Positions 1-64,000 of a DNA stretch of 64,000 bases are shown piece by piece. Below the pieces are notes generated by a model that was not told the origin of the DNA, made no database searches, and saw only the letters and a program-made list of their open reading frames with translations. A program made the translations under genes and the position numbers. Every line of letters starts with the position of its first letter. Position 1 is the first letter of the stretch. The stretch lies in the NCBI RefSeq assembly GCF_020745735.1, contig NW_026867501.1, positions 1-64,000 of the forward strand, written 5' to 3'. The DNA is from Hemiscyllium ocellatum. Lineage: Eukaryota.

Positions 1-380
1 GCTGTGAAAATAGGGGATAGAAATGGCAAGATTAGGAACCATTGTTAACAAATGAAATTGTGAGATTACCAAGAGGTAAACGGATCTGTACATAAGTTCT
101 GGGCGACTGATAGTCGACAACACTTTGGGCGAATATTGGGAATGTAAGAGTAATCTGAAACGGGAGTTAAGAGGGCGAAAAGAGGTTGGCAGATATGCTT
201 AGAGAAGGATTAAGAATAACCTCAAAACCTCTTATTCATATAGGAGGAGAAAGAGATTAACACGGAAAAGGTTCCAGTCAAGGCCAAAGAAGGAAATATA
301 TGGTGAAGTCAGAGAAAATGGGCGAGATTCTTCATGAGTACTTTGCATCGGTGTTCAACAAGGCGAAAGACGTGGCGGAT
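1..380 (+). mobile_element. Degenerate CR1-like LINE ORF2 fragment (runs off window start; resumes near 1862)
   Basis: Purine-rich ORF2-like sequence ending '...gagtactttgcatcggtgttc' (EYFASVF-type motif), interrupted at about 381 by an opposite-strand CR1. Confidence 0.6.
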
Positions 381-1231
381 CGAACAAAGAACAAAAACGT
401 TTAGAGCACAGAAACTGGCCCTTCGCCCTCCAAGCCTGAGCCGATCCAAAGGTACTGTCTAAACCTGAAGGTCAACTCCTAAGCATCTGTATCCTTCTAC
501 TCCCCACCAACTCATGCATTTATCTAGACGTATTTTAAGTGAACCTACCACCTCTACCACCTCTGCTGGCAACGCATTCCAAACGCCCACCAACCTCTCT
601 GTGAAGTATTGCCGCGTGTTTCCCTTAAACTTTCCAACTCACACCTTGAAAGCGTGACCTCTTGTAATTGAATCCTTCCCCTGGGAAAAAAGCTTGTCTC
701 TAATCCACACTGACTATACCTTTCATGATTTTATAAACCTCCATCAGGTCCCTCTTCAATTTCCTTTTTTCTAATGAAAATAAACCAAATCTACTGAAAC
801 TTTCTTCATAGCTAGCACCTTCCATACCAGGCAACATCCTCGTAAATCTTCTCTGCACCCTTTCCAAAGTGTCCACATCCTTTTGGTAATGTGGCGACCA
901 GAACTGTACACATTAGTATACTAAATGCGGCCGAACGAATGTCTTGCACAGTGTTAACATGATTTGCCAGCTCTTGTACTCAATACCTTTGTCCACTGAA
1001 GGCAAGTATACTTTATGCCTTCTTGACCACTTCATACATCTATGCAGTAACCTTTCAGGGTACAATAGATCTGCACTCCCAGAACTCTCTGCCTATCAAC
1101 TTTTCCAAAGGCTTCTTCCATTCATTGTATAATTCGCTCTCGAACTTGTCTTGCCTAAATGTATTACCTCACATTTGTCTGGATTTAAATCTGCCACTTT
1201 TCTGCCCAACTCTCCATTCTATATATAAATA

Positions 1232-1262
<31 letters not shown>

Positions 1263-1272
1263 AGTGTGTGTG

Positions 1273-1305
<33 letters not shown>

Positions 1306-1860
1306 ACTTAATGCTCTGACAGTACCTTATGCTTTCTGCTACTGCACCAACCTTCGTGTCCTCGGCAAATTTGCTGATCATACCAAGATAGCCCTCTACC
1401 AGATCATTTATTTATATTACAAACAACAATGGCCTCAACACTGTCCCCTGTGGAACACCACTGGCCACCTTTCTCCATTTCGAGAAACTACCTTCAACCA
1501 TTAATCTCTCTCTCCTGCTGCTCAACCAGTTCTTTATCCACCTAGCTAGAACACCCTGCACACCATATAACTTCACTTTCTCCATTAGTCTACCATGGGG
1601 AACCTTATCAAACCTTACTCACGTCCATGAATATAAAATAAACAGCTCTTCCTTCATCTATCAACTTGGTCAGTTCATCGAAGAACTCCTTTAAGTTGGT
1701 AAGGCACGATCTCTCTCGTACAAAACCCTGTTGCCTATTACTGATAAGCCTATTATTTTCTCAATATAAATAGATCCTATCCCTCAGTGCCTTGTCCAGC
1801 AACTTTCCCACCACCGCCGGCAGGCTCGCTGGTCTGTAGTTACCCGGACATCCCTACTAC
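381..1860 (-). mobile_element. CR1-like LINE 3' fragment nested in an older CR1
   Basis: Reverse-complemented tail (gaacaaagaacaaa...ggcccttcg) at about 381-430; CR1 RT-type sequence further in (ccatggggaaccttatcaaacc at about 1590). Confidence 0.75.
1220..1307. repeat. Compound microsatellite (TA)n(TG)n(AT)n(AC)n
   Basis: Seen directly in the sequence. Confidence 0.95.
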
Positions 1861-1861
1861 C

Positions 1862-2958
1862 CAGATGTTGAGCTTTGGGATAGATTTTTGATTACTGTAT
1901 AGGTAAAATCAGCACAAGGAGGGAAGAAGTGTTGTATATTCTAAAAGACAGTAAGGTGGGCAAGTCCCTAAGTCCGGGTGGAATATATCGTAGGTTACTG
2001 GAGGACACGAGAGCGAGGAATTAGGTGGGGCTTTAACAGATATCGTTGTAGCACCGTTGGAACCAGGGGAGGACCCAGAGGACAGGAGAATTGCTAATAT
2101 TTTCCCCTTGTGTAACAAGGCTAACAGGGATAATCCAGGTAATTACAGACCTATGAGCCTGACGTAATTAGTATGGAAACTACTGGAGAAGTTAATAATG
2201 AATGGAATATTTACCCATTTGGAAGATAACGGGCTTGCCAGTGATATGCAGCATGGTTTTGTGCAAGGAAGGTCATGTCAAACAAATCTAAGAGAATTCT
2301 TTGAAGAGGTGAAAAAGTTGATTGAAGAGGGAAGGGATGTAGATATCATATACATGGACTTTAATAATGCGTTTGATAAGGTTCCCAAAAGTAGGATGAT
2401 GAAAAAGGTGAGTTCGCATGGTGTCCAGTGTGTTCTAGCTAGATGGATATAACTGGTTGGGCAACCGGAGACAGAGCTTAATAGCAGGAGGAGCTTCTCA
2501 GAATCGAGACCTGTGACCAGTGGTGTTCCACAGGGCTCCGTGCTGGGAGAACTGTCATTTGTGAAGTACATAAATTTTTTGGAGGAAGATGTGGATTGCT
2601 GCAGCAGCAAGTTTGCAGATGACTTTAAGATTGATGGAGTAGCAGATAGTGAAAGAGAATACGGAAGAATATAGATAGATTGGAGAAGTGGGAAAGAGGA
2701 ATGGCAGATGGAGTTCAATCCGGACGAATACGAGGTGATACATTTTTGAAGATACAATTCTAGAGCGAACTGTACAGTAAATGCAAATGATCTGGGGAAA
2801 ATCGGTGTACAGACAGATCTGGATGTTCAGGTCCATTGTTTTCTGAATGTTCGGCAACGCAGGCCAGTACAGTGGTCAAGAATGCATATGGCATGCTTTC
2901 CATCATCAGCAGTGTATTGAGTACAAGGGTTGACAGGTCATGATATAGTCGTATTAGA
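1862..2958 (+). mobile_element. CR1-like LINE reverse-transcriptase region, degenerate
   Basis: ORF 2198-2452 reads QHGFVQGRSCQTNL...VDIIYMDFNNAFDKVP; downstream 'gtggtgttccacagggctccgtgctggga' (GVPQGSVLG) and 'aagtttgcagatgac' (KFADD). Confidence 0.9.
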
Positions 2959-3194
2959 GCTGAAAATACACGACTGAACCAACTCCTTCTTGATCAATCT
3001 ATCTGTCATATGTTCTAGTACAAACTAGTCAAAAAAAAGCAAAACATTGCGGAGCTGGAGATCTGAAACAAAAACAGAAAGTGCTGTAGAAGCTCAGCTT
3101 GTCTGGCAGTATCTGTGAAAGAGAAACATTTCCAATTCAAAATTACTGTTCTCCAGCACGAACAAGACGTAGAAAATTGCTGGAGTTTAGAATT

Positions 3195-3409
3195 AGAGCT
3201 GAAAATGCGTTGCTGGTTAAAGCACAGCAGGTCAGGCAGAATCCAAGGAACAGGAAATTCGACGTTCTGGGCCAGAGCTGATGAAGGGCTCTGGCCCGAA
3301 ACGTCGAATTTCCTGTTCCTTGGATGCTGCCTGACCTGCTGTGCTTTAACCAGCAACACATTTTCAGCTCTGATCTCCAGCATCTGCAGACCTCACGTTT
3401 TACTCGAAG
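3195..3409. mobile_element. Penelope-like terminal repeat as an inverted dimer with a minimal hammerhead-like core
   Basis: About 84-bp arms (3195-3278 and 3287-3371) around CTGATGAAGGGCTCTGGCCCGAAACGTC; partial copies at 36625-36700 and 45313-45505. Confidence 0.7.
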
Positions 3410-3790
3410 ATAGTCGTATTAGACTTTGGTTTGGCAACATTTCGAATGCTGCGTACGGTTCTCGTTGTCACATTACCAAAATGGTGTGCATGCTTTGAAG
3501 AGGGTGCAGATGTTCCCGAAGGTTTTGCCTGCTATGGAGGGTGCTAGCTATAAGAAAGTTTTGAGTAGACTGGCTTGGTGTCATTGGAAAGGAGGTTGAG
3601 AGGGGACCTGATTGAGGATTACAAAATCATGAGAGGTTTGAACAAGGTGGATAGCAGGAACCTTTGGCCCAAAGTGTAGGACTTAATAATATGTCGGAAG
3701 CAAAGGGGTATGCTTACTTATAAGGTTTACATAGGGTGTATGGATCGGTGCAGCTTTCGTAGGCCGAAGGGCGTGTTTCTGTGCTGTAAT
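3410..3790 (+). mobile_element. Continuation and 3' end of the CR1 interrupted by the Penelope insertion
   Basis: Resumes after the duplicated 14-mer ATAGTCGTATTAGA; ends in 'gtaggccgaagggcgtgtttctgtgctgta', a CR1 3' tail. Confidence 0.75.
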
Positions 3791-6700
3791 GTTTTTGTTC
3801 TAAGCCAGGTATTTTTCAATATGTACTTTCAGTTGCATCACATTGCAAACTTCTGCTATAAATTCTGTGTCTTACTATCTTCTACTCCATAGCCACCTGA
3901 TGAAGGAGCACCACTCCGAAAGGTATTTTTAGAGAAAATCGTGTGAAACATTTTTCCTTGCCAGCATTGTACTTTATGCTGGAAAAAAATGGTTCTGCTT
4001 ATAAAAAGGTTCATTCCAGAAAACAATCTATCTCTCATATAATAATGCAAAATTTTCCAGGGCAATAAATGACAATAAGAATAAAACCAAAAACACAAAA
4101 CGTGAAGTTGAAGAATAGGGTTAAAAAACAAAAATATATTTTAAAACCTGACACGAAATATTCAACTATTACATCATAAAATGAACAACAGTTCGTTCTG
4201 ACGGAGTACATATCACTGCTGATTAAACGCAACACACTGCAAAGAATTCGTTCAGAACTCTTTTGAGAACGTTGGCAGACGACTTGTTCAATTTAAGTGA
4301 TTGTTTGCTACCTTATCGGATGTTAAATTGACCGACAAGAGCAAAGTTCGTTGCCCATTTAATTTTAACTGAGTCCATTTCATTTCAGAAAGCAGATGAA
4401 AATCCATTACATTGTGGTCAGTCCAGCGTCATGTGTGAACCAATCCTGCAGTGACAAAAGACATCCTCATCCTATGGACATTTCTGTTAAAACGTGTTGA
4501 TTTATTTGTTACCATATCAAATAAATTCATTCAGTTCTTCAACTGATTATTGCCAATTTTATTATGTGTCAGTAGGAACAACGACAAGATGAGAGATGAG
4601 ATATTATTCCAAGAAAGAGCATTTTACGATATAGCCATTCTTTCGTGCGGTACTGTAATCTCAATTTGAACAAATGGCTCTAACAATAGTTGGCATGAGA
4701 AGTGAAAAGATTCAACCATGAATGCGACATTTTTTGTCATTTCTTACATGATGGAAAACCACTCTAACAACCAAAAACTAGAAAATATTCACATTAACAT
4801 CGGTTCATGACAGCAAAAGTAAATATGAACCTACGATTGGGAGTTAACCAAAATATTGGTGTGCATAACAAAGCAGTACTGACAAGTTTTTTTTAAACTG
4901 TAAAATGCGGCTAATGTCTTGTTCGTGATCAATACGAAGCCCAAGTGATTATTATTAACTGGAAATGAGTTTTACATGGGACACATGGACGGCACTTGTG
5001 TTTCAATGTTGCGTTAAAAACAACTGATCCCACTTGCAGAAGAATTGAGCTTAAGGTCTGACATTGCGGCTTCAAACCGACACATGCCCATTTGCCCTAT
5101 ACAGGGTAGCCAAGGCATCTCACACACTCAATCTTTCTCCAACCATATCTAGTTCAGTCTACGTTCACAATGTAGTGCCAAATAATGTTGCTGAACTATA
5201 TGATCGCGGCTATTTATAGTCAACATTCGGGGAACTGACCTTCACCAATGTCTTGTTTATCTGGAAAGTCTGTAGAAAACTGCAGCTGTAGCAAAAACTG
5301 GAAACAACCTATTAACGTAACTTGCTGTTTATACTGAGTCTGAACATTTCTGTACAGTCCTATTCCTATCTCTATCCAAAGTTTCTGACACCCTTGATAA
5401 ATGGCAACGTTCCTGACCTGCTGTGACTTTCCAGCTCCACATTTTATCGGTATTGACTTCGAGCACAACAGTGCTTACTATCGCCAAGTCGCTTGCACGC
5501 TTTTCTAGTTTGACAATCTCCAGTTTCCTGCCACTAATTCACTATTTATCAATGCAGACGTCAAATCAAGAGAGCAGTTAAAGTTGATACAGTCATAACA
5601 GCCCACTCAGCTTTGGGGAAACCTCCAAATAGAAACAGCCTCATTGAGATGGCACAGTATTTGGGAAAAATGTCAATCTGGAATGTCTATCACCATATTT
5701 TGAGTGAAGATGTGAACTTTGTGGTGATCTCTGTGATTTTATATTGATTCGAAGGAGCACGACAGGCCTTTCTGCAATGTTAAAAATAAATTAATGGAAG
5801 AAAGAGGATTCAAACTGACGTTGATTCGGCCACATGCATATTTACGTTAAAAAGTATTGTTGGAGTGATCGTAACAATAAGGAGAATGCATGTAAACAGG
5901 TAAAACCCTCTTTCGATGATCTGAGAATTAAGAGAAATTTCTGTCTTTTTTTTAAGGGTTCACTGTGTCAATAACTAGGAATTCAATAATATCGCGATAT
6001 GCAAGTAACCTGGGAAAAGTCGGTTATTATTCCTGACTTAGATTCAGATTGTGGGAGAATAGGAAATTGAATCAAACTAAACAATTATCATCAGGAATTG
6101 GAACAGAAGTAGTGACAATTAAACTACTGAAGTGTCACAAAATTCCAATTTATGACTATAAGACAAGGTAGAGAACTCTGCCAGCACAAATTTCGCCTTG
6201 AAATAAAGACTGGCATGAGGATTCTAACATAAACACAGCAGTGCTTCAACGTAAAATGATTCATCGTGAACACACATCGTTTCACACAGAGACATTCATC
6301 CTCACACGCACAAACACACACACATACGCACACACATGCGCTTTTTGCTTATTTCAGTTACTTCAAAACGAGTTTTGTGATGTCATCATTGATCCATTTG
6401 ACTTTCTGAAAGTTCTGTGTCTGGTGAAAACAAATAGATCCCGTATCATACTTAAAGTGTTAACACAGTTAACTGATGTGAACCCAGGCTCACTTTGCGA
6501 TAGTCAGTGTTTAAGTTCAATGGCTATCTGATTTTAGGATTTCAACTTCTATGTTATATTGCATTTTGTTGTGTTTTTACATGTTCCGCAATGACGGTTG
6601 ATACTTAATTTAATGTTTCCCTAATTATATCCCTTGTGCCTTTCTCTGGCTCTTCCTCGGATTTCCCAGGAGACATTTCAACTCATTCTCTTGCGTTCTT

Positions 6701-9700
6701 AGTCTCCATTTCTCCATATTGCTGGATATGTTTCTCTCACGGGATGGTAATCCAAGTCCGTTCATGTGATGATGTCAACCTCCTTGCCCTTCCCCAATTT
6801 TCTACCTTTTACCTTCGCCCTGTTTATTTCCCTAAATTCGATCAGCTTTATTGTCGGCTGACTCCACTTAATGTTCCCCCCTGAGTCTTCATCCTTTTCT
6901 TGATTGGATCTCCTGACATGTAAAAATAAATATTTACTCTTATGGTCCAACAGATGGCACTTTAGTCAACTCGACTCCTTGGAAGCATGGAAATGTGATT
7001 ATGTTCCTTTACCATAGCATTCCAGAATTTAGTACGAATTACTTTTGTAGAAGCAAACTTTAACCAATAATCTACACCAATTCAAACAAAGTCAACCATA
7101 TCGGTGCTTAAAACCAATGACTTGATAAGATAAATTCAATAACAGCAAGGTATCTGTTGTTGAAATCAATTATGGTTCATACTTTCTTTATTGATTCTGT
7201 TGAAATAGACAATTGCAAGAACCTGATATGCTCACGACAAGCCAACACAAAGCAAATGCATCCATTATCCTGTAAGTTATTTGTGTAGGCAGAACTATTA
7301 ATGTCTGACCATTTAATCAACAGGTACTCAATCATAGGAAGATAAGATACTCACCGTCTGCCTGGAATTTGGAATACTCGAAGGAAAACAGAAGTGAAGG
7401 CTACTTTTACGTGGTAAGCCAACAATAATACAACAGGTACTCATGGCAATTATTTCTTTGGAAAAGGATAACGAAGAAATGTGTCTCCAGCGGTCGTGTC
7501 ATTGATAACATGTAAACACATTCGATTGACCTATTACTCTGAGTAAAGTTATAACTGCTTCTTTCCGTGAACATTTTTTTTTGATTGTACATCGGATTGA
7601 ATCCCAATTAAACTAAATCTCCAATCAAAGACTGCATGTGTTGCAGTTCAGACCCAAAAACAGAAAATGTGGGAAAACTCAGCAGGTCTGGCAACATCTA
7701 TGACAAGAGAACTAATTTGATTCGAACTGTTAACGCTCTTTTATTCTCTCCAGTAATATTCATGATCCATCTTTTGTCACACAACAGGAAAATGCAAATA
7801 AAGAAATTGCTACATCTATAGCGATAATTTTAGTTGCGTATTCTATGTCGGAACGTACTCGCCAGAAAAAAACTGTTTTCCTGTACGTTGTACCAACGAA
7901 CATTCAAGAGTTTTCACTCTCCTAATCGCAGTAGATGCTTCTCCAAGGAGCAGCATCAATTCGACTGCAGTATAATACCTGCTATGTTTCATTATAAATG
8001 TTCTGATGAACGATTAATTTATTATGAATATTAACATTTGTTTTTTTTAATCTGGGAGAACATAGCATTTTTCACAGTTTATCATTCCACATCTGCTGCT
8101 CGTAAACCATCATTAATATCACACTGATCAGTTAATCCCCACTTATTTCATAAAAGTAGGAGGCCTTAAAATTATGGACGTATCCATGAATATGAACCAC
8201 CATAATCGCACTACTAATCTAAACCTTGCTTTTCATTAGTTGGATGGAGTTCAATGGTCACTGCACAGATATTTTAATGGACGTTGTTGGCACAGACATC
8301 AACCTATGAGCCAACCCTTTTCACTATGCCAGGAAATCAGTTTAAATACTTGGCTGGAGATTTTGTTTGCAGAGGAATGCAATGCCAACAGCGTGGGTTC
8401 AATCCCAAACACTGGCTTGAGGTGACCATGGAGGACTCTTATTTTCAGCCGCTTGCCTGAGGCCTGGTGGCTCTCAGGTTCGATCATCAGCAGTCACCTG
8501 TCACCAATGAGCGAGAAGACAATGGGTCTGACAATTATTTCTTTGGCAAAGGATAAAGAAGAAATGTGTCTCCAGAGGTCTTATCAGTGATAACATGTTA
8601 ACATATTGGATTGACCTATTACGACGTCCTTTAAAATATCTGTGCAGTAACCATTGAACTCCATGCAACTAATACAAAGCAAAGTGTCGATTAGTAGTAC
8701 GATTATGGTGGTTTATATTCACGGATACCTTCAATAATCTTAAGGCACAATCTATGGCCACACAAAACAACAATTTACGACTTCGAGCCCGAAACCTGAC
8801 GGAATTGAAGGGGCAACACTAGGCTTTAATTTCTGGGTGGGTTCCCAGTTCCAGTCACAATTGTCCCTCTGATGTCAGTCGAAACAATGAGCCGTGAGCT
8901 GTTAGGTGCGACCTGCTGACTATGGCAACAATAAGCCAATCTTCGGAGACTCCAAGGTAACTGAATATTAACACTGTTCTTGAGCTAAAGAATGTTAAGA
9001 GCAGTTTGCTTTGTGCGAACTCGCAAATATGTCAGTTCCTTTCCATTTATTCGTCATTACTGCAGCTCTCATAAAATGTACACACTTGTTCATATACCAG
9101 CATGATTGACACGTATTTTCTTTTAAAAAGGTTCAGTCACAGATGATGTTAAATACTGTAGCTTCATAAAAGCATTAAATTTCTACATTTACGAATTTCT
9201 GGCGGTATTGCTGGTGCAGACTCGATCTCCCAGGAGCCAGTTTCAGTGATGATGTTTGGTGATACGGTGACCAATAGGTGCAGTTTTTGAACCACTGCTA
9301 CTACATGTTCTTTGCAACTATTGCGTCAGGTTTGCAAGAAAACCCTGAAACTCTTGATCTACTTCTCTAATTATGGCGATGCTATCAGAGCTAAGGGTGT
9401 GGGGACTCGATTTGCTGCTGATTGTGACCGTGTGAAAAGGAAGGGGAATTTTACTATTCATGATCTTCGGCTCTCTGTAGGTGTGGTGGATTACTGCGGA
9501 CTGATAGACACAATGACATAGATCATACGAAGCCTGGTTCAAAAACTTGTAGTTTTAAAAGCCTTGGAGCCTTAAAGGAAGGGGAACGGCTAAAAAAAAA
9601 CAATCTGTGGTGCGCTGGTGGGATTGGGGGATGTACACAGATAACCATCACTGAAGAAACTAAACGTTTATGGACAATGTCTCTACATGACTGTTCCCAT

Positions 9701-10426
9701 TATCACTCTGAATACTCGAGTGAAATTCCAGAGTTAAGTTAACTCCACAATGAGGAATTATTTGTAGAAACATGGTGAATGCATTTGTTGTCCCTTCAAA
9801 TGCATATTCTGTGTTCTGTTTCTCCAGTGCATTGTTGACTTTCCCAATCTTTGTTTGGATGCTGCTAATACGGAGTGCTCAATGAAAATCTCTCCTTGAT
9901 ATGTACCACTTTGACGTTTCTCAGAACTCACTCAACTGCAAACTGAGACTGTCTAGTGACGGTGAGTGAAAACGAACCTGTCAATCTCACTCCAACAATT
10001 GCAGTCTTTCACTGAAACTATTCCTTTCTGGTCAGTAACCGTCCAAGCTGTCTGTAAACTCTGTTCGAAGTAGTGATATTCCACATCAGTAAGACATCAA
10101 ACTCTGGGTCAGCTCAGTTAGATATTAAGCTGTGTCTCAGGTCAGGTAGAGATCAACTTGTAGCTTCATGTAGTGCGCGCTCAAAGTTTCTCCAGGACAG
10201 TTAATGACAACATATCCATGTGTACTTTTTTTTCTACTCATCAGAGTGCACCAAGGATGAACACAGACTTTCGGAAGCTAATATATGGCAAAATTGTTAA
10301 TACATAAAAAGCCAGAAATTCATTCATCACTTTTCGAATGATGTACAGAGAACATCTTTCATAAATGGGGCAGAGGAAACTTTCCTCCAATACTACACTC
10401 ATAATTGTCCATCGTTAAATATTGGA

Positions 10427-11140
10427 CATAGAGTCATAGAGATGTACAACTTGGAAACAGACCCTCCGGTTCAACATGTCCATGCCGACCAGATATCCCA
10501 AACCAATCTAGTCCCACCTGCCACACCCGGCACATATCCATCCAAACCCTTCCTATTCATATACCCATCCAAATGCCTCTTAAATGTTGCAATTGTATCA
10601 GCCTCCACGACATCCTCTGGCAGCTCATTCCATACACGTACACCCTCTGCGTGAAAATGTTGCCCCTTAGATCCCTTTTATATCTTTCCCCTCACCCTAA
10701 ACCTATGCCCTCGAATTCTGGACTCCCTGAATCCAGGGAAAAGACTTTGTCTATTTATCCTATCCATGCCGGGCATAATTTTGTCAACCTCTATAAGGTC
10801 ACCCTCAGCCTCTGTTGTTCCAGAGAAAACAGCCCCAGCCTGTACAACCTCTCCCTGCAGATCAAATCCTTCAACCATGGCAACATGCTGGCAAATCTTT
10901 TCTGAACCCTTTTCAAGTTTCACAACATCTTTCCGATACAAAGGAGACCAGAATTGCACGCAATATTCCAACAGTAGCCTAACCAATGTCCTGTACAGCC
11001 GCAACATGACCTCCCAACTCCTGCACTCAATACTCTGACCAATGAAGGAAAGCATACCAAACGCCTTCTTCACTATCCTATCTACCTGCGACTCCACTTT
11101 CAAGGAGCTATGAAACTGCACTTCAAGGTCTCGTTGTTCG
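10427..11140 (-). mobile_element. 5'-truncated CR1/HER1-like LINE 3' end
   Basis: Tail 'catagagtcatagagatgtacaac...'; minus ORF contains VMLRLYRTLVRLLLEYCVQFWSP. Confidence 0.9.
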
Positions 11141-12472
11141 GTGCTTTTCAAGATGAAATATGGAAATTTCTGTATGCTCTGCACATTGTGCTCCTCATGC
11201 ATCGCCCACTGCCTATTCCATTCGCGTTGTTCAATTAGAGCCATTTTCATATTTTTTTTGTCCGAGGCTCTGTCTTTTTCCTGTCACTCTGAATCTTAGG
11301 CATGCACCCCAGTGTCAGATCGCTGCAGCTCACCGATGGCGAAATTCCCTTCATTTGTGAAGTGTCCAGAGATGCAGGAAGTCCGGAGCACACGATCTTT
11401 GCTTTGACGACATTTCAACAATTTGGAATGTAGATTAAGAATATCAGAGATTTACCGGATCCCTGAAGGTAAAATTGCAATATTCAGATCGTACATACTG
11501 AATAGTGGAAAAGAATAATCGTGAAATTTCCTTCATATTGTGTCACTGTAACTGGCTCCTGTGGAATAGGATTTGCAGATTTAACAGCTACAGATATATA
11601 GAAAGTAAATCATAATAAAATGATGATTTTAATCAATGTTTCAAATTAAAGCATATATTTTATTACAGATAAACACAACTAATGAAAAATACTGCAGACA
11701 TGTTACCCAAAAGTGATCAATTCACAGCACAACAACTTAACTCATAACAAATTGTGCCTTTTAAGAATGAGCAAATAGGAAGAGCCAGCATGTTTGGGTC
11801 TGATCAAAAGGGATTAAAACTGAATTGTTTCAGCTGAGTTCAAAAGCATGTCGCATCTGAACTCCATGCAAATTAATTCAATTCTGCTGGTGTCATCAAG
11901 GATCACTCAATCGCTTTACACCTCCCTTGTCTTCAATCCATGATATCAAAGTGCTCGCCACGTGAACGCAGAATGGAGGCTGTAAGAAGCTAATTGGCGC
12001 ATCTGAACTGATCCACGTTGTCTGGCTGAATCACCTAATCATCTCTGTCCTTTAAGGAGCACTAATCTATCAACGTAGGTCGCAAATATACTCAGCACCA
12101 TGGCAACATTTTTTTTCTGATGATGGAATAAAGCTTAAATGAGTTTTAACTTCAATTTTGGTCATTGACAGAGTCTGTCTGGGAAATTGATGTGTAATGG
12201 CTAACGTTGTTGTGGCATCAGTCCGCTGTTCAGTTACCGTGAATCACTCACACAGCAATTCTCTTACAGGAATGGACTGAAATGTCTGTGTCTGACCGCT
12301 GTTATAAGCTGCCCTCAATAACGAAAGCGTTCTGCACATTTCATCCTTTCATTCGATCTGAAAATCTTTCCATTCCTTTCTCACTCACGTTTATCTTGGT
12401 GTTCTGTTAAGTACATCTATGTTATTCATTCGTGCTCCTTCTGGTAAAGACAGCCGCATTCTACTTGTTCAC

Positions 12473-22863: not shown

Positions 22864-25529
22864 GCACATTCTCCTGCTCCTCATCTTGTTGCCTGACCTT
22901 CTGAGCGTTTCCAACACCACACACGTTAATCATTCTTGACATAGTCAGCAGCTGTCATCTAACAGCTCAGTGCGCATTTGTTCACCAATTTCTGACATCT
23001 CTGGGGAAGCAGTAACTGAACCAAGAGCCAGGACATAAAATAAACTTTTCAGTAACTTTAGTCTCAGGGCTGGGCCAAGTCAAGAAGAATTGCTCATACC
23101 GTGCAGGCATCAGTGCTGAAGTTTCCTATCCTAATACTTAAGCAGAAACATTTGACCTCCCGTCAGCTAAAATAGACCTGTCGAAGGCCAGTTCAATTAT
23201 ACTGGCTTGTACTCATTGATGTGTTCAATATGTTGAGTTCCTCGTTTAATATGAATGAAATTGGGACTGAGTGACACATCAGAAAGAAATGAACAGTAGA
23301 TGTAAAATGATAAACTATGGGAACTGTTCTGTTCTAAGAAAATCACATGTTCATACACAGAAAAACTTAAACGCTCCTCAACCGTTTTAATTATAGGACA
23401 CAACAGGCATTTTTGGGGAAGGATAGCTCGATTGCAAGAGATAACTGGTTTTTCTCTATTCAAATACTTCCAGATCTACTGAGCTTTAAAAACATTTTTT
23501 GTTATTATTTTTGGTTTCCAGCACCCACAGAACTTCTGGTTTTAACAAATGATAGTTTACTGGATTTCAATTGACGTTATGTCCAACGGAAACAACTTCT
23601 GGGGTTGAGAGAGTACAGACTCGATTAACGGTCACTAAAGAAAAGAAGAAATCTTCATTTCAGTCAAGACTTCCAGCAGGAAATTTTAATGCTCATTGAA
23701 ATCTGTGAGGAGATCCAGAAGAGAAACCGATTGAGAGTCAGGCAGAAAGACGGAGAATGAGTCAGCAGGTATAAAGATGATGGAGGTACAGGGAAATGAA
23801 CAGTAGGAATGGCATCAGTCAAGGTTTGGGAAAAGACAGGAAGATAAACTACAATGGCATGGAGCGATTGAGATAACCACCCAGTAAGAGAAACAGATGC
23901 AGCAAAAGGGAACAATGGAGAATGAAAATGAAAAAGCGGAAACTCAACAGGGCGTGGGTGAATCCGTGGGGGAGGCAGAAAATGTCACAATAGGAAAAGT
24001 GAGAGAAACGTTGACTTAAATGTCAGCAAGGTTTGCAGGAAATTTTAGGATGAAAGAATTAGGCTGAAGGAAACCAGAACTAAACTTCATTCACATTGCT
24101 GTTTCTTCATAGATTTGTTGCTGGTTTTTTTTTAAATCTGGCACATTTTCTTCTTGTGTGAAGTTTCCAAACGCAAATGATTTCCTGTTGAGAAATAGAA
24201 TATATGTCCTAAATCGGACAGTTTCAGTCCAGTGAGAATTTGCTTCTATCCAGAAAAGAAATGGTAGCAAGTACATTGGAAAACTGTCAGCAGAAGGCAG
24301 CTGCAAGGCATACACCATTTGGACTTGGAAATACATCGCCGTTCTTTCAGTGTCGCTCGATCTAAGTTCTGAACTCCATCCACATTGACAACACAATTGT
24401 ACCTATTGCCAAGGAGTTCATGAGTCGAGGAAGTGGATCGTCGTCTCGACACCAGGAGCAATTACAAAGAGACAATTAATCCAATCGCTATGAATTCAAG
24501 AATTCAGCTTTTTAAATTTGCAGTTCCAAATCAGAGATCTGCAATCAGCCAAGAGGAATTTCAGAGGCGGAGCAAGGAATTGAAACACAATGAAAGGCAT
24601 TGATAACTGAGTGGCATGCAGCCGGATGTGACCTCATATCTGGTATTGATAACCTCAATATAGGTGACAATGGGTCGGAGTTTATTTCCCATTGTTTACA
24701 CTTGCTGAGAAATCACTCCTGATCAAATAACCACATTGACCCACTTCTGTTTTCAATTTTCACTCTTGGTGTATCAACGCGGTAAATGGGCCCCGAGAGG
24801 ATGAAGACAACCATTTCATCTTGTTAGTTTAGCAGATTACAACATCACTTTTAAACAAATGTAAATGGGGATTGTATCTTTCACTGGAGACTGTTTAATT
24901 GTGAACTGCCTATATTTTTTTTCAAATGGCGAAGACAATTGAAATTCCCAGTCAACAACATTAAAGCAGGAAAAGAAAATCAATCTCCTATCCGGCCATG
25001 GCTTAGGTAATGGGTATGTTAAGGTGTTGAAAAACCCCACCCGTCGGCGCCGTGGCTCGGTTTGCACCTGAATATTAAGTCAGCAACCCTGGATGTACAT
25101 CCCAGCCGTACCTGTCACTGAGTTAAAAAAATTCATACCTCAAACTTCCTTCTAATACAATGTTTTTGATCCAAACAAGGATCTGATGATGTGACACGAG
25201 GCAGAGTCTGACAAATGTTACAGAAGTATTGGTTGTAATATTTTCCAAAAATCGTTGAAGTTTGGAAAAGTAAATGCAAATTGCATAATGTCCAATGGGA
25301 TACGTTTACTCAAACAGGCAGGGAGGCAAAAATAAATTAGTACAGGAGAATTATGCTGACAGCCACTGTTCAAAATGTGTTACATTTAATTCTTAGGAAG
25401 TAAAGCAAGAAGCCTGGAACTTTATTTTTTAATAGATCAGGGTCACTTGATTTCATGAAAGGGAAATCATACCTGACTAATTTGAGGACGTCTCAACCAG
25501 AATGGACAGAGGGGAAACAGCAGATGTGT

Positions 25530-26350
25530 CATAGAACATAGAACATAGAACATAGAAGGATACAGCGCAGTACAGGCCCTTCGGCCCTCGATGTTGCGCC
25601 GACCGAATCCTACCTAACCTATACTAGCCCAATAACTTCCAAATGCCTATCCAATGCCCGCTTAAATGACCATAAAGAAGGAGAGTTCACCACTGATACG
25701 GGCAGGGCATTCCATGAACTCACAACCCGCTGTGTGAAGAATCTACCCCTAACATCTGTCCTATACCTACCACCCCTTAATTTAAAGCTATGTCCCCTAG
25801 TAACACTGACTCCATTAGCGGTAAAAGGTTCTTAGTATCTACCCTATCTAAACCCCTAATCATCTTATACACTTCTATCAGATCTCCCCTAAACCTTCTC
25901 TTCTCCAATGAGAATAGCCCCAAGTGCCTCAGCCTTTCCTCATAAGATTTTCCTACCATTCCAGGCAACATCCTGGTAAACCTCCTCTGCACTCGTTCTA
26001 AAGCTTCCACATCCTTCCTATAGTATGGCGACCAAAACTGCACACAATACTCCAGATGAGGCCTCACCAGAGTCTTATACAACTGCAACATGACCTCAGG
26101 ACTCCGGAACTCAATTCCTCTGCCAATAAAGCCCAGTACACCATATGCCTTCCTCACAGCACTATTTACCTGGGTGGCAACTTTCAGAGATCTGTGTACA
26201 TAGACACCAAGATCCCTCTGCTCATCCACACTACCAAGTAGCCTACCATTAGCCCAGTAATCCATCATCTTGTTATTCCTACCAAAGTGAACGACTTCGC
26301 ACTTAGCTACATTGAATTCCATTGCCACATTTCCGCCCAGCTCTGCAACT
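25530..26350 (-). mobile_element. Young 5'-truncated CR1-like LINE nested in an older plus-strand CR1 (about 25440-27210)
   Basis: (CATAGAA)n tail; nearly clean minus ORF 25777-26328 with VMLQLYKTLVRPHLEYCVQFWSPYYRKD. Confidence 0.92.
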
Positions 26351-29300
26351 TATCTATATAAGTTGCATCTACATCTTGGATGTGCAAACTATGTTCAAAA
26401 AGGTAACCTCACAAAAGATTTAGTCATAAGGTTAGAACACCTGCGTCATTGAATTTAGAGCATTAGCGTAAATAGAGGATTTACTGCTGGGCATGAAACA
26501 GCAACACAGGAAAAGAATTTTGTTTGCGATCTGGTGACCTGCAATCAATGGAGTTCCACAGATAGCAGTGTTTGGAGCACTAATGTTTACATTGTATAAA
26601 ATGCAAAATAACGTGAGAAAATTGGATATGGTTTAATTGGAAAGAAGAAAAACATATTATTTGATTGGATAAACACTGAAGAAAGGTACAACACAAATAG
26701 ACTCAGGGACATTATTGCGCGGAATACATCAAGCTAGATCAAAACTGCAGCAAGTAATCAGGCAGTCTAATTGAATGCTGGCCCTTATTTCAAGGGGTTA
26801 AGGGTTCAGTGTTAGGAATACGTACTTAAAATTTGCAAGATTCTAACAGTGATCACTTAACTGGAGTATTGTGAGATGTTTTTGATTCTTCCTTAAAGAA
26901 AGAAATAATTTTGTTTGAGTCAGTTCACAGAAGTTGAACTGGCGTGATTCCCAGTTTGAAGAGATTGCCTTATGAACACATATTAAACAGGTTTTGACTC
27001 TACTTAGTGGAATTCGTAAAATTGAGAGATAATCATGTTGAAACATGTAGGAATCTCAAAAGCTTGAAATGATAAATGCTGAGAGGAACTTTTCACTCAT
27101 GGGAGTCTATAGGACATGAAGAGATTCTCTCAAAATAAAGGGGTGCTAGTTTAAGACAGAATGGTGATGATTTTCTCGTCTCACAGAGCTGCGAGTCTTT
27201 GAAACTGTGTGGGCAAAATTCCAATCATGGTAAGTATACAAATATTTTGAAATACGCCTGTAGTTCAAAGACACGCTGAAATGATGTAGTTACGTTGAAA
27301 TTGCTAACTTGAAAGGTGATCATCATTAGAATACGTATTGTATCAACGCATGACGGGTTTTGATTGACTTGATTCCTTCATGAGATGTAGGGTATCGCTG
27401 GGAAATACATTTTCTTACACTTCATTACTTGCCCTTGAAAAGAGTGCCTTGTAAATTTGCTCAACTCACTTCCCTTCCACCTGCCTACCTGACAGCAGCA
27501 TATTACTCCGAACCCCTGGATTACTTCTGCAGTAACATTAACATCCAATCTTGCATTCAACATTGCATCAAGTTGTTTTGTTGACATTCCTTTCATTTTT
27601 TATGTTTGCGACGTGAAAATTTTCAAAGACATTTTACCATATCTAAAGAATCGAAGTCATCAATTTTGTCTATTGTTCCATGAAATTGAAAAGGTAATGT
27701 GCTGATTTCCGTGTGTGTAGCAAAAATAGTGGATTGATGGACATTACATTGCCTGCTGTACAATCCCATCTCCACCACTAACAATTCATGAAACCAGGAC
27801 CGTAGAAATGGCGCGAATATTCAGAAATGTTATTTCAACTCTTTAATCAAGTGCAGGCATCAAACACCATGTGGTTATAAAAAATATCGATAATTGAACC
27901 ATGGTCAGTGATATCATCGACATTTAGAGAGCAGGTCAAAGATTGTAGGCAATGCCATTAATATTTTTACTCTAACAGCTCCGAAACAGCTAAGAATCAC
28001 CAGACACATCGTCAGATTCAATCTAGGGTATCTCCACCTTCAGCGTTCATTGCATGCTCTTTGTCTCTTTTCCCCTACTTCACTCTGAATCAATTGTGTT
28101 CTTGGATTGAATGCTGACAATCGATCCGTCTTGTTCTTGGTTGGACAAGCAATGATAGAATTTTCTGCATTGCAGAAGTGCAGTCAGAAAGCAACATGGA
28201 AAAATGTCTCATACTGTTCCTCATTATTGATCCTCTCTCAGTAAGTATCTCTTTCGCAGAAAAGACATTTTTGCTGCAATTCAAATGTTTTTGTTGGTCA
28301 ATGTACGAGTGACGATTATGTTGATCAACATAAGGCTAATGCTCATTGTCGTGTTTTACTTTTTCATATTTTCGAATGGAGCCAGCAGGGTACAGTGTGA
28401 CAGCTGTTTCCTGGAATGAAGTCTTGAAGAGGAAAAATGTCAGACTAACCTGCAACTTGAAGACCAGCAGCTCGAACCTTTTTACGTACTGATAGATTAA
28501 TCAATAGGCCAGACTAGGTAAGGATGGCAGTCACCCCGCTACAGGACGTGAGTGAACAGAATGCTTTAAAAAAATGTTCCTGTAAATTGATTAACAGTCA
28601 TCATTAGACTCTGAATTAAAGACATTTATTTCATTAAATTTCCACAGTCTGCCATGGCTGAATTTGAACACCGCTCAGCCAAGTGTACCTGGATTATTCC
28701 AGTGGAATCAGTATTAATGTCACTCCGCCATTACCTCCCCTGTGTGCTTCAGCCCTCCTTCTGACTGATTACTGAATGATATTTATTCCTCGGTTTGTGC
28801 AGTGATGTCTCTCCTCTAGCAGAGAGTAATTTGATCAAGCACAAAATTGTTAAACCACAGGCTGATATCGTCCATGTGCAGTAGCAAAGAGCTAGGATAT
28901 GGGTACGTCGTGGGGGCTGTGGACACTTCTGTCAAATCTTCCAGAGACACCGGACATCCAACCATGGAAGATAGAGGAGCCAATTCAATGAATGCAGAGA
29001 GAACTCCAAAATGGTATGGTACATTCGAGTTGGGCAAAAAATGCAGGATATACAAACATGCATCACATGAACAATGCTGGAGGAGATTTCCCAGCATTAT
29101 TACTATTAATCTGTTAACTCCGATCCTCAGAAACCACATTGGGATCCTGGTTCAAATCCCACCATGGCAGTTTGTCAAGTTGTAGTTCAATCAAAAGAAA
29201 TCTGGATTTAAGGGGCTTATTAAAGACTATGAATTAATTGTTCAGAAAAAAAGATCTGTTTCACCAGCTTCTATTCTTACCCAGGCCAGAGCATATTTTC

Positions 29301-29697
29301 GTGCAGATCCACAACAACGTGGATGTCTTTGAACTTCCCTCTGCAATGGACCAAAAATAACATAATTTTTAAAAGTACTTGTGTCTTCAAGAATCATTTC
29401 TAATTTCTGCAAATCAGCTTTGCATTCACAAAGCTGTGTGAAATGCATGGACCCGTTCTATACGAGCAAGGAAATGACAATCGAAGTCAGGACACTTTCC
29501 AATCAGTTTTGTGAGGTGAATCAAAGTGCAAAAATGAACTTTGGATCAACAGAATCAAAAATGTCTTTGGAATTCCCAAATTCACCTTTTGGGTTAACAT
29601 CTGACAGTGCTTACGACATTGAAAGGAATATCAGTGCATTATGATTAATAAGACGATAGTTGCAAACTAACATTGTTTTTGTTAGGTTTTATTATTT

Positions 29698-30608
29698 TCA
29701 AAACTTACAAAACTTCATTAGGAGACTCAGTGGATATTTCAATCCATTCTTTAACTCAGCTCTGAATTTACTCTGTGTCCCTGTATAAATAAATGGGTTG
29801 ATACAGGAACTCAAAAACTGAAGCAGGTACCCAGTTTCCTGTTGAATGAATGCCGACTGACTTAAATTGAAACCTGAGAAATAAGGTACATTCGCAATTC
29901 GGACATAGATTGTAGTTATAAAAAATAAAGAATATAACAGGATGAAGCTGCCCGAGATGGCGAAGAGTAAAACCATGGACTTTTTGCGTTTTTCCATCTC
30001 TGGATCCCTCTGATGTTCTCCACTACTCTGAATTCGGAGTCTCCTGCGGGATCTATTGGCCGCAATAATATGTCTTACAGTTAGAGCGTTCAGAAGTAAA
30101 ATCAGAATGAATGGAAGACAAGGGGTTAAAATGGTACGAATCCAATCATAAGCTGCCCATGCAGGGGACGTATAAAATATTAATTTTATGTTGCAGAACC
30201 AGGGTACATTATTAATAATGTAGATAGGTTCATTAATAAAAAACATAAAGGCACTTTTTATGCAACTGAGTGCAGTCACTATTCCAATAACCAGTGCAGC
30301 TGTCCGTTCCGTGCAGTACTTCATTTTCAGTTTCTGACAGGAAATGGCCACAAATCGATCAAAGGTAAAAGCAACTGTCAACCATGCTGAGCAATCAATT
30401 GCTGTGTATATGATGGCATCACGTAGACTGCACACTGGAGTGATGAACAAGAAGCTTGATGGGAAGTAAATTCCAGCAACACGGTTTAATATTACAGCAG
30501 TTACCACGACCAAGAGATCTGCCCCTGCCATGGACACCAGGTAATAAATGATGCAACTAGAAAGGCCACATTTTCTTTGAGAAAGGATCACAATCACTGT
30601 CAGGTTAG
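29698..30608 (-). CDS. GPR139/GPR142-like class A GPCR, exon 2 (911 nt)
   Basis: Acceptor tttctatgacag|CTAACCTG; open to the stop; FTFDRFVAI (DRY-type) and SSCINPFIY (NPxxY) motifs; seven hydrophobic segments together with exon 1. Confidence 0.92.
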
Positions 30609-30802
30609 CTGTCATAGAAACATATATACATGTTTGTAGAAGTAGAGGAGAAATAGAATCTGATAACAACGGATAACGAGAACTAATCTATGAGATTTTG
30701 AATGAAATTGATATTTTTGAGACATGAACTTGAATCAAAAATCACAAATTAACATCCTGACAGCTAGTTCTACTTGCAAAGTGATCGGCTTAGAGTGCCC
30801 CC

Positions 30803-31050
30803 ATGGCACAATGGCGAGCCCTGATGTTTCACATCACCAGGGACCCACGTTTGTTTCCAGCCTCGGTTGATTGCTTCGTGAGATTGTGCGTGTTTCCTCC
30901 AAGTGCTCCCTTTTCCACCCAAAGTTCCAAGTTGTACAGGCTAGCTTTATTGGCTACGCTGGATTATCACATAGTGCTAAGGAAAATTTGGGTTAACTGT
31001 GATTATTGTGGGAATACAGAGAGTGGCCAGTGGGTCTTCTGAGAATTCGA
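30803..31050 (+). mobile_element. Old degenerate tRNA-derived SINE in the GPCR intron
   Basis: ggcacaatgg...gacccacgtttgtttccagcc...gtgcgtgtttcctccaagtgctcc resembles the HE1-type head and body. Confidence 0.5.
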
Positions 31051-33564
31051 GCACAGTTAATGTTTTGAATGGCCACTCTCTGAACTTTAAGGAGAACATG
31101 ATTCAAGATTTGAATACAAATAGGTCAATAGAAAAAGATTACAAATTAATATAATAACACAGATCAGAGAGTAAACTACCTCACAATCATTTTCACTAAC
31201 CAGAAGTAAAAGACATTAAGATACTATAATGGTCAAATTGGCAAATAATGTGGAAAATGTATTCTCGCTGAAAATTTGATAAATAATCCAAGAGAAATCT
31301 GAAAACTGAAGAGAAAAAGGATCATATTTTTCTGAACATTAACATTTGTCGCATCAGACAAAGTACTGTAAAATCATTCGCCATTGGAAAGATCGACAGA
31401 CAAAAATCAGGAAATGTTCAGAGATTCATAATAAAAATATTGAATTCTGGGAAACAACGAAAAGTTTTGAAAATTGTTCATCTTGTACTGCTTACTTATC
31501 CAAGAAAACTCAACGCATTATTTTATTACTTTATTAAACAATGTTCATTTTAAATTGGGAAATACGTGCTTTTTAGTTTTTAACGTCGTTCATCAAAACA
31601 TGCCATCATTACATTTCTACGTATTTCCATGGAAGGCCTGGAAATCAATAAAATATAAAAAAAATTGTATGTTGACTCAGCCAAACTGTTAATAGTTGGA
31701 AAACTTCAGTTAAAATGGAAATTGTTTGCATCTACTTGATAGAACACTGAATGGCAGACCAGCTATGGTATCCAATCAAACATTGCAGTCAAAACCATGA
31801 CTAAGATGCCGCCACAACAAAGGAAACCAGCTGATACTGATAACACTAGAAACATGGAGTGCACTCACCGAAATAATTAATTGATACAGAAAGAAAAAGG
31901 ATGAGAGAAAGAAAGAGAATTTCAGAGAACGAGAAAGAGAAAGAGAGGGAGAAGGCCGTTTCATATGTGATTAAGGGGGAAGCATCCGTTACTATTTCAA
32001 CCCCGAACAAAATCACCCGACCATTTTGGAGCACTCGGTGTTGGAGGCAATTGTTTAATGCTGGTCCTAAATTAGAACTTACTTCTTACTCCATCAACAA
32101 TCATTCTGCCAAGAAATTTTCTAATATGTTCATCAGGCCCATGGAATGTTAATGCATTCTGGTAGAATTTACCGTAATAAGAAATAAGGAATTTAAAATA
32201 AAAAGAAATCAACACAGCAGCATTGAGTAGATGACGAAATGAATGCAGTGTGATGTTGTGACAACCATTCATTTGGCATATTAAAAATCAAAGTCATACA
32301 TTTGGAAACGAACAAGGACACAGTTTCTCGCCGACTGATAATCAAAAGTGATTACTTGCAAAAACTTATTGTAACATGTTTCGGTGTTAAAAAAGATATG
32401 GTGGTCAACTTGGTCAATTTATCCTCAAGTTGTGAAAGCGAGTATCAAAAAACGTGACTCCGAATTTTGAGTGTGACTGTTGAGTCGCAGCAATTCTCAT
32501 TCTGAGCTTCTTAGTTAATATTCAATTAGCATCTTCTGTATCAGTCTGAATGAATGGAAATAACTGTTCGGGAGGACTCGATTGCAAAACGAGCCTCCTA
32601 CAAACGGAACAATCCACATCCCTATCTTGGCGCCCAATAACGTAGCTTCAATAAATTAATTCATTATACCGTTAGAATTTAGTCATTTAGTTTGAATCTT
32701 CTCTATCAATGAGACACTTTCGTTTATTATTCCACCACTTCAGAAGGAATGACACAAATGTGTTCATATTTACATGGTGATTGCTTTTTGCCCACAGATA
32801 TGTTGTCAAATTGGCAACGAGTAACAGCTGCATATGGATAGCAACCTACAGGATATTCCTTCAAACTGAACAACATTCAAAACAACATAATGGTTCTACC
32901 CTTTTACATAAATAACAGGAAGGTCCTTCACCTTTAATCATAGCATTAGGAACACAAGGAATCTTCGTATAAACTGTAATAACACTGCGCCAGTGCATCA
33001 AAAGACAGTTGCAATGCCATTTGAAAATATATACTTATGCAATAATAATAATGCAGTAATTCACCCACAATAGCATTATCAGTGACATCCTGTAATTGTA
33101 TTTAAATTACGATAAAAGTGTGATAGTTCACACGTAGTGACTCGGCCCGTTAAAATAACAGAAGTGCATTTATTTTGTCTCATGCTCAAAGAATGTGCGA
33201 TTTATGACATCGTTCAAACAATCGAATGATAACCGTCACAAGAACACAGCATCAAGTTAAAGCAGAGAAAGCACCTTGACAACGTGCATTCCTCACTGTC
33301 AGAAAAAAATGCCGCGTTTAACGGAGTGAATTTCTAACATGCATACTAAAAATAAGCCATACAATTAAATAAGGTAAATGCTCAAATGGCGAACTAACAT
33401 CGTTATGTTTGCCAATGATGCTGTGAAAAGGAAGTTTTGCAATGGAATGGAAAGAAAATCATAGAAAATTAAATTGGAACCTATAGAATGCTTCAGGCAA
33501 ACTTGCAGCATTGATAGAACCAAAGAATGATACTCTCACCTCCAAACTAACTCGAATACTTTAC

Positions 33565-33634
33565 CTGGAACACCGAGTGCTCCGAGGATAGGATAATAAA
33601 TGGCAAACCCCACACCTGCTGGTATTCCGTGCAT
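33565..33634 (-). CDS. GPR139/GPR142-like GPCR, exon 1 (MHGIPAGVGFAIYYPILGALGVP, phase 1)
   Basis: ATG at 33634 and donor CCAG|GTAAAG; splices in frame (G|CT = Ala) to give 981 nt, i.e. 326 aa plus stop, completing TM1. Confidence 0.88.
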
Positions 33635-36624
33635 TGTTACCAGAAGCTCTGAATGCACTGTGCAATCCCCTGAAATACTCATTGTTATGCATAATAGCAG
33701 GCTCTAGGGAGGTCGTTAGTGGGTTTCATGCTTTGAGCTAATTAAATTTATTTCAGGAAATAACGTAGTGCAGCTGTTGTTCGAATGAAATTTGTTTTAA
33801 AGGATTACAATGTTTTTCCTCCATGGGATTTCACAAGGCTGGAGGTTTTATTGTCAGAAGTAAAGAAAATAAATATTAATAAAGCTATTTGTGTAACAAA
33901 ACAGCGTATTATTTATAAGTATGTCCTAAAATCCTATATTTTGGTGAGTAACATTGTGGTGCTGTCTATTTAAAATATCATTACTCTAGTAACAATTTAA
34001 CATTTGCTTTCAAATTACGTATTTTACTTATTACAACAAATACAAACATGCTTGAGGCAAGAAACCACGAACAAAGTTCACATTTTATTACAAATATAAA
34101 ATATTCTCTGCAAAAGAATGGAAAGGAAGGGATTGTTGCTGAGACAGAGCCGTTTGGTTTTGAGCTATTACCTCCTCAGTTTCATAGCTGCATTTTTAAC
34201 AATGGCCTTAAAAGTCGAGATCAGATCAAAATTTAAACTTTTCCTATACTCATGTGACATGCATTCACAATGGTCCACGAGAGAGAATTAAAATAGAAAT
34301 TTCATGCAACATTAAATCTTAATAATAGCATTTTGTGAAACCCACAGCCAAACTGGATTAGAGCAAAATTGATATGATTCTTTCCGATTGAGTGTGGAAT
34401 CTTCAAACAAAGGCTGTAAGTGACTGATAGAGAGGCAGAAATAAATTATTGAAACATGATCCCACTACTTTATTCCACCATATGATCGTTTCAGTATTCT
34501 CTTAACCTTTACATGAGGCATACTGATCTCTCCTCTATGTATTATTTTTGAATAAAGTTAATTCTTGAAAATTAAATGTTATGTCAGCATTTTGCCATTA
34601 GAAACACTGACTATTTTTGCAAAAGAGAACTTAGTTGTACGAGTCAAACAAGATCAACAAATGTTCGAATCACAAAGTAAAGTAACGATATTAGCACAAA
34701 CAACACATTGCTGTAAGTGCTCAGCATAACCTGTGACAGAGATGAATGATCCATAAGTACTGCTCCTCCATTGCCCAAACATATTTCAAGAAGAACGGTG
34801 AGTTTTCATTCCCCCGTAATTAACTGACTGCCAAAAATGTTGTGCCAATACAAAACCAACTTTGCCCAGTTTTGGCAATGTTCTGATGCTATTAGGTGAA
34901 TGACTGAGGAAGCATAACGTGAAGATTGTCAGAAGGTTCTAAAATAGCCTTTTGAAGTAGTATCAATATGCTCCATCACTGTTTACACAAGAGTGTGCTT
35001 ACTTCCCATTTTCAAAGAGTCCACCTATCAATAAAGATTCAGTATGCACATCTCTTTAGATCTGTCAGATCCAAATCTTCTGTCTCTGATTGGCAGAATT
35101 GGACGTATTGTCCCAAGTTGTCACACGTGACGCAATGTTTTGATTGTCTGTGAGTATGTGTGAATTTTGCACATCTTGGATCAGATTAATCACCTTCAGA
35201 AGAAAGCACACCGGGATACTGAAGTTCAGGCCAGTTTGGTAAATGTCACTAGCAGGCGAATGTAAAGAAAATGTGGCATAATTGACACAGAAGAGGAGGA
35301 AGCTGAATTGAATTAATCAAAACAATAGACAAGAGGAATGTAGGTATGTTAAACAAACGCAGAGCGATCTGGAAGATAGAGCATTGTGCCTAAATATTTG
35401 AAATTGTCAGATACGGCAGGAAGAGTAAAAAAGAAGTATGTTATCTAATTGCCAAGAGTAACAGAGTACTGAGATACAGGAGGGTGTCACAGACCATGAA
35501 GTATGGTAAGTTAGTACTGGCATGCGGTAAATAATTAGCAAGTTTCGTAGAACATGTTCATTTTTGATCCATGCAATTCATGGAACCACAGTTTCACGAA
35601 TGTTAATCTGCCAGATGAGGAAAATCAGCAACTTAGTGTCAAATTCATGAAACTTCCACACATAACCTGTGCATTTGCGCAATCAAGAAGAGTCCATTGT
35701 CCTTCTGTATGTCTCAAGTAAGACTGTCTCCTGCACCTTCTAGGTTGTTCACCCATAACTGATTGTGTGGAAAATAATTTATTTCATTGTCATGTTGCCC
35801 TTTTTTATAACATGTTTCCTTGAATACGAGAATATCATTCTACTGTCATGTGAATATTGCACGAGTGCAGTGAAAAAGTTTTGCAATGTCCACCTTCTTA
35901 TGACGACATGTTAGGAAACAAATATTTCAGTACAATTCTTGACTACAGCAAAGAAAAAGAAACATTTGCATTATTATAACGAGCTGAAGAATAAGTTTAT
36001 AAATACAGATAGCCATTACATCAACGCAGCTCAGCATAGCGTTCCAGTACGTGGGTCTGAACGAACGTTCCAGCTCAGTCCACGAAACAGCAGCAATCCT
36101 CGTTCCACATTAATCTTCAGTCCGTTCCATACAGGCATTCAATTGCTCCAGAGTAAGTCGTGGACTGCTTTCCCCGCACTGGTGTCAATCTATGACTCAC
36201 TGCCTATGCGATGGCCCATGGTTGCTTTCTGGGATGCTGATGTGGGACTGATTCTCTGTGCTGCTCTTTTCACCTGCTCCAGTGCTGACAGCCCACACGC
36301 AGCTCCGGGACTCGTGGCCCACTAACTACGTCGGGGCTGGTGCCTCACATGCTGCTTCAAGGCTTGTGGCCCACGCACCTTCAAACCTATGGCTTCTGGC
36401 TCTCTAACATTTTCGGTGCGGGAACAGTTTCTCCCATTCTATTACAAACAGAAACTTCTGCAACCATAGGAAGATTCTGTTTCAGGTATTACATTTGTTA
36501 TGTTTTTCTGTGTGTCAACATAATTTTCGTTGCATGCACAGTACTGCACTCTTTATTTATGATGTGTGTGAATATGTTGAAAGCAGATCGCCGAAATTAT
36601 GCTGAACCAATGTCTCGAATTGAC

Positions 36625-36700
36625 AGCTGAAAATGTGTTGCTAGTTAAAGCACAGCAGGTCAGGCAGCATCTCAGGAATAGGGAATTCGACGTTTCGAGC
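36625..36700 (-). mobile_element. Penelope terminal-repeat fragment
   Basis: Matches the left arm of the 3195-3371 element. Confidence 0.65.
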
Positions 36701-38468
36701 ATTGACAGGTTGACTTGTGAGGTCAGCACGGATACTGGAGATTGTCTGTTTGAGGTGAGAAGAGAAAGAGCCCATTTGACTGACGCACATAAGACCTTGA
36801 GAGTCTTGGCAGCACAAACACGGAAAGAATGTCCTCTCCTTTCGGAGACTATTGAACTCGAATCCACGGGTTGATGATTATGGTTTGAGCATTCAATTTA
36901 GAGATAAAGGTGACGTCTTTTGTCACAGGGACTATAAGGTTTTTTTTTAAATTCTGTTTTCTAAAAGGCACTGTAAGCAGGTCTATGATTTTTTTTCGGT
37001 AATGTTAGATAAAATCCTTGCTTTCAGAATACACATGCATTTTAATCGGGGTAGATGAGAATATGAAAAATTCAGATAAGTCTTGATCTTTTTGAACAAC
37101 AGAATAAACAGTTTTCAAACCAGGAAGTTTGTACGAAACCCAGGTTAAAATGAGGATGTTTCCATATTTTGTTCCAGGATATTGACAATCGACTGTGTTA
37201 TCAGCTGTGAGAGATTGGACTGAAACTCATTGACTATCTCTGAGAAGCGCTCGTTCTGAGTAAATATTAAACCATAATCCTGTTAAGCAGTTCAGGAAAA
37301 TGCTGATGGCCCCCTGTCAGTAAAGGGATGTAGTGAGTGGGGGTTTCCTGAATGAGAAAAAAAAACCAACGTCCTGGCCCAACTTTTTAAACGCAAAGAA
37401 TAGCATCAATGAAACCACATGACCAACTTCTCAGCTCATCTCTCTGGGTGCACGTAGGAAGGCAGACTCTACTCACAGAACAGTCTCCAACCCCACTTCC
37501 TGCAGGTCAGAATCATATAGGAGAGGATTTCACATCCAGTTCAAAGGACTTGCCTTAGCAAGTTAATTTGATCATTCTACAGTCTTTCAGTCCAGCTCTC
37601 AGTTCCTGCACTTTGAAAGATTTTTCAGCTTCCAGGCTGTATGAAGCATCTGCTGAACCTGGCAGCAACACGATGTGAGTCCTTGTCCTTACACTGTTTG
37701 CCTGTTTAGCCGGAAAGTACAGATCCAACAATCTTACACTGTGCCCATTTGGTACAGAGCTTCATGAATCCATGAAAAAAAAACAGACATCGTCTCTGGC
37801 TCAGTTCCATTTTGCGGACTAATATCTCCTTTTTTTAATTTCCAGGATGTGTCTGTCATTCAGTGGTACAGACTCCACCAGCATGCATCAAGGAAGAGTG
37901 TCAGTCTCCCACTATCGACTACATTTTCTATGGTGGTTTCTTTGCATATCCTTTGCAGCAGGGCGAATTCGTCAGATAAACAGACTGGAACAGATCGGGG
38001 CCAAATCTTATCTGGAGGATGGTTTGTTTTGATTTCAAATAGAATAGAAAATGCATTTTCGCCAGACGCTCAGAATGTGAAAAATACTGCCACCTCTTAT
38101 TTTAAATCCTTGTACAGTTATAGCAGTAAGTGATGTGGCTTGGCCTGGCGCGATTTCAAAACTGCCTCTGCAAATTATCACAGAAGAATGTGAAAATTCG
38201 AAACCCATCACCCCTGAGCAGCCCTTATCACCCCCTCTTTCCACCAAATCCGCTGTCCTGGTTCTCATAAAACTGGTTTGTCGTTGTTATGGTTTTTAAC
38301 AATTCTAAATGCTGAGGGGATCTAGTAGTGATGTGTTTTATGGGATAATCGTCAGTGAAACGCTGTTGGGAATGACTGATGCCTTTCAGGATTCACGAAT
38401 ACCTGATGGCACCCAATTCTGAAGCTCGCACCTGAAGTCGCTTTTTACTCAAAAAGTCCACATCTGAC

Positions 38469-38522
38469 CAATACCGGGAGATTTGATGCTGTGCAGAAAT
38501 ATTGTGTTACTGGGTGGAGCCA
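38469..38522 (-). pseudogene. Decayed TCR J-like segment (WLHPVTQYFCTASNLPVL)
   Basis: 54 nt directly abutting a 12-RSS; FCTAS is three single-base changes from FGxGT; GT donor at 38468-38467 in phase 0 rather than phase 1. Confidence 0.5.
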
Positions 38523-38550
38523 CACAGTGGATGAGACCTAAACAAACATC
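38523..38550 (-). promoter_or_regulatory. 12-bp-spacer RSS-like element
   Basis: Plus strand reads CACAGTG + 12 nt + ACAAACATC (perfect heptamer, nonamer 7/9 to ACAAAAACC). Confidence 0.6.
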
Positions 38551-40149
38551 ATACACAATTGCAATAGATATTCTGTTGACCTGTACCCACAAATGCATGC
38601 GGAGAAGTTCGCATCCTGGTTTGATTTTACTGTAATTTCATACTTCTGTTCTCTTTCTTTGACATTATTCTCAATTTCTGCGAAGAGTTCATCTCCAGTT
38701 CACGTTCTCTGAGATTTTAGAATTTCCTCAAGAACAACTTGAATTGATGCATTGTATCAGACTTGGAATCGAGTGCACTGATTCAACTCTCCTCAATACT
38801 GACGCAGAGCCAACTGGTGATTTTCGCCCAGGACATTAAGGTGTCATTAGTTCTTGCATTTGTGTGACCGAGAACATTGTCATTGTAGTGTACAATGGAA
38901 CAGTAGATGGATCCAGAACGGAGGTGACTGTCACAGCTGGCAAGTAACTCCAAACCCGACCGTGTTCAGAACTGTCTAGGAAAAAGCGTACTATTATTGC
39001 ATTCTTGTGATCTATACTTCTTCAATGCAATTTCAGCTAAATTCAACAGATTTCTGAGAGACACGTTTGTTACAAATTTAGATTTGAGAGCAGAATTATC
39101 TGCATGTGTGAAGTCTGGGAGTGACACCCAAGACATGGGCGAATAGGTGTTGTTGACCTCATTTGACACATCCTTGTTCAAAAGGGTCATCAGATGATGC
39201 AACCATAATCCCAGTCTCTCACTCTCACTCAAGTTGATTTGTGTAAAATGGATTCAGGTTACCAAAGCTGTAACACTCACTCACACGTGTTGAGTTGAAC
39301 TTTGCTGTGAAGACAGGAATGTGTTAAAGGAGCTGTCTTCTGTGCAAACGATTTCTTCCCAGTGCTGTCAATGGGAATGTGGAACTAAAAAAGAGCATTT
39401 CCCTTTGCAATTATTGGTATAAAGTCTGGAGGGGTACAAAGCCGAGAAAATGACAGAGGGGGCTTCAGACATCATGACTTTAGCACTATCAGAATTTTAT
39501 TACCGGGCAGGCAGTGACTGAATACAGCTTCATTCTTTGTGACATTTCTTTCAGTTGCGACTATATGTGCAATTATTTTCTTCCTTATTTTAATGTTTGA
39601 GATACTGGTTTTGACTTTCTTTTTACCTCGGATCTCGAATTCCACAGTGAAGTGCCAACAGCGAAATTAGAAAAGACTCCAACTTCCTCTCTATGTTTCA
39701 CTTTTTCATTCATTTGAAAGCAGAAAATCGACGCAGCATCTAATGATTTGACTACAATCTAGATCCTGCCCGTGGATGACAACTTGCCAGTCTCGGGCTG
39801 ACAATACATAGTCTTCACTGAGTTTCGAACTCAGCGTCTCCTCTTGGCTGTGGCTGGTTTCAAAATATTATCGAATTGTCACTGCAAATGTCTCTGATGT
39901 GCCTTCATTTATAACTTGTTTTCAGTCTTCTAGACTGTCTGTTGCCATGCCAATCTTGAACGAGTTTCTCATACAACTGAGGTCATTGATCTAACAGTGG
40001 TGTAAACAGTAGAGATATATACCCATCATTTGTATGATCAGTGCAATTTTATCTATTTTTAGTAATTACAGAGACGAAATAATTTTGAAGGTTATTCCTT
40101 TGCTGATATTGTTTGTTTGGCTTTTCTTTCTGACGTTATTGTAATGTTA

Positions 40150-41040
40150 TCTGGTGTTTGGTCAGAGTGTGGTGTCGAGGGTTGCTTTTCGAATGGAAGG
40201 ACTGCGACCATCGTTGTGCCACAAGGCTCGGTGCCGGTCTCCCAACTTTTTGTCATTATGTATATATGATTTGAATGTGAATAAAAGAGATGTAATTAGT
40301 AAGATTGGAGGTGAAATCAATATTTGTGGTGTAGTAGACAACAATGTAGGCTAATTCAAAATACAATGGAACGTGGATCAGATGGGCTGATGGCTGAAGG
40401 AATGGCAGATGGAGTTCACATTAGATAAAAGTGAAGTGCAAAAATTGAAAAGTGAAAATCAGGGCAGGTTTGCACATTTACTGGTAAGGTTCAGGGGACT
40501 TTTTCTGAATAAGTGATTGTAGATTGCAGGTTCCTTGTTCTTTGAAATTAGATTCAGATGTAGACAATATCGTGAAGAAGGCGTTTGGTACCCTTGCCTT
40601 TTTTTGTCAGTGCATTACATATCCGATGTATGAGACCACATCGCAGCTGTTAAGGACATTGTTTAGGCAAACTTTTGGAATACTACGTTCAAGTCTGGTC
40701 TCCCTGCTATAGGAATGATATTGTGAAACTTAAAACGATTCAGAAAAGATTTATACGGGTTTGGCCAGGCTTGGCGTTTTTCAGATGTTAAGGTACGCTG
40801 AATAGGCTGAGGCTTTTTCCCCGGAACGTCAGAGGGGGAGGTGTTAACTTACAGAAGTTTAAAAAATCATGAGGAAGATGGATCAAGTGATTAGTCAACG
40901 TCTATTTCCCATGGTAAGGGAGTACAAAACGAGAGCGCATATGTTTCAGTTAAGATGGGGTGCGGCAGGTTGTAAAATGATGTTGGGACACCGTTCTCAT
41001 GCAGAGTGTAGGGCATTCATGGAATGAACTGCCAGAGGGA
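40150..41040 (+). mobile_element. Old degenerate CR1-like LINE fragment
   Basis: Remnants such as 'cgtgaagaaggcgtttggtacccttgcc' and 'caagtctggtctccctgctataggaatgat'. Confidence 0.7.
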
Positions 41041-41045
41041 GATGT

Positions 41046-42280
41046 ATAGAACATAGAACAATACAGCACAGAACAGGCCCTTCGGCCCACGATAGTGTGC
41101 CGAAAAGTTGTCCTAGCTTAAGTACCTATCCATGTACCTATCCAATTGCCGCTTAAAGGTCACCAATGATTCTGACTCTGCCACTCCCACAGGCAGCGCA
41201 TTCCATGCTCCCACCACTCTCTGTGTAAAGAACCTACTCCTGACATCCCCCTATACCTTCCACCATTCGCCTTAAATTTATGTCCCCTTGTAACACTCTG
41301 TTGTATACGGGGAAAATGTCTCTGACTGTCTACTTCATCTATTCCCCTGATCATCTTATAAATCTCTATCAAATCACCCCTCATCCTTCACCGTTCCAAT
41401 GAGAAAAGGCCTATCACTCTCAACCTATCCTCGTACGACCTATCCTCCATTCCAGCCAAGATCCTGGTAAATCTCCTCTGCACCCTCGTCAAAGCTTCCA
41501 CATCTTTCCTAAAATGAGGCGACCAGAACTGCACACAGTACTCCAAATGTGGCCTTCCCAGGATCCTATACAGCTTCAACATCACCTCAATATTCTTGAA
41601 TTCAACCCCTCTGCTAATGAACGCTAATACACCATAGGCCTTCTTACAAGCTCTATCCACCTGAGTGGTAATTTTAAAAGATCTGTGAACATAGATCCCA
41701 AGATCCCTCTGCTCCTCCACCTTACTAAGAACCCTAGCGTTAACCCTGTATTCCGCATTCCTATTTGTCCTTCCAAAATGAACAACCTCACAGGGCTGAA
41801 CTCCATCTGCCACTCCTCAGCACAGCTCTGCATCATTTCTAACTCCATTTGCAGCCGACAAGAGCCCTCCTCATTATCCACAACTCCACCAATCTTCGTA
41901 TCGTCTTCAAATTTACTGACACACACTTCGACTCCCTCTTTCAAGTCATTAATAGAAATTACAAACAGCAGAGGACCCACAACTGATCCCTTCGGAACTC
42001 CACTTGTAACTGGGCTCCAGGCTGAATATTTACCATCTACAACCACTCTCTAACTTCAACCGATTAGCCAGTTCTCTATCCAACTGGCCAAACTTCCCAC
42101 TATCCCATGCCTCCTGACTTTCCGCATAAGCCTACCATGGGGAACCTTGTCAAATGCCTTACTAAAATCCATGTACACTACATCCACTGCTCTACCCTCA
42201 TCCACATGCTTGGTCACCTCCACAAAGAATTCAATAAGACTTGTAAGGCAAGACCTACCCCTCACAAGTCCGTTCTGGCT
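41046..42280 (-). mobile_element. CR1-like LINE 3' portion with RT remnants
   Basis: atagaac tail; minus ORFs VYMDFSKAFDKVPHGRL, SGVPKGSVVGPLLF, KFEDDTK and PHLEYCVQFWSP. Confidence 0.92.
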
Positions 42281-44328
42281 GTTACGGGTCTTGCAGTTAC
42301 AACACGAAAAGTCATCTGAATGCATATCTAAATTGGAAGGGTTGGGAGGTATATGGTCCAAATGGTGGCAAATGAAGCTACATTAATTTAGAATATCTGA
42401 TTGTCATGGACGGGTTGGACTGAAGATTCCGAATTTTACATCCCTGATTCGATTATATTGAAATTCAACTGCTCAGTGAAGGGTCACACTTACAAATTGA
42501 ATTACTCTGGATTGCATTATGTTAACTGTATCTTATTACAACTCGGATTGACCTAATTAAACGTATCTATCCCTTAATGGAGCCCATAAGTAATCCGTTT
42601 GTTAGACGTTTGAATACGAAAGGCTCAATGCATTTGGAAATAATGCAAATGATGATGTGAAGACAGGTGAACCACCTTGATATACATGAAATTTACCGCC
42701 CTACTCAGGGCGGAATCTCCAGTTCAGATTAATATACGTTTACATGATCAACTTTGATTTTTTTTTAACACCGCTGAGTATAGGGTTGAGCAGCTATACA
42801 CATTATTTTCAGCGTTAGAACAGCCTGGGCCTCATCTCTAAAGTCAGTGAGGATGAGAAGATTCCATAGAAATCTTTGATCTGGAGTGAATGAATTGCCT
42901 GTGGAGACATTTGTTCCACTGTCTGTCGCTCCAGAACAAAACGCTGCACAGTACAGCTGTATGAAGTTCCAAAACAGCAGATGGATACATTGGGAGGAAT
43001 GCATGCATACAGAGACAGATTTTGAGCATCCGCAATTCCTTGCTTTATTGTTTTGGTGCAAGTTATAATAGAAAACACAGCAAATAATTCTTCTGATGAT
43101 ATCAAAGTAACATTCTGAAAATAAAAAATTGGGAAAATCCATGTTTACTTTTGTTTGCACATTTCAACGAATCGAAACACTGCACAACTTAAACCATTTA
43201 TGTTTGCAAATGAAGCCACAGCACACTTTATTCCGATACCTGAGACACACAGCTGAAAATGGTTCCACTATACAGGATACATTCCAAGCATTTTGTTGAT
43301 CAAGTCTTTTCCCGCTGTAGTCAGTTGCAACAGTATGAAGAACATTGGGAAAATGAGCTTGAACAATCATAGGATCACTCTATTTGGCCTATTGAGGCTA
43401 CACCAAACCTCCAAAGAGCATCCCAACCGTACCCACTGCCTTCCCATCGAATGCTGTATTTCCAATGGCTAATTGGAATCACCTAGCCGAAGCATAGCCA
43501 TAGAGCAAAGTGTATGCTTAAACAGTTCATGTTAGTCTGAGATTCCTACATTATCAGAGACTTAACTGGATATTATTTGTCTCTATTTTGATTGGGAACA
43601 TTGATTGCAGCCAACCAGGAGACTGGCATAAGAATATGAGCTTGTATGCAGCGGGCTGTTAAGATCAGTAATGCACAATCAAGTTGCTGGTAGATAGGAA
43701 TTGTGTTTTTTTTTAATCTCGAATGTAATCGGATAAATCTGTACAGATAAAGAAGATAGTAATTTGAGCAAGTAGAAACATAGGGTAATAAAAAAAGCAA
43801 CACGAATACGTCATTCAGCACCTCGAGCCAGTTCTTCTTTTCAATGTAATTCTGGTTGATCAGGGAGGTCAATACAATAATCCTACCCTCTTCCCATATC
43901 CCTTGATCCCTTTGGATATAAAAGCGAAATTCGATCGAGCATTCGTGAGGGAGAGAGGTAATGAAAATGTCTATGTGAGAGAAAGATAGGGAGCTTGTGT
44001 ATAAGAGACGTAGATAATAAGATTGAGCATGCAAGAGAGAGAAGGCAAGATATGAAGAACCGAATTGTCCCCGAACACTTCATTCCCAATATCTTGTTGC
44101 TTATGCAGCTGTCAATAGTGGGAAATGTTCCAATTCCTCTGGTCAGTTTTTGTCTTTAAATCTCAACACATTTCAATCTGAGCCATAGAAATTGAAGAAT
44201 ATTAATAACTGACTTCGCTGATTATGAGGCTTGTGAATTTTATCATGCCAGCTGATGTCCCTGTTAAAGACGGGCACAACTGGCAAATTAAGAACTAATA
44301 TGCGGCGTGATCGCTAGTGCAATCGATA

Positions 44329-44810
44329 ATGCGCTTCCTGCTGCATCTGGCGATTGCATGCTTGATCCTCACGTGCCTCCAGTGCATTTCTTAGACTCAG
44401 TGTTCATCACTTGTCAAAGTAGACGATTTTTGTTGTACTACTTAAAAAATTCACTGGAAAATAGCTGATGAGAAAAGTTGCTGGTAGGATTCGAACATGT
44501 GCAAGGATAACATTGTTGTTGCATTTATATTGTGGTGACAATCACCAGATGAATGCTGATAATGTTGGTCCAAAGATCGTAATGTGATTTCACCATCGAA
44601 AAAAGCGAATTGACCTGGACTGGCTCCGCTATGATCCCAGAGTTTCCCTGTAATTCTGCTCCTTCTCGTTAATCAGACCTTCGAGGAAATAATAGACTGA
44701 GATTGATAGATGAAGAGAAGGATCGGGTTTTGTGGATCCCTATGTAAACCATCCTCGGGATCAACACGTTTTAGATCGTTAATATATGAATAAGAAACAA
44801 CGTTTTGTCG
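44329..44810 (+). pseudogene. Probable leader + V pseudogene (IgL- or TCR-like)
   Basis: Signal-like MRFLLHLAIACLILT; tat att gtg gtg aca..tca cca (DIVMTQSP-like); CDF...LDWLRYDPRVSL; gatcgg(g)ttttgtggatcc (DRFxGS); needs several frameshifts. Confidence 0.4.
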
Positions 44811-45312
44811 TATTTTCTTATGCAGTGCATGAGGACGTCGCTGGTAAGGCAGCGTTTACTTACCACTCCTAAAAGTGGGCAGTTAAGGCTCAACCATATT
44901 GCTGTGAGTCTGGAGGCAAAAATAGGACAGACAAAGAAAGGATGGCAGTTTCCTTCCCTAAAAGACATCAGTGAACCTGATGGGTTTTTCCGACAATCGA
45001 CAATAGGTTCATAATCATTATGAGATAGACTTTTTAAAATTAAATTCAGATTCTACCATCTATCAGAGCAGGATTCGTAACTGTGCGCCCAGAAATTAAC
45101 CTGGCTCTCTGGATTAACAGGCCATCAGTAATACCAGGAGGTCATCTCCTCCTCGACTCCACCTACATTCTCTGATGAGGGTCAACCTTGTGAGGCAAGA
45201 GAGGGATCACCGAATAACAGCAGGTATAGTTCAGATACAAGCGAGGGGTGAGTATGATGAATCTGAAATAAGCCCTTACTTTGGAATGAAGAAACTTGGT
45301 CAATAAGTAACT

Positions 45313-45505
45313 GTGAGAAGGTGAGGACTGCAGATGCTGGAGATCAAAGAAAGTAGTGTGTTGTTGGAAAGCACAGCCTATCAGACAACATCCGAGGAGC
45401 AAGAAAATGCTGAAGGGCTTCTGCTTGAAATGTCGGTTCTCCTACTGCTCCAGTACTGCCTGACCGTCTGTGCTTTCCAAGCACCACTCTCTTCGACACA
45501 TTCGT
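45313..45505. mobile_element. Degenerate inverted Penelope terminal-repeat dimer
   Basis: Same architecture as 3195-3409, with decayed core gctgaagggcttctgcttgaaatgtc. Confidence 0.55.
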
Positions 45506-46999
45506 AACTGTTCCAAGTTGTCCATGCAAAAGAATAAGAATAGATGGAATAATGTAATTAAAAGCAACAGAAGACAACAGTTCATGACTGACAACAAAGA
45601 TATATCAGTGACGAAGAATGATACTACTAAGAATATAAACCAATCATTGTTAACTCAGAAAGTTAAATGAAAAAATTGAAAAGTACATGTAGACAGATTA
45701 AGGCGCAAAAAAGATTTTTTTTTCTCAAAGAAGTGTTGAAGAAGGAGGTACACTACAAGAAACAATCAAAACCGCATCTACTTGTTTAATAAGTTAGTGA
45801 CCGTTCAGTATGAATTTAATGGGTTGAATATAGAAGGTGGAAACAGAGACAAACCAAACCAGTGATATCGTCTCGTCTCAGGTGCAGAACCCATTTAAAA
45901 CAGCAACTTACTGATTAGGACAACTCCATGCAGCCAATACACACAGCAAACAGTTCCTGGTAGACTTGAGCACGATAATGCAAACTTTCCGTGTCACTTT
46001 TCAATTAATACAAAAAGAGAGAACAGACTTTTTTGTTTGATGTATTCGACCAGAAGACGAAAGTGGGCTCTGTGGTAAAATACAAATAAGAAATGTTCTT
46101 CTCATACTTACTTTGCAAGTACATAGTACTTCGTTACTTATCAGAACTTCAAGCTTCCATGTTAATCTGATGCTTTCTTTTATACTCTGTCAATAAATTT
46201 GCTCAATGTCTCCTTCAGCATTACCCTCTAAACCCACAAACTCTCCACTCAGCATAAAGACAGCAAAACTACTGGAGACCAAGACACTGCAACTTTCACG
46301 CCAAAGCAAGCACACTATTCGAGTTTGAATCTCAGCACGACTCTTGCACAGCAAACAAGTCAAACTTCTGACTCTCCCTTCCTAATCACATTGAGATATA
46401 CCTTCACGAGATTAACTGTCAATGGCATCTTGGCAAGATCACTGGCGTCGCAATCCAATTACTCTGATTCGAGTTTAGACTTCTTGGACCTATCATTCCA
46501 TTTGGAGGTGTTTGATTGCTAATTTTCATAATATAGAGTTAAAGCCCAGTGTATGGAAATGACCGTGAACTTCTCATTGATGTGCTTTTAACACTTTCTT
46601 GAGCAATAGCAATAATTCCTTGTTTGTTACTCAAACCTTCTTGGAATGAAGAGAAATTTGGAAATATTATGATAGGTTCCCTTACTCAAATAAATATAAA
46701 TTCTGAATCCATAGGGTTGCTGAACTGCGAAACGAATGATTCCTCCATTGCTTTATATGTAAACGTTATCTTTCATGCTACTCCTGCCCTCTGATGGTAG
46801 CCAGTTATATTTTCCTTCGCCACGTTCAGAGAAAGTCGACAACCTCGAGTCAGAGAGTCAGAGAGATACAAAGCAAGGAAAGAGTGACTTGGACGACTAG
46901 AAAACCGAAACAAAATCTAGTAACACTTGAAAGCATATTGACTATATCATTCATAGCGCTTCATATTCATATTCAAATTATCTTTAAAATGTTTTAATT

Positions 47000-47310
47000 A
47001 TACCAGCCTCCAACACTTCATCGCACTCCAACGGACTCTATGAAAATTCAGCCCATGCATAAAAATGTTGCACTCTAGGTCCCTTCTAAATCTTTTCACT
47101 CTCACCTTAAACTTATATCCAACAGTTTTGTAGTCCCTCACTTCACGGAAATGAATTGTCCATTCAGCCTATCAATGCCCCGATGATTTCATATACCTCT
47201 ATAAGATCAACCCTCATCCTCCGACCCTCCAGGGAAAACAGCTCCAGCCTGTTCAGCATCTCACAACAGCTCAAACCTTCCAACACTAGCACATCCTTGT
47301 AAATCTTTTG
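47000..47310 (-). mobile_element. Short CR1 3' fragment
   Basis: ctctataagatcaaccctcatcctccg...agcctgttcagc, the reverse complement of the CR1 ORF2 end. Confidence 0.7.
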
Positions 47311-48668
47311 ATCGTGTGTTCAGCTTGCGTGAAGACATCCATACAGTAGTCATTAACAACATGGCATGCATTTCCAAACTAATTATTTTCTGATAGCCAT
47401 CATAACTGTTCGGCATTCCAAATGACTTCTATGAACAAAGTTAATGCGCGAAGTGAACAGACTGCCTGTAGGGGAGTTCAGCAGGGTTCAATTCCAAAAA
47501 ATATTTCCATAATCCTGTAGTATGGATATGTTGGGCCATTGGGGTGTTTCTACACTGTTCTCTGACTGACTCTAACTGTTGGTTCAACGTCTTGACTGAA
47601 TCAACAGGAAGTTAAGACATTATTAGTGTTGGTGGTCCTGAGTTGTCAGACCTTGTTTTGCAACACTGGACAATGACGTACTGAGACAAAGACTGAACAC
47701 TCTTATAAACTTTCCGTGCAGCTGCCTCTCATAAACTCTCATGACAATTCGTGGTTTCCATCAATAGGTTTCAACACTCCTATAACGAAAGAGTTATTCA
47801 GAATTGTGCAGAATGTGTTATCTCCTGAGGGGTGCCAAGTCCCAAGTGCGACCCGTAATCTGCAGAAGCGGATTTAACTTGATTCGAGCATCCACATTCA
47901 AGAATGTCTCTTTCGTGACTCAGTTTCAACATAGGTTTGTTTTATATCAATTGTCATCTGAAGAGGAACCCCGTTGTTCTTTACGGAAGTTAAATTTGCA
48001 GTAGAAAACTGCTGGCAAAGAATGAAACGTTTACATGTAGGATGAAAAATGTTAATTTCCATCCAGACGAACAGCAGAGTGACGAAAACTTTCACTGGCG
48101 GCTCGGACTTACTACTCAGTCATCAAAATATGTTTTTGATTAGGTAATAGTTTACCGATGTGTATTAGATCCCGCTTTCTTATTGACATATTAATCAAGT
48201 CTGCATGATTCTGGATCACTGAATCGATCCTTCATCATTCTAGAACTGGAAGAAACGCCGTACAGCGGCAGTACTCAGTAACACGCAGTGCTTTTGATGT
48301 CATTATACTTTCACGAGTGAGTGATTATTACAATTACATGGCAGGCTATTACCTCTCAACCGAATCCTACAATTCCCCATGTCGTTGGAGGATTCGGTTT
48401 AAACTCGACTGGTTGCTGCATTTTCTACACCACATCATCATTGAAACATTGAAACACCTTTGGGCATCTCAAAACGCACAAAAGAAGTTATTTGTACGTA
48501 ATTCATTGAACTAACAGTATTAATCCATTTTAATCAGATTACTAACTGTTAAATTTTGGTGTTCATACGCGAGGTATATGCTATCACCCTGAACTCGGAT
48601 ACCACTTCAGATCCGCCCCTATTCTCACTGTTTCGTTGACGTGCTATCATGTGCAGTTGCTGTCTGAC

Positions 48669-48707
48669 AGTTTTTGTACGGGGTCAGCCATGTTCCGAGT
48701 CTCTGTG
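48669..48707 (-). promoter_or_regulatory. 23-bp-spacer recombination signal sequence
   Basis: Minus strand reads CACAGAG + exactly 23 nt + ACAAAAACT, directly after YYCALS. Confidence 0.95.
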
Positions 48708-49014
48708 GGGCTCAGTGCGCAGTAATACACTGTGGAGTCTGTAAGTTCTGTTTTCAACACATTCAGCTGGATAGTGCGGTTCACATGATCAAACTTCGAG
48801 GAAATCCGGTCTTCTGGAAGTCTGTCTGCGGTGCTGATATATTGGCTTCTCTTTACGAGAAATTCCATGAAGCCGTTGGAATGCTGCCTGTACCAGAACA
48901 GGGTAGGATCGCTACTTGTTGTAGCTGTGTAATTACAAAATAACAGGACATCATCCCCCTCATTCACTGCGATTGCATCCGGTCGTTGCGTGACGGAATC
49001 TGCACAACAAAGTC
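48708..49014 (-). CDS. TRAV: T-cell receptor alpha/delta-type V exon
   Basis: Acceptor ctcctacag|GA; open frame (G)LCCADSVTQRPDAIAVNEGDDVLLFCNYTATTSSDPTLFWYRQ...LNVLKTELTDSTVYYCALS with conserved Cys, Trp and Cys. Confidence 0.92.
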
Positions 49015-49055
49015 CTGTAGGAGCCAGGAGTGAGAGTAAATTTTAAAGATTACTT

Positions 49056-49441
49056 CACAGAGTCATGGAGATGTACAGCATGGGAACAGACTGTTCGGTC
49101 CTACCAATCCATGCCGAACAGATATCCCAACCCAATCTGATCCCACCTGCCAGTAACCAGCCCATATCCCTCTAAACTCTTCCTATTCATATACCCATCC
49201 AAATGCCTCTTAACAGTTGCAAATGTACCAGCCTCCACCACTTCTACGTAAAAAAAAGTTGCCCCTTCGGTGTTTTTTATATCTTAACCTCAAACTATAC
49301 CTTCTAGTTGTGGACTCCCCCACCCCAGGGAAAATATTTTGTCTATTTACCCTATCCATTTCCCTCATAATTTTATAAACCTCTATAAGGTCACCCCTCA
49401 GCCCGCGACGCTCCAGAGAAAACAGCCACAGCCTGTTCAGC
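49056..49441 (-). mobile_element. CR1 3' fragment inside the leader-V intron
   Basis: cacagagtcatggagatgtacagc tail and ORF2 end; accounts for much of the 896-nt intron. Confidence 0.85.
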
Positions 49442-49910
49442 CTTGAATCAGCCCGTTCACCTTGAAAAGTAAACAGAGAAAGAAGAGGCAGGGAAACTAG
49501 AAAAGGATCAATTTCATGCAACTCAGCGACTGGAACTGTTATGGACTTTTACAGATAAAATAAAATGTTTTTTTTTTAAAACACAGGCCACACTATTAAC
49601 GACATGATTTCCCATTCCCTTTCCGAGAGGATAATTGAAAACAGTCGTTGAGTTTAAAAGTCCTTCCTTTGTCACGTCATTTCAATCGCTTCAGTCCTGT
49701 CTGGATTCCCAGCCAAGCTGTTCCCCTGTCATTGTCCAAGCGTAGTCGTTAATTTCTCCCAGGCTTTGTATAGTTTTCGGAAATCTTAGACGCAGGTGAT
49801 TTTCATCTGTGGAGAATGTGTTTCTGCCTTGCTGTTGCCCGAAGTGCTCAAATCAATGTATATCCCGGCAAAGACCTGAAGCATAAAAGTTCCACAAGTT
49901 TTGAACATAC

Positions 49911-49965
49911 CATTTAGAAGAAAAGTTGCAGCTGTGAGTAGTAAACAAACAGTTCCAGACGACAT
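49911..49965 (-). CDS. TRAV: Leader exon of the TCR V gene (MSSGTVCLLLTAATFLLN, phase 1)
   Basis: 55 nt, hydrophobic, donor AATG|GTATGT, in frame with the V exon. Confidence 0.88.
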
Positions 49966-50039
49966 GTTTGTACGACTATCACGTTGAATATGAGCCGAAC
50001 TGGCCGAAGCTAAAATTGTTTTCGTCAAGAGTTGTGAAA

Positions 50040-50085
50040 TGATTGACTAACTTCCGGATCTCTGCTTATTGGTTCATTATTGGCA
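50040..50085 (-). promoter_or_regulatory. Candidate V-gene promoter
   Basis: ETS-type CCGGAAGT (50050-50057) and two CCAAT boxes (50068-50072, 50079-50083), about 85-120 nt upstream of the ATG. Confidence 0.4.
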
Positions 50086-53000
50086 AAGACATCTCGTGAC
50101 AGACATGAAACTTGGAGCTGCTTCATTCTTTAATTGGACCACTTCAACTCTCGTGTGAGGACCGTTTCATGCCGTAACAGTTGTGAAAAAGGGAGCAAAG
50201 TTCTGAAAAACGGCTTCTGGTACTCAAACGTTGATTGTTTTTTTCTTCACAGAATTGCCAGACTGTCTGAATTTCTCCAGTTATTTTCGCTATTGTTTCA
50301 GATATGCAGTAAGTTCTTTATTATTTGTTTTTAGTAAAAGTCAATTTGTTCACCTAGCAACACGGTGATGTACAGAGTTTAAACCACATGTTGTCCTAAA
50401 ACAGTTATTATTTCTTTAGGCAACGCTAAAAGAAGTAAAGTTGTTCATGTTGTTCGACTATCAGGACTGGAATTCCCCAGTGCGCAGAGCTGCTCGCTGA
50501 CGATGAGAGTTCCCTGAAACCGATGTGGAAGCTCTCTGGGTCTGAGACATTTGGATTAAAATAACTAGAGACAAAAAAATTTCAAAAAAAATCAATTTAT
50601 GCAAAGGTAGAATCGAATGCAGCTTTCTCTGCATTTGCTGGCAAACGTCATTGGCTGGCATGGAAAGTTCGTGGTTAGTAAGTCTGTCACACGGCACTAG
50701 GGTCGCAGATGAAATTCTAACTTTGGGTGAGGGTGGTCATGAAGATTACACGCTCGTGATGTGCTCCAGGTATGCGCAAACAGTTCAATGATGTGCAAGA
50801 TATATGGACTAGCGTGGGAAATGCTTGGTTAATGGAATGGGATAGGACAGGGTGCATGTTTTCAGTCGGTCAGTTTGGTTTCAATAGGCTTCATGGTCTG
50901 CTTCCGTACTGTAGTGATTCTACGTTGTCAAAAGTCTTGTATAACTTTATCTTTAATTATCGCAAATGTAACTTATGTTTCTATGACAGATACAGTGTGT
51001 CCAAATGTTTGCTCACCATCATATTGCCGCGCATTGTCAGCGATAAACATGATTATTGCCACTAGCACCCTTAGAAAGGCAACTGATCCGTTAAGAAATT
51101 GAACATTGCAATCAAATGTTCCTCATATGAATGAGAATGGTAAAAGACGAGAGACACACGTCAACACACCATCTAAATACTGACTAAAGTGAACGTACTA
51201 CTGACAAGTTTATAGATGACACAAAAGCATATGGGACGGCACATGGTGAGTTCTTTGAGTCACCTTCAACGCGTGCCATCCCACATGCTTTTGTGTCATC
51301 TGTAAACAAGTAAGCAAACACATAGACTACAGATTAGCGCCCTCTGGTGGGATCTCTGTGAAATTTATGGATGGGCAAAAACAGATGTTGAATTTTCAGG
51401 ATATGTTCTTGAGATGACTGGATTGCATAAGCATTGACGTCAAAGGACAGGCAATCATAATTCCTTCATGTTTCGTTGAGTTATGATTTAATCTGTTGTT
51501 TAAAGTCTGCACCACATGCTCGCTGCTTTTTTTTCTTTCTTGCTATTCTCCTTCAATGGTTTCTAACCATTCTGTCCATGGCAATTATTATTAATGTATT
51601 TCCCAGAATTCGATTTTCTACTTGGATGTTTATGACATGGAAATACATTGCTCCTTCTCCTCCATCCACATATCCAATTGTTTTCACTTCTGTTGATCTT
51701 TCGATATTTTCTGCTGTATTCTGGTCTCATTTCCCTTAATTTAGATATCTGGATCACAGAATTAGCAACACGGATGTTTCAAAATAAACACGAAGTACTC
51801 TCAAGATCTGTTTATCATACTGGATGCCATTTGTCACTGTCTACCATACCAGCATTTTTGTTCCATCCACAAATTAAAATGAGTATTTTCTGTATTCGCA
51901 ACGAACTCAGTTATATAGATGACAAACCCAAAGAGGACCCAATACCTGAGGATGGCGAATCATGTGAAGGCGAACCTAAATGTAGGGAGTGTTCCAATGC
52001 ATCTTCTACATTTGTCCAGTATGATGCCAGATGTCGTGCATTTTGAAAATATTGCTGGCGGACTGGTTCCTAACCACAGCGTGCCTCGAGGAGGGTGCAT
52101 ATTGCTCTCTATAGGATGACGCTGTTGAAAGTTGCAGGAGGAAGATGAAATGCCTGCAAATCAGGTTGCTTTGCCACGGATGTTGTCGAGCATCTTGGAG
52201 TGTTTTGGAACTTCTCTATTCCAGATAAGTGCGGAGTATTGCATCATATTCCAGTCTCCAGTTCACAGACGGTCATTATCTTCTGTCACATGGCGTTCCC
52301 AAACTGTTTCCAATTTTGAAATAAGACTGCAATTAGAACGCGAACGACCCTCCCGGGATTCAAGATGAGAATCAATGATCTGCGCAAACGCAGCCTTATG
52401 GCACTATCAATAAACTCATACAACACTTTGCTGTTGATAGACAGTGGACTGTTGGGACATTAATTGGCTGAGTTTGTCTTGTTTTTATTTCAGCGCAAAA
52501 CAACATATTTGGCCAGTATTCCAGGTTTTCAGATAAATATCAGTGTTGAGGATAAAATCGAATAGCCTGGCTGAGGGCACTACTATGTGAAAACACTAAT
52601 GTTGGGAACACCACCAAGAATACGTTCTGTGCCATTGCACCTCAAATTTCGCCTCGAAAGTCTTGTTCAGCATGGATTCATCAACATGAACATTCAGAGA
52701 AATGAGAGGAAAGTGTGTCGTCAAAAAAATTTCTTGGCTACGTTGCCCTTGTGCCGTGGAAGTTCATGGGTTTTTGAGCATTTCAATTTTGGTCACTCAA
52801 ATGGAACGTACCCAGAGACGATGATAATGTTGGTATGTGGGGCATTCTTTAGTAAATATGATGCAATATGTTTCACTATGAGAGGCCGTTCTTTGATTTG
52901 CCTTTGGGACAACTTTCATGATATTGGCACCAGCTTCCAAAAGGTAGCGTCAAAGAGTTTCTCGTCGACTGGGTTAACATTCGTTATCAGTAGTCTTCCA

Positions 53001-54806
53001 ATTGCAATTCCTTTGTTAGGTTGATTTGATTTAATAAAAAAGATTTATGAAGCCATTTCAAGAATGGTTAACAGCTAATGTACTGCTCGTGTTTCTGGAG
53101 TCACTCATTGATTAAACGAACCTCGAATGGCCGATTTCCTTATCTAAACAATAGTAGTGAATATGTTTGAGTTTTAACGGTGATTGCATTAATTCTGCTG
53201 TTTGCTGATTTCAAATTCATGATTTGCCATTGTGGCATTTGATTATTACGAGGTGATTGGCATTATCACTGCTCTAGTCGTTGTACTCCATGTAATAGTG
53301 TTTGTTTAGGCCCTTGTTTTCTACGTTAGTGCCTACATCCTTGACATGTGTCAGTTTCTGTCGCTTTTGTTTCAATAATTTCTTATCATTTTCGGACAGG
53401 TCTGAAGCTTCTTCATAAATATGAAGGTCCCATTGGAGCACTAACTGAGCTGTCTACTATTGTAAAACAATTCATGAAGCAAAAGCTATTATGACATGAG
53501 CTCCCATGGACGTTCATGCAATGGTATGGCCTTTTAGACCTCAGTGCACAAATCCATGTCTTACTTTCCTCTTGTAGACCCTTGGTCGCCACGTACTAAT
53601 ATGGTCATGTAATTGATTTTCCCTGTAAAACGAATTACTATTCTGTGATACGATGCAGTAGATCAGACGCTGTATATTTTAAAAGAGGTCAGTTTAGTGT
53701 ACATTAAGCTTGAGTATGTGTGCGAGTATATTTCATAATTTTGTCAATTCTCATTTCTTTCTGCACTGGACGACGTATCACAATGCTTTCGAGTGATATT
53801 GTCGAATTGAACTAAAATACACGTGTCCCTACTTTGTGGCTCTAAGTCTAAGCTTCTAGACCGTTTCTCTGTTCCCACTGTGCAGCTCTATTGCATGCCA
53901 AATAAATATTTGACGTGACTATGTTATCATCTGTATTGCACCAGGCCTTGTTTCACTTTCAATTTCACGAGGTTATAGCTATGCTCCTCTTAGACTACAT
54001 ACCACATACTGCAATAGACCATGTCTGAATAGTTTTTATTTAAGAAAAGGGGGAAGTGTTGCTGCTCATATTTGGTATCAATGCTGATCACTAAAAATAA
54101 TGTTGTCGGATGGATCAAGCCCTAACATGATGGTTACTGCAAGAGACCATACTTTATTTTTCTATCACATTATTCCTATTACTGTTCCCTTATATTGAAA
54201 GTGCCTCTAATTACCAGTGGTTTGATACAATATTCCTCATCAAGATAAAGTTTTCTATTTCACATGTTGTCTCACTTATTTATCATATAGCAAACTCCTC
54301 CCCAAATTTCGAGTTTTTCAGATTATGAACCCGAAGTCGAAAAACTGAAGACTTGTCTGTAATTTGCTGTGGAAGAATCACTCAATGTTCTATGAAAAAA
54401 AATGCCAGTAGAAACAGAAAATCCTTCACGAAATTAAACTTTAATCTTGCAAAAACAAAGCTGTGGGACCCAACAAATTGTCTTCCCTGACTCCCCACAA
54501 GCTCTTTGTTTTCTGCAATTTATATAGCTGTTCTTCCCGTGCTTATCAGCTTGCATTAGCATAACAAATCATTCTGTCTCACTTTGTCTTTCTAAACTAT
54601 TCATTGTCTGTCACACTGTTCCCTACATTGCACTTAACCTATCACATCGCCCCACCATCATCTTCAACATGAGCTCTTCTGCCAGTATTTTAACTAGCCT
54701 ATCAAAATGCACTGCCATTATCTGTTACTGGAGCCCTGTAACATGATCTCGGGCATACATTGCAACACTAAGCTAGTTACATAACTGGCAGAGTAACATT
54801 CATTTA

Positions 54807-57800
54807 TTCCCCCCTTTGAGACCGATAGGCCTCACACAGAGAAATAATACAAGGAGGCAGGACGCACAAAGGGCAAATAGATCGGCAGAGCCGAAAAATG
54901 GGAAATAACAATTTTCAGGTCCAAGTTTCAAAGGAATCTCCTTCCACATCTGGAGTCACAGGCCAAAAATGCGTCCCAGAATAAATGGAACAGGAAACAA
55001 AATGGCCCAAAGACCCTACACAAACAATATGCTCACACAACGCATGCAAGTCAGACCGGTCCATCCGAACAAGGCTTCAACACCTCAGCAGGTGGCAGAT
55101 CATGGTACTAGAGTGGCGAAGCTGCAGTGGAAGAGGGGGCCTAACGAGAGTACACTGGAACAACAGGGAATTGTTGCGCAGCAAGACACACTAACAAAGA
55201 CTTAATAAGAGGTCGAGCACAGCAAAACACAAAGTCAACAACATGCACCACAAAACCGGCAACAATCCCAGTCTTAACAAAACAAGCCCCACTCCCATCC
55301 GCCCAAAATTCCATCCAACCAGTCGAAGGACCGATGGCCATACCTAGCAGTCTTCTTAAGCGCCTTCCATAAATTCCATAGCTTACCCATCACTTGTTAA
55401 AAGATCTGTCCAGGCTAGTGTTAATGGGAATCAAGGTACAGCAATGTTCCCTAGTCAGTGCACAGAACCCATCTTTCTCAGCCAACCACCAGTTCAAGTC
55501 CTGCCTCATCCGTCACGCAATTCGACTGGTCACATTCAATTGATCACACAATGCAGAGAGGGCATCATCAGGATAACTAATAAATCTCTTCTGACTGTAA
55601 TAGATAGAATTAACCTACTCAATATTCTTGCTAATACCAATGGCAGGGATAAGCAACTCCCAGGCCATGGCAATCTCATTTCTGGCCTTGAACATTGGGG
55701 ATATCCCTTCGCTAACATACCCACAACATGCATTGCCGGATCAGGGAAGTACTCCCGTTTAGAGTGGTGCAGAGTAGACTGGAATGGGACACTGGCACTA
55801 TCAAGTGAGGTCTGTCAGTCCGCCAAATCGTTCGACCCCAAGTCAGCACAGGAACAGAAACGTTCAGGACGGAGATGGGGTATTAATTGACCTTCCCCAA
55901 CCCGTCCTCAGTCACACAATTAGGAGAAATTACACCTTCCAGAAACCGACAACCCCAGAGGCAACAGTATCTCCGAACGCTGCAGTCGCCGAGTGTTGTG
56001 GGACAAATAAAGGTGTATCACTCAGCACGCCCTTTCAACCATCGCAGTCCATTCTCACCCCTCACATACCTCAACCCCTGAGTCCATCTGTGCAGTTGGG
56101 AGCATCCTGTTCCAGTGATCAAGATGATATCAGGCAGATCTGCCCTCAAATGAACGGCAGTAGGTGACGCCCTGATTGCCATAAAAGAACCCTCTCTTCA
56201 CGGCTCATTACACTTTCTCAGGAAAATCCGTACATACATCAGATATCGTGGGGCAAACGGCCCCTGCCTGTTACCAAACATTGGATCCAACAGTATTTCC
56301 TGCGTGTGGATAAGCCCATGTATCATAGTTCGCCGTTGCACGCACTACTTTTGATTATGTTCCAATTCTTCCATGCTGGGCACGTCAAACAAACCCCTCC
56401 ACTCGAGCACTGGCATCAGTCCACCAGTAAGCATATCATGCAGCACTAAGTTAGTCATGCGGTTAGTCCGCATATGCTAATGCATTTGTGCCAACGGCAG
56501 GGAATCGACCCAGTTAAGATTGCTGGCCACACAAGTTTTATTCAACTTATCCTTCAAATTAACAGTAACCCGTTCCACCATAACCTGCGACTGGGAATGA
56601 TACACACAGCCAAACCTCTATTTAATATGTAAAACCTGTCGCACCAACTCAGCCACTTTCTAGATAAAGGCAGACCCATCATCCGGACTGATCTCAGACA
56701 GTCTTCCAAACCTCAGAATAACTTATGTTGTTAAAAAGTTGTCATTGTGCCTTCCACAGAATCCTTCGACGGGATCGCTTCTACCCAGCTACTAAACCTG
56801 TTAATGACCACCAACATACATCTCTTCTTTCTCACCGTCTTTATCGTGTCCACATAGTCAATCACCAAATGCTTAAATGGCTCTTCAGGTGCAGGTGTCT
56901 ATCCTGTAAGGGTCGCTTTTCCCTTTTTGACATTATTTTGAGCAAAGACATCACATTGCAATAATACGTAATCCATTGAAGCCTACAAGGTGGCCAAATG
57001 CCATCGCTCTTTATCTTGCTCAGCAATCTGCCTCTGGCACAATGATCAAACCCATGTGCCTTTGTGATAAGAATGGTCAACAAAGGGCTGGGCGCCACCC
57101 ACAAACTTTCCTCTGTGCACCACAGGCTTTCATTGTTACGCCTGCCTCCTCCTTTGCCCCCACACCAGCGCTCAGCTATGGTCGGCTTACGTTGCATTAC
57201 AATGATGTCGGCTATCGTTGGCTCTGGATCAAAACACAACTGGTTTGCAATGACATCTGAAGCACACACAAAAACCAGTCTAGCCGCTTCATCTGCTGCC
57301 TGATCTTCCTTGACCACCCTATCACTACCTATCTTGTGTGCCTGTTACTTTATAAAAGCTGACGCTGAAGGCATCGTCAATAAGTTCATCAACACGACAA
57401 TCCACGCACAATGTTGCATGGAATCCTCATTGATCTTTTGGAAACCAGTTTGTTTCCCTGTCGCTATAGCTACACTCTGTAAATGCTGCGGCGTGACCAC
57501 CTCGCAGTGCCACCGCTCCCCTACGACTTTACTTTGAATCTCGTTAAAAATCACTGTACAATGCACATCAGACTAGGGTGGCAACGCCAAAGGCAGTAAA
57601 CCTAAAGCCTCTTTCCTCCATTATTTCCAAGTTTCCCAAATATAACCATCTCTGTCGTCGATACAACAGCCTTTCTGGTTTCCTGCAACATCAACTGAGA
57701 ATTCGCTATACCTACAGCAAATCCCTTTTGCGTACACTTCAATTTTAGTTCTCACTTCAAAAAGGCGTCCCAACCCAGCAAATCAATTGGTGTCACCTCA

Positions 57801-59300
57801 GGGACTAATACAGACATGACGACTGATTTGTAAACTTACTGGAGCTGTAAACCTTGTCAACTGCAGTTTTTGCAATGACCCTATAGTCCCACCAAACTTT
57901 CCTGATATGGAAAGGCGGGGGGCAGATTGCGGTTGAACACAAGTATAAATTGCTCCAGTACCAATCATCATAGGAATAAACTGTCCTTTCAACCTAACCT
58001 GCACGATAAAGTTCTAGTTCAGCCTCCCGTATAATAATAGAGTATTGCCCCTTATCACTTGGGTTCTCTGTGCACCCCTAGCACATCCTGTACAGATTAA
58101 CATGCCTATTGGGCCTGTAGCGATTTTGTGGGGAGACAGTCGGTCATTCCTGAACCATAGGTCTACCCTGGGGCCGGGAGGTCCAATAAAGGCAAGTCCT
58201 TCCAAAATGACCAGGTTGAGAATACTCCAAACACACTATTTCTGATCCTCCCTAAGTCTGACCTCTCACCATACCTTTTGGCCACTCACCTCTTTGCCTC
58301 TGTCCTGGGGGACCTCAGTTCCGTCGAGACTGTTAGTTAATTTTATATTGCCCTTACTATGATATCCGTGTAAAAGTTCCTCCAAAAACATGTATTATCG
58401 GCTTTGGGTTGTCTGGCTCTTGCCAGGCGACGATAACGGGTTTCCCTCGACAAGCATGTTGTTCATTTCATCGGCGCTGAACATCCCAGTTGTCACTGGC
58501 AACAGAATCTAACTTTTTTCTCAGTGTCTTTTCAAGTTCCTCGAGCTGTGTTTGCATCAAATTTCTTATCATATCCTCCTGCTTTCAGAGAGCTTCTTTT
58601 TGTCTTTGTGGTACCTTTCGACGGCACGGAAGATGTGATCTCTGAATTCCTGACGGGCCTTGGACATCAGAGACACTACGTCCTCTAGCTTAGAATTGAA
58701 TTGAGGGGGAATTGCCTCAAAAATACCAGTCTGAAACATAATAATCAACAGCTGACTAACTTCCACATCGTGTTCTGTATCAAACTTCTAACTTTTCAAC
58801 TGGTTTTCCAAATAGGCGCCTATTATCCAGTGTCTCCCAATGGATCCTTTCTCAAAGCATTGGGATCGATCTTAGGCGAGTCCAAGGGCCTTCCATTCCC
58901 TTTGTCTTACTCGATCAAACCCAGCACCATCAATCATCGGATTGTCCACAACATTTTTCAAGTAGGCTCAGTCAATTATCTTTCTTAAGTTGGGGGTCCC
59001 ACCACCCGTATTGGCAGGACCTTCAAATCCCCCATAGCCAACAACTGTCATGCGATGTATTCTTCAAAGGCTCTAATCAACTTTCCTACTCCATCATGCA
59101 AATTTGGCAGCACATTTATCAGCCTTTCCAGATCCTGGGTTCCCCAAGGAATGTTTTGCAGCTGTCTCCCTCCTTTTATAAGCAACGGCAGCAGCTTCCC
59201 CTCTTGGAACTTCTTGCCCACACTAAACTTGCTACTTTGTGATTCCGCATCAGACTCCAAATCTCACCTTATTTGTATTTCCTCACTCTACCACTCGCAA
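54807..59300 (-). mobile_element. Internally deleted epsilon-like endogenous retrovirus (gag-PR-[no RT]-RH C-terminus-IN-env TM)
   Basis: gag PWGTQDLERLINVLP; PR MMIGTGAIYTC and DLLGWD; RH AHKIGSDRVV..ADEAAR; IN AHGFDH, INRFSSWVEAIP and HSQSQVMVER; env HSKR, FKARNEIA, YYSQKRFI and CALTREHCC (CX6CC); polypurine tract at about 54807-54817. Confidence 0.88.
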
Positions 59301-59999
59301 TCGTCCCTTACTCATCCATCGGTTCTTAAGATTCTTCAGTTTCAACTAATTAATAAAAACAATTTATTCTAATTCGTTTTGCCTAAATTATTCCAGGACT
59401 GCATCTGCAGAATGCACTCATCATTGATGGTTTCTTGAAAGAACATGATAAACACCCAGTGCTGATCTCAAACGTCGAACATGACATTCATGGTCCTGCA
59501 CTGATAGTGAACAGCCTGAAGTTGTGACACCGCATGTCTCAATGACAAGCCCTAACGAACGGTTGACGTCTTTGCTGCTGGAGTGCAATGGTCAACAGAG
59601 TGCATGCGCACTAATCCTGAATGCGGAAAAGAAAGCTGTGAGTAGCTCTTCAAAATTCACAGGGATGGAGTTGGTAAAATCGTTTAGCAGGGGATTTATC
59701 CACGGGCAATTTAAACCAAGAGGAAAAGTGAAGTAAGGCTGGAATTGCGAAGTAACGCATGTCTGGCAGCATCTTTGGAGGCAAATCAGCGTTTCGTTTC
59801 CAATAATGCATAAGAGTGGTTGAACTTGAAATGTTAATTGTAATTTACTCTACTAAGGTACTGCTGGACCTGTTAAGCTACTCGTTCGTTTCAGATCTCC
59901 AGTCTTTGCATTGTTGTACATTTATTCGAGAGAATATTCACTCCTGCACGTCCATTCTGATCTGGTGTTGAAGGCTTTAATTACGTTTTATTTCTGCAG

Positions 60000-61140
60000 T
60001 GCATTTGAAACAGATACTTGGTAGCTGTGAAACTGAGCTCATCTGTCTCATCAAAATCTGACGTAGTCATTAAAGTCATCAAGATCTGAACATCATGTAT
60101 TTTGAAGTTGGAACACCAACGTTTGTTCCTTCCGCCTACAGGCAAAGAATGCAGCAAAGAATCAGAGTCATTAGGAGATAAACAAACTTCAATGGGTACA
60201 AATGTATCGGAGCCAGATAAATTGCAATCAAAATCACGGGTGAACATTGAACTGCTTTCAAGCAGAAGTATTTCCGACACGATTAAGGTTTATTCCCATC
60301 AACGGTGCAGACAGTGGTCGCAAAACCAATGCCATTTTGAAGACAACATGCAAAAGCAAAATTAAGATTCTCAGGGGAAAAGCACTTGTGACAAATATGA
60401 GGTTGATAGTTCAATGACAACCGGGAATAAGTGAATAAATAAATGTCAGACCAGACATTGAAAAGATGACCGAGGCTCAGATAGATTTGAAGCAAATCTC
60501 TTCAATAATCATTTCACCAATAAATGTGCAATTAAAAGAACACGTATTGAGTGTAAAGAAGACTTCAAAAGATCATCCAGACTCGAGAGATTCAATTTCA
60601 CCTACGCAATGGATTGTGGGAAAGAGTTCAGATACCCATATGAGTTAAAAATTCATCGACACAGTTACACTAATTAGAAGCCATTGATTTGTTCGAAGTA
60701 TGGAAAGGAATTCATCGGGCCATCACGTATGCTCTTACATCACTGCATTCACACTAATAGAAAAGAGACCTTTTAAATGTCCAAACTGCCAGAAATTCGA
60801 AAGTCACTCTGGTAAACGTATTCTTCATCAACGTGTTCATAACGATGATAGATTGTTCTTCTCATCTCACGATAGTAGTAGGTTCAAGAGATCGCCGCAA
60901 CTCACTGTACATCCGCGAATTCAGGTCCCGCGACGCCATTCTCCCGCCATGAGTGGGAAAATATTTACCACATCATCCTTACATCTAACTCAACAACGAT
61001 TCGTCTTCTAAGTACAACGCACTCCTCTTTTGAGTGGGGGAAGTGATTTACTAATTTATCTGAGCTGCTGATACACACCGGCGTCTTCACACAGAACGAC
61101 GCTGTTCATCAGCGCTGAATATGGGGAAACAAAGTCATTG
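60000..61140 (+). pseudogene. C2H2 zinc-finger array pseudogene
   Basis: Fragments DCGKEFRYPYELKIHRHSYT*KPLICSKYGKEF..LHHCIHT and EKRPFKCPNC..LHQRVH, with stops and frameshifts; acceptor tttctgcag at about 59999. Confidence 0.75.
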
Positions 61141-62689
61141 TAATCCAATCAGGTCATACAGCAACAAAATCACAAATGCGATCTCATTCATATTTTACAA
61201 CACATTCTTGCAGGTCTTGGGGTAGATAATGAATCAAAACATTTTGCAAAATACCTTAACAAGTCTATTTTCGATTAGTCACTGAGAAAGTGACCATACA
61301 GACATCCAAACTGTCAGAAAAATCACGCAGTTTCTAGTCGTGGAGACCACGATTCCCAAGGGCGTCATGAGAAAGAGCTTTCCACTGATCTGATTTGATT
61401 TGGTTTGATTTGTTTTTGTACTGGAGGCATCGATGACCTGCTGGTATATTTTAATGGTAGTTGGTTCTGGTGGAATTGAGGGGCAAATCATTAACCAGCG
61501 ACCTATGCAGTGCCTCAAAGGTTGGCAGAGTAGAAAATAAAAAAAAATTAAGAAAAGTTGAGAAGTTCACTTACAATGTCCACAAATGTCGACAATGTCA
61601 GTGATTCTGAAAATAATTGCATTTGTTTTAACTTACTTTACATAATGTATTAATGTCTTCCCGAAACTATAAAGGTTTTGGAGTTGGATGCCACACAACA
61701 GTTTAAGATTCACATCGTCATTTTGGTCTAGGGTTAGAACTCCTCCTGTCAGTGTAATCTCCTGCAGAAGCAAACCCTTTCAAAACGTCTTCACTCATCT
61801 CATTCATGTCTGTTGTGCATTCTTGATTTCACTTGCTTCATGACTGGAGACCATCTTTTTCAGTTGCACATGACAGAAGCTCTAAAATTTCCACCATCAA
61901 TTATTCCGATTCTATAAATCCCTTTGCTCCTTAAATACACGACTGAACCAATTCCTTCATGATCAATCTATCTGTCATATGTTCTAGTACTACCTAGTCA
62001 AAACAAACAAAACATTGTGGAACTGCAGATCTGATACAAAAACAGAAAGTGCTGTAGAAGCTCAGCTTGTCTGGCAGTATCTGTGAAAGAGAAACATTTC
62101 TTATTCAAAATTACTGTTCTCCAGTACGGACAAGACGTGGAAAATTGCTGGAGTTTAGAATTAGAGAAGGGTGTGCAATCAGTTTTTCCACAGTGTGAAC
62201 TTGATGATGCTTCAACAGGGTGGATGACTGAGAAAATCACTTCCACAGTTCCAACAAGTGAAATGCGTATTCTCTGTTTGCTACCAGCAATGTGTTTTCT
62301 GAACAGAATGGCAATTGAGCCGGTCGCTACATACTGCAGTATATCCTCCACGTTAGGAATGCCGTTCAGAATAGAACATTCATTCCTGTCTGTTCCGCTG
62401 GATCAGATGTTTGGCGTCAGCTTTGTCCATCCAAGCAACACAGTTACAGTTTCTCTGCACTGTAAATAAGGCTTTTTCATTCAATCTTCCAAAACAGATA
62501 ATATTCAATTAATGATCAATTCAACGACTTCACCCGGTTCTGATAAAATGGATTGTTCAATTTTCCATCCATCCGTCAATTTTCCTCTCCTTTCCATTGC
62601 CTGTGAAATTGATACTTAATGGAAAAGAGTCAGAGAGAGAACATTCAAAAGCACAAAGGGAGGTTGTGAAATTGATTTGAACGGACCTG

Positions 62690-63200
62690 ATAAATTCTTG
62701 GGAAATTTCCCAGAAAATTTGAGTAAGAACAGCCGTTGGATTGTCATTGATTCATGACTTCTTATCTCATAATCTTCACAATAATCTGGCCTCTATTGAA
62801 GGAGATACGGGCAGGGAAGGTAGAAGGACAAGAAGTGGGCTCCTATGTTCCTACTGGAATGTTGATATAATCTCTCGAACCATCCACCTCCGTCAACCGG
62901 AAGAAACAGGGCAGAAGATCTCACACTTTCCGCTTCAAATCACCCAATGTCCTGTCTTGTGTAGCATCCTGTACTGGAGGTATCGATTACCAGTCATATC
63001 AAGTAGTTCTTTCCAGCACGGAAAGAATGTCTTCGGCCCAGAATCAATGCATCAGCTTGAGTGCCTCTACTCAAGAACTGGATCCAAAGCCTCTCTGTGA
63101 GACGGAACACCTTCATTACTTGGTCATGTTTGTAAGATTCAAACAAAGTGCAGTGGTATTCGGATAAAACTACAGCCTGGTTCCAGCAAAGAAAGGATGC
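62690..63200 (-). pseudogene. Degenerate B30.2 (PRY/SPRY) domain exon, TRIM-like
   Basis: VVLSE...ER...ILG..SFRAGKNY(L)...ESVR...P..GGW...DYE, colinear with the PRY/SPRY consensus; several stops. Confidence 0.5.
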
Positions 63201-63568
63201 CTTCAACCACTCCTCTGTCCGTGTTACATTCCCATTCTTTACACTTCACTCTTCAATTTATACTGCCTCACGTCGTTCTTCAACAAACATATTGTTACAG
63301 AATTTTGACACCAGGGATAATAAAATGAAACCAGAACCTCTTAGCTCTGTAATAAAAGCTCTGACAAAGTACAGTGACCTGATCCAGTAAACGGATAATA
63401 CAGCCACTTAGTTCCAGCTCTATTGTAACAATCTGTGTCTTTGGACTTACATTGGTACAGCTTATTGCATTCAATCAGTGATCTGGTCTCAATCAATAAC
63501 AACTTGAAGACTGAGCTTTCACGTAACAAAATGGCTCGGAGTTTCACAGGTACTTCAGGCCATACTAA

Positions 63569-63879
63569 ATTAGACTTAGATTAGACTTACAGTGTGGAAA
63601 CAGGCCCTTCGGCCAACAAGTCCACACCGACCCGCCCAGCACCACAACACCACCCATACCCCTACATTTACCCCTTACCTACCTCTACGGGCAATTTAGC
63701 ATGGCCAATTCACCTGACCCCCACATCTTTGTGACCGTGGGAGGAAACCGGAGCACCCGGAGGAAACCCACGCAGACACGGGGAGAATTTGCAAACTCCA
63801 CACAGACGGTCGCCTGAGTCGGGAATTGAACCCGGGTCCAGGCGCTGTGAGGCAGCAGTGCTGTGCCACCGTGCCGCCC
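63569..63879 (-). mobile_element. Full-length HE1-type SINE
   Basis: Head GGGCGGCACGGTGGCACAG, B-box-like GGTTCAATTCC, HE1 body and tail. Confidence 0.92.
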
Positions 63880-64000
63880 ATGGTACTGGCGATCTGAACT
63901 AATGACATTCAAGTTTTAGAGAAATTCATCAGGTCTGGCAGCAACTATAGATCACGTTGCAAAAGTCAATCCTTTGAATCGGAACATAAAATATTACTGT

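What the first reader, a model, noticed from the sequence alone, without database searches (positions are those of the whole stretch)
48669..49965. Lone, apparently functional TRAV gene among GPCR, ERV and ZNF sequence
Seen: leader, splice sites, open V frame and RSS are all intact despite a CR1 insertion in the intron and heavy decay around it; I found no other intact V in 64 kb. Inference: it is either the edge of the TCRA/D locus or an orphon V kept under selection (or recently duplicated). An orphon V with a good RSS could be used in trans-rearrangement.
Basis: partly seen in the sequence, partly recalled or inferred. Interest (0 to 1): 0.7.

Follow-up and report, generated by a model that had tools for sequence, protein, structure and literature searches.

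The report
Ordinary shark T-cell receptor V gene
An intact shark T-cell receptor alpha/delta variable gene that looks alone only because the window is short: it is one of dozens of V segments on its scaffold, and it is likely joined to the genome's single alpha J-C region in the normal way, so it is ordinary.

Summary
The gene is real and intact at the coordinates given: 55-nt leader, GT-AG intron holding a LINE fragment, open V exon and 23-RSS. It is not lone. The window is the first 64 kb of scaffold C88, which has 33 V or V-relic places in 378 kb. The window is 99.84% identical to C96:657530-721106, where V relics lie on both sides. The genome has one TRAC and one TRDC, with 149 J-alpha and 10 J-delta, on C74, whose far end carries the same V family. 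In a related species' run, close relatives are spliced leader-to-V, and one is joined to a J-alpha-type segment. Physical linkage of C88/C96 to C74 and rearrangement of this very copy are inferred, not shown. TCR alpha/delta V genes and NAR-TCR cassettes scattered over megabases are already tabulated for other sharks (PMC12227049, Table S1). No evidence for an orphon or for trans-rearrangement. Ordinary.

The parts
49911..49965 (-). Leader exon (L-part 1), 55 nt, starts at ATG, phase-1 splice
   Evidence: relatives spliced to V in run X1
49015..49910 (-). GT-AG intron, 896 nt
49055..49443 (.). LINE-type fragment inserted in the intron; present in the 95% inverted copy, absent from older paralogues
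48708..49014 (-). TCR alpha/delta V exon, open frame, canonical Cys-Trp-Cys
48669..48707 (-). 23-spacer recombination signal (CACAGAG / ACAAAAACT); this heptamer variant is typical of the family
37673..38550 (+). Context: decayed NAR-TCR V (stop after ATG, donor lost, 2- and 6-nt deletions, second Cys lost, heptamer lost) with the 12-RSS of its D at 38523; about 69% nt to the cassette at C88:220.4-227.2 kb, whose two V exons are open
29698..30687 (-). Context: open 329-codon class-A GPCR frame of a large shark family, mostly annotated 'probable GPR139'; such genes are interleaved with the V genes throughout this array

Best explanation
This is an intact germline TCR alpha/delta V segment within a large, segmentally duplicated array of V genes, NAR-TCR cassettes and GPCR genes in a carpet/bamboo-type shark, and that array is likely the distal part of the genome's single TRA/TRD locus. 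Mechanism: RAG would pair its 23-RSS with the 12-RSS of one of about 149 J-alpha segments, or of D-delta, in cis, by deletion or inversion. The joined gene would be transcribed from the V promoter, the LINE-containing intron spliced out, and VJ spliced to C-alpha. Shown: gene anatomy, array context, single C-alpha and C-delta with their J arrays on C74, same V family on C74, and splicing and J-alpha joining of relatives in another species. Inferred: physical linkage of C88/C96 to C74, and rearrangement of this particular copy.
For: Anatomy. Array: 33 V or V-relic places on C88, many repeated by its internal duplications; relics on both sides of the identical copy on C96. No J-alpha/J-delta-type segment and no C-alpha/C-delta match on the 378 kb of C88; one TRAC and one TRDC in the genome, both on C74; 159 J (149 + 10) and one D there; an ABHD4-like frame 3' of TRAC (name and synteny recalled). 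Same V family (54-66% aa) with the same RSS variant at C74:4.69-5.09 Mb. 45 of 48 NAR-TCR V matches lie on C63/68/76/88/95/96/1773, 3 weak ones on C62 and none on C74; these cassettes need D-J-C-delta, found only on C74. All 36 matches to the last 10 kb of C74 fall on C96, C95, C1773, C76, C77 or C74. Run X1 (another species): contigs about 95%, 89% and 84% alike join leader to V and do not enter the RSS; the 84% one continues into a J that maps into the C74 J-alpha array. A zebra shark RefSeq model joins a 65%-identical V to J and C-alpha; a GPCR of the window's family comes from a contig of the same length, 16,414,262. Orthologous-type pair with C. punctatum P0002 (89%, node 97/90). dN/dS 0.31-0.84 against 27 of 27 older paralogue loci (not independent). 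White shark chr 27 lists alpha/delta V and NAR-TCR genes in both orientations from 8.2 to 17.1 Mb (PMC12227049 Table S1).
Against: No sequence join between C88/C96 and C74 was found: best identity 76%, none of the matches on C88, only 39 of 14,885 candidates scored. The J-joined contig in X1 belongs to an 84% paralogue; the 95% contig stops at the V end with no J shown. X1 is another species, and its RNA label is the tool's guess, though intron-skipping joints support it. The zebra shark chain is a gene model, not a cDNA. In X1 the closest contigs carry the inverted copy's base at all three sites where the two copies differ, two of them amino-acid changing, so the window copy looks like the derived one; C. 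punctatum agrees at one of the two changed residues and sides with the window at the other.
Confidence: 0.82

Rival explanations
1. The gene is intact but is an unused or redundant recent duplicate: the conserved, used copy is the inverted one at C96:2290145, and C88 itself may be only a false or haplotypic duplicate of C96.
For: Window 1-63570 equals C96:657530-721106 at 99.84%; C88 has 61-kb and 51-kb internal repeats at 99.4-99.9% that meet 13-base N gaps; C76 carries the same block again. The tree puts both amino-acid changes on the window copy.
Against: Leader, splice sites, frame and RSS are all intact. V exon 3 of 307 and RSS 0 of 39 differ from the inverted copy, against 2.8-4.6% in intron and near flanks (Fisher p 0.026 exon vs intron, 0.0096 exon+RSS vs flanks; gene conversion would also give this). 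The window's allele is held in 3 of 3 organism-B runs laid that cover the whole stretch like DNA (one study). Redundant assembly would change the copy count, not the nature of the gene.
Confidence: 0.1
2. The V/NAR-TCR/GPCR block is a true orphon array detached from the TRA/TRD core, whose V genes are either unused or recombine between chromosomes.
For: C88 and C96 are separate scaffolds from C74, and no join was found. One stop-containing family member lies on a large contig, C55:71.87 Mb, so strays occur.
Against: All NAR-TCR cassettes found would then lack their C-delta in cis. Intergenic duplication units are shared with the end of C74. The white shark has such genes in cis over about 9 Mb. 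The scaffolds are numbered in one run after C62, as C10-C13 follow C9 with shared arrays (that numbering marks unlocalised scaffolds of one chromosome is my inference).
Confidence: 0.06
3. The array belongs to a second TCR mini-locus with its own divergent C gene (like TCR-mu or avian TCR-delta2; names recalled).
For: None positive. Only about 0.28 Mb of the 2.5-Mb C96 was fetched, and the genome-wide C1-set search was saturated (150 of 1019 candidates scored).
Against: One match each for C-alpha and C-delta genome-wide; no J-alpha/delta-type segment or C match on all of C88, and no C match in the C96 pieces tested; relatives join a J of the C74 array.
Confidence: 0.02

Closest known systems
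Elasmobranch TCR alpha/delta V segments of the antigen-receptor complex (Flajnik et al. 2025, PMC12227049; seen: abstract, introduction, first results sections, passages, and part 1 of Table S1)
   Same: Alpha/delta-type V exons scattered in both orientations over megabases and mixed with NAR-TCR cassettes; the paper states that such V exons lie between IgH clusters, and its catshark TCRA/TCRD sits on an unmapped scaffold.
   Different: Here the neighbours seen are GPR139-like GPCR genes and repeats; IgM clusters in this array were not tested. The part of Table S1 that I read lists no GPCRs.
Nurse shark TCR alpha/delta V families (Ott et al. 2018, PMC5931798; seen: passages)
   Same: Families of near-identical germline V segments, some identical; five of seven delta V families also make alpha chains.
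   Different: Which numbered nurse shark family this V matches was not tested; somatic hypermutation of this V was not tested.
Zebra shark TCR alpha chain model XP_059497704.1 (P0014) and Chiloscyllium punctatum chiPu_0021064 (P0002)
   Same: Same V family: 65% and 89% aa identity; P0002 groups with the window V.
   Different: P0014 is a stitched V-J-C gene model; P0002 is an unnamed V-only model with a different predicted N-terminus.
NAR-TCR (as described in PMC1845163; seen: passages)
   Same: Neighbouring cassettes on C88 fit: NAR V with leader, a-b loop Cys and no Trp in the WYRK position, D, J, then a supporting V-delta with a CDR1 Cys.
   Different: The V of this finding is not part of such a cassette: it has its own leader and no CDR1 Cys.
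Orphon TR V genes, e.g. human TRBV orphons on chromosome 9 (recalled)
   Same: V without J or C on the same scaffold.
   Different: Not isolated: it sits in a dense multi-family array sharing duplication units with the J-C scaffold.

Membership tests
Functional TCR alpha/delta V segment | Split leader with in-frame GT-AG splice to the V exon | tested here: met
   relatives spliced in X1
Functional TCR alpha/delta V segment | Open V-set exon with conserved Cys, Trp, Cys | tested here: met
Functional TCR alpha/delta V segment | 3' RSS with 23-nt spacer | tested here: met
   one mismatch each in heptamer and nonamer, shared by the family
Functional TCR alpha/delta V segment | Sequence closest to TCR alpha/delta V | tested here: met
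Functional TCR alpha/delta V segment | In cis with J-alpha/C-alpha or D-J-C-delta | tested here: inconclusive
   different scaffolds; indirect support only
Functional TCR alpha/delta V segment | Found rearranged in transcripts | tested here: inconclusive
   met for an 84% family member in another species; not shown for this copy
Orphon V | Isolated from the V array of its locus | tested here: not met
Orphon V | On another chromosome than the J-C core | not testable with these tools
   scaffolds are unplaced here; needs Hi-C or a gapless assembly
NAR-TCR supporting V-delta | No leader exon and an extra Cys in CDR1 | tested here: not met
   own leader, no CDR1 Cys; definition from PMC1845163 passage
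NAR-TCR V | a-b loop Cys and no Trp in WYRK | tested here: not met
   WYRQ present; met instead by C88:220566 and, in decay, by window 37846-38124

The most novel reading that the evidence does not exclude
The megabase array of alpha/delta V genes, nearly all NAR-TCR cassettes and interleaved GPR139-like receptor genes is physically separate from the single J-C core, on another chromosome or beyond a large non-TCR interval, so that this V and the whole NAR-TCR repertoire would be assembled by routine long-range or inter-chromosomal V(D)J recombination. A milder and likelier novelty (about 0.5 probable, interest about 0.3) is that shark TCR V genes co-expanded with an orphan GPCR family; searches listed no paper on this, which is weak evidence because three key shark TCR papers were not held.
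Probability: 0.06. Interest if true: 0.65.

Novelty: new member of a known kind. Interest (0 to 1): 0.15.

Why it matters
As a single gene it matters little: it is one more V of a known family. The by-product is a rough map of this shark's TRA/TRD locus (one C-alpha, about 149 J-alpha, one C-delta, 10 J-delta, a bidirectional V array, and a redundantly assembled array holding about 45 NAR-TCR V copies among GPCR genes), useful for annotation and for repertoire or hypermutation studies. It would matter more only if that array proved unlinked to the J-C core.

Tried and rejected
Lone or orphon V: rejected. Supporting V-delta of a NAR-TCR cassette: rejected on leader and CDR1 Cys. Pfam PF09291 did not find the shark C-alpha (one match, E 0.77, below cut-off); it was found through the J of a run contig and an open-frame scan. 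The C1-set search was saturated by other arrays and says nothing about C63-C96. Sequencing runs: no RNA holder listed. No dovetail overlap between the end of C74 and another scaffold. PDB search with the GPCR gave 0 matches at E<=1e-15. In one search the NAR V query was read in the wrong frame; searches use the right one. Three primary shark papers (PMC7039070, PMC7909615, PMC1458790) were not held, so their locus maps were not seen and may already describe this arrangement in more detail. Part 2 of Table S1 was not read. Earlier scan findings: none fitted. No structure prediction was run, as the fold is not in doubt.

Full report
Observation. Pfam gives V-set, and 37 of the 39 PDB sequences matched are TCR alpha chains or TCR constructs. 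An RSS of this quality occurs once in the window and 0.01 times per shuffle. About 390 nt of the intron is a high-copy LINE-type fragment that older paralogues lack. The nearest database protein is from Chiloscyllium punctatum, 89% identical, so the animal is likely a bamboo or carpet shark.

It is not lone. The window is bases 1-64000 of scaffold C88. The whole 378-kb scaffold gave 33 V or V-relic places of several families on both strands, many repeated by internal duplications. Inside the window, 11 kb from the gene, lies a decayed NAR-TCR V with the 12-RSS of its D (37673-38550), about 69% identical to a cassette at C88:220-227 kb that has a NAR V, D, J and a supporting V-delta with a CDR1 Cys, the features given in PMC1845163 (passages). 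Further relics lie at 65.4 and 70.0 kb and an intact V at 87.0 kb. Window 1-63570 is 99.84% identical to C96:657530-721106. On C96 the 127 kb upstream hold more V relics, NAR-TCR relics and at least seven GPCR copies or relics, so the gene is inside an array, in a stretch where most neighbours have decayed.

The locus core. A contig of run X1 ends in a J segment that maps, with two mismatches, to C74:2.977 and 2.981 Mb. The 360 kb fetched there hold C-alpha (2.954 Mb), 149 J-alpha, C-delta (3.126 Mb), 10 J-delta, one D and the first V genes, with J and C on the minus strand. C-alpha and C-delta each have one match in the genome. C88 has no J-alpha/delta-type segment and no match to either C. 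The window's V family is present at C74:4.69-5.09 Mb in both orientations with the same RSS variant, near the end of that scaffold (5.137 Mb).

Linkage is inferred. No near-identical overlap joins C74 to C88 or C96 (39 of 14,885 candidates scored). Indirect evidence favours one locus. All 36 matches to the last 10 kb of C74 lie on C74 or on five scaffolds of this array. 45 of 48 NAR-TCR V matches lie on these scaffolds and none on C74, which has the only C-delta. In zebra shark a V of this family is modelled with J and C-alpha, and a GPCR of the window's family comes from a contig of the same length. Table S1 of PMC12227049 (part 1 read) lists alpha/delta V and NAR-TCR genes in both orientations from 8.2 to 17.1 Mb of white shark chromosome 27, and the text says such V exons lie between IgH clusters.

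Use. Run X1, from another species and only guessed to be RNA, has contigs about 95%, 89% and 84% alike that join leader to V across the intron and do not extend into the RSS; the 84% one runs into a J-alpha-type segment. That shows the family spliced and rearranged, and the closest relative spliced. It does not show this copy rearranged.

Selection. dN/dS against 27 older paralogue loci is 0.31-0.84 (not independent). The V groups with C. punctatum P0002, and its sister on C63 with P0003, so both lineages stayed open in two species (20 of 29 fetched paralogue loci were used, near-duplicates left out). Against the inverted copy at C96:2.29 Mb the V exon differs at 3 of 307 sites and the RSS at 0 of 39, while intron and near flanks differ at 2.8-4.6% (p 0.026 and 0.0096). 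Against the case for this copy: X1 sides with the inverted copy at all three sites and the tree puts the changes on the window branch, two of them amino-acid changing, although C. punctatum shares one of the window's residues. Selection on this copy alone is therefore not shown.

Assembly. C88 is largely redundant: besides matching C96, it has 61-kb and 51-kb internal repeats at 99.4-99.9% that meet 13-base N gaps, and C76 carries part of the window again. Copy numbers in this array are upper bounds.

Mechanism and verdict. The likely working is ordinary 12/23 V(D)J recombination in cis to J-alpha, or to D-delta since shark V families serve both chains (PMC5931798, passages), followed by splicing to the single C. 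The orphon and trans-rearrangement reading has no positive evidence and keeps about 6% only because the scaffolds are unplaced. The gene is a new member of a known kind; interest 0.15. Three primary shark TCR papers could not be read and may already describe this arrangement in more detail.

Noticed in passing
window 37673-38550 (+); G000:C88:220394-227290: Decayed NAR-TCR V and D in the window; a NAR-TCR cassette (V-D-J then supporting V-delta, both V exons open) further along C88.
   Followed up: yes
L047 (G000:C88:227184 and 227244): The supporting V-delta is followed by two 23-RSS in tandem, 60 nt apart; the nearer is imperfect, the farther is perfect consensus. Unexplained; could give alternative coding ends.
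   Followed up: no
window 29698-30687; G000:C96:530-690 kb; C62:5-16 Mb: GPR139-like GPCR frames are interleaved with V genes and NAR-TCR cassettes; about 93 of the 150 best genome matches lie on C62 (hand count); 1973 relatives at E<=1e-40. It recalls olfactory receptor genes among distal mammalian TRAV genes (recalled).
   Followed up: partly
G000:C96, about 0.69-1.16 Mb versus 1.89-2.31 Mb: V and NAR V matches mirror each other, suggesting a roughly 0.5-Mb inverted duplication, 90-95% identical where checked: a real palindrome or two haplotypes joined head to head.
   Followed up: partly
G000:C88:115187-115199 and 269010-269022: 13-base N gaps next to 99.4-99.9% repeats of 13, 51 and 61 kb: probable false duplications.
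   Followed up: partly
G000:C74:2.95-3.20 Mb (L085-L109): Core TRA/TRD locus: 149 J-alpha in about 146 kb, many in tandem repeat units; the first V genes lie opposite to J-C; only one D passed my filter.
   Followed up: partly
G000:C55:71867304-71867585: A stop-containing member of this V family (49% aa) on a large contig away from the array: a better candidate for a real orphon, but a pseudogene.
   Followed up: no
window 16135-19855: Decayed LTR-type element with SCAN, integrase and RNase H hits in that order; Gmr1-like Ty3/Gypsy by recall rather than an ERV.
   Followed up: partly
G000:C88:87314, 103516, 152524, 168783: Several otherwise intact V genes have 22-nt rather than 23-nt RSS spacers.
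   Followed up: no
G000:C9:6.5-24 Mb: A very large array of near-identical C1-set exons filled much of the list; not identified.
   Followed up: no
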